This document shows, one piece after another, positions 1-64,000 of a DNA stretch of 64,000 bases. Source of the DNA: an uncultured Poribacteria bacterium (lineage in GTDB: Bacteria; Poribacteria; WGA-4E; WGA-3G); the NCBI GenBank assembly GCA_958296135.2, contig CATQHZ020000001.1:2976001-3040000 (forward strand), given 5' to 3'. The translations under genes and the position numbers were made by a program. How positions within the stretch are numbered: the stretch's first letter is position 1; every line of letters starts with the position of its first letter. The notes under the pieces were generated by a model. The model was given only the letters and a program-made list of their open reading frames with translations. It searched no databases and was not told the DNA's origin.

Positions 1-863
1 GCCTCCCTGTTGTTCCGCCGACACCGGAACGCGTTGAACGGATGCTGAGTGGCACAAACCGAGGTGCGGCCGAACTCATCGCGCCTGTCCCGCCGAAGTG
101 GGGACGCGCTACCGTGGAAAAAATCGCGATTAACGCTGTGATGGCAGGTTGTGCTCCTGCCTATTTACCGGTTGTCCTCACGGCGGTGGAGGCGATGACG
201 GCGGCGCAGTTTAACCTGCACGGCGTTCAGGTGACAACTTCACACGTAGCACCGATGCTCGTCGTCAATGGGCCTATCCGAAAACAGTTGGACATCAACG
301 ACGGTTTTAACCTTTTTGGGCAAGGGTGGCGCGCGAACGCGACGATCGGACGCGCGGTGCGACTCGTCTGCACCAATATCGGCGGTGCACTGCCGGGTGA
401 ACTCGACCGGGCTGCCTTCGGACACGCCGGTAAATACACCTGCTGCATCGCTGAAAAAGAGGAAGAAAGCCCGTGGCTGCCGTTGCATGTTGAACGCGGT
501 TTTCAGGCGGATGAAAGCACAGTAACCGTCTTCGCCGGTGCCAGTCCACAGAGTATCAATGACCACGGCAACAACACGGCAGCGGGTATTCTGGACACTA
601 TCTGTGCAAGTTTGACTGCGCCCGGCAACAGCGGCGGCGAAACCCTACTCGTCATTGGGGTTGAGCACGCGAAGACGATGTCTGACGATGGCTTTAGCAA
701 AGCGGATGTGCGGGAGTATATCGCGGAAAAAACGGAGCAGCAGTATCGTGCGGATGCTCTGATGCTGATGGTGGCAGGCGGTCCCGCCGGACGATGGACT
801 ATCGCCGTGCCCGGGTGGGGTTCGCCGTCTTCGCGCGCGATGACCCTCGTCGTGAAGGGTTAA
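1..863 (+). CDS. Conserved hypothetical protein, 5'-truncated by the window (family often annotated as thiol-disulfide oxidoreductase/UGSC-associated)
   Basis: Frame open from window start (LPVVPPTPERVERML...); motifs ATVEKIAINAVMAGC, RANATIGRA, EESPWLPLHVERGF. Confidence 0.6.
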   Translation, partial: LPVVPPTPERVERMLSGTNRGAAELIAPVPPKWGRATVEKIAINAVMAGCAPAYLPVVLTAVEAMTAAQFNLHGVQVTTSHVAPMLVVNGPIRKQLDINDGFNLFGQGWRANATIGRAVRLVCTNIGGALPGELDRAAFGHAGKYTCCIAEKEEESPWLPLHVERGFQADESTVTVFAGASPQSINDHGNNTAAGILDTICASLTAPGNSGGETLLVIGVEHAKTMSDDGFSKADVREYIAEKTEQQYRADALMLMVAGGPAGRWTIAVPGWGSPSSRAMTLVVKG

Positions 864-911
864 TCCTATATCGCCCCCAGACGCGGGCAATTGCAGGAAA
901 TGAAATTTTTC

Positions 912-940
912 TTGCAAACGCGCCCAAAATGTGGTATACT
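912..940 (+). promoter_or_regulatory. Sigma70-like promoter of the CBS-CBS-korAB operon
   Basis: TTGCAA-17bp-TGgTATACT. Confidence 0.55.
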
Positions 941-1002
941 ATAATAATTAAGAAACTAGAGCCCGGTTTTAGACGTTATTTTTATTGAGAGGAAACCCAG
1001 CA

Positions 1003-1440
1003 ATGGACGCGAGAACGTTGTCTCTACCGATTAGCACTCTTAACTATAATCAGCCCACCACTGTGCAAGTTGGCAGTCCTGTGTCCGAGGTTATTGATGT
1101 GATGCAGGAAGGTGGGTTTGGATGTGTTCTCATCGTTGACCATGAACAACGGCTGTCGGGCATTGTCACAGAGCGCGACCTGCTTGTTCACGTAAGCGGG
1201 CGGCGGTTGTCCCCCGGGGATACACCGGTTGAAGAGGTGATGACAAATGAACCGGAAGCATTGCGCGCGAGCGACCCGATTGCATTTGCCTTGAACCTGA
1301 TGCACCTTGGACACTTCCGGCACGTGCCGCTCTGTGTGTGGGATGACCGGGGTGATGCCTATCCTGTCGGAGTCATTTCAACGCACGATATCTTGCAACA
1401 CGCCGCAACATTCTTGGAGAATCAGGGGAAGGGGGCCTAA
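1003..1440 (+). CDS. CBS domain-containing protein
   Basis: GIVTERDLL, FRHVP, VGVISTHDIL; SD GAGAGGA before ATG 1003. Confidence 0.85.
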   Translation: MDARTLSLPISTLNYNQPTTVQVGSPVSEVIDVMQEGGFGCVLIVDHEQRLSGIVTERDLLVHVSGRRLSPGDTPVEEVMTNEPEALRASDPIAFALNLMHLGHFRHVPLCVWDDRGDAYPVGVISTHDILQHAATFLENQGKGA

Positions 1441-1442
1441 CC

Positions 1443-1979
1443 ATGCTGTATGACTTGGCGATTGACGAAGAATTAGAACAAATGGAGGCCGATGCCGCGT
1501 TGAGAGCCTGGGATGCGCACGAGATCCAGATCCCCCTCCGGTTGCTAATGCGTCCCGTTGTCACGATTCACATCGGCAGCAGCACGCAAACAGCCATCGA
1601 GCTGCTGATAGAGCACCATGTTGGCGCGGCACCTGTAGTTGACGACGAAAACCGCCTCTGCGGCATTTTCAGTGAGCGCGACGTGCTACGCAAAATTCTC
1701 AATAGAACGGTGGGAGACCTCGGGGCCATCGGGGTTGAACACTTCATGAGCACTACCCCGCAGACCGCGCAACAGGAGGATATGCTGGATACCGCGATGC
1801 TTTACATGGCCCGCGGTGGCTACCGACATATCCCTATCGTGGACGAACAGCACCAGCCTATCGGGATGGTATCGATTCGGGACGTTATCTCGCATCTCGT
1901 GGATGAATTTCCGCAGGAAGTACTGACGTTACCGCCGAGGCCTGTCCGCGACGCGATGAAAGCGCGGGAGGGGGCGTAA
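1443..1979 (+). CDS. CBS domain-containing protein
   Basis: GIFSERDVL, YRHIPIVD, GMVSIRDVI. Confidence 0.85.
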   Translation: MLYDLAIDEELEQMEADAALRAWDAHEIQIPLRLLMRPVVTIHIGSSTQTAIELLIEHHVGAAPVVDDENRLCGIFSERDVLRKILNRTVGDLGAIGVEHFMSTTPQTAQQEDMLDTAMLYMARGGYRHIPIVDEQHQPIGMVSIRDVISHLVDEFPQEVLTLPPRPVRDAMKAREGA

Positions 1980-1981
1980 AG

Positions 1982-3859
1982 GTGAAAACTACAGAGGAAT
2001 CGATTCTGATGCGCAAGCCAATAGAGCAAATTGAGGCGGCGACTATTCTGTTTGCAGGCGACTCCGGTGACGGCTCGCAGACGATTGGTGCCCAGATGAC
2101 TGAAACAACTGCCCTCGTCGGCAATGATGTCGCGACGCTCCCCGATTATCCTGCGGAGATTCGTGCTCCGGCCGGGTCATTGGCAGGTGTCTCTGGGTTC
2201 CAACTCCACTTCTCAAGCGAACAAATTCATACCCCCGGCGATCTCTGTGATGTGCTGGTAGCTATGAACCCGGCTGCCCTAAAGGTTCATCTTCAAAAAT
2301 TGAAACCGGGCGGCATCCTGATTATCAACTCGGACAATTTCGCGCGCCGAAATCTGCGTCTCGCGGGTTACGAGCAGGACCCGCTCACAGACGGTTCGCT
2401 CACAAAATACCAGGTCTTTCCTGTCGATTTGACGCGGCTCACCCGAAAAGCACTTGAACATACGGAACTTACCATCCGGGAAATCGACCGGTGCAAGAAC
2501 TTTTTCGCGCTCGGCATGATTCTGTGGCTTTACAACCGCCCCATGGACTATACCATGAAGTGGATCAAGACGAAATTCGCGACAAAGCCGCAGTATGTTG
2601 AGTCCAACATTCTTGCGCTCCGCGCGGGCAATATCTACTGCGAGGCCACCGAGCAGTTCGCTACGTCTTACAATGTAAAGCCTGCTGAATTTTCGCCTGG
2701 TACCTATCGGAACATTGAAGGCAACATGGCGACGGTGCTCGGTTTAGTCGCCGCTTCGCATCAGTCTGGTTTGCCGCTCGTTTACGGCAGTTATCCGATA
2801 ACGCCGGCTAGTGATATTCTCCACGGGCTTGCGCAGTATCGTAACTTCGGTGTGGTGACGATGCAGATGGAGGATGAAATCGCCGCGGTCGGCGTGGCAA
2901 TCGGTGCGGCGTTTAGCGGTGCGCTCGGTGTTACCGGCAGCAGCGGGCCTGGGCTTGCGCTGAAATCTGAGGCGATTAATCTTGCGATGATTGCGGAGCT
3001 GCCCCTCGTGATATGCAATATCCAACGTGCGGGCCCTTCCACCGGTATGCCGACGAAGACAGAGCAGTCCGATCTGTTGCAAATGCTTTACGGGCGCAAT
3101 GGCGAGTCACCGATACCTATTGTCGCCCCGACGCGTCCCTATGACTGCTTTGACACCGTCTATGAGGCGTGCCGTATCGCCGTGAAATACCGTACGCCGG
3201 TCATTTTTCTCTCCGATCTTTACGTTGCGATGGGCGCGGAGCCTTGGAAGATTCCGAGACTCTCGGAGTTGCCCACTATTGAGCCCGATTTTGCGAAAGG
3301 GTTCTCGCAGAACGGAAACGATGGCGACGCGTTTGAACCGTATCTACGGGATGCGGAAACGTTGGCCCGTCCTTGGGCGAAGCCGGGGACATCGGGGTTG
3401 GAACACCGCATCGGTGGCCTTGAGAAATCGGATGTCACGGGCAATGTCAGTTACGATGCCGAGAACCACGAGAAGATGGTGCATCTTCGTGCGGAGAAGG
3501 TTGCGCGCATCGCTCAGGACATTCCTCCGACTGAGGTATTCGGTGCAGAATCAGGCGAGCTGCTCCTCCTCGGCTGGGGTGGCACTTACGGGCCCATCCG
3601 CACTGCTGTTGAAAATTGTATTGCTGATGGTGCTTCCGATGTGGCTCATGTCCATATCCGCCACCTGAACCCGTTTCCGCGCGACCTCGGGGAGGTGCTA
3701 GCCCGGTTCAAAAGGGTTTTAGTTCCTGAGTTGAACAGCGGGCAGCTCCGCCAGCTCATCCGTAGCACTTATCTCATCGATGCAATAGGACTCAATAAAG
3801 TGCAAGGACAACCGTTCCACGTTTTCGAGGTGGAAGCGAAAATCAATGAGCTCTTGTAG
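1982..3859 (+). CDS. korA: 2-oxoacid:ferredoxin oxidoreductase alpha subunit
   Basis: FAGDSGDG, YPAEIRAP, YPITPASDI, QMEDEIAA, QRAGPSTGMPTK. Confidence 0.93.
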   Translation: MKTTEESILMRKPIEQIEAATILFAGDSGDGSQTIGAQMTETTALVGNDVATLPDYPAEIRAPAGSLAGVSGFQLHFSSEQIHTPGDLCDVLVAMNPAALKVHLQKLKPGGILIINSDNFARRNLRLAGYEQDPLTDGSLTKYQVFPVDLTRLTRKALEHTELTIREIDRCKNFFALGMILWLYNRPMDYTMKWIKTKFATKPQYVESNILALRAGNIYCEATEQFATSYNVKPAEFSPGTYRNIEGNMATVLGLVAASHQSGLPLVYGSYPITPASDILHGLAQYRNFGVVTMQMEDEIAAVGVAIGAAFSGALGVTGSSGPGLALKSEAINLAMIAELPLVICNIQRAGPSTGMPTKTEQSDLLQMLYGRNGESPIPIVAPTRPYDCFDTVYEACRIAVKYRTPVIFLSDLYVAMGAEPWKIPRLSELPTIEPDFAKGFSQNGNDGDAFEPYLRDAETLARPWAKPGTSGLEHRIGGLEKSDVTGNVSYDAENHEKMVHLRAEKVARIAQDIPPTEVFGAESGELLLLGWGGTYGPIRTAVENCIADGASDVAHVHIRHLNPFPRDLGEVLARFKRVLVPELNSGQLRQLIRSTYLIDAIGLNKVQGQPFHVFEVEAKINELL

Positions 3860-4028
3860 TTTAAAATAACCACGCTATACCAAACTATGCTGATTCCGCT
3901 CGTCACTGTAGGTGGAGGTTCGCCGGATTTTTGGGCTCAGGCGAGTTTGAACTACAGCGGTGAATTTGGTATTATTGGGCGAAGATGTCAGACTTGACAG
4001 AAGATTCGTCCTGACGCTAGGCAAACCG

Positions 4029-5108
4029 ATGAAAAAGAAAAGACTCCAAAATAGAACAGCCAGAAAAGCGGCGGGGGAACCCCGAATGCCTGGGGCCGCT
4101 CCTACCCTCACCCGAAAGGATTTTGAATCCGACCAGGATGTGCGCTGGTGCCCCGGCTGTGGGGACTACTCTATCCTCGCGCAGACGCAGCGGATTATGC
4201 CGGAGCTGGGTATCCCGCGCGAGAATATCGTCTTTATCTCCGGAATCGGATGTTCCAGTCGGTTCCCCTACTACATGAATACCTTCGGGTTTCATACGAT
4301 TCATGGTAGGGCTCCGACTATCGCGTCCGGTGTGAAAATCGCCAATCCAGACCTCTCTGTTTGGGTAGTCACGGGTGATGGCGATGCGCTCTCGATCGGC
4401 GGCAATCATTTCATCCACTTGATGCGCCGCAATTTTAACATCAACATGCTGCTTTTTAATAACCGTATCTACGGCCTTACGAAGGGGCAATATTCGCCCA
4501 CCTCGGAGCAGGGGAAGCGGACGAGGTCTACGCCGCTTGGTTCATTAGATACGCCGTTTAATCCGATTAGCCTCGCGTTGGCATCGGGGGCGACGTTCGT
4601 GGCGCGTTCGTTAGACCGGGATCCGAACCATTTGCGCACGGTTATCAAGCAGGCGTTTGAACATAAAGGCACCTCCTTCATCGAAATCTACCAAAACTGC
4701 AATGTGTTCAACGACAAAACCTTTTTCGCATACACGGAGAAAGAGACGAAGGCTGAAAACACAGTCTTTCTTGCGCACGGCGAACCGCTCCTCTTCGGAA
4801 GAGAATTGGATAAAGGGATTCGGCTGAACGGCTTCCAACCCGAAGTCGTGGATACGACGAACGGGGATTACACACGCGCAGACCTCATCGTCCACGACAG
4901 GTATGCGGAGAATACGACGGCAGCCAACTTTCTCGCGCGGATGAGCGATACGCCGGGTATGCCGCATCCTGTCGGTATCTTTCGCAGCGTCACGCACCCG
5001 TGTTACGAAGATCTGATGACGCATCAGGTAGCGTTTGCGAAGGAACGCATGGGTGAAGGCAATTTGGAGGCCCTGCTGAACGCGGGAGAAACCTGGACGG
5101 TGACATAA
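4029..5108 (+). CDS. korB: 2-oxoacid:ferredoxin oxidoreductase beta subunit (start may be 4086)
   Basis: WCPGCGD, GIGCSSR, TPP-binding GDGD...NN, GLTKGQYSPT. Confidence 0.93.
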   Translation: MKKKRLQNRTARKAAGEPRMPGAAPTLTRKDFESDQDVRWCPGCGDYSILAQTQRIMPELGIPRENIVFISGIGCSSRFPYYMNTFGFHTIHGRAPTIASGVKIANPDLSVWVVTGDGDALSIGGNHFIHLMRRNFNINMLLFNNRIYGLTKGQYSPTSEQGKRTRSTPLGSLDTPFNPISLALASGATFVARSLDRDPNHLRTVIKQAFEHKGTSFIEIYQNCNVFNDKTFFAYTEKETKAENTVFLAHGEPLLFGRELDKGIRLNGFQPEVVDTTNGDYTRADLIVHDRYAENTTAANFLARMSDTPGMPHPVGIFRSVTHPCYEDLMTHQVAFAKERMGEGNLEALLNAGETWTVT

Positions 5109-5142
5109 AAAAAACGGTGCGATTCGGATTTCGCTCTTCCCG

Positions 5143-5169
5143 GTAGGCGCGGTTTCAAACCGCGCTTAC
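5143..5169 (+). repeat. GTAG-REP palindrome, family B (GTAGGCGCGGTTTCAAACCGCGC)
   Basis: Related copies at about 20364, 33211, 36697, 37310, 44752, 51793, 53870. Confidence 0.8.
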
Positions 5170-5236
5170 TGCTCGGGTGCGGTGAGCGTGCAGACCGCCC
5201 GCAATTGAAAACGAAATCGTTTTGCGAGAGTCAACC

Positions 5237-8200
5237 ATGTCAAACGATAATTCAGGAATTCGGGACAACCAGAGGCGCGGCACAGTCGCCAACTTTCTCC
5301 AGCAGGAAATCGAGGCTGGTTCGTCGCTTTCCATCGTATCGGCGTATTTCACGATTTACGCATTTGAGCGGTTGAAACATACCCTGAGCGACATCAGTGA
5401 ACTTCGGTTTCTGTTCGGTGAGCCGAATTTTATCAAAAGTCTTGACCCGAGCCTTGAGGGGAAAAAAGCGTTCGCGCTTACGGACGAAGGCTTGCAACTG
5501 CGTCAGCAATTCCGCCAGAAGCAGGTCGCGAGGGACTGTGCCGAGTGGATAAAAGAGAAGGTGCAAATCCGTTCAACTCGGGAATCAAATTTTCTCCACG
5601 GGAAAATGTATCACATCGCCACGGGCGGCATAGAAAAGGCGATTCTCGGCAGTTCCAATTTCACTGTGCGCGGACTTGGGCTGGGTAAGAGAGGAAATAA
5701 CGTTGAGCTCAATCTGGTGGTATCCGATGACCGGGACCGGAAGGCTCTGAAAGCGTGGTTCGATGAGATTTGGAACGACGAAAAACGGGTTGAAGACGTA
5801 AAAGAAGCAGTGCTTGCCGCGCTGAACAAAATTGGGAAGGACCACGGCCCAGATTTCATCTATTTCAAGACGCTCTATGAACTTTTCCGGGGCGAGATAG
5901 AGTCGAGAAGGGACAATGAGCGGCAGCTTGAAGACACGCACCTGTATGATACCCGCATTTGGGATGCGTTGTATGAGTTCCAGAAAGAAGGCACGAAAAG
6001 CGTCATTGCGCGGCTGTTGCGGCACAACGGCTGTATTCTCGCCGACAGCGTTGGGCTCGGGAAAACCTACACAGCGTTGGCGGTTATCAAGTTTTTTGAA
6101 TTGCGAAACGAACGCGTGCTTGTGCTGTGTCCAAAGAAGTTGCGCGAAAACTGGTCCCTCTATCTTGCGCATACCGCGCAGGCGAACAACCCTTTCCTTG
6201 ATGACAAGTTCGGTTATGCGCTGCTCTCGCATACCGATCTCTCTCGTTACAGCGGCACATCTGGTGATGTTTCGTTGGAAGGCTTCAATTGGGGCAATTT
6301 CGATCTGGTAGTCATCGACGAGTCGCATAATTTCCGGAACGACACCAACCCTCGCCGTGACGAAGACGGCGCTCTTATCCGCCACAGTCGTTACTCACGG
6401 TTGTTGGAGGAAGTTATCAAGGAAGGCACGCAGACGAAGGTGTTGATGCTCTCGGCTACCCCGGTAAATACCTCCCTGACAGATCTGCGCAATCAGATTT
6501 ACCTGATGACAGAGAAGCGCGAGGATGCTTTTCAAGAGCACTTGGGCGTGGGCGACATGAGGGCCATGCTGGGGCGAGCGCAAAAGGCGTTTAAGAAATG
6601 GGAGGAGAGCCCAAACGAGGATGGCAGCAGAGACAAGTCTGAGTTGTTAGCAACCTTGGGTGCGGATTTCTTCAAGCTGCTCGGCGGCGTTTCTATTGCC
6701 CGTTCTCGGCGGCAGATTGAGAAGTTCTACGCCGACGAAATGCATCGCATTGGCAAGTTCCCGCAAAAGCCTTCACCGGAAAACTGCCACCCGAAAACAG
6801 ATCTGACCGGCGCGCTCTCCTATGAAGCGTTGGCGGAACAGATTGGGAAATTCGCCCTATCCATCTATCGACCCTCCACTTACGTAATCGGCGAGTCTGC
6901 CAAACAGCGGCTAGCAGCCGAGAAACAACGGTTCCGTTTCAACCAGGAAGACCGGGAGCGGTTCCTCATCGGGATGATGCAGACGAACTTTCTAAAGCGG
7001 TTGGAGAGTTCCGCGCGCTCCCTCGCACTGACGCTTGAACGCACCATCAAAAAAATTGATAACATGCTGGAAAAGATTGAGCGGTTTGAACGGAATCAGC
7101 AGGGGCAGAACGCGCGAGCTGACATCCTTCCTGATGACGACGAAGACGATGAGGAGTTCCTCGTCAATCGCGCACGTCATCCGTATCATCTCCGCGAGTT
7201 GGATTGCAACCGTTGGAAGCGTGCTCTTCTCAAGGATAAACGCATCCTGCAGACAGCGTGGGATAAAGTCAGAGCTATCGGAGCGGAACGCGACGGTAAA
7301 CTGAAGGAGCTCCGAGCACATATTCGGGACAAGGTGCAAAACCCGACGAAGGACAAGGACGGCAGGACGAACCGCAAATTGCTGGTGTTCACCACTTTCA
7401 AGGATACAGCCCTCTATCTTTACGAAAATTTGGAGGCACTTGGTGCGGAATTAGGCGTGCAGATGGCATTCGTCTCGGGGGATGCGACGCGCACCACCTG
7501 CGGCGAAAACAACTTCAACGCTATTTTGACGAATTTCGCTCCACGGGCGCGAGGCAGGAGCAGTGATAGCCCCTCCGGCGAGATTGAGTTGCTCATCGCT
7601 ACAGACTGTATCTCCGAAGGGCAAAACCTGCAGGATTGCGACACGGTGGTGAACTACGATATTCATTGGAATCCGGTGCGTATCATCCAACGTTTCGGCC
7701 GGATTGACCGGATTGGCAGCCGTAACAAGGCGGTGCGGATGATAAACTACTGGCCCACCGAAGACATGGAGGTCTACTTGCGGTTGCAGAGTCGCGTTGA
7801 ATCGCGTATGGCTCTCGCCGATATGGCGGCGAGTGGTGACGATGACCCGCTGAACGAATTCACTTATGAACATGCCCAGATGGAGTTGAATTTCCGGGAC
7901 GAGCAATTGAAGCAGCTGCGCGAAGATGTCTTGGACTTGGACGCGCTCTCCGATGGGGTTGTCCTCAGCGATTTCACGCTTGACTATTTCTTCACCCAGT
8001 TGCTGCAGTATCTTGAAAAGAATAGGGCAGAATTAGAATCAACACCGAACGGCGCGTATGCCATCACCGACAACGGGATTCATCCGACAGAAACGGGTGT
8101 CATCTTTTTGCTGCGGCAGCGCAACGCCGACACGAGTGATAAACAGCGCAAAACGGCGAGTCCGATTTATCCGTATTACGCGGTGTATATCCGCGATAAC

Positions 8201-8518
8201 GGCGACATCCGCTATGGTTGCACTAACACGCAGCAGGTGCTGACTCTGTTTGAATCAGTGGCTGTCGGAAAGACGGAACCGTTGCAAAACCTGTGTCTCC
8301 AATTTGAGCAGGAGACTCGGAACGGCCAAGACATGGCGCGTTATGAAAAGTTGTTGGACGCGGTTATTGCGCATATCGGCAAGGCGCATACGACGACGCA
8401 GACGCAACATCTGGGTATTGACGGCACGCGAGGTTTCAAGTTAACGCCGAGTACCGAGGTTCCCAGAGGCACCGACGATTTTGAGTTGGTGACGTGGTTG
8501 GTTATCACGCCCTCATAG
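5237..8518 (+). CDS. PLD nuclease-SNF2 helicase fusion, R-M associated
   Basis: N-terminal HGK...GSSNFT (PLD); ADSVGLGKT, DESH, LSATP, SEGQNLQ, QRFGRIDRIG. Confidence 0.88.
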   Translation: MSNDNSGIRDNQRRGTVANFLQQEIEAGSSLSIVSAYFTIYAFERLKHTLSDISELRFLFGEPNFIKSLDPSLEGKKAFALTDEGLQLRQQFRQKQVARDCAEWIKEKVQIRSTRESNFLHGKMYHIATGGIEKAILGSSNFTVRGLGLGKRGNNVELNLVVSDDRDRKALKAWFDEIWNDEKRVEDVKEAVLAALNKIGKDHGPDFIYFKTLYELFRGEIESRRDNERQLEDTHLYDTRIWDALYEFQKEGTKSVIARLLRHNGCILADSVGLGKTYTALAVIKFFELRNERVLVLCPKKLRENWSLYLAHTAQANNPFLDDKFGYALLSHTDLSRYSGTSGDVSLEGFNWGNFDLVVIDESHNFRNDTNPRRDEDGALIRHSRYSRLLEEVIKEGTQTKVLMLSATPVNTSLTDLRNQIYLMTEKREDAFQEHLGVGDMRAMLGRAQKAFKKWEESPNEDGSRDKSELLATLGADFFKLLGGVSIARSRRQIEKFYADEMHRIGKFPQKPSPENCHPKTDLTGALSYEALAEQIGKFALSIYRPSTYVIGESAKQRLAAEKQRFRFNQEDRERFLIGMMQTNFLKRLESSARSLALTLERTIKKIDNMLEKIERFERNQQGQNARADILPDDDEDDEEFLVNRARHPYHLRELDCNRWKRALLKDKRILQTAWDKVRAIGAERDGKLKELRAHIRDKVQNPTKDKDGRTNRKLLVFTTFKDTALYLYENLEALGAELGVQMAFVSGDATRTTCGENNFNAILTNFAPRARGRSSDSPSGEIELLIATDCISEGQNLQDCDTVVNYDIHWNPVRIIQRFGRIDRIGSRNKAVRMINYWPTEDMEVYLRLQSRVESRMALADMAASGDDDPLNEFTYEHAQMELNFRDEQLKQLREDVLDLDALSDGVVLSDFTLDYFFTQLLQYLEKNRAELESTPNGAYAITDNGIHPTETGVIFLLRQRNADTSDKQRKTASPIYPYYAVYIRDNGDIRYGCTNTQQVLTLFESVAVGKTEPLQNLCLQFEQETRNGQDMARYEKLLDAVIAHIGKAHTTTQTQHLGIDGTRGFKLTPSTEVPRGTDDFELVTWLVITPS

Positions 8519-8673
8519 GACTTCCGCCGAGCAAGCCTTGTAGGCGCGTATTTCTATATCCGCCCGTGGCCGGCCATTTTGGTGCCAAGAAAACGCCGCC
8601 CAGTAGGAGAGCCCTCCCAGTCTCAATATCGCGTGCATTGGGTAAAAGAGCCCTCTTTGGCGAGAATACAGAC

Positions 8674-9879
8674 ATGAAAGACTCAACCTTTATCACCAGA
8701 GTTATCCTCAAAAACTATAAGAGCATTGCGGCGTGCGATGTGCGGCTGGGGCCGCTGATGTTCCTTGTCGGCCCGAACGGCGCGGGCAAGAGCAATTTTC
8801 TGGATGCGCTGCGCTTTGTGGCCGACGCTTTGAATTCATCGTTGGACCACGCTTTGCGTTCTCGAGGCGGCATCAACGATGTTCGCCGCCGCTCCCGTGG
8901 ACATCCGAACCACTTCAGCATTCGGCTGGAGTTCACTTTGCCAGAAGGGGTTACTGGACACTACGCCTTCCGCATCGGTTCTCGTCCACGTAGGGGATAC
9001 GAAGTTCTCACCGAAGAGTGTAGCCTTCGGGAGAAATTTTTCGCGCCAAGGGAATACTTCAGTGTTGTGAATGGCGAGGTTGAAACAAGCGTGGAGGTGG
9101 CTCCGGCGGCTTCAAAAGATCGACTCTATTTGGTAAACGCTTCCGGGCTCCCCGAATTTCGCGCGGTTTACGATGCGTTTTCTCGGATGGGATTTTACAA
9201 TCTCAACCCCGATAAAATCCGAGAGCTCCAAGACCCAGATCCGGGTGTACTGCTCATTCGTGATGGGAGCAACCTTGCGAGTGTCCTCGCTCAGCTTTCA
9301 CCTCCGGTGAAACGACGCATCGAGGAATATCTGGCGAACGTTGTTCCCGGTGTGCAAGGGGTAGAGGTTAAAGAAATTAGACCCAAGGAGACATTGGAGT
9401 TCAGGCAGGATGTCGCCGGTGACAAGTACCCGTGGCGATTTCTGGCAAACAATATGTCCGATGGCACGCTCCGGGTGCTAGGGATTCTCGTAGCACTGTT
9501 CCAGGAGAATCAAGAGACACAAAAGCACGTATTACTCATCGGAATTGAGGAACCAGAAATCGCGCTGCATCCGGCAGCAGCAGGCGTGCTGCTTGATGGA
9601 CTTCGGCAAGCCGCCAACAAGACTCAGGTGCTCATCACCAGCCATAGTCCGGATCTGCTTGATAACAAGGACTTGGATGTAGAGTCAATTCTTGCAGCTG
9701 AAGCGCGCGATGGGAATACGGCAATAGGCCCTGTGGACGAAGTCGGCAGATCTGTGGTGCGAGACCGGCTGTTCACAGTTGGGGAGCTTCTCAGCATCAA
9801 CCAATTGCAACCAGATCTGGCGCATGTCTATCCGACTGCAAAAGTGAGACAACTCGGTCTGTTTGAAGACGAAAAATAA
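8674..9879 (+). CDS. AAA_21/ABC-type ATPase
   Basis: Walker A GPNGAGKS, MSDGT signature, IEEPEIALHP, ITSHSP. Confidence 0.85.
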   Translation: MKDSTFITRVILKNYKSIAACDVRLGPLMFLVGPNGAGKSNFLDALRFVADALNSSLDHALRSRGGINDVRRRSRGHPNHFSIRLEFTLPEGVTGHYAFRIGSRPRRGYEVLTEECSLREKFFAPREYFSVVNGEVETSVEVAPAASKDRLYLVNASGLPEFRAVYDAFSRMGFYNLNPDKIRELQDPDPGVLLIRDGSNLASVLAQLSPPVKRRIEEYLANVVPGVQGVEVKEIRPKETLEFRQDVAGDKYPWRFLANNMSDGTLRVLGILVALFQENQETQKHVLLIGIEEPEIALHPAAAGVLLDGLRQAANKTQVLITSHSPDLLDNKDLDVESILAAEARDGNTAIGPVDEVGRSVVRDRLFTVGELLSINQLQPDLAHVYPTAKVRQLGLFEDEK

Positions 9880-9892
9880 TGGAAAAACCCAG

Positions 9893-10492
9893 ATGCCAGT
9901 CAAAATCGGTTGCATTGTTGAAGGGCATGGCGACGTGGAGGCAGTCCCAATCCTTATTCGGCGTGTCGCGACAAACCTTTACCCAGAACTGACGATTAGC
10001 ACGTATCCCACGCGTGTTCCTAGGACTAAACTTGTTAAAGTCGACAGCCTTGAGAGGACTATCGAATTAACGGTTCGGAGGATTGGTAAGCAAGGTGCTA
10101 TATTTATCATCTTGGATAGCGACGATGACTGTCCAGCGGAACTGGGGCCAGAGTTGCTCCAGCAAGTGGTAAAAATTCGGAGCGACTTGCCGATCTCTGT
10201 TGTGCTCGCGAAATGTGAGTTTGAAGCGTGGTTTCTCGCTGCAGCCGAGTCGCTGCGCGGACAGAGAGGGCTAAAAAACGATCTTCAGTCCCCGAGCAAT
10301 CCAGAGGGAATCCGTGACGCAAAGGGATGGCTGAGCAGACAGATGGAAGACAACAGAACGTATGATGAAAGAAACGACCAGCCGGCCTTCGCAGCGCGTT
10401 TTGATTTTGAACAAGCGCGAAACGCCGATTCGTTTGACAAATGCTACCGGGACATCGTTCGGCTCCTCTGCGAGTTGCAAGACAACCAATAA
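9893..10492 (+). CDS. DUF4276-like TOPRIM-fold protein, partner of the AAA_21 ATPase
   Basis: IVEGHGD, ILDSDDDCP, EFEAWFLA. Confidence 0.75.
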   Translation: MPVKIGCIVEGHGDVEAVPILIRRVATNLYPELTISTYPTRVPRTKLVKVDSLERTIELTVRRIGKQGAIFIILDSDDDCPAELGPELLQQVVKIRSDLPISVVLAKCEFEAWFLAAAESLRGQRGLKNDLQSPSNPEGIRDAKGWLSRQMEDNRTYDERNDQPAFAARFDFEQARNADSFDKCYRDIVRLLCELQDNQ

Positions 10493-10507
10493 ACGGGAAC
10501 AACGCGC

Positions 10508-13500
10508 GTGAACATTGAACACATCAAATCCGCTTTGGCGGCAATATCTACCGGCGATTTCCTCGAAACATCAACAGCACTGCTCGCAGCTTTGGGATAC
10601 CGTAGCGAACTGACTCTCGAACTGTCGGGGACGATGGCGGACTTCTTGCATGCATTTCCTGCACCGAACCCAAACACGCGAACCGAGCAGGCATTCCAAA
10701 ATGCTGTTGACTCAGCGCGGCTCATCTTCCAATTTACTCCGGATGAAATCGCTAGCAGCACGCAGCAGACGCTCGATTTCCTCCAAGAGGGATACGCGGA
10801 CAGTTTTCTTTTCTTCGCTGTTGAACTGAAACAGGACAACTATCCGCGAAGCAAATACGCCGAATTCACGCGGGAAATCAACAAACGCCTCCTCGCGCCT
10901 ACCATCGTGCTCTTCCACGCAGGAAACCATCTGACGATAGGGTTTGCCGGCCGCCGGCCACACCACTATGACGCGAACCGAGACGTGTTGGAGAAAGTGA
11001 CGCTCATCAAAGACATTCGGTTGGAGAAACCGCATCGGGCGCACCTTGATATCTTGGCAAACCTCTCGCTGACAGCATGCGTCAACTGGATAGCGGACAA
11101 CAATCAACCGAAAAATTTTGACGGCTTACTCGCGGCATGGCTCGCTAAATTGGATACGGAAGAACTCAACAAGGCGTTTTACCGGAGGTTGTTCAACTGG
11201 TTTGAATGGGCTGTTGAAGAAGCCACATTCCCGACGAACGAGACGGTGACGTTAACGCCGCAAGAACATGTCATTCGCCTCATCACGCGCCTGCTATTCG
11301 TATGGTTCCTCAAGGAAAAGGGGTGGATTGCGGACGCGCTGTTTCATAAGACGCAGATTGGCCCCCTCCTGAACGATACCGATGACTCCTATTATCGCGC
11401 CGTGCTCCAAAATCTGTTCTTCGCCACACTGAATACCGCGATAGACACGCGCGGGTTTAGCAAGGGCACCCACGCCGAGCATCGCAATTTCTCACGTTAT
11501 CGCTACGCAAACGAAATTCGCGACCGCGAGAAACTGTTGGCTCTCTTCGCGCAAACACCTTTTATCAACGGCGGCCTGTTTGAATGCTTGGATAGTGAGA
11601 AAGGAACAAACGAAGGCGGCTACCGCATCGATTGCTTCTCCGATGTCCACTTCCACAAGGTGTCTATTCCCAACCGCCTCTTTTTTGACGCGCAGCGCGG
11701 GCTGTTTCCGCTGTTGAAGCACTACAAATTCACCGTTGAGGAGAATACGCCGATAGAACAGGAAGTCGCGCTGGACCCGGAGCTCCTCGGCAAGGTGTTT
11801 GAAAACCTCTTGGCGGCCTACAATCCAGAGACCGGCGCGACGGCGCGCAAGCAGACCGGCTCTTTCTACACCCCGCGCGAAATTGTGGATTACATGGTAG
11901 ACGAAGCACTCGTGGCCGTCTTCACGCAAAAATGCACGCCGACCGGGGGCGAGCCGAAGTCGTGGGACAAGCGGCTGCGCGACTTGCTGGACTATGCGCA
12001 GACTGATGCAAACGAATCGTTTGATGCAGAAGAAACCGATAGCCTTGTGCGAACCATCTCCGAACTCAAAATCCTCGACCCGGGTGTCGGCTCCGGTGCG
12101 TTTCCGATGGGTATGCTGCATAAACTCACCCTCGTGCTGCGGCGGCTGGATGCCGATAACAGCCGCTGGGAGAGATTGCAGAAGGAACGCGCACAACAAC
12201 GCGCAGCCGCCGCCTTTGATACCACAGATGACGACACGCGGCGTGAAGAACTACTTGAAATTGACAAGACCTTCAAGCGTTACCGCGATTCCGATTTCGG
12301 CAGGAAGTTGTATCTCATCCAGAACTGCATCTACGGCGTGGACATCCAACCCGTGGCGTGCCAGATTGCGAAACTCCGCTTTTTCATCTCGCTTGCCATT
12401 GAGCAAGAGCCGGATAGCGAAGCGGAGAACTTCGGCATCCGTCCTTTGCCGAATCTGGAGACGCGCTTCCTCGCGGCGAATACGCTGCTCGGATTGACAG
12501 GCGAATTGATGCTCACGAGCGAGGCCACCCGAGACTTAGAACGAAAACTGCGCGACAACCGAGAGCGGCATTTTCATGCAACGACGCGCAAACAAAAACG
12601 CGCGTGCAAGGAACAGGACGAAGCGTTACGCGCGGCGTTATCTGCGGAATTAGAGACGATAGGGATGCCCGCTGAGGATGCCGAGAAAATCGCCCACTGG
12701 CATCCTTATGCTCAGAACACCACCGCCGATTGGTTTGATGCGGAACGGATGTTCGGAATTCGGGAGGGGTTTGACATCGTCATCGGTAACCCGCCGTATG
12801 TCCAGTTGCAGAAAAACGGCGGCGCACTCGGCAGGTTCTATCAAAATGCTGGTTTTGAGACCTTCGCACGCACCGGCGACATTTACTGCCTCTTCTACGA
12901 ACGCGGCATCCGCCTCCTCGCCAGCGATGGGCATCTCTGCTACATCACCAGCAACAAATGGATGCGCGCCGGTTACGGAAAAGCGTTACGGCACTTCTTC
13001 GTGGAGAACGTCCACCCGATAAAGTTGTTGGACCTCGGGCCCGACATTTTCGATGCCACCGTGGATACCAACATCCTCCTCTGCAGCAGGACCCGCACTT
13101 CCCCCGTAGCGCGAGGGGTAGCGCGAGGGCCTGTCTCTCGCGGTGCAGCCACTCCCACTGTACCCGTAGCGCGAGGGCCTGTCCCTCGCGGTGCAGCTAC
13201 CCCCACTGTACCCGTAGCGCGAGGGCCTGTCCCTCGCGAGGCTATCGCCTGCACCGTCAACGAAAAATATAAACACACCGCAACCACCCTCGCCGCATAC
13301 ACGGCAGAAAACGGAGTCCATTTCCCGCTGCCAGAGCCGGGCGCGCAATGGGTTATCCTATCGGACATTGAGCGTCAGATTCATGCGAAAATTGAGGCAG
13401 TCGGCACGCCGCTTAAGGACTGGGATATTTCCATCTATCGGGGAATCGTCACCGGTTACAACACCGCTTTTCTCATTGACGACGAGACGAAGGAAGCATT

Positions 13501-14170
13501 AGTAAAGGCAGACCCCAAGTCGGCAGAGATTATCAAACCTGTTTTGCGCGGCAGGGATGTTAATCGGTATCACGCGAAGTGGGCAAACCTGTGGCGGATC
13601 GACACGCATAACGGGTATGGCGATGTGCCGGCAATTGACGTGAACAATTACCGAGCCGTTAAAGCACATCTGGATGCGTTCTATCCGCGACTTGAAAAGC
13701 GTCACAACAAAGGAAACACGCCCTATAACCTTTGCAATTGCGTTTACCACGCAGAATTTGCAAAGCCGAAGGTTATTTATCCCGAAACGACGCATGCCGC
13801 CAACTTTTTCTACGACGATGGGAAATATTTCATCGAGAAAACCTGTTTCATGATAACGGGGCGCGATTTGAAAATCTTGGTAGGGTTGCTAAGTTCCACC
13901 TTGCTGACGTTCGCTTACAAGCGATTTTATAGTGGCACCGTCCTCGGCAAGAAGGGGTATCAGTATAACAAGCATTCGCTGGAGAGGCTGCCTGTCGTGC
14001 AGATTCCTGTGGCGGAGCAAGCGTCTTTTATCGCTTTGGTGGATGCGATTCTTGCTGCCAAAGCTGCGGATTCGGGTGCGGAGACGGCGGATTTGGAGAA
14101 AAAGCTTGACGAACGAATCTATGCATGGTATAATTTAACACAAGATGAGATTTCTGTTGTGGAGGGGTAA
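10508..14170 (+). CDS. Type IIG (Eco57I-like) restriction-modification enzyme, N6-adenine MTase with C-terminal TRD
   Basis: GSFYTPREIV, ILDPGVGSGAF, IVIGNPPY, TaqI_C-like C-terminus; in-frame REP insertion at 13106-13239. Confidence 0.88.
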   Translation: MNIEHIKSALAAISTGDFLETSTALLAALGYRSELTLELSGTMADFLHAFPAPNPNTRTEQAFQNAVDSARLIFQFTPDEIASSTQQTLDFLQEGYADSFLFFAVELKQDNYPRSKYAEFTREINKRLLAPTIVLFHAGNHLTIGFAGRRPHHYDANRDVLEKVTLIKDIRLEKPHRAHLDILANLSLTACVNWIADNNQPKNFDGLLAAWLAKLDTEELNKAFYRRLFNWFEWAVEEATFPTNETVTLTPQEHVIRLITRLLFVWFLKEKGWIADALFHKTQIGPLLNDTDDSYYRAVLQNLFFATLNTAIDTRGFSKGTHAEHRNFSRYRYANEIRDREKLLALFAQTPFINGGLFECLDSEKGTNEGGYRIDCFSDVHFHKVSIPNRLFFDAQRGLFPLLKHYKFTVEENTPIEQEVALDPELLGKVFENLLAAYNPETGATARKQTGSFYTPREIVDYMVDEALVAVFTQKCTPTGGEPKSWDKRLRDLLDYAQTDANESFDAEETDSLVRTISELKILDPGVGSGAFPMGMLHKLTLVLRRLDADNSRWERLQKERAQQRAAAAFDTTDDDTRREELLEIDKTFKRYRDSDFGRKLYLIQNCIYGVDIQPVACQIAKLRFFISLAIEQEPDSEAENFGIRPLPNLETRFLAANTLLGLTGELMLTSEATRDLERKLRDNRERHFHATTRKQKRACKEQDEALRAALSAELETIGMPAEDAEKIAHWHPYAQNTTADWFDAERMFGIREGFDIVIGNPPYVQLQKNGGALGRFYQNAGFETFARTGDIYCLFYERGIRLLASDGHLCYITSNKWMRAGYGKALRHFFVENVHPIKLLDLGPDIFDATVDTNILLCSRTRTSPVARGVARGPVSRGAATPTVPVARGPVPRGAATPTVPVARGPVPREAIACTVNEKYKHTATTLAAYTAENGVHFPLPEPGAQWVILSDIERQIHAKIEAVGTPLKDWDISIYRGIVTGYNTAFLIDDETKEALVKADPKSAEIIKPVLRGRDVNRYHAKWANLWRIDTHNGYGDVPAIDVNNYRAVKAHLDAFYPRLEKRHNKGNTPYNLCNCVYHAEFAKPKVIYPETTHAANFFYDDGKYFIEKTCFMITGRDLKILVGLLSSTLLTFAYKRFYSGTVLGKKGYQYNKHSLERLPVVQIPVAEQASFIALVDAILAAKAADSGAETADLEKKLDERIYAWYNLTQDEISVVEG
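13106..13239 (+). repeat. In-frame tandem GTAG-REP (family A), 48-bp period
   Basis: GTAGCGCGAGGGCCTGTC(C/T)CTCGCG at 13118, 13166 and 13214 plus a partial copy at 13106; encodes VARGPVPRGAATPTVP. Confidence 0.9.
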
Positions 14171-14217
14171 TTTTTCTCAAGTAAACGGAAAGTTCGCTAT
14201 AATCATGAAAAACCGCT

Positions 14218-14305
14218 CTAGCTGCCAAGCGGGCGGATTTTGATGCGGATAGGTCCGCGCTTGAAGCCGCTCTGGATCGAGAGGTTGTCCGCGCTTTACG
14301 GAATT
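14218..14305 (+). pseudogene. Decayed remnant of a diverged type IIG C-terminus
   Basis: Translates LAAKRADFDADRSALEAALDREV(frameshift)SALYGI, compared with LAAKAADSGAETADLEKKLDERIYAWYNL. Confidence 0.55.
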
Positions 14306-14336
14306 TTGAATGGATAACTTTTTGTAGTAAATTTTC

Positions 14337-14366
14337 TTGACATCCATTCGCTGGATATGTTATAAT
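14337..14366 (+). promoter_or_regulatory. Consensus sigma70 promoter of the TIR-TPR gene
   Basis: TTGACA-18bp-TGtTATAAT. Confidence 0.7.
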
Positions 14367-14469
14367 AAAAAATCAGGGGAGTCACCCGCTATCGTCAGGA
14401 GGCTGATTTCCCTTATTTTGAAGCATCGCGTTGCTTCGTTCTATTCGGTGCTGAGAGGAGGTGAGAAGA

Positions 14470-15231
14470 GTGAACAGAGTTTTTATTTCTTATGTTCGTC
14501 AAAATAGGGAAAAAGTAGACCGGCTGTGCCAAGAACTTGGAGAATACGACATTCAAGTTTGGCTGGACCGGAATGAAATTAGGCCGGGTGCCCGATGGAA
14601 GGTGGAAATTCGGCGGGCTATTCGCGACGGGGCTTTCTTTATCGCGTGTTTCTCGAGGGAATATGAGATTCGCGCTAGGACGTACATGAACGAGGAACTC
14701 AGGGTTGCAATTGGGGAACTTCGTCAGTTTAACTCGGAACGAATATGGTTTATACCGGTTAAATTGAACGAATGCGAAATTCCTGATCTTGAGATTGGTC
14801 CAAACGAAACGCTCCGAGACGACATCCAGTCTGTCTCACTCTATGAAGACTGGGCCGATGGTATTCGACGCATCCTTGAGGTCATTCCGCCTGGATTATC
14901 CGATCCTGTTATAGGTGAAGAAATAAGACGTGATGATTTTGTTGCCTATAACAATCGCGGCTTGAATTACCTCAATAGAGGAGAGTATGACAGGGCCGTT
15001 GAACTTTTAAGCACGGCCATACAACTCAATCCCGATTATGTTCTAGCTCATAACAACCTCGGTCACGTTTATCTACGGATAGGAGAGTATGACAGGGCCA
15101 TTGCAAGCTATAGGAGGGCACTAGAGTTGAGGCCTGGTGATGCCAAAACTTCTCTCTACCTCAGGAACGTTTCCCACTTGAAGGAGGCAGGCCTTTATCC
15201 AGAGGATGTAGGTAATCCAAGGAACATATAG
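14470..15231 (+). CDS. TIR domain + TPR repeat protein
   Basis: VFISYVRQN, VWLDRNEIRPGARW, YMNEEL (putative catalytic Glu), FIPVKL; C-terminal TPRs (AYNNRG, AHNNLG); SD GGAGGTG. Confidence 0.85.
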   Translation: MNRVFISYVRQNREKVDRLCQELGEYDIQVWLDRNEIRPGARWKVEIRRAIRDGAFFIACFSREYEIRARTYMNEELRVAIGELRQFNSERIWFIPVKLNECEIPDLEIGPNETLRDDIQSVSLYEDWADGIRRILEVIPPGLSDPVIGEEIRRDDFVAYNNRGLNYLNRGEYDRAVELLSTAIQLNPDYVLAHNNLGHVYLRIGEYDRAIASYRRALELRPGDAKTSLYLRNVSHLKEAGLYPEDVGNPRNI

Positions 15232-15522
15232 GCCTCTGTCATCAACCACGGGCATTGTGTTTCGGGTGCACCGTTCGGACTTCTTTCGTTTTCAGCGAAG
15301 AGCAACATCCGAAAAGGCACCCCCTCTTCAGGTCCGTTAGGTCCTTAAGGTATCCTGACTCCCTCCGCTGTCTGCCGTTCCCTCTGACGTGAAAGCGTCA
15401 CACCTCTGTAGTGCAAGATCTCCCGTTCTTGACCTGTTCGGGCTCAGGCGATCCTGCCCTACAGAAGTTAATTGGGAATAACGCCTCTGTATCCCGATAG
15501 GCTGCGATGCGCCCAAACCGCT

Positions 15523-15565
15523 ATCATCCTGAAAATCCTATAATCTTGTCCATCCTGATTCAGAC
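15523..15565. repeat. Short ~9-bp periodic (A/C)ATCCTG repeat ending GATTCAGAC
   Basis: ATCATCCTGAAAATCCTATAATCTTGTCCATCCTGATTCAGAC. Confidence 0.55.
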
Positions 15566-15567
15566 AC

Positions 15568-15731
15568 CGGAGCAAGCGTCTTTTATCGCTTTGGTGGATG
15601 CGATTCTTGCTGCCAAAGCTGCGGATTCGGGTGCGGAGACCGCGGATTTGGAGGAAAAACTTGACGAACGAGTCTATGCGTGGTATAATTTAACGCAAGA
15701 TGAGATTTCTGTTGTGGAGGAGGAAAAGTGA
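15568..15731 (+). pseudogene. Duplicated 3' end of the type IIG gene
   Basis: 15568-15720 repeats 14013-14165 (153 bp, about 6 mismatches by eye); its stop overlaps the next start codon. Confidence 0.9.
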
Positions 15732-17092
15732 TGTCTGGACTGAGTTCGCGAATCATTGGAACCTATCCCGACTGGGGCCGCTTTTCTGATGCTAGCACAA
15801 GTGAACGAGATGGGGCTATTGCGCAATACGTAAAGTTAATAGAGCCGCAGCCTGATAATGCCTCAGTCTATAACACCCGCGGCATTGTTTACAGCGAAAG
15901 CGGTGAACCCGATAAAGCGATTGCCGCCTTTACCAAGGCGATAGAATTGAATCCAGAGTTCGCCGAGGCACACTATAATCGCGGCATTGTTTACAGCGAA
16001 AGCGGCGAACCCGATAAAGCGATTGCCGCCTTTACCAAGGCGATAGAACTGAAACCGGATTTTGCTGATGCCTACCTCATGCGGGGTATCACTTACAAGA
16101 AAAAAGGCCGCGTCTACAAAGCCCTTAACGACTATCATGCGGCGATAGAATTGGCTCCGCAGTTTACCAAAGCCTATTACACCCGCGGTACGGCTTACGA
16201 GCAAAGTGGTGATTACGCTCTTGCCGTTGAGGATTTTAGCAAAGCGATAGCGTTGGATCCAGAGTTTGCCGAAGTCTACGCCTACCGAGGCCTTGCTTAC
16301 GTCAAAGATGCCGAGATTGAGGGAGTTTTGGAACGCTATCACATCCCGGTGGGTTTGAACTCGGAACCCATCGGTTACGGGGAACCTTCTCGCAGCGAAA
16401 CGAGTCGAGACCGGGAGGTCTCTCCTACTGAAACTTCAGGTTACGGGGAACCTTCTCGCAGCGAAACGAGTCGAGACCGGGAGGTCTCTCCTACTGAAAC
16501 TTCAGGTTACGGGGAACCTTCTCGCAGCGAAACGCTGATAAACGCGGCTATTGAAGACTACAATACTGCAATTGCGCTCAAACCCGATGTCGCTGAGGTT
16601 TATATTTTCCGCGGCATCGCTTACCAGCGTCACGGCGATGTTGAACACGCTGTTGCGGATTACAACACGGCGATAACCCTCAATGCCAATTATGCCGAGC
16701 TCTATTACAATCGCGGCGAAGCGTGGTTGCATTTGCAGGAATGGCAGAAGGCAGAGGCAGATCTGACTACCGCCAAGGACAGGGGCGTGGATATCGTCGC
16801 AGAGTTCCAGCACGACTACAAGAACGTTGCCAATTTTGAACAACAGACCGGCATTAAGCTGCCCGAAGATATCGCCGCGCTGTTGACTTCCGAAAAAGCA
16901 CCTGTAGAGTGTGAAAGGGACACTCGGTTGGCATTAGCGTTGAGATATTATGAGAGCGGCGAGCTCAGCACTGGGCTTGCGGCGCGTCTGGCCGATGTTC
17001 CGTATTCCGAGTTTCTTGTGCTTATCGGGGAGCATGGGCTCTCCCATTTTGGGACGGTTGACGAACTTGAAGAGGATTTTGAGAGTGCTTGA
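15728..17092 (+). CDS. TPR repeat protein fused to a C-terminal UPF0175-like HTH antitoxin domain
   Basis: Multiple YNxRG TPRs; C-terminus LALALRYYESGELSTGLAARLADVPYSEFL...EELEEDF. Confidence 0.8.
   Translation: MMSGLSSRIIGTYPDWGRFSDASTSERDGAIAQYVKLIEPQPDNASVYNTRGIVYSESGEPDKAIAAFTKAIELNPEFAEAHYNRGIVYSESGEPDKAIAAFTKAIELKPDFADAYLMRGITYKKKGRVYKALNDYHAAIELAPQFTKAYYTRGTAYEQSGDYALAVEDFSKAIALDPEFAEVYAYRGLAYVKDAEIEGVLERYHIPVGLNSEPIGYGEPSRSETSRDREVSPTETSGYGEPSRSETSRDREVSPTETSGYGEPSRSETLINAAIEDYNTAIALKPDVAEVYIFRGIAYQRHGDVEHAVADYNTAITLNANYAELYYNRGEAWLHLQEWQKAEADLTTAKDRGVDIVAEFQHDYKNVANFEQQTGIKLPEDIAALLTSEKAPVECERDTRLALALRYYESGELSTGLAARLADVPYSEFLVLIGEHGLSHFGTVDELEEDFESA
16373..16534 (+). repeat. In-frame 66-bp tandem repeat (about 2.5 copies) containing family C REP in reverse orientation
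   Basis: CGAGACCGGGAGGTCTCTCCTAC in the two full units; encodes GYGEPSRSETSRDREVSPTETS. Confidence 0.9.
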
Positions 17093-17588
17093 AAAACCAG
17101 TCATCGTCAATAATAGCCCACTTGTTCATCTCTTGACACTCGACCGCCTTTCGTTGCTGCGGGCTCTTTACACAGTGGTGTGGATTCCACAGGAAGTTGA
17201 AGATGAGTTCCTCGCGACAGATCCGGAAGTTCGCAAAGATGCCCTTAAAAATGCCCCGTGGATACGGACGTTTCACCGCCAAGCCGAGGAACCCTCTGAT
17301 TCCACGCAGCGAGGGCACTCTATGCGGCCAAAATTATCTGGCGAAGACGCTGTGATAGCTCTCGCTCAAGAACTCAATGCACGTCTCATCATTATTGACG
17401 ATCTGAAAGCACGTCGGCGCGCGAAGCATCTCAAACTGCCGCTTAAGGGAGTTCTTGGCGTTTTAATCGAGGCAAAACGCGCTGGGGTCGTTGATGATAT
17501 TGGACCACTTATAAGTGTGTTGTCGGAAAACGCGCGTCTGGGACAGGAGGTTATTGATAAAGTGTTGCGAGCGGCAGGGGAGGCTTAA
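17085..17588 (+). CDS. DUF3368-like PIN domain protein, putative toxin
   Basis: VIVNNSPL, IPQEVEDE, GEDAVIALA, IIDDLKARRRA, GVLGVL; GTG start overlaps the upstream stop. Confidence 0.8.
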   Translation: MLEKPVIVNNSPLVHLLTLDRLSLLRALYTVVWIPQEVEDEFLATDPEVRKDALKNAPWIRTFHRQAEEPSDSTQRGHSMRPKLSGEDAVIALAQELNARLIIIDDLKARRRAKHLKLPLKGVLGVLIEAKRAGVVDDIGPLISVLSENARLGQEVIDKVLRAAGEA

Positions 17589-17623
17589 CGGTACTTCAAC
17601 CGCGCTATCGCTGTCAAAGGCAC

Positions 17624-17659
17624 CTACGGCGTATACCGCGCCCGGTCAGTATTTCCGCC
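17624..17659. repeat. 36-bp direct repeat of 18236-18271 (3' end of the DUF4159 gene)
   Basis: CTACGGCGTATACCGCGCCCGGTC(A/T)GTATTTCCGCC, one mismatch. Confidence 0.85.
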
Positions 17660-17749
17660 CTGCTCTGCGGTGGAGATAAATCACGACAGCACCGTGACAT
17701 TCAACGCGCAAAAGCCTATTGGCAAGAATACAAGGAGGCACACCCATGA
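17660..17749 (+). pseudogene. C-terminal remnant of a RelE/HigB-like addiction-module killer toxin
   Basis: LLCGGDKSRQHRDIQRAKAYWQEYKEAHP*; TGA overlaps the antitoxin ATG; no 5' part present. Confidence 0.75.
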
Positions 17750-18105
17750 GAAAAATGGGAGACTGGCGAGAATACCTCATCAAAGAGTTTACCGAAGACC
17801 GGGAGGAAGCACTCGGTTACCTCCAGGCTGCATTGGAATGCTACCAACTCTATGGGAATACTGGCATCTTCTTAGCGGCAGTCGAAACTGTTGTTGCGTC
17901 GCAAGGCGGCGTGGCGAAATTGGCGGAGCAAATGCAGCGGCCGCCGGAAGTGCTGGCGCGTCTGCTGGATAGCAACAATGCACCGCCGTTTGACCTTCTC
18001 GTAACCCTCCTCAAGGCACTCGGATGCAAACTCACGCTTGAACCGTGCGCCGAGGCGACACCCGCCACCCAAACGGAAATGGAACGCGTCGAAAACGTGG
18101 CATAA
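17746..18105 (+). CDS. Addiction-module antidote HTH protein (HigA/HI1420-like)
   Basis: YLQAALE, GGVAKLAE, PPFDLLVTLLKALG; SD AAGGAGG. Confidence 0.8.
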   Translation: MRKMGDWREYLIKEFTEDREEALGYLQAALECYQLYGNTGIFLAAVETVVASQGGVAKLAEQMQRPPEVLARLLDSNNAPPFDLLVTLLKALGCKLTLEPCAEATPATQTEMERVENVA

Positions 18106-18235
18106 ACCGTGGACGATAGAGTGGGCACTCCGGGAGAACGCCCCAGTAGGAGAGACCTCCCGCGTCTCGATTTCCTTGCGCCCCAGTCTCGATTCCGTTG
18201 AAACATCAGGACCCGGCTGAATGTCTCTCGCACCT

Positions 18236-19558
18236 CTACGGCGTATACCGCGCCCGGTCTGTATTTCCGCCGTATTTGAGCGTGTAAATCAGCAGATTTG
18301 ACATAAACCGATAGACATCTGTCGAACGGCGGAGACGGAGCATCGTGCGGCTCTCAATCTCCGCCGTTTCCATTGCACATAGATAGTCCTTGCGGTTATA
18401 GACAACCGCCACCCGCTTGCCGATGATAATCCCTTTCTGATAACGGAACTGCGTTGGCTGCGCGTTGTTTTCATTGCCCCAAAACACGTCGCCGCCTGTC
18501 GGCGGTTTTGGGAGATGATAGTGGATGCGATAGAGTTCATGCTCATGCGGAATGATTTCAAGCGGGTACTCTGGAAAAATCTGGTTGAGTTCATCTGCGA
18601 CGATATTCGCGAACAGCCCGTTAAACCCGCAGTCGTCAAAAAAGAGTGTGCCGCCTCTCTCAAGGATATATTTTCGGAGAGCCGCTCGCTCAGTTGGCGT
18701 AAACCCAGTCGTCAAAGGTCCGTCCTTCGCAAGCGCGCGTCCGACGGTAATATCCTTGTCATGTCCTGTCATGATGATGAGCGGTGCGTCCATAATTTTC
18801 GTATCCGTGAGCGGTAAGGCTCCGCCTTCAAAACTCATATCTGCTCGAATGGGGGTGTGTGCCGCTAGCCATTTTGTCAACGCCGGGATTGCAGTCGGAT
18901 CTTGCCACCAATCCGAGAGGGAATGTTTAAGCCGAATCAGCCGAATGTAGCCGCGGAGTTCCTTCCCTTTGCCTTCGAGAATCCCGCCGAGTTGTCCTGC
19001 CGGCACTTTCACCGGAAAGGTGGCGGTATCAAACCCCTCTCCTAAACTTCGCGAAGGTAAGCCTCCCTCAAGAAACGCCGTGAGATTCGATGTGGTTTTC
19101 CCTGTGACAGGCGCGACCGGCGGCGCGCTTTTTTCTATGCGAGGGGCACTCTCCGGGGGTGTTGCACCGATAGACGCAGGAACAGTTGTCCCTGCAACTG
19201 GCGCAGCAGGTCCTGTTCCTTCTGTCGTAATCGACACGTCGGCGGGGTTTAACGCGGCGGCGTTGAATTCTGGTACTGGAGAGCGCACTTGCGTCTGACT
19301 GCGTGGAAGTTGATGCATGGCAGTAGGGTTCAATCGAGACTGGGGGGGCTCTCCTACAGGTGGATTGGGAGAGAGGAGCGTTCGGTGTGTTGGCCGGATA
19401 TCCATGTTCGTCCGGGCGCGAGTGACCTTGACAAATTCCGCTTCAAACGCATCCTCGTTCACCTCCGGCTGTTGGGATAACATCAGGGCGGCGATGAAGG
19501 CGAAGAGGAGGTGCAGTCCGATTGAGGCGAGCACGGCTCGGTAACGTTGGTGTTTCAT
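18236..19558 (-). CDS. Membrane-anchored DUF4159 domain protein
   Basis: N-terminal TM (SIGLHLLF), Pro-rich linker, ALRKYILERGGTLFFDDC. Confidence 0.7.
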   Translation of the reverse strand: MKHQRYRAVLASIGLHLLFAFIAALMLSQQPEVNEDAFEAEFVKVTRARTNMDIRPTHRTLLSPNPPVGEPPQSRLNPTAMHQLPRSQTQVRSPVPEFNAAALNPADVSITTEGTGPAAPVAGTTVPASIGATPPESAPRIEKSAPPVAPVTGKTTSNLTAFLEGGLPSRSLGEGFDTATFPVKVPAGQLGGILEGKGKELRGYIRLIRLKHSLSDWWQDPTAIPALTKWLAAHTPIRADMSFEGGALPLTDTKIMDAPLIIMTGHDKDITVGRALAKDGPLTTGFTPTERAALRKYILERGGTLFFDDCGFNGLFANIVADELNQIFPEYPLEIIPHEHELYRIHYHLPKPPTGGDVFWGNENNAQPTQFRYQKGIIIGKRVAVVYNRKDYLCAMETAEIESRTMLRLRRSTDVYRFMSNLLIYTLKYGGNTDRARYTP

Positions 19559-19660
19559 TTTTTCGTCTTAGCGCAAAGCGTTTGATAACGTCTGCTGTGC
19601 AATGACGTTTCTCTCCGTAGGTGCGCATGCGCCGTTGTTGCATGCTGCGTGCTTTATACC

Positions 19661-19767
19661 GTAGCGCGGGGGGCCGGCAGTCACTAACTGCCGAGGGTTG
19701 CAGTCACTAACTGCCGAGGGTTTCCCCCGCGAAGCCCGCGGCGAGCGACAGGTTTCCCTCGCCCTAC
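19661..19767. repeat. REP doublet with an internal 23-bp tandem duplication
   Basis: GTAGCGCGGGGG...CCCCCGCGA enclosing GCAGTCACTAACTGCCGAGGGTT x2, followed by an inverted REP ending CCCTAC. Confidence 0.7.
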
Positions 19768-19788
19768 GTGCCGTGGACAGCTATGGAA

Positions 19789-20340
19789 TTAAAGATGCCG
19801 TTGGATGAGTTGAAAACTGGGCGCATCCAACTTCTGATAATCGGGGATATCGTATCGGTTGCCGCGGACATCCGTGATGAAGAGCCGCGCGGGCGGCACC
19901 TGCTTGACGTTCTGGTTCAACCCGCGCACGGAGAACGTCACGCGCCCGCGCGCTGTCTTCACCTCCCATTCATGGATGCCGAACTGCTCTTTCACCCGAT
20001 AAATCTTCTCGATGACCGGGGTGAAGTAGCGTCGGTGGAGTTCTTCATTGAGGATGCGCCGACTTTCCGCATCCAATTGCGCGGGTTCAACGAGAATGCC
20101 GAGCTCGGTATCCTCATCGGCGGCGAGTGAAATATACCTTTCCGGATTGCTGAGCGGCATGAGCCGACGCGCGATGACGCGTAGGTGACACACCTCTCCC
20201 TGAATCTCAAGGCGCGGCGTGCCTACCGGTGAACGCGTCAACCTGAGCTTCGCTGCGTCCAAATAGCGCGGCGTGAAGTCATCGGCGGTGGGCATTTCCT
20301 GCGCGGTTTCTACGGCGACGATTTTGTCTGAGTTTTCCAT
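19789..20340 (-). CDS. DUF1854 domain protein
   Basis: RLMPLSNPERYISL, ELHRRYFTPVI, WEVKTARG, ITDVRGNRYDIPD; adjacent to the ABC transporter as is typical for this family. Confidence 0.8.
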   Translation of the reverse strand: MENSDKIVAVETAQEMPTADDFTPRYLDAAKLRLTRSPVGTPRLEIQGEVCHLRVIARRLMPLSNPERYISLAADEDTELGILVEPAQLDAESRRILNEELHRRYFTPVIEKIYRVKEQFGIHEWEVKTARGRVTFSVRGLNQNVKQVPPARLFITDVRGNRYDIPDYQKLDAPSFQLIQRHL

Positions 20341-20406
20341 AATTATTATTGATAAAGCGTCTGGTAGGCGCGGTTTCAAATCGCGCCTACCGGTGGGGTG
20401 TCCAGT

Positions 20407-22743
20407 CTACCTCTCTACGGCTTGTGCCGCTGCGCGGATATTCGCTGCTTCCCGCTGCGTTTCGACCAGCTTGTAGTAGATACCCTTTTCTGCCATCAGT
20501 TCTTCGTGAGAGCCGCACTCCACGCCGCGTCCCTTCTCAATCACGAAAAGCCTGTTGGCATTCCGCAGTGTGGAGAGTCGGTGGGCGATTGCAAAAGTGG
20601 TGCGGTTTTTCACAAGTCTGTCGATTGCCTGCTGGATTTTCTTCTCCGTTTCAACATCCACCGATGACGTGGCTTCGTCAAGGATGAGGATGCGCGGGTT
20701 GTGCAAGATGGCACGCGCTATCGAGATACGCTGTCGTTCGCCGCCGGAGAGGCGGCCGCCGCGTTCTCCGACTTCAGTGTCGTATCCATCGGGGAATTTG
20801 ACGATGAATTCGTGTGCGTTAGCCGCTTTCGCCGCGGTGAGAATCTCCTCCATCGTGGCATCGGGGTGCGCGTAGGCGATGTTCTCGGCGATGGTGCCGC
20901 TGAACAGATAAGGTTCTTGCAGCACTACCCCGATTTGTCTCCGAAGATCGCCGAGTTGAATTTTCTCAATTTCTACGCCATCGATTTCTAAGCGTCCGGC
21001 ATCCGGCGTATAGAACCGGCAGATCAGATTAATCAGCGTCGATTTCCCGGCCCCGGAATGCCCGACGAGCCCTATCATTTCCCCCGGCTTAACGTGGAGG
21101 TTAATATCCTTCAACACCGGCTTATGCGAGTCGTAGCCGAACGTCATATTGTGAAACCGCACTTCGCCGGTGATGTTCGGCATCGCCTCCAATGTGCCAT
21201 CGTCTAGCTGTTCCGGCGGGGAGTCGATTACCTCGAAGAGGCGTTCCGCCGCTGTCATGGCGCGGGATGCATAGTTGATGAGTGGGCTGATATAACGGAG
21301 CGGCTCATAAAACATCATTAAGTAACTTTGAAACGCCATTAGCGTGCCGAGTGTCATCGTGCCGCCAAGGATATCTAACCCGCCGACGTACCAGATGATG
21401 AGCGTGCCGAGCTGCACGGCGAACATCAGCGGCGGGTAGTAGGTTGCCCAGATAAGTTCTGCGTGTGTTTCGTAATCGCGCGCGTCGATGTTGGAGGCAT
21501 CGAACCGTTCCACCTCGTCGCGCTGTCTGCCGAAGGCGCGCACGACGCGGATACCAGAGACAGAGTCGTTGACTACGTCAAAAAGTTTCGATCTGCGCCG
21601 CCAAGCGCGGTGCCATAAGCTGTGCACCATCTTCCAAAACCATCCCGCGCCCAAGACGATGATAGGAATGGGAATCAGGATGAAGCAGGCGAGTTTCCAA
21701 TTCATCAAAAATAGCACAGCACCGATGCCGAAAAACTTTAAGAATTCGACAGCGAGAAAGGACAGCCCATCTAACAAGAAATCCTGGAGTCGTTCACTGT
21801 CCTCTGTGACATGCGAGATGACTGTGCCGGTTTTGCGCTTATCAAAGAACCGAATGGAGAGGTTGTGCAGATGCTGGTAGACGTGCGCCCGAATTTTTGC
21901 AGCGACGCGGAACGTCAGCCACGCACCCAACCGTTGTTGGAAGATGGTGACAATCCCGCTGATAACCATGGTCGCGAGCAGACAGCCAGCTGCAATAGCG
22001 AGGGCTGTTGTCACAGGCTGAATTGAACGAAACAGTGTGCCGAGCCGTGTCTCCGAGGGAACTTGCGCCGCTGCCGCCGCTTCGTTCAATCTCAGAATGT
22101 CGTCTATCAGGATGCGGGTGAAGTAAGGCGGCACGAGCGAGATCAGCGTGCCGACAATCACGAAACTGATGAAAAAGAGTGCCTTCGTGCGATACGGTTT
22201 GAGATATGTCAATATGCGCAGCATCACCTTATGTTTTTTGGTGCATGCCGGGCAGGGCGAAAATTCATCAGGCAGCAGTAACCCGCAGGATGCGCAGACC
22301 TGTTCTTCAACTTTATAGTCCCATATCGGTGCTTCGTCGCGTTTTCCGTCTCGGTGTTCAATTTCGTCGCCGATGAAGCGGGCCACGAAGCCGAACTTCG
22401 CCGCGCACCCGTTGGAATACCGAATCAGATCGACGGTGCCCTCGCGGGATTCTAACACCAGAACCCCCGCGTCTATCACCACTTCGGCGCGGATGCCAAG
22501 CACATTTTTATACGGGATGAAGTGTATCACAGTGCCATTACCGGCGACGGTAAAAACCGCCGCGTCTGTCATGACAAACCACTCCTCGCCGAAAACGCCT
22601 GAGGAACTGACATCGCTTCGGACAGCGAACCGAATCTGATCAAACCGAATCTCGAGGCTCTTCAGCGTTTTATCAATAAATGGGGGCAATTCGTCAATCG
22701 TGCCCCGCTGCGGTTCTGTTCTTTCGTTCTGCTCTTCGGACAT
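20407..22743 (-). CDS. ABC transporter fused permease/ATP-binding protein (DUF1854-associated type)
   Basis: TM domain, GHSGAGKST, LSGGERQR, ILDEATS, IAHRLST. Confidence 0.9.
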   Translation of the reverse strand: MSEEQNERTEPQRGTIDELPPFIDKTLKSLEIRFDQIRFAVRSDVSSSGVFGEEWFVMTDAAVFTVAGNGTVIHFIPYKNVLGIRAEVVIDAGVLVLESREGTVDLIRYSNGCAAKFGFVARFIGDEIEHRDGKRDEAPIWDYKVEEQVCASCGLLLPDEFSPCPACTKKHKVMLRILTYLKPYRTKALFFISFVIVGTLISLVPPYFTRILIDDILRLNEAAAAAQVPSETRLGTLFRSIQPVTTALAIAAGCLLATMVISGIVTIFQQRLGAWLTFRVAAKIRAHVYQHLHNLSIRFFDKRKTGTVISHVTEDSERLQDFLLDGLSFLAVEFLKFFGIGAVLFLMNWKLACFILIPIPIIVLGAGWFWKMVHSLWHRAWRRRSKLFDVVNDSVSGIRVVRAFGRQRDEVERFDASNIDARDYETHAELIWATYYPPLMFAVQLGTLIIWYVGGLDILGGTMTLGTLMAFQSYLMMFYEPLRYISPLINYASRAMTAAERLFEVIDSPPEQLDDGTLEAMPNITGEVRFHNMTFGYDSHKPVLKDINLHVKPGEMIGLVGHSGAGKSTLINLICRFYTPDAGRLEIDGVEIEKIQLGDLRRQIGVVLQEPYLFSGTIAENIAYAHPDATMEEILTAAKAANAHEFIVKFPDGYDTEVGERGGRLSGGERQRISIARAILHNPRILILDEATSSVDVETEKKIQQAIDRLVKNRTTFAIAHRLSTLRNANRLFVIEKGRGVECGSHEELMAEKGIYYKLVETQREAANIRAAAQAVER

Positions 22744-22774
22744 ATATCTTTTCCTCTGTTATTTTCTTTTCCCC

Positions 22775-22948
22775 GTAGGCGAGACCTCCCGCGTCTCGAT
22801 GCACGCGCGGCGGTAGGCGAGACCTCCCGCGTCTCGATGCACGCGCGGCGGTAGGCGAGACCTCCCGCGTCTCGATGCACGCGCGGCGGTAGGAGAGACC
22901 TCCCGGTCTCGATGTGTGCGGTATCGGGACAAGGCTGTCCCGCCTACT
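22775..22948. repeat. Tandem family C REPs (4 x 38 bp) plus an inverted REP
   Basis: GTAGG(C/A)GAGACCTCCCG(C)GTCTCGAT at 22775, 22813, 22851, 22889. Confidence 0.9.
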
Positions 22949-23165
22949 GAAAATAAACGGATTTTAAACCTTTAACCCGTTTGTGGGAGTTTGATTCAAA
23001 ATTTTTTAGCAGAAAAATCGAAAACGCGTACCCCGCCCTGTCGGTATCGAGCCGTGGGAGGGCTCTCCTACCGGAATTATACCAGATTTGCTGAAATTCT
23101 GCACGGTGAAACTGACTTCCCGCGGCGTAGCAAAACGAAATCGTCCTGAATAATTCGGAAAAAAC

Positions 23166-23195
23166 TTGACAACCACGACGCGTCTATGGTATCCT
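23166..23195 (+). promoter_or_regulatory. Sigma70-like promoter, probably giving a leaderless mRNA
   Basis: TTGACA-18bp-TGgTATCCT; ATG 8 nt after the -10 box; no SD. Confidence 0.55.
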
Positions 23196-23202
23196 ATTGT
23201 GT

Positions 23203-24216
23203 ATGGAAAACAGTATTCAGACACCTTTTGACTGGGACAACTTGCCCGCAGACCGGTACGATATTGCCGCAAAGCACGCGGCGGGTGCATTTCCAAACGA
23301 TATGTTGCGCCTGCTACTCGGCACCGCCGACTTTGAAATCATGGAGCATCTTGATATAGAACTCCCGGCACTAGAGGTGCGGCGCATGGATAGTTTGACA
23401 AAAATTCGCCTTGAAGGCAAACCGATGCTCATCCATCGCGAATACCAATTGCATGATAGTTACCCCATCTCCATTGCACGCCGAATCGCCGGTTACCGGG
23501 GGCAATGCTATCAAGAGACCGAGGTGCCTATCCGTTCGTATGTTATCTATTTTCAGCCCCCGGCCGGTCGCCGGGATCCGGGCGGCTTTTTTCAAAATGT
23601 CGATGTCCCCGGCCAACGGTTCATCTCGGAATACGAAGTGATTCGGCTTTATGAACTTGAAGGTGCTCCGCTTCTAGCAGCGCGCCCGCCGGGTTTGATG
23701 CCATTTCTACCGCTGATGCAACCACCGGCCGGGGTGGATAGCGTCACGTGGCTTCGGCAGTGCGTCGCGACAACACGGCAGCTGCCGCTTGACAGGGCGA
23801 GTATCGACAACTTACTGCTGTCAACGGGGATTTTTGGCCACCTCGCCTACGACATGGAGACACTCTTCACAATTATTTCGGAGGAAGACATGAGACATGC
23901 ATCTATTTTCCAACACCTCATGCAGCAGCCGTTGGAAGAAGCACGCAAAGAAGCACGCAAAGAAGCACGCAAAGAAGCACTCCAAGAGGGGAAAGAACAA
24001 GGTAGAGTGGAGGGCGTGCGAGAAAACGCCATCCACGCCCTCATGGAGGTTTTGGACGCACGGTTCCAAGACTGTGATGTGCAAATCTTAAAGCCGACGT
24101 TTGATGCCATCACCGATTTGCAACTCCTCAATCAACTGTTGCGCACTGCCGCACAAGCATCAAACATCGATGAAGTGACTCGGACGCTGGTGCACCATCG
24201 AAACAACGGTGCCTAA
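23203..24216 (+). CDS. Rpn-family (transposase_31-like) PD-(D/E)XK nuclease with DUF4351-like C-terminus
   Basis: RRMDSL...IHREYQ, YEVIRLYE, LMPFLPL, (EARK)3, EG...EG, VLDARF. Confidence 0.75.
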   Translation: MENSIQTPFDWDNLPADRYDIAAKHAAGAFPNDMLRLLLGTADFEIMEHLDIELPALEVRRMDSLTKIRLEGKPMLIHREYQLHDSYPISIARRIAGYRGQCYQETEVPIRSYVIYFQPPAGRRDPGGFFQNVDVPGQRFISEYEVIRLYELEGAPLLAARPPGLMPFLPLMQPPAGVDSVTWLRQCVATTRQLPLDRASIDNLLLSTGIFGHLAYDMETLFTIISEEDMRHASIFQHLMQQPLEEARKEARKEARKEALQEGKEQGRVEGVRENAIHALMEVLDARFQDCDVQILKPTFDAITDLQLLNQLLRTAAQASNIDEVTRTLVHHRNNGA

Positions 24217-24840
24217 CGCCAACCCCGAACGCAACAAACCGATGGCACTCCAGCCGCAGCGTTCGGGGCATCTCAAACCGCGCCGACTCAGTCAAGTCCG
24301 CGCGAAATGGATCGGAGCCCACCATGCAACATGAATCGCTTCTCGACCTCCTCCTTGAAGAACCACTGGCAGAAGCCCGCCGTGCGGGGATTCAAGAGGG
24401 AAGAGAACTCGGCGTGCGAGAAAACGCCATCCACGCCCTCATGGCGGTCTTGGACGCACGGTTCCAAGACTGTGATGTGCAAATCTTAAAGCCGACGTTT
24501 GAGGCAATCACCGATTTGCAATTCCTCAATCAACTGTTGCGCACCGCCGCACAAGCATCAACCATCGATGAAGTGACTCGGACGCTGGTGCACCATCGAA
24601 ACAACGGTGCCTAACGCCAACCCCGAAACGCAACAAACCGATGGCACTCCAGCCGCAGCGTTCGGGGCATCTCAAACCGCGCCGACTCAGTCAAGTCCGC
24701 GCGAAATGGATCGGAGCCCACCATGCAACATGAATCGCTTCTCGACCTCCTCCTTGAAGAACCACTGGCAGAAGCCCGCCGTGCGGGGATTCAAGAGGGA
24801 AGAGAACTCGGCGCGCGAGAAAACGCCATCCACGTCCTCA
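24013..24840 (+). repeat. ~399-bp tandem duplication
   Basis: Units begin GGCG(T/C)GCGAGAAAACGCC at 24013, 24411 and 24810. Confidence 0.9.
24324..24614 (+). CDS. Free-standing Rpn C-terminal domain protein (RpnS-like), copy 1
   Basis: C-terminal two-thirds nearly identical to the Rpn C-terminus; SD GGAG. Confidence 0.7.
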   Translation: MQHESLLDLLLEEPLAEARRAGIQEGRELGVRENAIHALMAVLDARFQDCDVQILKPTFEAITDLQFLNQLLRTAAQASTIDEVTRTLVHHRNNGA

Positions 24841-25013
24841 TAGAGGTATTAGACGCACGCTTCGACGACTCGGATGTAGAGCTCTTCAAACCTATATTTG
24901 AGGCCATCACCGATGTGCAACTCCTCAAGCAGTTACATCGCACCGCCCTTCACGTCCCAACTTTTGACGACGTGATACAGACCTTGCGGAACCATCGAAA
25001 CAACGGTGCCTAA
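24723..25013 (+). CDS. Free-standing Rpn C-terminal domain protein (RpnS-like), copy 2, diverged
   Basis: Same N-terminus as copy 1, diverged core (VLIEVLDARFDDSDVELFKPIF), same HRNNGA end. Confidence 0.7.
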   Translation: MQHESLLDLLLEEPLAEARRAGIQEGRELGARENAIHVLIEVLDARFDDSDVELFKPIFEAITDVQLLKQLHRTALHVPTFDDVIQTLRNHRNNGA

Positions 25014-25118
25014 CGCCAACCCCGAAACGCGACCGTGCCACGGCGTTCGCACTCGGCGCATCTCAAACCACGCGGGCTCTGCCGAGCCCGCGCGACATGC
25101 CAAATGTTGCGGTTCGAT

Positions 25119-28100
25119 TCAAGACTTTTTTGCTTCCGCCTCGCGTTCCTCCTGCGCCTTTTTAAATTCGGCAGATGCATCCGGCAGCGGGATACCCCGC
25201 AGCTGCAGGTTCAATTGCTGCGTCGCCAATGCCGCGCTGTCATCGGGATAGCCGTGCTTTGCGGCCTCAACATCCAACTCGCAGATTGCCTTCTTCGTGC
25301 CTGCAATGCTCGGCTCGGCGGACAGCATTTCACGAAGCATCTGCATCGCTTCGTGGACAGCAGTATCCGTGATGCCGAATACCTCTGCCAGCAACTGCGC
25401 GTCAAGGATGTGTCTCCAAGCGTCCCAATGGGATTCGTTGTAGGGACGCATCCGCGCGCCCTGCAGTTCTGCCAGTATTCGATCCGCCGCGTCTAGCTGT
25501 TCTTTGGAGAGCTTGCGGACATCTAGCGTCGGAACGTTTCCCAAAGTCGTCAGTCTCAGCTGTCCCCTACCTTGCTGTTGCCTGCCTGCAGTTGTCCAAT
25601 GGCATAGCAGCCCGAATGTGGAGTTCGTCCACAATGTCCACGCAGCATCGTAGGATGAGTCCGTCAACTTCACGTTGGTAATCGACCTAATGCCTAGCGT
25701 GTGGGACTCCGTATAGGGTGCCAAGATGGAATTGGCGGAGAATCCCAACATCATGTGATAATGCGTTCGGCTATTATGCTCACGCAAAATCCGGTGTGCC
25801 TTTTCTACGTTAAACGGCTTGGTTTGCGCCTTGTAGTCTGGTACGGTTTGGATGGACCGCTGCGGTGTGATGTTCTCCGATTTGTAGATGGCATCATACC
25901 CTTCTTGCACGGCGGATTCACGTGCGTGCATCTCAAACGCGCCACGCTTACCCCTCTCCTTGATGTCCGGGTCGCTTGCCCCCACTTTCCCGACCTCGCT
26001 CAATAGACACATTGGGATTTCCAATGCGTCAGCTAAACCGGGTAACCGCAACTTTCCATAACGTAGTTGATAGGCAATCTGTCCCAACGACATTGCCTTC
26101 AAACGGGTCACTGTCCACTCGCCTTCATCAATCGGACAATCTAACGCACTCGCCACAGTTACGCTGCCAATTTTGAAAACGTCGCCACCGAGTGCCTCAT
26201 CTTCCAACCGGCGTGTAACGTGTTTGCACTGAATTTCACTCGCCAACGCTTGTGCGGCCAGTAGGCTGTCGGGACGTTCACTGAGGGATACGAATTTCGC
26301 CCTGCCGGTATTCTCGCCCACGCCTTTATCAGCGATGACCATGCACTCTGCTATACCCGTATCGGAGGAAAACGCGCTATCGTGAGCACTATTCTGCGCT
26401 ATCGTCACAACGGACACATTGTGATATTCCGTTGCCCACATCTCGCGCATTTTCTGAAACGACATAACTGTGAAAATCGATGCTGGCAAAATAAAAGCCA
26501 TCCGTCCACCGTCGCGCAACTTCAAATCGGCAAGTTCCACGAAATAGGAGTATGGGACTTTTCCATGTCCAACCCGGGTTTTCTTTTTTCCCAGTGCCTC
26601 AAGCATCAACTCCTGCTCTTCTTTACTGCGATACTGAGAACCGAACACCAGCTTCTGAGTCTTCGCATTAGTGTCCGCGCTGTTCGTCAGGAACGGAGGG
26701 TTCATGATGACGATGTCCATCTCACCGTCGGGAAACTCGCGCTTGAGTTCCGCTGTCGCTTCTTCAGTACCGCTTGCTTGCTTATCAAACGCATCTAGTG
26801 CATCAAATAGCATTTGGTTATCCAGCAGCTCTAGTGCCCCGGTCTTAAAATCGCCTTCCCCGACTTTACCACAAGGTGCTGTGATGACCCGGGTTGCGCC
26901 GAGTGTCACTTCGGGATGCGCGCTCGCCATCGCTGCGAACGTTAAGTGGGTGCAGTGTGTGAAGATGTCACAGCCTGCGAGATTATTCTCCAGCATGTGC
27001 CGATGGATGCCGACACTTGTCTCGCCTTTCCGCTCTTCCCACAGTTGCTGGATGCGTTTGTAAACGCCGTTCAGCAAGGCACCGGTGCCGCAGGCGTAAT
27101 CCGCTACTTTCGGCAGCGTTTCTAGGCTCAGTTCTTCAGGCAGGCTCGGACACGCTAGTGCCGAGATGAGCACCGCGCTCTCTGGCAATGTGTAGTTCGC
27201 CTTAACGTTCTTCCTGTCCACCAGCAGCTTTTGAAACACCTCACCCGCAAGTTCTTGGATTTGCGGGAGGTGGGACTCGAGCAGCGTGCAGGCAACATCG
27301 CACAGTTCGCGCAGCACCTTTTTCGCCATCGCCGCGTCGTAAGTAAACGCTCTGGACAGCATATCCCGCGCGCCGTAGAAAATCGGGTGGTAGTTAACTC
27401 CCAATATCGCATCCCAATCTGCCACCACCGATTTCAAATCGATGCCGTTCACTTGGTAGTAGGCAGGCGGTCGAACCGAGTTCATAAGCGGTTCCCCAGC
27501 CAGGGAGTTTTGGAACACGAATGCGTCCACAATTATCAAGCATGCTACCCGCGCCGCCTGCTCACTATATTCGCCCTGGTCTAAAATTTCCTTAAGTTCC
27601 TCGCCTATCGCGGCATTCTGGGATACGGCGTTGTGCAGGGCGCGTGCTGCGCCCTCAACGCCTTCTCGCATTTGTTTTGAGGCGGCTTGGATGCGCTCAC
27701 TCGGCACTGCGCCGACCCGGGTGGCGTTCGCCACATCCCTGAGACTGCCTGTTGCGAACCCCAAGCGCGGGAAGCGGTAATCAGTGCCTTTTGACCGGCC
27801 CACCAGCACATACTCAATGTCTTCGGCGTTAGGAAGAGCCTCCTGTAACTCCCATCTTTTCATACCGCGGAAGCGTTCGGGATACCGAATAACCATTACC
27901 GTATTCAATTCTGCACTGTTCCCGCGGAATTCGGAGATGAGCGTCTGCCCCCAGTATTTATCGCGGACAGATTGGAGTGCCTGCTCGCCGTCTCCACCCT
28001 GCCATTTTGCATCGATGCCGACTGTCTCGTGCCCGAGTCGCTTCACGACGATGTCGGGAGTCTTCGCGTTTCCATACAGCACGCTCTCTTGTTCCTCAAC

Positions 28101-28184
28101 TTCCCATCCTGCTTGGCGGGGTAACAAATGCGCCAGCACATCTACCACTGCACTCGTGACGACATTCTCTTTCTTTTGAGGCAT
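25119..28184 (-). CDS. Type IIG/IIL-like fused restriction-modification enzyme (N6-adenine MTase)
   Basis: N-terminal TPDIVV...GIDAK (PD-(D/E)XK-like), NYTLP, VADYACGTGALL, IVIMNPPF. Confidence 0.8.
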   Translation of the reverse strand: MPQKKENVVTSAVVDVLAHLLPRQAGWEVEEQESVLYGNAKTPDIVVKRLGHETVGIDAKWQGGDGEQALQSVRDKYWGQTLISEFRGNSAELNTVMVIRYPERFRGMKRWELQEALPNAEDIEYVLVGRSKGTDYRFPRLGFATGSLRDVANATRVGAVPSERIQAASKQMREGVEGAARALHNAVSQNAAIGEELKEILDQGEYSEQAARVACLIIVDAFVFQNSLAGEPLMNSVRPPAYYQVNGIDLKSVVADWDAILGVNYHPIFYGARDMLSRAFTYDAAMAKKVLRELCDVACTLLESHLPQIQELAGEVFQKLLVDRKNVKANYTLPESAVLISALACPSLPEELSLETLPKVADYACGTGALLNGVYKRIQQLWEERKGETSVGIHRHMLENNLAGCDIFTHCTHLTFAAMASAHPEVTLGATRVITAPCGKVGEGDFKTGALELLDNQMLFDALDAFDKQASGTEEATAELKREFPDGEMDIVIMNPPFLTNSADTNAKTQKLVFGSQYRSKEEQELMLEALGKKKTRVGHGKVPYSYFVELADLKLRDGGRMAFILPASIFTVMSFQKMREMWATEYHNVSVVTIAQNSAHDSAFSSDTGIAECMVIADKGVGENTGRAKFVSLSERPDSLLAAQALASEIQCKHVTRRLEDEALGGDVFKIGSVTVASALDCPIDEGEWTVTRLKAMSLGQIAYQLRYGKLRLPGLADALEIPMCLLSEVGKVGASDPDIKERGKRGAFEMHARESAVQEGYDAIYKSENITPQRSIQTVPDYKAQTKPFNVEKAHRILREHNSRTHYHMMLGFSANSILAPYTESHTLGIRSITNVKLTDSSYDAAWTLWTNSTFGLLCHWTTAGRQQQGRGQLRLTTLGNVPTLDVRKLSKEQLDAADRILAELQGARMRPYNESHWDAWRHILDAQLLAEVFGITDTAVHEAMQMLREMLSAEPSIAGTKKAICELDVEAAKHGYPDDSAALATQQLNLQLRGIPLPDASAEFKKAQEEREAEAKKS

Positions 28185-28359
28185 TCTTGAATTCTCCATC
28201 GGTTTTTGATGACATTTACGAATCAAATCGGGTTATTTCCAAAATCATCCCCTTCCCGGTAGGGCGAAGGGCTGTCCCGCGCCGTGCTACTATCTTGGGG
28301 GACAGGCTCCCGCGCCCCGGGTCAACGGGGCGGGGAAGCGCGTCTACCCAGAGCGTCCG

Positions 28360-29199
28360 TTAAAAAGGCGCGTTTTGAGATTTCGATGCCTCAGTTTGCG
28401 GCGCGGCGGATGCCTCTTCCGTTGTCGGTTCCTCAGGCGTTGGCACCTCGCTCTGCTGGCTGGCCGTGGTTAGCTGCTTAATGCGGCCGCACAACTCATC
28501 CAGCAGCTTCGGTGAGGTTTCCGCGGCTTTGAGTTCCGCAGCAAGCTCTGTCCACTGCATCTCGGACATGTCGTTTCGGGATGCCACACTGTATCTGCGC
28601 TTGATGTAGTTCCACAGGTCTGCCTTGGAGATGCCTTTCTTTTCGAGAGGTGCGGCGAGCTGGTTTGCAATTGCGAAGGCGGCTTTCTGCGCGGTAGGGA
28701 TATTCCCGCCGCTTTGTCGCGCCTGCGGTTGCTGCGCGGCAGCACTCCCTTGCGTCTTCCGATGCAGGTAGAAGTTTAGCACCTCGCGTATCACCGGCAC
28801 CGGTATCAACTGTTTAATGGCGTTCCGCTGCGCCTTGTGAATCGCTTTGGTGAAGGCGAACGGGTCGGCGCGGCCCCCCATCATCTTCGCCTGTTCATAC
28901 GCGCCGTAGCGGGATGAACCCGTGATGGTATCTGTCGCTTTGGCGACAGCAATCCAGGAATGGTCGCGCTCTTCATACGTGACATCTTCGACCTGGATGC
29001 CGCCGCGCCGATTAGCAGCCTCGTTGATGCCCGCTAACGTCAAGCCTTCAACTGTGCGTCCACCCTGTTTGAAGGAGTAGACGTAATCCTGAATGGTTTG
29101 CCCTGTCATCAATTCAATAATCGCCTGGTCATCCACCTGATCGACGACTTCGTATTCGGCTGTGACGGGGACAACTTCGTTCTTTTTTTCTTCAGCCAT
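28360..29199 (-). CDS. Putative single-strand annealing protein (Rad52/Sak-like)
   Basis: GLTLAGINEAA, AVAKATDTITG, FAFTKAIHKAQRNAIKQLIP, Q/A-rich linker, acidic tail ending PF. Confidence 0.45.
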   Translation of the reverse strand: MAEEKKNEVVPVTAEYEVVDQVDDQAIIELMTGQTIQDYVYSFKQGGRTVEGLTLAGINEAANRRGGIQVEDVTYEERDHSWIAVAKATDTITGSSRYGAYEQAKMMGGRADPFAFTKAIHKAQRNAIKQLIPVPVIREVLNFYLHRKTQGSAAAQQPQARQSGGNIPTAQKAAFAIANQLAAPLEKKGISKADLWNYIKRRYSVASRNDMSEMQWTELAAELKAAETSPKLLDELCGRIKQLTTASQQSEVPTPEEPTTEEASAAPQTEASKSQNAPF

Positions 29200-29384
29200 G
29201 GTATCCTCCGAAAGTGAGTTATGTAACGTTAGTATACCCTATTTCGGCGATGGATGCCAAGAAAAAAGACCTGGGTTTTCATAACGAGTCCGTTTTCAAA
29301 TTAAGGACTTTTTGAGGGGATGCAATGTTCCTGGGCTGCAGCGCGAAAATATCCTATCGCCGAGACATCATCTGCATCGTCCCG

Positions 29385-30239
29385 CTATGCCGGCCGCGGG
29401 CTGCCCAACAAACGCAACAACCGCTCGCTGGCATTTTGGAGGGTATCCGCCGGCACCGGTACCCTATTGCAGAGGCTAAACCGCCAATATGCCCAGTAGG
29501 CGGCGTATTGCGATTGCAAAATATAGCGCGTCCTCCCTGAAACGTTCGGTGCGCCGCGGTGCCAACACTGCGGGTCCTGCAGGTAAATGTCTCCCGCCTT
29601 GCAGAAAACCGAGACAGGCGCGTTTCCTTCAAATTGAGGGTTCTCAGCATCGTTTGGATGCCTGCCGGAGTAGTGGCTCCCCGGGACATATTGCGTCGGG
29701 CCATGCTCAATTGAATCGATATCCGATAGTGCCATCTGCACGGTAAACCACATCACGGGCATCCGGAGCCTCGGGTCGTGGCGCGGCATCTCATCGGTAA
29801 CGGGGAAGTGGACGGAGCCGTCGACATGCCATCTATCAATCGAGAGCCCGGGCAAGTTCCGCAGCACATTTTGCCCGCAGAACTTACAATCTTCGCCGAC
29901 AATCGCCTCTGCGAGACTGAAGATCGGTTCTCGGAGGAGCATGTCTCGAAAGAGCGCGTCCAATTCGATAGTATTCCGCAAGATGAACGGCTGTTGCGCT
30001 CCTGATTCGGAATGTGTGCCCATCTGGATGTATCTCACATCGGCGAGATTTGGATTTGTTCTTTCGGCCAACTCTGGTTCTGCAAAAAGTTCATCGGTTT
30101 TCTCTCGGAGCGCGGTGACTTCTGCGTCTGTCAACACACCGGGAATATAGACGAACCCATCGCTGAAAAATTGTTCAGCGATTTGTGCCGTCTTCTCCGC
30201 GTTGAACGGTTCGCCTCGGAGGATTGGAGTGGTAGTCAT
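29385..30239 (-). CDS. Phytanoyl-CoA dioxygenase (PhyH) family protein
   Basis: FFSDGFVYIPGVL, WHVD, GPTQYVPGSH, AGD, WHRGAPN, R. Confidence 0.88.
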   Translation of the reverse strand: MTTTPILRGEPFNAEKTAQIAEQFFSDGFVYIPGVLTDAEVTALREKTDELFAEPELAERTNPNLADVRYIQMGTHSESGAQQPFILRNTIELDALFRDMLLREPIFSLAEAIVGEDCKFCGQNVLRNLPGLSIDRWHVDGSVHFPVTDEMPRHDPRLRMPVMWFTVQMALSDIDSIEHGPTQYVPGSHYSGRHPNDAENPQFEGNAPVSVFCKAGDIYLQDPQCWHRGAPNVSGRTRYILQSQYAAYWAYWRFSLCNRVPVPADTLQNASERLLRLLGSPRPA

Positions 30240-30340
30240 CGTGTTTGTGCCTCCTCTTGTCGTTGGAAGTTATTTTAGCGATTTTGGCATAATGTATCAA
30301 GAGGAAAATGCAGAATGACAGGAGCGCACAATGCATTTTC

Positions 30341-30369
30341 TTGACAATAAACGCGACTTGCGGTATCAT
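30341..30369 (+). promoter_or_regulatory. Sigma70-like promoter of nagA
   Basis: TTGACA-17bp-TATCAT. Confidence 0.55.
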
Positions 30370-30402
30370 AAACCTCAAATTCTGAACGCGGGACAAACGC
30401 CG

Positions 30403-31560
30403 ATGATACTCAGCGGATACAACGTTTTTGACAACACACCGCTAGAAATTGCTATTGACAAAGGGCGCGTGCGAGCTATTCGCGAAGCGGCAGCTGCCGA
30501 TAGCACGCTACTGATTGCGCCTTCCCTGATAGACACCCAGGTCAACGGCTTCATGGGGTTCGACCTGGGTGTTGCCGACGTTACGCCATCGGATGTCTGT
30601 GCGATAGTTCGCGCGCTGTGGCGTGTCGGGACCGGGTTTTTCTGTCCGACGGTGGTGACAGCCTCGTTTGAGCACATCGCGAACTCCCTGCGCGCGATTG
30701 TGGCGGCGTGCGCGAATGATTCGCAGGTTGCCCGTTCGGTTATCGGCATTCATGTTGAGGGCCCCTATATCTCATCGGAAGACGGCCCGCGTGGCGCGCA
30801 CCCGCGGAAACATGCCCGCGACCCGGATTGGGATGAGTTTCGGCGGTGGCAGGACATCGCCGAAGGCAAAATCAGATTGGTAACCCTCGCGCCGGAGCGA
30901 AAAGGGGCTATCCCGTTTATTGAAAAATTAGTTGAGAACGGTATCGTCGTTGCCTTGGGACACACGAATGCTTCCGAATCTGACATCCAGGCGGCGATTC
31001 AAGCAGGTGCGAAGTTATCCACTCATCTCGGCAACGGTGCGCATGCCGTTATCCGTCGGCACCCGAACTACATTTGGGAGCAGCTCGCCGCTGATGAACT
31101 TTGGGCAAGTCTCATCGTTGATGGCCATCATCTGCCGCCGGCGGTTGTCAAATCAATGATGCGCGCGAAGACGCTCGCGCGATGCTTGCTCATTAGCGAT
31201 GCCGTGGCGTTAGCCGGAATGACACCGGGGGTTTATCAATTCGCGGGGAGAAAGGTGGCGTTGACTGATGAAGCCAAAGTCTGCTTAGTCGGGACGGAGT
31301 ATCTCGCCGGTTCGGCGATTGAACTGATGCGCGGTGTCGAAAATAGCGTCTGCTTTGCCGGCATTTCGCTTGCGGAAGCATTTGCACTTGCTACGAGGCA
31401 GCCTGCGCGCCTCCTCGGTGTGGAAAAGCAAATCAGTTACCTTGCTCAGCCCGATTCGGCCAACCTAGTCTTCTTTCGGTGGAGTGTAGTAGACTGCAAA
31501 ATCAAGGTGCTAGCAACAATCTTCGATGGTAAATTGGTTTATGAGAACGCTGAACTGTGA
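30403..31560 (+). CDS. nagA: N-acetylglucosamine-6-phosphate deacetylase
   Basis: IDTQVNG, GIHVEGPY, VTLAPE, GHT, THLGNG, IVDGHH, ISDA, LAGS. Confidence 0.85.
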   Translation: MILSGYNVFDNTPLEIAIDKGRVRAIREAAAADSTLLIAPSLIDTQVNGFMGFDLGVADVTPSDVCAIVRALWRVGTGFFCPTVVTASFEHIANSLRAIVAACANDSQVARSVIGIHVEGPYISSEDGPRGAHPRKHARDPDWDEFRRWQDIAEGKIRLVTLAPERKGAIPFIEKLVENGIVVALGHTNASESDIQAAIQAGAKLSTHLGNGAHAVIRRHPNYIWEQLAADELWASLIVDGHHLPPAVVKSMMRAKTLARCLLISDAVALAGMTPGVYQFAGRKVALTDEAKVCLVGTEYLAGSAIELMRGVENSVCFAGISLAEAFALATRQPARLLGVEKQISYLAQPDSANLVFFRWSVVDCKIKVLATIFDGKLVYENAEL

Positions 31561-33184
31561 TAAGTATGAGACAACGCGGGCCGGACGCACTTTTCGCGCA
31601 ACCCCGGCAGGCTTGCTTTCTAAGCGAGCTCCGGACGGTGGGCACGCTTCCAAAGCGCGCTTACGGAGTCGGTTTTGCGTACCTTTACGACGAATGTGTT
31701 GGTGTACCTGCATATTCATTGTTGCCTATTGCGGTATCGCGGGAGCGCAGGTATCCGAACCCTTCGCTCGGGGGATGCGCGCCATGGAGCTCGGCCTTTA
31801 TGCCGAGGCGGTGACAGCGTTCCAAAACGTGTTGCAACTGAACCCGCAGCACGCCGAGGCCTACTGCGAGCTGGGCGCGGTGTATCGGCTTCAAGACAAA
31901 ACTAACGACGCGGCGGACGCGTATCGTCACGCCTTGACACTTCAGGCTTCGCCAGAGACGCGCGGGGTTGCGCATCTCTCTCTGGCGCGAATTTACCACT
32001 CGCAAGGCAAGTTTGCCGATGCAGAGAAGCACGCGCAAAACGCAGTCTTGCTTCTGCCGAAGGCAGCCGAACCTTTTTTACGATTAGGCGATATCTACGT
32101 CCAACGAGGCAAATTGACGGCGGCGCAGCGGGCGTATCAGAAGGCCATCGCGCGGGATGCCTCCCTCGCGGCGGGATACCACGGTGCTGGACGCGTCGCT
32201 TTCATGCGGAATCGGCTGGAGGAAGCTGTGCAATTCTATCAGCGAGCGATTGAGCTCGCGCCCTATCCCGCCGAGCCATACTACAACCTCGCTATCGCCT
32301 ATCGCAAACTCAAGAGAGGAGAGGCGGCGAAATCTCAGCTGGCTGCTTTCCGGCGGCTGAAAACGTATCAGGAACGCACGCATCGGTATCGGCGGATGCT
32401 GCAAGAACATCCGAACGCGCTGGAACCGCGCATGAAGTTGGCAGAGGCGCACCTCAAAGTCGGCAATCACGAAAAGGCGATTCATACCTACCAAATCGCG
32501 GCGGCGTTGCATCCCGAATCCCTTCCGCTTTACCACAACTTGGGCGGGCTCTACATACAAAGCGGGCAGTTTGCATCGGCGATTTCGGCGTTTCAACGCG
32601 TTATTCAGTTGGATAACGGCGATGCTGAGGCGTATCTCCACCTCGGCTGGCTTCACGCACGCCAACGTCAATTTGCGGACGCTGTCTCCTATTTGCAAAC
32701 CGCTATCGAGAAGAATAACGCTTTAACCGCCGCTTACTATGGACTCGCCGAGGTATATGTTCAGCAAGGTAAGCACACCGATGCCATTGAGATATATCGC
32801 GAATTAACGAGGCTCCATCCGGCCGACGCGCAGGCGTGGGTGCGGCTCGGCGTGTTGCATATTAAAATGGAAAAATTTCAGGAAGCTGTCGCTGCCTTTG
32901 AACGAGCCATCGCGGTAGATGAGAATTCGGCGGATGCCTATAATAACCTCGCGTGGCTTTATGCAACGCGCGGCGAGGAACTGACGCGCGCTGGCGCATT
33001 GGCGGAACGCGCTGTCGCATTGGCGGAAAACGCTGCGCGTTTGGACACCCTCGCTTATGTCTATTATCGGCAGGGCGCATACGCGGCAGCGGAGCAAGCC
33101 ATCTTACGCGCCATCGCTTTAGCCCCGAATAACAGTGCCTACTCGGCGCGCTTGAAAGAAATCCGGGAGGCAAAAAAGCAGTGA
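31526..33184 (+). CDS. TPR repeat protein (true start probably downstream, e.g. 31694)
   Basis: More than 10 TPRs; C-terminal YNNLAWLYA...LDTLAYVYY. Confidence 0.85.
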   Translation: MVNWFMRTLNCDKYETTRAGRTFRATPAGLLSKRAPDGGHASKARLRSRFCVPLRRMCWCTCIFIVAYCGIAGAQVSEPFARGMRAMELGLYAEAVTAFQNVLQLNPQHAEAYCELGAVYRLQDKTNDAADAYRHALTLQASPETRGVAHLSLARIYHSQGKFADAEKHAQNAVLLLPKAAEPFLRLGDIYVQRGKLTAAQRAYQKAIARDASLAAGYHGAGRVAFMRNRLEEAVQFYQRAIELAPYPAEPYYNLAIAYRKLKRGEAAKSQLAAFRRLKTYQERTHRYRRMLQEHPNALEPRMKLAEAHLKVGNHEKAIHTYQIAAALHPESLPLYHNLGGLYIQSGQFASAISAFQRVIQLDNGDAEAYLHLGWLHARQRQFADAVSYLQTAIEKNNALTAAYYGLAEVYVQQGKHTDAIEIYRELTRLHPADAQAWVRLGVLHIKMEKFQEAVAAFERAIAVDENSADAYNNLAWLYATRGEELTRAGALAERAVALAENAARLDTLAYVYYRQGAYAAAEQAILRAIALAPNNSAYSARLKEIREAKKQ

Positions 33185-34899
33185 TAGGCTATCGGCACCT
33201 AACAAACCCCGTAGGCGCGTTTTGGGGCCCGCGTGCTTACAAAGCGCGCCTACCGGGAACTCTCTTTATCTGCATCGCGATGCTCCTAAACCCCTTCAGC
33301 GTGACAGGAAGCCCTGTCACATTCGTTGAAGTTGCTGAGGTATCAGGCATTCATTTCCAACACACCGATGGCAAGAGCGGCAGACGGCTTTTTAACGAGC
33401 AATACGGCTCGGGCGGCGGTTTTTTTGATTACGATAACGATGGCTTTCTTGACATCTATCTTATCAATGCGCGCCCACAAATAACAGAAACAAACGGTGA
33501 AATGCCAACGAACATTCTCTATCACAACAACGGCGATGGCACATTTACCGATGTCACCCGTTCGGCCGGCGTAGGCGACACCGGCTACGGCGTGGGCGCG
33601 ACTACCGGCGATTACGATAACGATGGGGACGTAGATATCTACGTGACAAATTTCGGAACGAACGTTCTTTACCGTAACAACGGCGATGCCACCTTCACCG
33701 ATGTCGCGCAGACTGCGAACGTCGCCGATATGAAGTGGGGCACCAGCTGCGCATTCGCTGATCTGGACAGTGACGGGTTTCTTGAACTTTACATCACCAA
33801 CTATGCCGATTATTCTCCTGTCACAGATAAACCGTGCAACCGGCACGGCATCTCAGTTTACTGCGGCCCTCACACTTATCCGCCGCAATCCGATAGTCTT
33901 TACTATAACAACGGCGACGGCACTTTCATCGAACAAAGCGGCTTCTCAAACGTTCCGGCAGCACATGGACTTGGAGTCGCCATCGGAGATATTGACAACG
34001 ACGGTGATGCCGACATCTACGTCGCGAATGACCAGGGTTTCAACTACCTCTTCCAAAACCGAGGCGATGGCACTTTCGAGGAGATAGGCCTGCTTGCCGG
34101 CGTCAGTTGCAGCGACATGGGAAAAGAGGAGGCAGGGATGGGTGTCGCTTTCGCCGATTACGATAACGATGGCCGACTTGACGCAACGGTGAGTAACTTC
34201 CAGAATGAAACCAACACGCTCTATCACAACGAAGGCGACAATTTTTTCATGGATACCACGATTCCTGCAGGCATCGCAGAGCATACGCATCGCTACCTCG
34301 GATGGGGCATCGGTTTTTTCGATTACGACAACGACGGTTACAAAGATATTTTTGTCGCGAACGGGCATACGATGGATAACATCGCCGAAGTAGACAGGGC
34401 TACGACTACGCCGCAGCGGAATCTGCTCTTCCGGAATTTGGGCAATGGACAGTTTGCGGATGTCACGGCTCAGCTGGGCCCAGGATTCGCGCTACGGAAG
34501 GTGAGCCGTGCCGCCGCTTTCGCCGATTACGATAGCGATGGCGACATCGATATCCTCGTAACGAACTGGAATCAGCCCGCGGATCTGCTCAGAAACGATG
34601 GCGGCAACCGGAACAATTGGATACAGATACAAGCTGTCGGCACGCAAAGTAACCGTTCGGCGATCGGCGCGCGCATCAAGGTAGTCGCAGGCGAACTGAC
34701 GCAATACGCGGAGGTGCAGAGCTCCGGGAGTTATCTCGCTTTCAGTGATTTGCGCGTCCATTTTGGTTTAAAAGATGCCGAGGCTGTGGCACTGATAGAA
34801 ATCCGTTGGCCGAGTGGGACAACGGATACTGCCACGCAGCTCCGGGCGAATCAACGCTATATCGCCGTTGAAGGTGCTGAGATTGTGCCGTTTCGGTAG
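33181..34899 (+). CDS. CRTAC1-family FG-GAP/ASPIC-UnbV protein
   Basis: Repeated DYDNDG motifs; NRSAIGARI, SYLAFSDLRVHFGL, IRWPSG. Confidence 0.9.
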   Translation: MIGYRHLTNPVGAFWGPRAYKARLPGTLFICIAMLLNPFSVTGSPVTFVEVAEVSGIHFQHTDGKSGRRLFNEQYGSGGGFFDYDNDGFLDIYLINARPQITETNGEMPTNILYHNNGDGTFTDVTRSAGVGDTGYGVGATTGDYDNDGDVDIYVTNFGTNVLYRNNGDATFTDVAQTANVADMKWGTSCAFADLDSDGFLELYITNYADYSPVTDKPCNRHGISVYCGPHTYPPQSDSLYYNNGDGTFIEQSGFSNVPAAHGLGVAIGDIDNDGDADIYVANDQGFNYLFQNRGDGTFEEIGLLAGVSCSDMGKEEAGMGVAFADYDNDGRLDATVSNFQNETNTLYHNEGDNFFMDTTIPAGIAEHTHRYLGWGIGFFDYDNDGYKDIFVANGHTMDNIAEVDRATTTPQRNLLFRNLGNGQFADVTAQLGPGFALRKVSRAAAFADYDSDGDIDILVTNWNQPADLLRNDGGNRNNWIQIQAVGTQSNRSAIGARIKVVAGELTQYAEVQSSGSYLAFSDLRVHFGLKDAEAVALIEIRWPSGTTDTATQLRANQRYIAVEGAEIVPFR

Positions 34900-34975
34900 G
34901 AGAGGGCGGCTCCCGGTTTCGCCGCGCAAAAATACAAGAGGCATCCGGCATGCCTCTGGAAAAATACGTTTAAAG

Positions 34976-35004
34976 TTGACTTTAATCACTACACGTGGTA
35001 TAAT
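34976..35004 (+). promoter_or_regulatory. Sigma70-like promoter of groL
   Basis: TTGACT-17bp-TGgTATAAT. Confidence 0.65.
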
Positions 35005-35036
35005 TAAACATATTCTACACTATTTCAAACCCATAG

Positions 35037-36683
<1,647 letters not shown>

Positions 36684-36765
36684 ACGAACAAACCGGGTAG
36701 GCGCGCTTGCAACGCGCGCCTACGGCCCGAGAAACCGCAGGGGGGATGCAGCCGCTGAGCTGCCC

Positions 36766-37221
36766 TTACGACGCATTCGGCTGGAACCGCGGTTCCAACC
36801 CGCTATCCCAATCACAATCGAGACAGAACATCTCCGCCGGTCCCAAATATTGGATGCTCTTGCTGCCACACGCTGGGCATGTCGTTATCGGCTTCTCCCG
36901 CTCGCGATTCTCGCCCCGGATGTCAATCTGGAAGATTCTCAGCTGCCCCGGGTAGCGATGCCCCATCGGGCAGCGGATCAGGTGCAGAGCATCGTTCTCA
37001 AAGCGCGCGATTGTCTCCCGTAGGAACGTCAACCGGCCGTGACAGACTGGGCACGGGTTAGGAGTCAATTCCTTCACGATAAGCACGTCCGTGTTGTCCT
37101 CGCGAATGGTGACGTTCAAGGCGAGGTGCTGCGCCGGCCGGGGTTGCGGCGTGTTTTTGGAGAGTTCCGTGGCGATGTCCGCGTAACTTTCGGGGCTCAG
37201 CACCACCTCTGTCGGAATCAT
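36766..37221 (-). CDS. Hypothetical double Zn-ribbon protein
   Basis: CPVC...CPMGH, CPAC...CLDC. Confidence 0.6.
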   Translation of the reverse strand: MIPTEVVLSPESYADIATELSKNTPQPRPAQHLALNVTIREDNTDVLIVKELTPNPCPVCHGRLTFLRETIARFENDALHLIRCPMGHRYPGQLRIFQIDIRGENREREKPITTCPACGSKSIQYLGPAEMFCLDCDWDSGLEPRFQPNAS

Positions 37222-37364
37222 CGTTCCGCCTTTCAAACTAGAGAGAAGCCGATAGATGCGTTCTAATATCACATGTAGACTCCATAGGATAGACGCAGCC
37301 CCAACTCCGTGGGCGCGGTTTGCAACCGCGCCTACCTGGGGCCCCAACGAAACTTGTGCAGTAC

Positions 37365-37739
37365 CTAAATTGTTCTCTCAGTGGGCGGGTCTGGGATAAG
37401 TGGCCGTTCGGCAGAGCGGGCTAACGGAGATGTCCCCCGTTGGGCGCGATACGCTTCCGCTGGCTGATTGCGCAGCAGCATCAAGTCATCGCCATCCCGT
37501 TCAATGACATCGTTCGGCATTAACGTCGTCTCAAATTTCCGCATGCTTGTGCTGAAATTGATAGTCACGCGTGCCTGCGCGTTCATTTGGATGCGCCAGC
37601 CGGTATCCGTTTTGACGCGGGTAAATCCTTTCCCAATATCAATAGACTGCACCTGGGCTGCGTTGATGATAACCCCACTCTCCGCCTGCATCGGATGCGC
37701 TGTTTCAGTGGCAATGTCGGTTCCGTTTTCTTCAGCCAT
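37365..37739 (-). CDS. Hypothetical protein
   Basis: ORF with SD GGAG; no recognised motif. Confidence 0.55.
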   Translation of the reverse strand: MAEENGTDIATETAHPMQAESGVIINAAQVQSIDIGKGFTRVKTDTGWRIQMNAQARVTINFSTSMRKFETTLMPNDVIERDGDDLMLLRNQPAEAYRAQRGTSPLARSAERPLIPDPPTERTI

Positions 37740-37967
37740 GTCGTGCTCCATGTTTTTGAAGTTTGTCACATTCTACCACACGGGTTTAACAATTGTCAAC
37801 GAAAAAACGGAACGCTTCAGTTCTCTCCTCTGTAGTTCGGGCTCGCCCAACTGCGCAGGAAACCTGAACAGTGGACATTTCTGCAAAAAGATGGACGATA
37901 AGGAAGCCCCGAGCGTCTTAACAGACGTGTCCTTGCAGAGATGACGGTTTCCTGAACGTAAATCGCC

Positions 37968-37997
37968 TTGACATTAATAGTGCAATCAGGTTATAAT
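37968..37997 (+). promoter_or_regulatory. Sigma70-like promoter
   Basis: TTGACA-18bp-TATAAT. Confidence 0.6.
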
Positions 37998-38024
37998 GTT
38001 TTGTGAAAGGAATCATAAACAAAT

Positions 38025-40409
38025 ATGCGATTCACCTATTTTTGGCCCGGATGGGCAGTTGCACTCGGAATTGTTATCGCGATTGGCGTGACAACGCTTG
38101 TGTATCAGCGGGTAGCCCGCCCGTTGCGTACGTGGCACACATTTTTATTAATTGCACTGCGGGTATGCGCTCTGGCGATTCTGCTCGGCTGCTTGTTAGC
38201 CCCAGTCATCATCGAAAAACGGGACATCACGCCGCCGACGCATCTCTCCGTTTTAGTGGATACCTCGCAAAGCATGCGGCTGACAGATTCAGGCACTGTG
38301 TCGCGGCTCAATCAAGTCAATCAACTTTTGTTTGGGAGCGGCGATGAGGACGGGAGCCCCTTCCTCCAAGCGTTAACAGCGAAGTTTGAGGTGCATGTCT
38401 ACCCGTTTGACACAAGGCTTCATCAAGGGGTGATGACAGAAGATAGCGAAGAGGGGCAACCAATACAGTGGCTTAAACCGGCGGGCGCGCTTACGGACAT
38501 CGGGGCGGCTCTGCAGCAAGCGGATGCGGCGTGGAAGGGGCAACAGCGCGCCGGCATCGTGCTTCTCACTGATGGCGCGCAGAACGCAGGCGAGTTTCCT
38601 ATGGCGGCACTCGTCGCGTTGCAAATGCCTGTCTACGCAATCGGCGTGGGTGCCATTGAGCCGCCAAAGGATATTCAGATTCAGTGGGTTGATGTCGCAC
38701 CGGTGGCTTACACGGGACATGAACATCTCATCCGCGTCACGATTGCGCAAACGGGGTATACCGGCCAAACGACGCGGCTCGCTTTGCGGGAGCGGAATAG
38801 CCAACGTCTCGTCGCTTCAACAACGGTGACGCTTGCAGAAAGTTCACAACAGATTGAATTCAGCCTGACACCAGAGAGGGAGGGACATTTTCAATATACC
38901 CTCACGCTGCCGACGCTTGATGGCGAGTTGACAGCAGAAAACAATGAGAAAACCTTCGCGCTCAAGGTAGTCAAAGCAAAACTCAGTGTCTTTTACCTAG
39001 AAGGGGTGCCGCGGTGGGAGTATACGTTCCTGAAACGTGCGTTGGAGCGCGACCCGGATATTGAATTCACTTCGGCCCTCTTATCCAAACGGCCTGCCCC
39101 CGAATCGGTGCTCAATCGCTCTGATGGCTACTATCCACAAGTCTTGGGCGATGCTGCACGGCGAGGCACAGGCTCTCGCCCGACGATGCAAGAGGCGAGC
39201 ATCCAGCGATTTCCTGAAACGCGCGAGGCACTCTCTCAATACGATGCACTGATTTTCGGCGACGTGACAGCGGAACATCTCACCGATGCACAACAGCAAC
39301 TCATCGTTGATTTCGTGGAGACAGAAGGCCACGCCGTTATCTTTCTGCCTTCCCGGAACGCGCTCGGCAGGAATGGACTCGGCGCAACCGAACTCACGCG
39401 ACTTTTGCCCATCTCAATCCCTGCCACGGGATGTGCGATGTCGGAGGCGGAGTTTACCGTGCAGTTGACGCAGGCCGGGGCGTTTCATCCGATATTGCAG
39501 CTTGCTGGTGACTCCCGGCGCGGCGAGAACCGGGCCCTCGTCCGACGGGGTAACCTAGCACCGAACCGGAACGCCGTGTTCTGGCGAAATTTGCCGGCAC
39601 TTTCTCGGCTCTTCCGCGGTTTTCAACTGAGAGGCGGCGCGACGGTGTTTTTAGAGACAGGAAAAAGCGAACCCGTAATGATTTTTCAGCGGGCGGGCCT
39701 CGGGAAAAGCCTGCTCTTCGCCGCGGAGGGTTTATGGCAGTGGGATTTCGGCGTTTCAGACTTCAAAGATGAACGGTATCTCACCCTCTATCCGCAGTTT
39801 TGGGCCCAAGCCCTCCGATGGCTGGGCACCACGAACACCGATGAAAACCGGTTATACTTGACAACGGATGCATCGACGTATGCGACAGGTGAGACGGTTC
39901 AGGTGACTGCGCAGGTGTATTCCGAAACGTATCAGCCTCAAACGGGGGCTACGGTTCACATTGAGGTTACGCCCCCGGAAGGCGCGCCTTTCCAACTTCG
40001 GACGACAACGATTTCTGGCGGGGTGAACGGACGCGAGGGACTACGGGCCGGACAAGAAAACCGATACACGGCGCAATTTGAGGCGCGAGAGAGGGGGACT
40101 TACCACATCCGCGCCACAAGCGGGGCCGGCAACACAGATAAAACCGAAATTTACGTTCAGCCGCAACTTGCCGAATTGGAGACACCGCAGTTGAACGAAG
40201 CGTTGCTCAAGCAGCTCGCATCGCAAACCGGGGGTGCCTATTTTGCCATTTCGGAGGCAGCGCAACTGCCTGAAAACATCGCGTTCGTTCAAGACCCGGT
40301 TTTTGTAGACACCGAGCGCGACATCTGGGCACATCCGCTGATTTTCATCGCCGTAGTCGGGTTGCTCGGCACAGAATGGGTGTTCCGCAAACGGATCGGA
40401 TTGACTTAA
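38025..40409 (+). CDS. Membrane protein with VWA-like and glutamine-amidotransferase-like domains
   Basis: LVDTSQSM (MIDAS-like), TDIG, LLTDGAQN, PRWEYTFLKRALERD, C-terminal EWVFRKRIGL. Confidence 0.75.
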   Translation: MRFTYFWPGWAVALGIVIAIGVTTLVYQRVARPLRTWHTFLLIALRVCALAILLGCLLAPVIIEKRDITPPTHLSVLVDTSQSMRLTDSGTVSRLNQVNQLLFGSGDEDGSPFLQALTAKFEVHVYPFDTRLHQGVMTEDSEEGQPIQWLKPAGALTDIGAALQQADAAWKGQQRAGIVLLTDGAQNAGEFPMAALVALQMPVYAIGVGAIEPPKDIQIQWVDVAPVAYTGHEHLIRVTIAQTGYTGQTTRLALRERNSQRLVASTTVTLAESSQQIEFSLTPEREGHFQYTLTLPTLDGELTAENNEKTFALKVVKAKLSVFYLEGVPRWEYTFLKRALERDPDIEFTSALLSKRPAPESVLNRSDGYYPQVLGDAARRGTGSRPTMQEASIQRFPETREALSQYDALIFGDVTAEHLTDAQQQLIVDFVETEGHAVIFLPSRNALGRNGLGATELTRLLPISIPATGCAMSEAEFTVQLTQAGAFHPILQLAGDSRRGENRALVRRGNLAPNRNAVFWRNLPALSRLFRGFQLRGGATVFLETGKSEPVMIFQRAGLGKSLLFAAEGLWQWDFGVSDFKDERYLTLYPQFWAQALRWLGTTNTDENRLYLTTDASTYATGETVQVTAQVYSETYQPQTGATVHIEVTPPEGAPFQLRTTTISGGVNGREGLRAGQENRYTAQFEARERGTYHIRATSGAGNTDKTEIYVQPQLAELETPQLNEALLKQLASQTGGAYFAISEAAQLPENIAFVQDPVFVDTERDIWAHPLIFIAVVGLLGTEWVFRKRIGLT

Positions 40410-41087
40410 ATGCACAGAGTAAACAAAGGTTGGGTTTGTTCCATCATGATTTGCGCGGCGATGCTGCTTCTGCAGCACGGTTTGTCTGGCGGACAACGAT
40501 TCACTATCGCGCAGGTTCAGTACAGCGGCGGTGGGGATTGGTACGGAGATGCCACCGTCATCAGCAATTGGTTGCGGCTCCTCCGCGCCCGCGCCGCCAT
40601 TGAAACCGCTGAAGACAGGGTGATTCTGAAACTGACAACTCACACGCTTTATAACTACCCGATGCTTTACCTCGTCGGGCATGGAAATATCCGGCTGACA
40701 GAAAGTGAAGTGGAGATACTTCGGCACTATTTGACGCACGGCGGTTTCCTTTTCGTCAACGACGACTACGGTTTGGACGAGAGTTTTCGGCGCGAAATGC
40801 GGCGCGTGTTTCCGCAGCAGGAGCTGGCCCCTATCCCGAACGCGCATCCGATTTATCACTGCTTCTATGAGTTGCCGGGACTCCCGAAGATTCATGAGCA
40901 CGATTCGGAACCGGCGCAAGGGTTCGGGCTCTTTCACGATGGACGCATGGTAGTTTACTACGTCTACAGTTCGGACATCGGCGATGGCCTTGAGGATGCA
41001 GATGTGCATCCAGAGGATACGCCGGAAGTGCGGGAACTCGCTGCGAAAATGGCGGTGAACATTGCGGTTTATGTCCTTACCCATTAA
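40410..41087 (+). CDS. DUF4159 domain protein
   Basis: YSGGGDWY, YPMLYLVGHG, YLTHGGFLFVND, HPIYHCFY, DIGDG. Confidence 0.85.
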   Translation: MHRVNKGWVCSIMICAAMLLLQHGLSGGQRFTIAQVQYSGGGDWYGDATVISNWLRLLRARAAIETAEDRVILKLTTHTLYNYPMLYLVGHGNIRLTESEVEILRHYLTHGGFLFVNDDYGLDESFRREMRRVFPQQELAPIPNAHPIYHCFYELPGLPKIHEHDSEPAQGFGLFHDGRMVVYYVYSSDIGDGLEDADVHPEDTPEVRELAAKMAVNIAVYVLTH

Positions 41088-41200
41088 CCGGAAAAATGTC
41101 AGGCGAGGGGCAGAATCTCGCTGACGAAGGCTGTCGGGCACTCAGCCGTCAAAAGACAGGCTCTCGCCCCACAAAATCGGCACTATTTTAGGAGAGAAAA

Positions 41201-44200
41201 GTGGAAAAACACACCGTGAATGAGGCATACGAAAAGGTTATCGTCGCAATCCGCGCCGTGAGACGGACGTGGCGATGGCTCATCTTTTCTGAAGGCGTGC
41301 TGATGTGCATCGGCATCCTCGCGTTCGCGATGACAAGCGCGCTCGTCTGTTTTCAGTTACCGCTGCCGCGCTGGATGCGCATGGCAGTTATCGTTTCCTG
41401 TCTCGGTGTCGGCATTTGGACGCTCATCCGATTCATTCTCCGGCCGCTGCTCCGCAAACTGACAGACGCTACGGTAGCATCGCACCTTGAGAAAACCGAG
41501 CCTGCGTCCCAAAGTCGCATTCTCAGTGCAGTGCAACTCAAGGGAACACTAACCGCTAACCGATTCGGGTATGCGCCCGAGTTTGTCGAGCAGTTAATTT
41601 TTGAAACGGCGCGCGAAGTTGAACGGATTCAACCTAAGCAGGTTTTTGCGAGCGAGTATCAGCATATCAAGCGGAACGCAGGGCTGGCCGGGCTCGCAGT
41701 GGGGCTGCTGCTCATCACCCATTTTCTGTGGTTGCCTACCGCTTTCAAAGGGTTCGCGCAAACCTTCCGTGCTATCCCGAAAACACCCCAGGAAGTACTG
41801 CAAGTTCAAATTTCGGACGTTCACCCCGGAGACATCAACATTGAGCGTGGCACGGGTGTGACTATCACGGCGAATGTCAGCGGGCATCTCGGCGCACCGG
41901 TCGCGCTCTATTATCGGATTGGCAATCAAGCTGGAGAAGGCGCGCCTACCGAATGGCACGCGCTGGAGATGCACCGCAGCCCGATTGAAATTCTCTACAG
42001 CATGACGATTGAAAACGTCGATAGGACGTTGCAATACTATATTTCGACAAAAGAGGTTACCTCCGAGCAATATCAGATTACGGTGAACCGTGAGCCGGTT
42101 GTCAAGCAGTTCCAAATTCGGCTCAACTATCCGCCCTACACGCAACTTCCATCGCAAACGCTTGAAGTGAACAACGGCGATATCCACGCGCTCTTCGGGA
42201 CAGAAGTCGTCTTCACCGGCGAGAGCAATAAGCCGCTCGCCTCGGCATTTTTAGACTTTGAGGAAAGCGAGGATGTGCCGTTAGCAATTACAGATGTTCA
42301 GGAATTTGCAGACGCTGGTGAGCCCGAGGCACGGCCAGACACAGGTTTCCCTCGCATCGATGGCACCTTCATCGCGCAGAAAAGTGAAAATTACAGCATA
42401 CGTCTGACAGCTGTTGAAGGTAACCTCACGAACCGCGCCCCGATTCGCTATACCGTCAATGTCATCAAAGATGCCGCACCGGAGGTTGACATCGTTGAGC
42501 CCGCGCGCGACAGCGTGTTAGACGATGCGATGTTCGTGGAACTCAAGGTAGAGGCAACAGACGACTACGGCATCCAAGAAATTCAACTCGTCTATCGGAT
42601 TGAAAGAGAGGACGCAGCAGAGGTGAACGTGCCGCTGCACGCTCCCACCGCGCGCCTCCCGAAGCGGCAGTCCCTGTTTTTGACATACACGTGGGACGTG
42701 GACGCAGTTGGCATGTTTCCCGGCGAGACGCTTGCCTATTACATCCAAGCCCTGGATACCGATAATGTGTCAGGACCGAATGTCGGCAAATCGCTCACCT
42801 ACACGCTCCGCTTCCCATCGCTCTCCGAAATGTATGATGCAATTTCTTCCGAACAGCAAACGGAACAGCACGGCATTGAGGAACTCTTTGACGAACAGGC
42901 GGAAGCCGCTGGTTTGGTAGACACGCTCCTCCATAAAATCCGAAAAAGTCAACAACTGACGCTCAAAGATGAAAACCTGATGCAACAGGTGATGGATACG
43001 CAGCAACAGATTGAGGAGGCCGCGACGCAACTCGTCGAAGATATGAAGCAAACCGCGGCGGAGATGGAAAAGAATCAACTCTTCGACCGGGAGACACTCC
43101 AGAAGTATCAGGAGCTCCAGGAATTGATGGAGGAGGCACTCTCGGAAGAGCATAAGGAACTTTTGAAGAAGTTGTCGGAGGCATTGGCGGAACAAGAGTT
43201 AACCGAGCAGGAGAAGGCGTTGATGGAGGCGAATCTGAATCAAGAGCAGTTCTTGCAACAATTGGAACGCGCGAAATCACTCTATGAACAGCTCCTCCTG
43301 CAACAAGAACTTGAGGCCGCCGCGAAGCAGGCGGAAGCGCTCGCCGAACAACAGCAGCAACTGATGGATACGTTGGAGGCGATTGAAGACGGTTCGCACT
43401 CTCCGCAAGAAGGAAACCCCACGGATACACCGCAAGACTTAGCGCAAAAAGAAGACCGGGTGGGCTCGGAGGTCGCGCAACTTCACGAAAAATTGGACAG
43501 TCTCGGTGCGGATATGGGGAAGTTGGCAGAGAAACAAGACAGTGAAACAATCGGGGCCCCGCCGCAAATCGAGCGGCTCGCCGATGAAATCAAGCGGCTC
43601 AATCAGTTCGCGCAGGCACAGAAACTCACCGAAACGCTCCAAGGCACAAGTGCTAACTTACGAAGCGGGCAAAACCAGCAAGCCCTTCAATCGGGACGAG
43701 AAGCGCAGCAGACGCTTACCGAACTCGCGCAAGGTTTGGATAACGCATTAGAATTCATGGAAGGTGCGAACGCTAATGCGACACAGACAGCGATGCAACA
43801 AGCCGTCTCTAGCGCGCTGCATCTCTCGCACCTCCACGAGAAAGTACTGGAGCAGACGCAAACCTTATCCGCAACCGCAGCAGCAGACCGGCCCGTTGAT
43901 GGAGAAATCAAGCGGATGCAACAACTTGCCGCCGAAGAACTCAGTGCTGCAGAAGGGCTCGACCGGCTCGCAACGCAGCTATGGGAACTCGGCACCCGCC
44001 AGATGGAAGTAGACCCGGGTATTGTCCGCTCCCTCAACGCCTCAAACGACGCGCTTTCTCGCGCAGCACGCGCGTTAGAGGATAGGCAACCAGGGCTCGC
44101 CGTGCCTATCCAACGCGCCGCCCTCGCAGAACTGAACGCAGCAATTTTTCAACTGCTCAATGCCATGGCACAGATGAACCAGCAGATGGGTGCCAGCGGC

Positions 44201-44755
44201 TTAGAGAACATGATGCAGCAGTTGCAACAGCTCGCGCAAAGCCAAGAGCAGCTAAACCAAATGGCACAAAACCTGAGTCAGCAGATGCGGCAACAGGGAC
44301 AAACGCCCGGGCTCCAACAGCTGCTCAAGCAGCTGGCCGGGCAGCAGCAGCTCATCCGCGAGGCAACCGAACGTCTCGCAGAAATGGCAGAGCAGATGGC
44401 GGAGATGCTCGGCAGCCTCGAAGATGTCGCCGAAGAAATGGCGGAAGTTGAGAAGTCCCTCCAACAAGGTGAACTCAACCGGCAGGTGCTTGATAGACAA
44501 GAGCAAATTCTGACGCGCATGCTTGACAGCCTGAAATCGTTGCAGAAACGGGATGTGGGCAAACAACGGAAAGCGCAGGTGGCGAAAAAGCCATCGGCTC
44601 CAGCACGAGAAGTACCGCCGTTGCATCCGGCACTGCTCGAAATCGTGCGGAAGTTAGAGACTTCGCCGAACGCGACTGAGATGGAAAATATCCCCTTTCA
44701 ATATCGCGAACAACTTCGGCAGTATTTCAAAGCACTTTCACAGAAGACCCGGTAG
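41201..44755 (+). CDS. DUF4175-like membrane/coiled-coil protein
   Basis: TM segments, YPPYT, ATDDYGI, Q-rich coiled coil, IPFQYREQLRQYFKAL. Confidence 0.75.
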   Translation: MEKHTVNEAYEKVIVAIRAVRRTWRWLIFSEGVLMCIGILAFAMTSALVCFQLPLPRWMRMAVIVSCLGVGIWTLIRFILRPLLRKLTDATVASHLEKTEPASQSRILSAVQLKGTLTANRFGYAPEFVEQLIFETAREVERIQPKQVFASEYQHIKRNAGLAGLAVGLLLITHFLWLPTAFKGFAQTFRAIPKTPQEVLQVQISDVHPGDINIERGTGVTITANVSGHLGAPVALYYRIGNQAGEGAPTEWHALEMHRSPIEILYSMTIENVDRTLQYYISTKEVTSEQYQITVNREPVVKQFQIRLNYPPYTQLPSQTLEVNNGDIHALFGTEVVFTGESNKPLASAFLDFEESEDVPLAITDVQEFADAGEPEARPDTGFPRIDGTFIAQKSENYSIRLTAVEGNLTNRAPIRYTVNVIKDAAPEVDIVEPARDSVLDDAMFVELKVEATDDYGIQEIQLVYRIEREDAAEVNVPLHAPTARLPKRQSLFLTYTWDVDAVGMFPGETLAYYIQALDTDNVSGPNVGKSLTYTLRFPSLSEMYDAISSEQQTEQHGIEELFDEQAEAAGLVDTLLHKIRKSQQLTLKDENLMQQVMDTQQQIEEAATQLVEDMKQTAAEMEKNQLFDRETLQKYQELQELMEEALSEEHKELLKKLSEALAEQELTEQEKALMEANLNQEQFLQQLERAKSLYEQLLLQQELEAAAKQAEALAEQQQQLMDTLEAIEDGSHSPQEGNPTDTPQDLAQKEDRVGSEVAQLHEKLDSLGADMGKLAEKQDSETIGAPPQIERLADEIKRLNQFAQAQKLTETLQGTSANLRSGQNQQALQSGREAQQTLTELAQGLDNALEFMEGANANATQTAMQQAVSSALHLSHLHEKVLEQTQTLSATAAADRPVDGEIKRMQQLAAEELSAAEGLDRLATQLWELGTRQMEVDPGIVRSLNASNDALSRAARALEDRQPGLAVPIQRAALAELNAAIFQLLNAMAQMNQQMGASGLENMMQQLQQLAQSQEQLNQMAQNLSQQMRQQGQTPGLQQLLKQLAGQQQLIREATERLAEMAEQMAEMLGSLEDVAEEMAEVEKSLQQGELNRQVLDRQEQILTRMLDSLKSLQKRDVGKQRKAQVAKKPSAPAREVPPLHPALLEIVRKLETSPNATEMENIPFQYREQLRQYFKALSQKTR

Positions 44756-46207
44756 ACGCGGTTTCTAACCGCGCACGGCAAAACCCGGCGAGCACGTTCC
44801 CAAACGGCCCCTCTTCACCGTAGCGCGAGGTCCTGTGCCTCGCGATCGCTCTCGCACCGAGAACGCCCTCTTCACCGTAGCGCGAGGGCCTGTGCCTCGC
44901 GATCGCTCTCGCACCGAGAACGCCCGCAGCCCCATAGCGCCAGGGAAAACATGGCCCCCGCGATCCAAACGGCCCCTCTTTACCGTAGCGCGAGGTCCTG
45001 TGCCTCGCGATCGCTCTCGCACCGAGAACGTCCGCAGCCCCGCAGCGCGAGGGAAAACATGGCCCTCGCGATCGATGCATGGCGCGGCACAGGACCGCGC
45101 CCTACGGACTCAGGCGCATTTTCACCGTAGCGCGAGGTCCTGTGCCTCGCGATCGCTCTCGCACCGAGAACGCCCGCAGCCCCATAGCGCCAGGGAAAAC
45201 ATGGCCCCCGCGATCCAAACGGCCCCTTTTCACCGTAGCGCGAGGTCCTGTGCCTCGCGATCGCTCTCGCACCGAGAACGCCCGCAGCCCCATAGCACCA
45301 GGGAAAACATGGCCCTCGCAATCGATGCATGGCGCGGCACAGGACCGCGCCCTACGGACTAAGCGCCTTTTCACCGTAGCGCGAGGTCCTGTGCCTCGCG
45401 ATCGCTCTCACGCCGAGAACGCCCGCAGCCCCATAGCGCCAGGGAAAACATGGCCCCCGCGATCCAAACGGCCCCTCTTTACCGTAGCGCGAGGGCCTGT
45501 CCCTCGCGATCTCTCTCGCACCGAGAACGCCCGCAGCCCCGTAGCGCGAGGGAAAACATGGCCCTCGCGATCGATGCATGGCGCGGCACAGGACCGCGCC
45601 CTACGGACTAAGGCCCCTTTTCACCGTAGCGCGAGGGCCTGTGCCTCGCGATCTCTCTCGCACCGAGAACGCCCGCAGCCCCGCAGCGCGAGGGAAAACA
45701 TGGCCCCCGCGATCCAAACGGCCCCTCTTTACCGTAGCGCGAGGTCCTGTGCCTCGCGATCGCTCTCGCACCGAGAACGCCCGCAGCCCCGTAGCGCGAG
45801 GGAAAACATGGCCCTCGCGATCGATGCATGGCGCGGCACAGGACCGCGCCCTACGGACTAAGCCCCCTTTTCACCGTAGCGCGAGGGCCTGTGCCTCGCG
45901 ATCGCTCTCGCACCGAGAACGCCCGCAGCCCCATAGCGCCTGGGAAAACATGGCCCCCGCGATCGATGCATGGCGCGGCACAGGACCGCGCCCTACGGAC
46001 GAAGAAGCATTTTCACCGTAGCGCGAGGTCCTGTGCCTCGCGATCGCTCTCACGCCGAGAACGCCCGCAGCCCCATAGCGCCAGGGAAAACATGGCCCCC
46101 GCGTTCCCAAACGGCCCCTTTTCACCGTAGCGCGAGGGCCTGTCCCTCGCGATCTCTCTCGCACCGAGAACGCCCGCAGCCCCATAGCGCGAGGGCACCC
46201 CTCGCGA
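44752..46207. repeat. Large BIME-like array of GTAG-REP modules (~1.45 kb, ~250-bp higher-order unit)
   Basis: Repeated TTCACCGTAGCGCGAGG(T/G)CCTGT(G/C)CCTCGCGATC..., AGGGAAAACATGGCCC and inverted GGCGCGGCACAGGACCGCGCCCTAC. Confidence 0.92.
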
Positions 46208-46240
46208 ATCGTTTTTTGTGCATTTTTTTTGCATTTTAAC

Positions 46241-46269
46241 TTGACTTTGCCCCAAAAATGTGTTATAAT
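46241..46269 (+). promoter_or_regulatory. Sigma70-like promoter of the ankyrin gene
   Basis: TTGACT-17bp-TGtTATAAT. Confidence 0.65.
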
Positions 46270-46385
46270 TAATACATGAATTACTGAAAAGCGCATTTTT
46301 AACGCAATCTTTCACAGAACCGCGCCAAACGCTCGCGCAAACACGCGAACTAGAATGCACGATTACAGGACTTTAGAGACACACG

Positions 46386-47969
46386 ATGAAAATACGAAAC
46401 CTCCTCCGACAACCCGCATCGGACACGACGCTCTTCTTCTGCTGCCTCTGCGCCGTCCTCGGCGGCATTATCCTCCACAACGCAAACAAACAGGCTGACA
46501 GCTTTATCACCATCGCCCACGATGAGCCGGAACGTTTCGTCAATGGCAAGAATCTCTTGATCAAGAGGGTGCACGAAGACAGCTGGGACATCGCCTACGG
46601 ATTTCACGACGATTGCCCCGCCAGTGAAAAAACCGAGGAGAACCTCGCTATCATCCGCGAAGCCTTGGAAAAAGCAATCAGAATGTGGTTAGCTCCTCTA
46701 CGGGAAATCAGCGATAAACCGATTGTCGATAAGTTCAATTTTTATGGTCGTGGCCATAAGCCCTATCACATCTATGCCAATTTTACATGTGTTTTTGGCA
46801 GATCGTATGCTGACAGAAACTCGAGGGCAATTGTCATGAAAAAAGCACATTGGGGGCAACCTATCTCTCCAGACCTGCCTTATCGCTTAAGTTCTCTATT
46901 GCATGAACTTGGACACACTTTCGATCTCGCCGATACCTACGCAGCTGCGGAGCGGGGGGAAAGCTTTGTCAGCACCGGTAACCTCAGTAATACCAGGGGC
47001 AAACACGCCTACTCGGTTATGTCCTCAGTGTATTGCAAAGGAGGCGACATCTGTGATGATGACAAAAAGGCTATGCAGTGGCTGTACCGCTATCACTACG
47101 AGGGACTCGATCCCACAAACTGCCCGCCGGACTATGTCTACGATGAACTCCCCGAAGGCGATCGGCAAATCGGTGGCTGTGTTCCCCGGCAACCGCTGAT
47201 TTTTGAGGCTCGGCAGGGACATATCAGCCTTGTGCAACGGATGGTCAAAGAAAACAAAAACCTACTGATCAACGAACAGGACAGAGATGGCAATACAGCT
47301 TTACATCATTTGTCCACATATCTCAACGTTCATGGAAGAGACACGTTAGCAAAGACGCTACAGATGTTCTTCGATTACCCCGGTCCCGGCATTGACATCA
47401 ATATCAAAAACAACGCCCAGAGTGGCGGCAATACCGCCCTGCACCTCGCGGTGGTGCTCAATAACCATACGATGGTCAGAGTTTTACTCGCAGTCACAGG
47501 CGTTGAACTCAACGCCCGCAATACCCTCGGCATGACCCCCTTACACTACGCGGCAAAGCGTGGAGATGTCGAAAGTGCCAAACTCCTGCTGGCGCATTCA
47601 AACATCAACCCGAATCTCCGCACGGAGGCAGGGCTCACCGCCTTGCAGATTGCGCAGCGGCGCGATGACATCAACGCAGTCCTCGCCGCCTGGGCAGCGG
47701 AGACAGAGCCGGACTTCGTCCCGTCGCCGTCGGAGTTACAGCAGCGCCGTGCTGAGATCGCCGCGTTGTTGCGCGCGCATCCGCGGATAATCCTACCGGC
47801 AGCATCAGACATCAACGGCGATGGCATTGTGAACATCTTAGACCTCGTGAAGATTGCCAATGTGTTCGGGCATCCCTTCGATGGCCCAGAGGATGTCAAC
47901 GGCGATGGCATTGTAAACATCTTAGATTTAGTGTGGGTATCCGGCGCGTTTGGGCAGGCGGCGGACTAA
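46386..47969 (+). CDS. Secreted zinc-metallopeptidase/ankyrin-repeat/dockerin protein
   Basis: HELGHTFDL and SVM turn; GNTALH, GMTPLH, GLTAL ankyrins; DINGDGIVNILDLV x2. Confidence 0.85.
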   Translation: MKIRNLLRQPASDTTLFFCCLCAVLGGIILHNANKQADSFITIAHDEPERFVNGKNLLIKRVHEDSWDIAYGFHDDCPASEKTEENLAIIREALEKAIRMWLAPLREISDKPIVDKFNFYGRGHKPYHIYANFTCVFGRSYADRNSRAIVMKKAHWGQPISPDLPYRLSSLLHELGHTFDLADTYAAAERGESFVSTGNLSNTRGKHAYSVMSSVYCKGGDICDDDKKAMQWLYRYHYEGLDPTNCPPDYVYDELPEGDRQIGGCVPRQPLIFEARQGHISLVQRMVKENKNLLINEQDRDGNTALHHLSTYLNVHGRDTLAKTLQMFFDYPGPGIDINIKNNAQSGGNTALHLAVVLNNHTMVRVLLAVTGVELNARNTLGMTPLHYAAKRGDVESAKLLLAHSNINPNLRTEAGLTALQIAQRRDDINAVLAAWAAETEPDFVPSPSELQQRRAEIAALLRAHPRIILPAASDINGDGIVNILDLVKIANVFGHPFDGPEDVNGDGIVNILDLVWVSGAFGQAAD

Positions 47970-47996
47970 AAAAACCTGTCCCTCGATGCTCCGTTG

Positions 47997-48969
47997 TAGG
48001 AGAGACCCCTGGTCTCGATGCCTTCTCCCTTTTCACCGTAGCGCGAGGTCCTGTGCCTCGCGATCGCTCTCGCACCGAGAACGCCCGCAGCCCCGTAGCG
48101 CGAGGGCCTGTCCCTCGCGATCCACCGACCGCACCAAACGGCCCCCTTTCACCCTCGCGATCGATGCATGGCGCGGCACAGGACCGCGCCCTACGGGAAC
48201 GGAAGGGGCTCGTGGAGATCGATGCATGGCGCGGCACAGGACCGCGCCCTACGGGAACGGAAGGGGCGCGTGGCGAGGGAAAACCCGGCGAGCGCGTTCC
48301 CAAACGGCCCCTCTTTACCGTAGCGCGAGGGCCGTCACGCCGAAACGTTGTCATCTCTGCAGCCCCGCTGCAGAGATGTCCACTGTCCCTCGCGATCGGT
48401 GCATGGCGCGGCACAGGACCGCGCCCTACGGTAAGGGAAGGGGCGCGTGGCGAGGGAAAACCCGGCGAGCGCGTTCCCAAACGGCCCCTTTTCACCGTAG
48501 CGCGAGGGCCTGTCCCTCGCGATCGTCCGACCAACAAGAAAGGCCCCTTTTTCCCATCGCGCGAAGAATCGTTCGCGCAAAGCATGCGCGGCACAGGACC
48601 GCGCCCTACGGGAACGGAAGGGGCTCGTGGAGATCGAGAGACCGCGAGGCACAGGACCTCGCGCTACGGGCCGCGGACGGTTTTGCCGCGCGCGTGAGAC
48701 CGCGAGGCACAGGACCTCGCGCTACGGGCCGCGGACGGTTTTGCCGCGCGCGTGAGACCGCGAGGCACAGGACCTCGCGCTACGGGCCGCGGACGGTTTT
48801 GCCGCGCGCGAGAGACCGCGAGGCACAGGACCTCGCGCTACGGGCCGCGGACGGTTTTGCCGCGCGCGTGAGATCGCGAGGCACAGGACCTCGCGCTACG
48901 GGCCGCGGACGGTTTTGCCGCGCGCGTGAGACCGCGAGGGACAGGCCCTCGCGCTACGGACCGCGGACG
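47997..48969. repeat. Second REP array, including ~6 x 58-bp tandem units (48638-48969) in reverse orientation
   Basis: GAGACCGCGAGGCACAGGACCTCGCGCTACGGGCCGCGGACGGTTTTGCCGCGCGCGT at 48638, 48696, 48754, 48812, 48870, 48928. Confidence 0.92.
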
Positions 48970-49024
48970 CGCCAGCACAAGACCGCGCTCTACCGGATAA
49001 AAGGAAGGCGGAAACAGATAAAAC

Positions 49025-50695
49025 ATGCGTATCAACCACGCACTAGCCATAGGGGCAATCCTCATTTTTGGCACCATAATGTGCGCGCCCGCGTTTGCGC
49101 TCACCGATGAAGAAATAGCCGCAAAACTGGAGCGGATGTCCATAGAGGAAAAGGTGGGGCAGCTGCTCATCGTCGGCATTGGCGGCAAACAGGTGAGCCA
49201 AGTCGCCAGAGCCCATATCACTAAACGCTTTGCCGGCGGCATTATCCTTTTCGGACGGAACATCCAGTCCCCGCAGCAGGTCGCGAGGTTAACGATGGCG
49301 CTCCAGCAGGTTGCGCAGCAAACACCGAATGCCATCCCGCTGTTCATCGCGCTCGACCAGGAGGGAGGAATTGTCGCGCGATTGAAAAAAGGCGTAACCG
49401 TTTTCCCCGGCAACCTCGCTTTAGGTGCAACGCGCTCAGAACGCCTCGCCGAAAAAGCCGGGGAAATCACCGCGATTGAATTAGCCGCTGTCGGAGTGAA
49501 CCTCAACTTCGCGCCAGTGATGGATATTAACACCAATCCGCGCAATCCTGTCATCGGTGTTCGCGCTTACGGCGAATCTCCCATGCTCGTCTCGCAGTTA
49601 GGCACCGCCTACATCCGCGGCTTGCAAGCAAACGGCGTGCTCGCCACCGCCAAACATTTTCCCGGACACGGGGATACGCACCTCGATTCTCACAAAAAAC
49701 TGCCCACCGTCAGACACGACAAGGAACGGATGGACACCGTTGAACTCGCGCCATTTCGGGCCGCGATTCGGGCGCGGGTTGCCGCGATTATGTCGGCGCA
49801 TATCCTCTATCCTCTGCTTGATGCAGACACCCCGGCGACGCTATCGCATCGCATTCTGACCGGGGTCCTTCGCGAACAACTCGGATTTGAAGGACTCATC
49901 ATCACCGATGACCTGGAAATGCAAGCAATCGACGCGCATTACCAGACCGGCAATGCCGCTGTCATGGCGATTCAAGCCGGGGCGGATATCGTGATGGTGC
50001 CGTGGACGCTTAAAAAGCAGCAGCAGGCATACAACGCGCTCCGGAATGCAGTCACGCGTGGAGATATTTCAAGAAACCGCCTCAACGAATCCGTGCGGCG
50101 CATTTTAAAGGCGAAAAGCGAATTCGGGATGTTTAAACCACGGGCGGGAGGAACAATCTCTGCGCGCGACTTGGGAAACCCGCGGCACTTAGAAATCGCG
50201 CAAACCATCGCGACGCAAGCGATAACCGTCGTCAAAAACAGTGATGCGATACTGCCACTGAACGCCGAATCTCGGAAACCTGTCATGCTCATCAGTGCCT
50301 CGCGCTTGTTTGCGAATGCATTCCTGAAGGCGCACACCGATACAGCGCACATTTCGCACGTTAAGATTCCAAAACAACTTGACGCGGCGCAATTGCTACC
50401 GCAATTGATGCGACAGCAGCCATCTGTCATTGTGGCAGGGATTACCAACGCGCAGCAGGCAGAATTGATGCATCAACTAGCGCAAAACACGCAAAACACG
50501 CAAGACACACTGACACCTATCGTCGTGGTTTCGCTTGCGTCGCCGTATCTGTTGGGACACTGTCCCGATGTTGCCGCCGCGCTCGCCGCCTACGATGGGA
50601 ATTACTACTCCGCGCTCGCCGCTGTGGAAGTTATATTCGGAAAGCAGCAGGCGACAGGAAAGTTGCCCGTTACAATTCCGCCTCGCGTTCCGTAG
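49025..50695 (+). CDS. nagZ: Beta-N-acetylhexosaminidase (GH3)
   Basis: DQEGG, NFAPVMD, KHFPGHGDT..DSH, IITDDLEM. Confidence 0.88.
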   Translation: MRINHALAIGAILIFGTIMCAPAFALTDEEIAAKLERMSIEEKVGQLLIVGIGGKQVSQVARAHITKRFAGGIILFGRNIQSPQQVARLTMALQQVAQQTPNAIPLFIALDQEGGIVARLKKGVTVFPGNLALGATRSERLAEKAGEITAIELAAVGVNLNFAPVMDINTNPRNPVIGVRAYGESPMLVSQLGTAYIRGLQANGVLATAKHFPGHGDTHLDSHKKLPTVRHDKERMDTVELAPFRAAIRARVAAIMSAHILYPLLDADTPATLSHRILTGVLREQLGFEGLIITDDLEMQAIDAHYQTGNAAVMAIQAGADIVMVPWTLKKQQQAYNALRNAVTRGDISRNRLNESVRRILKAKSEFGMFKPRAGGTISARDLGNPRHLEIAQTIATQAITVVKNSDAILPLNAESRKPVMLISASRLFANAFLKAHTDTAHISHVKIPKQLDAAQLLPQLMRQQPSVIVAGITNAQQAELMHQLAQNTQNTQDTLTPIVVVSLASPYLLGHCPDVAAALAAYDGNYYSALAAVEVIFGKQQATGKLPVTIPPRVP

Positions 50696-50770
50696 GGGGG
50701 AAGGCCCGGCGATAGCGAATCGCTGAGGGTTTCCCGCGCCGTGCCGAGGCTAAAAACGAAAGGACCAGGA

Positions 50771-51796
50771 ATGACACGACACACTTATGTCAGCATCACC
50801 GACGATGCATTCTATATTAACGGAGAAATTACCTATAAAGGCCGCTTCTACGAGGGACATCAGATCGAAGGGTTGCTCATGAACACCCGCATGGTGCAAG
50901 GCATCTTTGACGATAGGAATCCCGATACGGTGCATCGGTGGGAGTACCCGGACACCGGCGAGTGGGATGCCGAGCGGAATACACGCGAATTCCTCGCCGC
51001 CATGACAGAATGGCGCGCCCACGGTGTCTTAGCCTTCACTATTAACTTGCAAGGCGGAAGCCCGGAAGGGTATTCCAAAGCGCAACCGTGGCACAACTCC
51101 GGTATTGAATCCGATGGAAGCCTCAATCCCGACTATCTGGCGCGGCTGACGCGAATTATTAACCGGGCTGATGAGCTCGGCATCGTGGTTATCCTCGGCT
51201 ATTTCTATTTTGGGCAAGACCAGCGGCTGGCCAGCGAGGCCGCGGTCGCCCGCGCTACTGATAATGCAACGCAGTGGCTCTTCGACCAGGGGTATACCAA
51301 CGTCATCGTTGAGGTCAACAACGAATGCAACGTCCGCTATTCGCATGAGATTCTGCAACCGGCACGGGTGCATGAGCTTATTGAACAAGTCAAAGCGACA
51401 ACGCGCAATAGCCGGAGATTTCTCGTCGGCACGAGTTACGGCGGGGGCAGGGTGCCGTTTGAAAACGTTGTCCGGGCATCCGATTTTCTGCTCGTCCACG
51501 GCAACGGCGTGAGCGAACCGAACCGCATCGTTGATATGGTGCAGCAGACGCGCGAAGTGCCCGGTTATCGTCCGATGCCTATCCTCTTTAACGAAGATGA
51601 CCATTTTGATTTCGACAAACCCTTTAACAACTGCGTTGCCGCTGTCAGTCAATACGCTTCTTGGGGTTACTTTGACCCGGGTGAGAACGACTATTGCCAC
51701 GGTTACCAGTCGGTGCCGGTTCAGTGGCAAATTAACACGCCGCGCAAGCGCGCATTTTTCAACAAGGTCCGGGACATCACAGGAGGGACCCGGTAG
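50771..51796 (+). CDS. Putative glycoside hydrolase (GH5/clan A-like TIM barrel)
   Basis: EVNNECN and ILFNEDDH acidic motifs, ASWGYF. Confidence 0.5.
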   Translation: MTRHTYVSITDDAFYINGEITYKGRFYEGHQIEGLLMNTRMVQGIFDDRNPDTVHRWEYPDTGEWDAERNTREFLAAMTEWRAHGVLAFTINLQGGSPEGYSKAQPWHNSGIESDGSLNPDYLARLTRIINRADELGIVVILGYFYFGQDQRLASEAAVARATDNATQWLFDQGYTNVIVEVNNECNVRYSHEILQPARVHELIEQVKATTRNSRRFLVGTSYGGGRVPFENVVRASDFLLVHGNGVSEPNRIVDMVQQTREVPGYRPMPILFNEDDHFDFDKPFNNCVAAVSQYASWGYFDPGENDYCHGYQSVPVQWQINTPRKRAFFNKVRDITGGTR

Positions 51797-51842
51797 GCGT
51801 TGTTAGAAACCGCGCCTACATTTACGAAAGGAACACCACGAT

Positions 51843-52622
51843 ATGCTACAAATTTCCCCGATTTATTTTGCGATTGCGATTGCCGTTATTGTCATGCTCG
51901 CTACCAGCATTCGCGTCCTCAAGGAATACGAACGCGCTGTTATTTTTCGCCTCGGCCGGTTGAGAAGCACACGCGGCCCCGGGCTTGTCCTCATGATTCC
52001 GTTTTGGATCGAACGGATGCAGCGCATTAGCCTCCGCGTCATCGTCAACGATGTCACGCCACAAGACGTAATTACTAAAGATAACGTCTCCGTTAGCGTC
52101 AACGCCGTGCTGACGTTCAGAGTCATTGAACCCGATCGTGCGGTGATAGAGGTGGAGGACTTCGGTTTCGCCATCGCTCAGATTGCGCAGACGACGCTCC
52201 GCAGCGTACTCGGCCGCGCCGAGCTCGATGACCTGCTTTCCGAACGCGAAAAGTTAAATCAAGACTTGGAGGCCATCATCAAAGAACACTGTGAACCATG
52301 GGGCGTTGAAGTGCTCGCCATGGAGATCAAGCACGTCGATTTGCCAGCGGAGATGCAACGTGCCATGGCGAAACAGGCAGAGGCGGAACGCGAACGCCGC
52401 GCGAAAGTGACGCACGCGCAAGGCGAATTGGAATCTGCACGAGCCTTAACCGGTGCCGCCCAAGTTTTGAGCGAATCTCCAACAGCGGTGCAACTCCGTT
52501 TCCTGCAGGCGTTGGTAGAGGTGAGCGCAGAGAAAAATTCTACCATCGTCTTCCCCATCCCGATTGATTTACTGAGCCCGTTTTTGAACAAGGCGACAGA
52601 AAAAGAGCCGGATAAGTGGTAG
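51843..52622 (+). CDS. SPFH/stomatin (slipin) family protein
   Basis: [42 protein letters not shown]. Confidence 0.92.
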
Positions 52623-52786
52623 CGTCGGATAATTTTTTCGGCCACCCGGCGAGAGACAGTGGACATCTCTGCAGCGAGGCTGCAGAGATGACAACTTAAA
52701 GTAAGGTAGTTTGCTGTAGGCGTGCCCGTGACGGCCCTCGCCCTACGGTATAATAAGGGATGGCTGCGTAAAGAGAAGATTAGGTT

Positions 52787-53842
52787 CTACCAGTCCTCAT
52801 CGTAAAACGGCATGCTCGGATAACTGTAGACATTTCCCTCATAGTTGCGCATCTGGATTTCATCGTCATTGAAGGTGACAACCGGGTCTGGGATGAGAGC
52901 GATTTTGCCGCCGCCGCCCGGGGCATCGACAACATAGTGCGGCACGCCGAGTCCAGAGATATGCCCACGCAACGCCGCGACAATCTCTAACCCGGTCTTC
53001 ACCGCCGTGCGGAAGTGGTCTGTGCCGACAACCAGGTCTGCCTGATAGATATAGTAGGGTTTCACTCGGATGCGCAGGAGCCCCTTCATGAGTTCTACCA
53101 TCACCCCCGGGTCATCGTTGACTCCCTTGAGGAGCACCGTCTGGTTACCGAGGGGGATGCCGGCATCAGCTAACATGCCGCACGCTTTCTCGGTTTCCGG
53201 CGTAATTTCGCGCGGGTGGTTGAAATGCGTGTTGATGTAAAACGGGTGATTCGCCTTCAAAATCGCGCACAACTCCGGGGTTATCCGCTGCGGCAACGTC
53301 ACAGGCACTCGCGAACCGATCCGAATAATCTCCAGATGTTTGATGGCGCGGAGCCCGCTGACGATGTATTCAATCTTCTTATCTGTCAACATGAGCGGGT
53401 CGCCCCCGGAGATGATGACATCGCGGATTTCCGGGTGCGCCTGAATGTAGGCGAGCCCAGTCTCAATGTTGTTCTCGGAGATAGAGTGCGGGTCGCCGAC
53501 TTTCCGCTTGCGCGTGCAAAATCGGCAATAAATTGGGCACATATAGTTGACGTAAAAGAGCGCCCGGTCGGGGTAGCGATGCGTGACATTCGGCACCTCG
53601 CTGTCGTCTTCTTCGTGCAGCGGGTCCTCCACACCAGTGCTGATTAATTCGCGCGAGTCTGGGACAACCTGCTTCCAGATAGCATCGCCGGGTTCCTCAA
53701 TCAGGCTGAGATAGTAGGGGTTAATACGGATCGGGAATTCTTTGTGAATGCGCTGTATCTCTTCGATGTCAACATCAAAGGCAGCGGCGAGTTTTTCGGG
53801 CGTGTTCACCGTGTCCCGAACGAGACGTTTCCATTCTTCCAT
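52787..53842 (-). CDS. KamA-family radical SAM aminomutase
   Basis: HRYPDR, CPIYCRFCTRKR, SGGDPL, THFNHP, NQTVLLKGVND, DAPGGGGK. Confidence 0.9.
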   Translation of the reverse strand: MEEWKRLVRDTVNTPEKLAAAFDVDIEEIQRIHKEFPIRINPYYLSLIEEPGDAIWKQVVPDSRELISTGVEDPLHEEDDSEVPNVTHRYPDRALFYVNYMCPIYCRFCTRKRKVGDPHSISENNIETGLAYIQAHPEIRDVIISGGDPLMLTDKKIEYIVSGLRAIKHLEIIRIGSRVPVTLPQRITPELCAILKANHPFYINTHFNHPREITPETEKACGMLADAGIPLGNQTVLLKGVNDDPGVMVELMKGLLRIRVKPYYIYQADLVVGTDHFRTAVKTGLEIVAALRGHISGLGVPHYVVDAPGGGGKIALIPDPVVTFNDDEIQMRNYEGNVYSYPSMPFYDEDW

Positions 53843-54047
53843 TGATTTTTGTCCACCTTTCTTTCTATGTGCGCGGTTGTAAACCGCGCCTACGGCCCGC
53901 GGGCTGCAGGCCGCGCTTACCAGATGATACCAAGTTAACTTCTGTCGTTCGGGCTTGCAACCCGCCGATGTTAGTCACATCGGGAACGGCCAAGATTCGG
54001 CGAGCTGGTTTCCCTACAGAAGCAAGACACCTCAACGTCATTTGGTA

Positions 54048-54581
54048 TTATGGGGAAACCGGATAGTTTTTCAACGTTACCTTGCGCATGACATCGCCTT
54101 GCCGAAGCGCGTCCACGATATCTATCCCCTCAATGACTTTTCCGAAGGTTGTGTAGCCGCCATTGAGATGTGCGTAACGTGTTGCATCGGTGCCGAGGCA
54201 AATATAAAACTGACTGCCAGCGGAGTCCGGGTGGCGCGTTCGCGCCATTGCGAGGACCCCTTTTTCGTGCGGCGGCATTTTCGCGCGGAGGCCCGGGTCT
54301 TGGAATTCGCCCGGAATTGTCCAGCCAGGGCCGCCGCGGCCGGTTCCCCCCGGGTCTCCCCCTTGTATCACGAATCCGGGGACATACCGATGAAAAGACA
54401 GGCCGTCGTAGAATTCGGCTTCAATCAGTTTAGCGAAATTCGCCACCGTGGCGGGTGCAGCATCCGGGTAAAGTTCAATAACAATGTTTCCTTTATCCGT
54501 TTCAAGCGTTACCGTAGGTAGCCGTTCGCCGTGGCACGAGAAGACTGTCAGCACGAAGGCACCTAATAAACCAATTCGCAT
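54048..54581 (-). CDS. Cyclophilin-type peptidyl-prolyl isomerase
   Basis: FYDGLSFHR, FVIQGGDP, LAMAR, SAGSQFYI, YTTFGKV. Confidence 0.93.
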   Translation of the reverse strand: MRIGLLGAFVLTVFSCHGERLPTVTLETDKGNIVIELYPDAAPATVANFAKLIEAEFYDGLSFHRYVPGFVIQGGDPGGTGRGGPGWTIPGEFQDPGLRAKMPPHEKGVLAMARTRHPDSAGSQFYICLGTDATRYAHLNGGYTTFGKVIEGIDIVDALRQGDVMRKVTLKNYPVSP

Positions 54582-54743
54582 CGTTTTTCGTTTGCTCCAG
54601 TTTTAAAAGTGAGCGCGCGTGCCTATTTTACAAAATGTCGGCATTTTCGCGCCGTGCTTTACATGATTTATATGCATTATACATTTATTTCCGCGGAAAG
54701 TCAAGGAAATTTTTGAAAAACTGAGGCGTATGGAAAATTAGCC

Positions 54744-54772
54744 TTGACATCGCTTTTTGACTATGGTATTCT
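54744..54772 (+). promoter_or_regulatory. Sigma70-like promoter of disA
   Basis: TTGACA-17bp-TGgTATTCT. Confidence 0.55.
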
Positions 54773-54784
54773 ATTAAGCAGGAG

Positions 54785-55894
54785 GTGGGCGCGGTGCAGA
54801 ATATCCCGATAGAAAATCAGCGGGAACGCGAGTTGGTGGCGGCGTTAGAGCTGCTATCGCCGGGGACTTCGCTGAGGGAAGGCATTGACTATATTATCCA
54901 AGGCAAAACGGGGGCCTTGATTGTCGTCGGGGATACGCCAGAGATTCTCAGTCTGACAGAGGGCGGCTTCCGCATCAACTCACGGTATACGCCGATGCGG
55001 CTGTATGAATTGGCGAAAATGGACGGTGCCATCATTCTGTCTGAGAATATGAAACGGATTGTCCGCGCGAATGTGACGCTGCGGTTAAACCCCTCTATTG
55101 ACTCTAGGGAAACGGGGCTTCGGCATCGCGCTGCGGATAAGTTTGCGCAGCAGACTGGGCACATCGTGCTTGCCGTGTCCCGGAGCAGGAACACGTTGTC
55201 CTTATATCTCCGGAACCAGCGTTACATTTTCCGCGAGCGTCCGATTCTGATTTCGGGCGCGAATCAGACGATGCTCGCGCTCACGCAGTACATCAAGACG
55301 ATGCAGAACGCGATAGCGATACTGAATTGGGTGGAATTGAGCGGGAACGCCACATTGGCGGATGTCATCACAACCATCCAGTTATGCGAGCGCGTGCGCC
55401 GCACTGAATATGAGTTAACCCGATACCGGATTGAATTAGGCACGCACGCGCAGTCGCTCCAACTCATGCCATCGGAGTTGATGGCCGAGATTGAGCGCGG
55501 GCTTCTTGTGATTAAAGACTACTATCACGAGAGCCTACCGGATGCGGCCCAGGCTTTTGAAAAGATTCTGCGGCTGGATGCGAACAGTCTCGCGAGCCGG
55601 AGCACTGTCAGCACTGCCTTGGGCTATCCGCCTGATGCGAGCAATCCGTTAGAGGTGTTGGAGCCGCGCGGGTACCGGATGCTGAGTCAGATTCCGCATA
55701 TCCCGCTCAGCGTCATTGAAAACATCGTTCAGCAGTTCAAAAGGTTGGAAGCTATCTCCGCTGCGTCTGTCGCTGAGTTAGAGGCAGTGGCGGATGTCGG
55801 GAAGGCGAGAGCCACCGCGATTAAGGAGGCACTTGTCAAAATGAAAACGGCGGCTGTCCAACCGGAAATCGTAGCGTTATCTGTATTTGAATAG
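54785..55894 (+). CDS. disA: DNA integrity scanning diadenylate cyclase DisA
   Basis: LYELAKMDGA, ETGLRHR, PRGYRML, C-terminal HhH (VGKARA). Confidence 0.9.
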   Translation: MGAVQNIPIENQRERELVAALELLSPGTSLREGIDYIIQGKTGALIVVGDTPEILSLTEGGFRINSRYTPMRLYELAKMDGAIILSENMKRIVRANVTLRLNPSIDSRETGLRHRAADKFAQQTGHIVLAVSRSRNTLSLYLRNQRYIFRERPILISGANQTMLALTQYIKTMQNAIAILNWVELSGNATLADVITTIQLCERVRRTEYELTRYRIELGTHAQSLQLMPSELMAEIERGLLVIKDYYHESLPDAAQAFEKILRLDANSLASRSTVSTALGYPPDASNPLEVLEPRGYRMLSQIPHIPLSVIENIVQQFKRLEAISAASVAELEAVADVGKARATAIKEALVKMKTAAVQPEIVALSVFE

Positions 55895-55982
55895 TGATAC
55901 GTGGCTGTGCACGCCTGCACGCCGCGTTTCAGCAGATACGCAACAAACTTAGAAACCAAAAATTGTAATATATCTGATTGAC

Positions 55983-56191
55983 GTAGTCTTATCTCTCAGG
56001 TGAGAGGCTGGCGAACGGAGCGTGATGAGCGTTTCCTGCTGCACGATATCAAGAGGCTGGCATATAATGTCCTAACCCCCCGTGTGAAGCGGATTAAGAG
56101 TCGGCGGTGCGCAGGCATCGCTGACGGTGGAGGGGCCGTAAGTCCGACGCGATTCCCGAAAGGATTGTTTCGCTGCAGTATCTAGGACTAC
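55983..56191 (+). ncRNA. Unidentified multi-branched structured element (candidate ncRNA domain)
   Basis: Closing stem GTAGTCTTA/TAGGACTAC; inner stems CTCTCA/TGAGAG, CCTGCTGCAC/GTGCGCAGG, CATCG/CGGTG, CGATTCC/GGATTG; no coding signal. Confidence 0.45.
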
Positions 56192-56202
56192 AACAACAAA
56201 CG

Positions 56203-56448
56203 TCGCCGCTGGTTTGACCGAGATGTAAAACGCCTGTGGCGCTCGTGTAAGCCCTCACTGTATTCGCATTTCTCCGATTTTGACGCAGTCTTATTCTGTT
56301 TACAGAATAAGACATCTTCGGCATGCTTGGAAACCTTCGCAAGCATGCCTCCGTCAAAATCGGCAGGTGCGTTTCGGAGGCTCTGAGTGCCGAAGGAGGA
56401 ACTTAGAAGTCTCGACTTATCTCGATATGACGAGACTTCGGGGAACAG
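56203..56448 (+). ncRNA. Orphan TnpB omega-RNA/right-end homologue with no tnpB attached
   Basis: Colinear blocks shared with 61424-61605: TCGCCGCTGGTTTGAC, AAACGCCTGTGG.GCTCGTGT, TGAGTG..GAAG.AGGAACTT, GACTT.TC..GATATG, GGGAACAG. Confidence 0.75.
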
Positions 56449-56455
56449 CCACACA

Positions 56456-57832
56456 ATGAGACAATTCATCGCTTTAGCGCGCGAAGTGTTTGTCAAAGTG
56501 AACGTGACACTCTCACCGCGCACGCGCAACCGTATTGAAACGTCCGCCTATAGGGTACCGCCGGTCGCGTTATTCTGCATCGCGCTCTGCATTGCGGGAT
56601 GCGGCGGACAACTTGGAACCATTAAACCACCAGAAGTTGAAACCGCGCTCACGCAGGCGGAGTCCGCTATCGAAAAGGCACGTGAAGTGGACGCGCCGTC
56701 GCTTGCCGCTGACGCGTTTAACTCGGCGGAGGCGAACCTCGCCGCCGCGAAGACTGCCCTCAAGGAAAAGCGAGGGAGCGAGGCACTTCGCCTCGCGTAT
56801 CAAGCCACTGCTGATGCCAAGGTCGCGTACAAGGTGGCCGTTGACACCGCTAAAAACGCGGCGCTGAACGCAACCATCCTTGAGAAGGAAGCGAGTGCTA
56901 AAAAACTCCGCAAAACCCTCACCACGAAAGAGGCACAGTTGGCGAAGGCACAAGAGCGGGTGCAGGAACTCAGCCGTGACGAAGAACAACTGAAACGCAG
57001 GATGAGCCGGCTGGAAAAAGAGAAACGCGAATTGAGAAATAAGCGGGAAACCTACGGGAAACAGGTTTCCGAGCTGAGGGAAACTTTGGAATCGATTCAA
57101 GCGCGCTCGAAGCGTGCAGAAACCGAAATCCGTAGCTACGGCAAGGAGATAGCCGAGTTGCGCCGCAAGTTGGAAGTCGCCGATAAAATGATTCGGGAAG
57201 AGGGGCACCAGAAACGTGCAGCCATCGCCGCGGCGGAATCTCTCCGGAAGCAGCTGCGCGAGCAGGCGGAAATCTATACGGATAAACTCGCGCGGGCGAA
57301 TCAGCGCAGTTCGGCGGCAAAGCATGAGGACTACCTCAAGGAGAAGGCGGCGGAAGCGCGAGCGTTCGTCCAGAGCCAACGGCAGCATGAACCCGTTAAG
57401 ACAGGGCGCACGTCGCTTTCCACAGAGCAGATTGCTGCAGGCAAGGTTGCTCTCAGTAGGTGGAACACCGCGTGGGATAGCAAAAACCTATCCGCGCATC
57501 TCGCTTTTTACGCACCGAATGTCATTGCCGATAAAGTTGTCATTCGTGAGAGCAAGGAGCATCGCACCAAAATCGACCGGGGACAACTTGAAGCCGCCCT
57601 TCGTCCGATGAACGCGCATCCCTGGCGCAAAATCAAGGGAAGCACCGAGGTTGAGCGTGAAAGCGTCATCGGTATTTACCGATTGAGCCGCCTCGTCGCC
57701 CCGGCGGAGAATGAAGACGCGACGGCCCTCTACAATATCTGGATTCGCGAAGTCTGGATGCACCAAGTTGGTGCAGCGTGGAAAATCCATCACGAAATCT
57801 GGCAGATTTACGAGAACGTGCCAAACTTTTAA
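56456..57832 (+). CDS. DUF4398-like lipoprotein with coiled coil and C-terminal NTF2-like domain
   Basis: Lipobox IAGC; AESAIEKARE...A; coiled coil; WNTAWDSKNLSAHLAFYA...WKIHHE. Confidence 0.65.
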   Translation: MRQFIALAREVFVKVNVTLSPRTRNRIETSAYRVPPVALFCIALCIAGCGGQLGTIKPPEVETALTQAESAIEKAREVDAPSLAADAFNSAEANLAAAKTALKEKRGSEALRLAYQATADAKVAYKVAVDTAKNAALNATILEKEASAKKLRKTLTTKEAQLAKAQERVQELSRDEEQLKRRMSRLEKEKRELRNKRETYGKQVSELRETLESIQARSKRAETEIRSYGKEIAELRRKLEVADKMIREEGHQKRAAIAAAESLRKQLREQAEIYTDKLARANQRSSAAKHEDYLKEKAAEARAFVQSQRQHEPVKTGRTSLSTEQIAAGKVALSRWNTAWDSKNLSAHLAFYAPNVIADKVVIRESKEHRTKIDRGQLEAALRPMNAHPWRKIKGSTEVERESVIGIYRLSRLVAPAENEDATALYNIWIREVWMHQVGAAWKIHHEIWQIYENVPNF

Positions 57833-58075
57833 TCTGTTTGAACGTTCCACGAACCGTAGGCAAGAGACATTTAGTCCCATTTTTGTCGTTTGCGCTCGCC
57901 CCGCGCCGCAGGAGACTCAAACAGGGATGGCTCAAGGGCGAGGCCCGTGGTGGGCTCTTCACCGTCGATAACTGAATGCCTCTGAAACCGTAGGGCGAGG
58001 GAAAACCCGGCGAGCACGAATCGCCGAGGGCCCCCCTCGCCATGCCACGACTTTCGCAGAATAGGAGATTAAGTT

Positions 58076-59515
58076 ATGAATGACTCCCAGAACGAAAGGA
58101 CGCAGAAAAGCTTCCTATCTAACACCCGTAACCTGATATGGGGTGGTGCAATCGCAGGTATCGTCATCGTCCTCATTGCATTCGTGGTGATGTTCATGAG
58201 TTCAAGCGAGACACCGAACGCCTTTCTCGCGCGCTGGAAGAGCACGCTTGAATCCGGTGAACTGAAGAAGTATGAGGGCCTGTGGCTTCCCAATGCACGC
58301 CGTAAGTATGCGCAAGACTATAAACGCACGGCAGACTTGCTTAAAGCGGACGGACAAGCACGCTTTGAGGTAAATCTCAGCGATGCCCCGATTTCGCCGC
58401 GCCGGGTCCCGCGTTACCCGAATCGTTTGCAGATTGAAGGGATTCCGGTGCTCGTGCATTTCCCCGGTGAATCCCAACAGCAGGTGCGGAACCTGACTAT
58501 CGAAAGTAAGGGGATGGTTCAGAAACGGTGGAAAATTGTCAGGGATGAGGTAGTCGGACAAGAATTTGCCCCCGTTGATACAACACCGTCGTCCACACCG
58601 CAAGTTGATGACACTTCTGAGCCGACGTTAACCCCGCCGAATAGTCCGGTTGTGCCGTTGGTTCAAGCGTGGAAAAACGCGCTGGAATCGCAAGATTCCA
58701 AGAAGTATACCTCCCTCTGGGATAAATCTGCCCAGAGCAAGCAGAAAGCGAACTTCCAGAGGGCGATAAAAGCGATGTCTCAAACTCCGAGTGTTGACTT
58801 GTCGCAGGCTACCTACATTGCAGTGCCGCGCAAGAAGGAGCGGCACATCGTTGCCAATATCAGCGTAACGTTGTATGATGGCGGTACACCGATTGAGACG
58901 CACACTCGCACCCTCACGATTGAGAAAAAGGGATTTCTCTGGCAGGACTGGAAACTGATTAACGATGAAATCGGCGGTGAGGCGGCGAGCCCCGAACCTG
59001 TCGTACAATATGAAACTGCTCCCGCGGACACCGTCTCCGGCGAAGAATCTGGTGGTACGTTTGCTGGGAACGCGCCGTTGGATACGCAGCTCAAAGTGCG
59101 TCAAGTATTGGGAAAATGGCAATCTGCGTGGGAGGGGAAGGACCTTAAAACCTACATGTCCATTTATGCAGAGCTGGCGCAAATCACCCGCGTCACTGTG
59201 AGCGGCGGTGGAAAGGGGACACCTACCTATCTTACCAAAGCGCAGCTCCGCGCGAAGATGCGGAAGCTCAACCGGATGTATGCCAAAATCGATGTTACGA
59301 TTTCTAACTTGCAGGTGAACGGCGACAGAGCGGTGGCAGATGTCACTTTCTTGCAAAAATTCGCTGGCACCCCGGCATCGGGCACACGTCCCTCTTACTC
59401 CGATTACGGCACCAAACAGTTGAATTTAATGGTAGATCCAGCCGATGGCCGCTGGAAAATCTACGCCGAATCGTGGCGTTACTACGAGGATGTGCCGGAA
59501 TTTCCGAAGATGTAA
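58076..59515 (+). CDS. Membrane-anchored protein with three NTF2/SnoaL-like repeats
   Basis: Three repeats WKxALES/WQSAWE...WKI(V/Y)xE; N-terminal TM. Confidence 0.65.
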   Translation: MNDSQNERTQKSFLSNTRNLIWGGAIAGIVIVLIAFVVMFMSSSETPNAFLARWKSTLESGELKKYEGLWLPNARRKYAQDYKRTADLLKADGQARFEVNLSDAPISPRRVPRYPNRLQIEGIPVLVHFPGESQQQVRNLTIESKGMVQKRWKIVRDEVVGQEFAPVDTTPSSTPQVDDTSEPTLTPPNSPVVPLVQAWKNALESQDSKKYTSLWDKSAQSKQKANFQRAIKAMSQTPSVDLSQATYIAVPRKKERHIVANISVTLYDGGTPIETHTRTLTIEKKGFLWQDWKLINDEIGGEAASPEPVVQYETAPADTVSGEESGGTFAGNAPLDTQLKVRQVLGKWQSAWEGKDLKTYMSIYAELAQITRVTVSGGGKGTPTYLTKAQLRAKMRKLNRMYAKIDVTISNLQVNGDRAVADVTFLQKFAGTPASGTRPSYSDYGTKQLNLMVDPADGRWKIYAESWRYYEDVPEFPKM

Positions 59516-59586
59516 CGTCCCGCGGCCCGTAAAACGAGGGAGACCTGGGCTTCGCCATGCTGCAATGCCCCGGATTAACACCCAAC

Positions 59587-60003
59587 ATGCGTACTGAATA
59601 CCGAACGAAAAGGAAAATAGAGTTTGCCGATACCGATATGGCTGGCATCGTCCATTTCACGCGATTTTTCGTGTTCATGGAGACAGCGGAGCACGAATTC
59701 TTGCGAAGTCTCGGCACCAGTGTCGCTACCGAATGGAATGGGGACAAAATCGGGTGGCCGCGCCTCGCCGCTTCGTGTGAATATCTCCGGCCCCTGCGCT
59801 TTGAAGATGTGGTGGATATTCACTTGTGGGTTTGCAAAAAAGGGACGAAGTCGCTCACGTATCAATTCCATTTTACGCATCTGGGCAAGGATGTCGCGCG
59901 CGGGCAGGTTACGGCAGTTTGCTGTGTCTGTAATCCGGGTGAAAAGTTGCGCGCCATTCCTATTCCCGATTTTATTGCGAATCAGATTCACCCCGTGTCT
60001 TAG
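59587..60003 (+). CDS. Acyl-CoA thioesterase (4HBT/YbgC family)
   Basis: FADTDMAGIVHF, EYLRPLRFED. Confidence 0.88.
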   Translation: MRTEYRTKRKIEFADTDMAGIVHFTRFFVFMETAEHEFLRSLGTSVATEWNGDKIGWPRLAASCEYLRPLRFEDVVDIHLWVCKKGTKSLTYQFHFTHLGKDVARGQVTAVCCVCNPGEKLRAIPIPDFIANQIHPVS

Positions 60004-60097
60004 GGAGGACGTTCCTAGCTTCCGAAAATCGAGACACATCGTGATAAAAGCGGATTTATCGTGATAAACGCCAACATAAGTGCTATACGAAGTGTTA

Positions 60098-60342
60098 CCG
60101 TGTTGGGCTCGGTCGAGCGTGCAGTGTTATTCGGGAGACCGAATAACACCTCTTCGGCTCAGCAGATCGTGCAGTGTTTTTTGTAATAACAAAAAACACA
60201 TCTTCGGAAACCGGTTTGGAAACCTTTGCAAACCTGCCTACACGAGCTGCAGCAGCGTGTATTCACGCTCGCCTACACGCCCGCCCGCCAATGATATCAC
60301 CGCCAGCGCATTGCCCACCCTAGTGATATAGGCGAAACACGG
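60098..60342 (+). ncRNA. Structured leader of tnpB with two nested three-way-junction motifs
   Basis: CCGTGTT/AACACGG, CGAGCGTG/CACGCTCG, GTGTTATTCGG/CCGAATAACAC, GTGTTTTTTGT/ACAAAAAACAC, ATATCAC/GTGATAT. Confidence 0.5.
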
Positions 60343-60358
60343 CAGACGGGAACACCTC

Positions 60359-61438
60359 ATGAAAACGCACAATATTGCACTGCGCCCGACACCGGCACAG
60401 GTTCAACAATTTCATCAGCACGCGGGATTCCGCCGATTTGTCTATAACTACGCTTTGTCCGATTTCAAAGCAGGCTTAGCTGAAGGCGAATGGCGGAACG
60501 GCCGCACATTGCGCACTCGGTTTAATGCCGTGAAGGACACGCAGTTTGACTGGCAGAAACGGCTCATCGCCCGCGTGGCATCACATGCGTTTGATGATTT
60601 TAACACGGCGTGTCAACGATGGAAGAACAAGCTTGCCAAGTTTCCGAAGTATAAGCGGAAGTCGGGTAAACAATCGTTTCGCGTTGACAATAAACGCAAT
60701 GCGATAAAATGTGAAGGTAAACGGCTTTACCTGCCGAAGATAGGCTGGGTGCGGACGTTTGAAGCGTTGCGGTTCAAAGGCGACGTGATGCGCGTAGTGA
60801 TTAAGAAGCGAGGCCCTCGTTGGTTTGCATCGGTGCTCGTCGAAACCCTGTCAATAGCCAAGCCCGATTTACGTGGTTTGCCTACCGTGGGCATCGATGT
60901 GGGTATCAACACCCTCGCTACTTGCTCTGATGGACGCGCCTTTGAAAACCCGCGCGCCTTGGCTCGTTATCAACGTCAACTCCGCCGTGCGCAACGCGCA
61001 CTGAGTCGTTCAGTCTATCGCAGTCAGAATTGGTGGAAAAAGAAGGAACGTGTTGTCCGTATCCACTATCGTATCGCTTGCATCCGCGAAGACGCGCATC
61101 ACAAAGCCAGCACGGCGATTGTGAAAGGTGTCTCAGCAATCGGGATAGAATCTCTGAACGTGAAAGGCATGATGAAAAACCGCCGGATTGCGAAGGCATT
61201 ATCAGACGCAGCACTCGGGGGATTTCTCTCCAAGTTGAAGACGAAGGCGGCGGCACTCGGCGTGCGGATTGAGGAAGCCTCTCAGTGGTTCGCTTCCTCG
61301 AAGACGTGCAGTGCATGCGGACATAAAAAGGATACCCTCACGTTATCGGAACGTGACTATCACTGCAGCGGGTGTGGATTGCGGATAGACCGAGATTTGA
61401 ACGCTGCAAGGAATTTGGAACCCTCGCCGCTGGTTTGA
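60359..61438 (+). CDS. tnpB: RNA-guided endonuclease TnpB
   Basis: N-terminal HTH (LRPT...RFVYNYAL), RuvC GIDVG / IESL / DRDLNAARNL, Zn finger CSAC..CSGC; all three acidic residues intact. Confidence 0.93.
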   Translation: MKTHNIALRPTPAQVQQFHQHAGFRRFVYNYALSDFKAGLAEGEWRNGRTLRTRFNAVKDTQFDWQKRLIARVASHAFDDFNTACQRWKNKLAKFPKYKRKSGKQSFRVDNKRNAIKCEGKRLYLPKIGWVRTFEALRFKGDVMRVVIKKRGPRWFASVLVETLSIAKPDLRGLPTVGIDVGINTLATCSDGRAFENPRALARYQRQLRRAQRALSRSVYRSQNWWKKKERVVRIHYRIACIREDAHHKASTAIVKGVSAIGIESLNVKGMMKNRRIAKALSDAALGGFLSKLKTKAAALGVRIEEASQWFASSKTCSACGHKKDTLTLSERDYHCSGCGLRIDRDLNAARNLEPSPLV

Positions 61439-61605
61439 CGGAGAGGAGTGGGTATTACCTCTCGTATCCGAGAGGTAATACCTTAAACGCCTGTGGAGCT
61501 CGTGTCAGACTTCGGTTGCGAAGCAGTGAGTGTTGAAGCAGGAACTTTAGAAATCGGACAGACTCATACGGACTTGTCCAGATATGTCTCGATTTCAGGG
61601 AACAG
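61424..61605 (+). ncRNA. omega-RNA (reRNA) scaffold of tnpB; predicted guide follows (TTCTATGCAAAACGTG)
   Basis: Overlaps the tnpB 3' end; hairpins, GAAGCAGGAA motif; ends at the element right end. Confidence 0.7.
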
Positions 61606-61609
61606 TTCT

Positions 61610-62287
61610 ATGCAAAACGTGCCCAGGAACAGTTCACACTTAAAAGTCTCTAACCTGCATAAGAGTTTCGGCGCGGTCCAAGTTCTGCGCGACATCTCGT
61701 TTTCGTTTGGCTCGGGCGCGTCTGTGGCCATTACCGGTCCCTCTGGTTCAGGCAAAAGCACGTTGCTCCATCTCATTGGCACACTGGCGGAACCCTCCGG
61801 TGGGCGGATTGAGATTAACAACGTCAACCCGTTTGACTTATCGGAGCGCGAGCTCGCGGCATATCGGAACTCGGTGCTTGGGTTTGTGTTTCAGGAGCAT
61901 CATCTGCTGCCGCAGTATTCGGTGCTTGAAAATGTGCTGGTTCCAACGCTCGCGTTTAAGGGGAAATCCGATGCCACACAGCGGGCGCATGAGCTGCTCA
62001 AGCGGGTGGGATTAACACATCGGCTGACGCATCGGCCCGGGGAGCTCTCCGGCGGCGAACGTCAACGCGTTGCCATCGCGCGCGCCCTTATCAACCGACC
62101 GGGGATTCTGCTCTGCGATGAACCAACCGGCAATTTGGATAACGCTACCGCTGAGACTATCGTCAATTTGCTATTTGAGATGCATCGCGTGGAGCAGCAC
62201 ATCTTAATCGTCGTCACGCACAATCTTGAATTCGCGTCCCGTTTTCAGCACCGCCTCAACCTCGCCGAGGGCACCTTGGACACCTAG
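61610..62287 (+). CDS. ABC transporter ATP-binding protein (LolD/MacB-like)
   Basis: GPSGSGKST, GFVFQ, LSGGERQRVAIARAL, DEPTGNLD, VTH. Confidence 0.9.
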   Translation: MQNVPRNSSHLKVSNLHKSFGAVQVLRDISFSFGSGASVAITGPSGSGKSTLLHLIGTLAEPSGGRIEINNVNPFDLSERELAAYRNSVLGFVFQEHHLLPQYSVLENVLVPTLAFKGKSDATQRAHELLKRVGLTHRLTHRPGELSGGERQRVAIARALINRPGILLCDEPTGNLDNATAETIVNLLFEMHRVEQHILIVVTHNLEFASRFQHRLNLAEGTLDT

Positions 62288-62328
62288 GAACTCGGGATGG
62301 ACGCAAGCTCCTATCGTGCGAATAAAAA

Positions 62329-64000
62329 ATGCTGAAGAACCTAAAACATTTTTGGCAAATCCATCTCACGGTCGCGCTGTGCACAGCGGTGGCGACAGGT
62401 GTGCTTGCTGGCGCGCTCATCGTCGGCGATTCCGTGCGCGGCAGTCTTAAAGCGGTGACGTTGGAGCGGCTTGGCACGATTGAGCACGCGCTCAGCGCCG
62501 ACCGGTTTTTCGCGCCGGCGTTGCTGCAGCGACAAAATATGGTGCCGGCGATTCTGCTGAACGGCACGGTTGTCGCGCCGGCAAGACAAACCCGCGCGTC
62601 AAAGGTTAACATCCACGGCGTGGACAATGCCTTCTTCCAATTTTGGGAAGGCGAAACGGTGCGAGGGACAGGCCCTCGCGCTACGGGGGCCGGAGGGCAG
62701 CCTGCTGTTGAGACAGCGCGAGGGACAGGCCCTCGCGCTACGGGGGCCGGAGGGCACATTGCCATTAACGAGGCACTCCAACGCGAATTAAACGTGCAAA
62801 TCGGCGACGCGCTCCTCGTGAATTTTCCGCAAGCAATGGACATCCACCCAGAGTTCCTATTCGGCCGGCGCGAGGCATCCGAGACTCTCCAAAGCCTACG
62901 GTTGACTGTCGGTGAGGTTATCCCAACGCAAAATGCGGGCAGATTTAGTCTTCGGCCTCACCAAAGTCTCCCTTTGAACGCTTTCATGCCTCTCCCGTTC
63001 CTGCAAAAAGCCCTTGCTCAAGAGGGGAAAGTGAATGCCTTATTTACGGCAGACGCGGTGCCTATTTCGCCTGATTCGCTTGCGCTAACGTTAGATGCGC
63101 TCGGCTTAAAAATCCGCGAACATGCGTCTTACCTCACCCTGCAGAGTGAGCAGTATCTGCTCAAGCCGCCGCTATCGGACATCGCGCTGTCTGTCGCAGC
63201 CGAGAGCGGTATCCCCGCGCTACCGACGCTCACATACCTTGCTAATACCATCGCCGCCAATGGCAAAACTATCCCCTATTCTACCATCGTGGCACTTCCT
63301 ATTGATGTCCGAGATTTCTCCGTTGTCCTTGCCAATGACGAAATTATTCTGAATACGTGGGCGGCCGCTGACCTGGGTGCCAAAGTGGGGGATAGCGTTG
63401 ACATCACCTATTACCGCATCGGCGCGGGCGAAGAGTACATCACTGAAACGGCGCATTTCCGCCTGAAGGCAATTACACCTATTCAGGGACTCGCCGCGGA
63501 GCCGGGTATCATTCCCGAATTTCCGGGGATTCACGATACGGCGGATATGTCCAATTGGGACTCCCCTTTTCCGATTGATTACACGCGCATCCGGGCGAGA
63601 GATGAGGCGTATTGGGATGAGTACGGCGCGACGCCCAAGGCATTTATCACGCTTGCAACAGGGAAACGGCTCTGGAAAAACCGCTTTGGAGACATCACCA
63701 CCCTTCGGATGAAGGCAGGGCGCGCGACGCGCGCGCAGTTTGAAACCGCGCTTCTGGAGAGAATCCAACCGGGACAGGTTGGGTTCCAATTCTTATCCCT
63801 CCGCGCTGATGGGCTTCACGCGGCACGCGGCACGACAGATTTTGGGATGCTGTTTAGTGGCCTGAGCATCTTGATTATTTTTTCTGCCGCCTACCTAATC
63901 GAGATGCTCTTCCGCATTGGTGTAGAACAACGCTCGCGTGAAATCGGGCTCCTCCGCGCTGTCGGGTATCCACTCGCCAACATCCGTATCCGCTTCCTCT
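62329..64000 (+). CDS. ABC transporter permease (FtsX/MacB-like), 3'-truncated by the window
   Basis: MLKNLKHFWQIH...GALIVGDSVRGSL; EQRSREIGLLRAVGY at window end; absent from the ORF track because no stop codon is in the window. Confidence 0.85.
   Translation, partial: MLKNLKHFWQIHLTVALCTAVATGVLAGALIVGDSVRGSLKAVTLERLGTIEHALSADRFFAPALLQRQNMVPAILLNGTVVAPARQTRASKVNIHGVDNAFFQFWEGETVRGTGPRATGAGGQPAVETARGTGPRATGAGGHIAINEALQRELNVQIGDALLVNFPQAMDIHPEFLFGRREASETLQSLRLTVGEVIPTQNAGRFSLRPHQSLPLNAFMPLPFLQKALAQEGKVNALFTADAVPISPDSLALTLDALGLKIREHASYLTLQSEQYLLKPPLSDIALSVAAESGIPALPTLTYLANTIAANGKTIPYSTIVALPIDVRDFSVVLANDEIILNTWAAADLGAKVGDSVDITYYRIGAGEEYITETAHFRLKAITPIQGLAAEPGIIPEFPGIHDTADMSNWDSPFPIDYTRIRARDEAYWDEYGATPKAFITLATGKRLWKNRFGDITTLRMKAGRATRAQFETALLERIQPGQVGFQFLSLRADGLHAARGTTDFGMLFSGLSILIIFSAAYLIEMLFRIGVEQRSREIGLLRAVGYPLANIRIRFL
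62661..62758 (-). repeat. Two in-frame family A REPs inside the permease
   Basis: GCGAGGGACAGGCCCTCGCGCTACGGGGGCCGGAGGGCA x2; encodes RGTGPRATGAGG twice. Confidence 0.88.

What the first reader, a model, noticed from the sequence alone, without database searches (positions are those of the whole stretch)
55983..56470. Stand-alone TnpB-type guide RNA locus: orphan omega-RNA joined to an unknown structured domain
Seen: 56203-56448 matches the omega-RNA/right end of the tnpB element (61424-61605) block by block and in order. The match starts with an identical 16-mer overlapping the last tnpB codons and ends at the same GGGAACAG. There is no tnpB ORF here. Where tnpB would be, a ~210-nt highly paired domain (55983-56191) sits after an AT-rich, promoter-like stretch (about 55945-55980). 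Divergent parts keep their pairing (AGAAGTCTCG/CGAGACTTC vs GAAATCGGACA/TGTCTCGATTTC). Known: TnpB uses an omega-RNA from the element right end, with the 3' flank as guide. Inference: this is either a non-autonomous element that borrows TnpB in trans or a domesticated composite ncRNA that reprograms TnpB with a second guide (CCACACAATGAGACAA..., spanning the next start codon).
Basis: partly seen in the sequence, partly recalled or inferred. Interest (0 to 1): 0.82.

Follow-up and report, generated by a model that had tools for sequence, protein, structure and literature searches.

The report
Truncated gene-less transposon carrying guide RNA
The "orphan guide RNA" is an old copy, missing its left end, of a small protein-less jumping element present about nine times in this genome; it carries a TnpB guide-RNA scaffold plus a conserved folded RNA module of unknown role, a known kind of selfish DNA with one unusual extra part.

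Summary
The sequence observation holds. Window 56201-56448 is collinear with the right end/omega-RNA of the window's tnpB element, has no tnpB, and follows a 209-nt domain (55983-56191).

It is not a stand-alone locus. It is one of 9 copies in this genome of a gene-less mini-element built as left end, 210-nt domain ("dom5"), omega-RNA scaffold, right end. Another genus of the same family holds at least 23 copies.

The ends and targets look IS607-like. The element sits after GGAG or GGG. The right end repeats the same dinucleotide, and there is no target duplication. Most copies land between a Shine-Dalgarno sequence and a start codon.

A same-genus genome has the empty site AAAGGAG|CCACAAAATG. 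The "second guide" is therefore just the insertion flank. The window copy has lost about 16 nt of flank and about 62 nt of its left end, and it is the most diverged copy, so it is probably immobile.

dom5 is conserved with compensatory changes, reads best on the + strand, matches no Rfam family, and occurs only in tnpB-less elements. Its function is unknown; I guess it supports omega-RNA production from read-through transcripts. No RNA data exist.

Verdict: new variant of a known kind, of moderate interest.

The parts
55950..55964 (+). Host flank (TAGAAACCAAAAATT). It is homologous to the disA-lipoprotein spacer of same-genus genomes and ends at the deletion junction.
   Evidence: G002 reads TAGAAACCAAAACTT followed by AACCGAAAAAAAGGAG|CCACAAAATG. 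In the window those last 16 nt of flank, which include the Shine-Dalgarno sequence, are missing.
55965..55982 (+). The last 18 nt that remain of the mini-element's left end (GTAATATATCTGATTGAC). About 62 nt of left end seen in 6 sister copies are absent.
   Evidence: alignment of the 7 main-type copies; the left-end start GAGAGTGCTAG... is found at 6 sites, none of them here.
55983..56191 (+). dom5, a conserved multi-helix structured domain of 209 nt. It has a closing helix, two 5' hairpins, a central junction, and a 3' hairpin whose loop takes insertions in other copies.
   Evidence: 13 helices; 97% of cells paired; 9 pairs changed on both sides. (covariance model finds 9 copies in G000 and 23 in G004). 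(no Rfam match). (+ strand -74.9, - strand -58.7 kcal/mol).
56192..56200 (+). A-rich linker between dom5 and the omega-RNA scaffold.
   Evidence: alignments. The linker is present, with variable length, in all types.
56201..56448 (+). TnpB omega-RNA scaffold and right end of the mini-element. It comprises SL1 (56201-56225), the conserved core AAAACGCCTGTGG, SL2 (interrupted by a nested insertion), the GAAG(C>G)AGGAA motif, SL3 (56406-56439) and the terminus GGGGAACAG.
   Evidence: collinear with the right ends of 8 family-A tnpB copies. SL1 changes in a compensatory way: CGTC/GACG, CCTC/GAGG, CGCG/CGCG; the right boundary coincides with the empty site.
56273..56365 (+). Nested 93-nt hairpin-module insertion with 12-bp inverted ends (CCGATTTTGACG / CGTCAAAATCGG) in the apical part of SL2. 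It is absent from copy c2122.
   Evidence: alignment. (14 BLAST hits in the genome, among them the left ends of family-B tnpB elements).
56447..56448 (+). Terminal AG, the presumed crossover dinucleotide shared with the left flank (..GGAG|).
   Evidence: all 15 right ends of type A/mini end in AG, and all 14 intact left flanks end in AG. Type B/D right ends end in GG (12 of 12), and their left flanks end in GG in 18 of 19 sites.
56449..56464 (+). Guide-position flank CCACACAATGAGACAA. It covers the start codon (56456-56458) of a DUF4398 lipoprotein-like gene.
   Evidence: empty site in G002 and G001: GGAG|CCACAAAATGAGACAA. (Pfam DUF4398). (unique in the genome).
60008..61605 (+). Reference family-A tnpB element of the window. 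Left end 60008-60358, tnpB 60359-61438, omega-RNA/right end 61421-61605. It is inserted after GGAG (60004-60007), 4 nt before the ATG of an ABC ATPase gene.
   Evidence: OrfB_IS605, Cas12f1-like_TNB and HTH_OrfB_IS605 domains.. (sub-threshold RAGATH-18 match at 61490-61544: 24.3 bits, E 0.11).

Best explanation
Window 55965-56448 is a copy, cut short at the left end, of a gene-less non-autonomous mini-transposon. It derives from the IS607/IS1341-type tnpB elements that crowd this genome.

An intact copy has four parts:
- about 80 nt of left end with short repeated motifs, presumably recombinase binding sites;
- the 210-nt structured domain dom5;
- a complete TnpB omega-RNA scaffold;
- the right-end terminus.

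The element integrates directly after a G-rich motif (AAGGAG for this type), without target duplication, at a dinucleotide that the right end repeats. This fits a serine recombinase (TnpA_S) acting in trans. Because AAGGAG is the Shine-Dalgarno sequence, copies sit in sense orientation between the ribosome-binding site and the start codon.

Inferred steps:
- The element has no promoter of its own and is read from the host gene's promoter.
- The transcript yields an omega-RNA whose 3' guide is the first about 16 nt of host sequence.
- Family-A TnpB made elsewhere would load this RNA. It would cut the vacant site (GGAG + guide) after excision, so that repair restores the element.

dom5 is a selected RNA module on the same strand. 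My best guess (about 35%, pure inference) is a cis-acting 5' domain that stabilises or helps mature the omega-RNA from read-through transcripts, taking the place of the tnpB mRNA body.

The window copy lost its left junction by a deletion of about 78 nt at a short AATT/ACTT microhomology. It can no longer transpose, and it carries 23 private substitutions.
For: Copy number:
- 7 main-type and 2 D-type copies are in G000.
- 23 full-length dom5 matches are in G004.
- Contig depth is about 4-5 times the unique depth over 56004-56505.

Relation to the tnpB elements:
- The right end and omega-RNA are collinear with 8 family-A tnpB elements.
- The left-end start resembles that of family A: GACGTTCCTAGC..CCGAAAATCGAG versus GAGAGTGCTAGAGCCCGAAAATCCGAG.
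- D-type ends match family B.

Target and chemistry:
- Left flanks read [A/G]GAG in 8 of 8 family-A copies and AAGGAG in 6 of 6 minis.
- Left flanks end in GGG in 18 of 19 B/D-type sites.
- Right ends finish in AG or GG accordingly.
- The empty site AAAGGAG|CCACAAAATG is present in G002 and G001.
- The genome holds one resolvase-tnpB pair whose left end resembles the B/D left end.
- The IS607-family CboIStron has a G-rich TAM, 5'-TGGG, and specific dinucleotide requirements (10.1101/2023.11.20.567912, section 5 and passages read).

Context and transcription:
- 5 of 7 main minis have an ORF of at least 60 aa starting 7-12 nt after the right end.
- No + strand terminator lies between disA and the element, and no sigma-70-like site lies in the left end.
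- The 16S rRNA carries the canonical CCTCC tail.

dom5:
- It shows covariation and G-U pairs that fit only the + strand.
- It is found only in tnpB-less elements.

Literature: gene-less PATE-like elements that encode omega-RNAs used in trans are described in PMC10055086 (passages read).
Against: - No RNA data exist for this organism, so transcription, processing and TnpB loading are all untested (the laid runs look like DNA).
- The only IS607-type tnpA_S in the genome carries an in-frame TGA at codon 31, so the source of transposase is unclear.
- The window copy has a private C>G change in the otherwise conserved GAAGCAGGAA motif, and a 93-nt insertion in SL2. Its scaffold may no longer work.
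- Rfam does not recognise the orphan scaffold as any omega-RNA family. Even the tnpB copy reaches only 24.3 of 44.9 bits for RAGATH-18.
- The stabiliser role for dom5 has no direct support. The domain is not unusually stable, and covariation rests on only 3-4 independent lineages.
- Family-A tnpB elements insert at the same Shine-Dalgarno sites without dom5. dom5 is therefore not needed to cope with that location.
Confidence: 0.8

Rival explanations
1. Mini-IStron-like element. dom5 would be a ribozyme of an undescribed class that splices or cleaves the element out of the host 5' UTR. That would bring the Shine-Dalgarno sequence and the start codon back together, as group I introns do in IStrons.
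For: - The layout left end / structured RNA / omega-RNA / right end matches IStrons and their mini-IS constructs (10.1101/2023.11.20.567912, passages read).
- Insertion between the ribosome-binding site and the start codon should hurt the host gene in an organism with a canonical anti-SD. That creates a selective need for removal.
- dom5 has many invariant unpaired bases and variable peripheral loops.
- The element ends in G.
Against: - No match to the group I intron model or to any ribozyme family at E up to 10 or 1, whereas published IStron introns match the Rfam model (section 5 of the paper).
- The 5' flank ends in G, not U, in 14 of 14 intact type A/mini copies.
- I could find no guide-like pairing with the flank that is shared by main, D and G004 types, whose ends differ while dom5 stays the same (by eye).
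- Family-A tnpB elements sit at the same kind of site without dom5.
- No spliced form could be looked for, because no RNA run is listed.
Confidence: 0.08
2. dom5 has no function of its own. It would be a hitch-hiking piece of the founder mini-element, kept because all copies descend from one successful deletion derivative. The window locus would then be a decaying remnant.
For: - Narrow distribution: found in 2 of 61 family genomes, plus one weak partial match in a third genome. Nothing was found in metagenome or viral contigs with a 22-base pattern.
- Folding energy is not above chance.
- Three G004 copies lack the central arms.
- The window copy is left-end-less and the most diverged.
Against: - The same dom5 sits in elements with two different sets of ends (A-like and B-like) and in two genera. 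It is better conserved than those ends, with many invariant columns.
- 9 pairs keep pairing through changes on both sides, against 0-3 with slid partners.
- Insertions of 36-260 nt fall in loops and not in helices.
- All 9 tnpB-less A/B-type elements of G000 carry it (one search compared).
Confidence: 0.2
3. Domesticated composite ncRNA. The host would keep this single locus to direct TnpB to a chosen target.
For: The scaffold is largely intact, although the copy can no longer move.
Against: - The guide is the local insertion flank and has no second match in the genome.
- With the GGAG lost, the locus no longer offers a TAM next to the target.
- The locus is absent from both same-genus genomes.
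- It is one diverged member of a repeat family.
Confidence: 0.03

Closest known systems
Gene-less PATE-like mini-IS elements that encode omega-RNAs (Geobacillus stearothermophilus; Meers et al. 2023, PMC10055086, passages read). Also stand-alone mobilised omega-RNAs of OMEGA systems (Altae-Tran et al. 2021; recalled, not read here).
   Same: - No protein gene.
- Ends similar to those of tnpB-bearing IS elements of the same genome.
- Multi-copy.
- The omega-RNA must be used by a TnpB encoded elsewhere.
   Different: - The ends and targets here look IS607-like (G-rich motif, shared dinucleotide), not like the Y1/IS605 palindromic ends.
- An extra conserved 210-nt structured domain lies between the left end and the omega-RNA.
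IS607-family tnpB elements and the C. botulinum IStron with its mini-IS (Zedaveinyte et al., 10.1101/2023.11.20.567912; section 5 and passages read, supplementary figures not seen).
   Same: - G-rich TAM (TGGG there; GGAG or GGG here).
- No target duplication.
- Omega-RNA with consecutive stem-loops at the right end.
- Layout: structured RNA at the left, guide RNA at the right.
   Different: - The left-hand RNA is not a group I intron by Rfam.
- The 5' flank ends in G.
- Insertion is in 5' UTRs at the ribosome-binding site, not inside coding sequence.
- No splicing evidence is available.
RAGATH-18 RNA motif (Rfam RF03064). Its link to TnpB right ends is taken from an earlier scan note and from recall.
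   Same: The core of the window's family-A omega-RNA gives the best Rfam match to it.
   Different: - The score is far below the curated cut-off (24.3 against 44.9 bits).
- No match in the orphan copy or in the insertion-free sister copy.

Membership tests
TnpB omega-RNA (reRNA) | Collinear homology with the 3' end or right end of a tnpB-encoding element | tested here: met
   aligned block by block with 8 family-A right ends. The 16-mer and the terminus are identical.
TnpB omega-RNA (reRNA) | Conserved stem-loops kept by compensatory change | tested here: inconclusive
   SL1 and SL3 change on both strands between families. No shuffle control was run on this alignment, and RNAalifold recovered only SL1 and SL2.
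TnpB omega-RNA (reRNA) | The scaffold ends at the transposon boundary, and the next about 16 nt (the guide) are host flank next to a TAM in the empty site | tested here: met
   empty site GGAG|CCACAAAATGAGACAA in G002 and G001.
TnpB omega-RNA (reRNA) | Expressed and bound by TnpB; directs DNA cleavage | not testable with these tools
   No RNA run is listed.
IS607-family (serine recombinase) transposon, non-autonomous derivative | No target-site duplication; the same dinucleotide at the left flank and at the right-end terminus; G-rich TAM | tested here: met
   AG/AG in 14 of 14 intact type A/mini copies; GG/GG for type B/D; empty site.
IS607-family (serine recombinase) transposon, non-autonomous derivative | A TnpA_S recombinase available in the genome | tested here: inconclusive
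   there is one resolvase-tnpB pair, but its gene has an in-frame TGA at codon 31. The other two resolvase hits are not next to any tnpB hit.
IS607-family (serine recombinase) transposon, non-autonomous derivative | Both transposon ends present | tested here: not met
   The window copy lacks about 62 nt of left end and the flank. The 6 sister copies have both ends.
IStron / group I intron | Match to the group I intron covariance model | tested here: not met
   no match at E up to 10 (window) or up to 1 (three other copies).
IStron / group I intron | U before the 5' splice site and G at the 3' end of the element | tested here: not met
   the flank ends in G in all intact copies. The terminal G is present.
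IStron / group I intron | Spliced exon-exon RNA | not testable with these tools
   No RNA holder is listed. The laid contigs look like DNA.
PATE (IS200/IS605, Y1 transposase) | Subterminal palindromes recognised by a Y1 TnpA with ends like those of its own element | tested here: inconclusive
   two Y1 hits in the genome, neither examined for similar ends. The end features fit IS607 better.

The most novel reading that the evidence does not exclude
dom5 would be a new class of functional RNA that gene-less IS607-type elements pair with a TnpB guide scaffold. It could be a ribozyme or processing module that frees the guide RNA or the host mRNA from the shared transcript. Or it could be a module that lets the parasite out-compete the tnpB elements for their own nuclease. 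Together with site choice at ribosome-binding sites, this would be an intron-free counterpart of the IStron compromise between guide-RNA production and host-gene expression.
Probability: 0.15. Interest if true: 0.75.

Novelty: new variant of a known kind. Interest (0 to 1): 0.42.

Why it matters
Gene-less elements that keep only a guide RNA show that guide and nuclease can evolve as separable, competing parts. Three things go beyond the described cases.
1. A conserved 210-nt folded module accompanies the guide scaffold in every tnpB-less copy, across two sets of transposon ends and two genera.
2. The target motif is the Shine-Dalgarno sequence, so each copy sits between a gene's ribosome-binding site and its start codon. 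This raises the open question of how those genes are still translated.
3. The elements are chimeric: B-type ends combined with an A-like guide core.

If dom5 has an activity, it would be a new RNA class with a clear assay. If it has none, this is a tidy example of a known kind of selfish DNA. The GGAG-type TAM may also interest people who mine TnpB nucleases for genome editing.

Tried and rejected
- Known RNA class for dom5: rejected. Rfam at gathering thresholds over the whole window found 0 hits. Rfam by E-value on the locus and on three other copies gave only noise.
- Protein-coding relic: rejected. tblastn with TnpA_S and three TnpB proteins against three minis gave a best E of 0.57. Indels between copies break the 61-aa ORF, and Pfam finds nothing in it.
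- dom5 as a diverged duplicate of the omega-RNA core (shared UGGAG...UAAGNCC): rejected. Local alignment scores lie within the shuffle range, with 81 to 385 of 500 shuffles at least as high.
- dom5 as the guide RNA of the genome's single IscB-like gene: the model finds no copy there.
- An autonomous element carrying dom5: none found.
  - No tnpB within 1.5 kb in 9 G004 loci, nor in 29 of 30 loci.
  - The model finds dom5 in 2 of 61 (family), 3 of 151 (order), 2 of 151 (class) and 2 of 151 (phylum) genomes. These samples overlap heavily and were run with the stricter filters.
- Wider collections:
  - My first pattern for genome contigs had one N too many and could not match the real copies.
  - The corrected pattern matched 42 of 65 session loci. 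It gave 6 metagenome hits and 0 viral hits. None of the hits and 46 matches the model at E up to 1.
  - A proper scan of genome contigs therefore remains undone.
- Expression: no RNA holder is listed. The four runs laid are contigs with flat depth, as for DNA, and show no joint at the mini-element.
- Own promoter: none by the consensus scan.
- Empty site for the window's tnpB element: the junction differs too much in G001 and G002 to be read.
- Literature: the searches 'TnpB + IS607 + Shine-Dalgarno' and 'TnpB/orphan/guide RNA/miniature inverted-repeat' listed nothing describing such a module or such targeting. Only the listings were seen.
Full report
**1. The observation**

The 16-mer TCGCCGCTGGTTTGAC lies at 56203-56218 and again at 61424-61439, where it spans the stop codon of a 359-aa TnpB. 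That protein has OrfB_IS605, Cas12f1-like TNB and HTH_OrfB_IS605 domains. Both stretches end in GGGAACAG, at 56441-56448 and 61598-61605.

The blocks in between are collinear, and the last hairpin differs by changes on both strands. No tnpB-like ORF or relic is present. The 5' domain closes exactly at 55983-55990 with 56184-56191.

Two details do not hold:
- The domain's folding energy is ordinary: z = -0.96, and 31 of 200 shuffles fold at least as well.
- No sigma-70-like site lies in the "promoter-like" stretch or in the intact left end of a sister copy.

**2. It is a repeat, not an orphan**

BLAST against the laid genome (5.19 Mb) finds six more copies at 88.5-91.6% identity to the window copy. 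It also finds two at about 73%.

The six sister copies share about 62 nt more at the 5' end, beginning GAGAGTGCTAGAGCCCGAAAATCCGAG directly after AAGGAG (6 of 6). All seven end in TTCGGGGAACAG. Contig depth over 56004-56505 is about 4-5 times that of the unique flanks in four runs that look like DNA.

The genome holds about 35 tnpB loci:
- family A: 8 copies at 92-100% amino-acid identity, including the window's;
- family B: 8 copies at about 55% identity to A;
- further families at 43-48%.

The main mini type shares its left-end start and its right end with family A. The two diverged "D-type" minis share their left end (GGG|CTCGGTGCAGTGGCGA) and terminus (..AGAGCGG) with family B. Their guide-scaffold core, however, is closer to family A: 89-90% over 82-84 nt. 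The minis are therefore modular and partly chimeric.

**3. Boundaries, target and transposition chemistry**

In two genomes of the same genus the disA-lipoprotein spacer reads ...AAAGGAG|CCACAAAATGAGACAATTC, with nothing between. So the right boundary at 56448|56449 is exact, and the "second guide" is the insertion flank (15 of 16 identical).

The window copy lacks the last 16 nt of the left flank, Shine-Dalgarno sequence included, together with about 62 nt of its own left end. The two are joined at a short AATT/ACTT microhomology.

Across the genome:
- left flanks end [A/G]GAG in 8 of 8 family-A elements;
- left flanks read AAGGAG in 6 of 6 minis;
- left flanks end GGG in 18 of 19 B/D-type left ends;
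- right ends finish in AG (15 of 15) or GG (12 of 12) to match.

A shared dinucleotide, no duplication and a G-rich motif are what the IS607-family C. botulinum IStron shows: TAM 5'-TGGG and particular dinucleotide requirements (10.1101/2023.11.20.567912, section 5 and passages read; supplementary figures not seen).

The genome has one resolvase-tnpB pair whose left end resembles the B/D type. Its recombinase gene carries an in-frame TGA at codon 31.

**4. Where the copies sit**

AAGGAG is the ribosome-binding site, and the 16S rRNA ends in the canonical CCTCC.
- 5 of 7 main minis are followed within 7-12 nt by the start of an ORF of at least 60 aa. One of these genes is mtnA-like.
- An ATG lies 4-9 nt after the right end in 6 of 8 family-A elements. 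ORFs were not checked there, except the window's ABC ATPase.

All these elements therefore lie in sense orientation inside 5' UTRs. No terminator-like site was found on the + strand in 55700-56700, which covers the disA-element spacer. How the displaced genes are translated is unexplained.

**5. The 5' domain (dom5)**

A MAFFT alignment of 12 copies without large insertions (4 from G000 and 8 from G004, out of 32 known) gives an RNAalifold structure of 13 helices.

| Measure | Observed | Control |
|---|---|---|
| Cells forming standard pairs | 97.0% | 35-58% with 3' partners slid by 1-3 columns |
| Pairs changed on both sides | 9 | 0-3 with slid partners; 13 of 500 shuffles reach 9 |
| Covariation score | 0.142 | at most 0.053 with slid partners |

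The sequences fall into only 3-4 lineages, so this is moderate evidence. Several invariant G-U pairs, and the lower energy of the + strand (-74.9 against -58.7 kcal/mol), point to an RNA on the omega-RNA strand.

Insertions of 36 to about 260 nt, which are small hairpin modules, fall in loops. Three G004 copies lack the central arms.

A covariance model finds:
- 9 copies in G000;
- 23 full-length copies in G004;
- one weak partial copy in G001, inside another gene-less element ending AAGGAACAG before an ATG;
- nothing else in overlapping samples of 61, 151, 151 and 151 genomes.

No copy has a tnpB within 1.5 kb, apart from an unrelated family-B gene end near one copy. Rfam has no match. My scan of all reference genomes was wasted on a mistyped pattern. 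The corrected pattern found nothing real in metagenome or viral contigs.

**6. What it most likely does**

Shown:
- it is a multi-copy gene-less element;
- its ends and guide scaffold match resident tnpB families;
- its insertion site is defined;
- it carries a conserved structured module.

Inferred from established TnpB biology (guide = flank after the right end; TnpB cuts the vacated site so that repair restores the element; Meers et al., PMC10055086, passages read):
- the minis are transcribed from host promoters;
- their RNA is used in trans by family-A-like TnpB.

That paper already notes PATE-like elements that "often encode omega-RNAs" needing TnpB in trans, so the class is known.

For dom5 I favour a cis-acting role in guide-RNA stability or maturation, at about 35%. 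A neutral passenger gets about 20%. A ribozyme or intron-like role gets about 8-15%. The intron-like role is disfavoured by the G before the element, by the missing group I signature, and by family-A elements sitting at the same sites without dom5.

**7. The window copy**

This copy has no left end. It has 23 private substitutions in 383 shared columns, against 1-16 in the others. It also has a 93-nt nested insertion in SL2, although 5 of the 7 main copies share that insertion. This particular locus is best read as a stranded, ageing copy. Some of its changes keep or improve pairing: SL3 has 9 perfect pairs. One change alters the conserved GAAGCAGGAA motif.

**8. Verdict**

The "non-autonomous element" reading is right for the family, and the "domesticated second guide" reading is not supported. 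This is a new variant of a known kind. The open, testable item is dom5.

Notes from earlier windows of this scan describe similar gene-less IS607 minis in archaea. I used them as leads only.

Noticed in passing
window 57987-58050 (spacer between 57832 and 58076): A REP-like repeat of about 60 nt (CCGTAGGGCGAGG...CCCTCGCC). A query over the 243-nt spacer gives 244 BLAST rows in the genome. Contig depth here is about 18 times the unique depth.
   Followed up: partly
window 56273-56365; also 60137-60250 in the tnpB left end: Small hairpin modules with inverted ends (CCGATTTTGACG.../GCAGTGTTATTC...GAATAACAC.TCTTCGG) are nested in loops of dom5, in the omega-RNA SL2 and in tnpB left ends. G004 has its own type (GGTATTTACCC.GCAAAGC.GGG..AATACC) at equivalent places. 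They look like independent miniature insertions that prefer structured loops.
   Followed up: partly
window 56392-56398: The private C>G change at 56396 turns the conserved GAAGCAGGAA into GAAGGAGGAA, a perfect Shine-Dalgarno-like string, in the one copy whose host Shine-Dalgarno sequence was deleted. It lies 58 nt before the ATG, with SL3 in between. This may be coincidence.
   Followed up: no
window 61606-61660: Compared with same-genus genomes, the ABC ATPase gene after the tnpB element has about 7 extra N-terminal codons. They contain CCCAGGAACAG, which resembles a second right-end terminus and may be the footprint of an earlier insertion.
   Followed up: partly
G000:C1:3725813-3727830: The only resolvase + tnpB (IS607-type) pair of the genome. 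The recombinase ORF has an in-frame TGA at codon 31, between the HTH and the catalytic domain.
   Followed up: partly
G000:C1:3818824-3819570 (- strand): An IscB-like gene (Pfam RRXRR, 135 bits, open frame of 559 aa). Its guide RNA was not examined.
   Followed up: no
G000 contig C2 (143,886 bases): G+C is 36.8%, against 54.4% for the main contig. It may be a plasmid of foreign origin or contamination.
   Followed up: no
L005 (G001:C179, about 14900-15125): In G001 the disA-lipoprotein spacer holds two tandem repeat units of about 85 nt (GCGTTCCCTAACCTCACCGGTAGGCGCGG...) in place of the mini-element. The same spacer was hit independently by another repeat.
   Followed up: no
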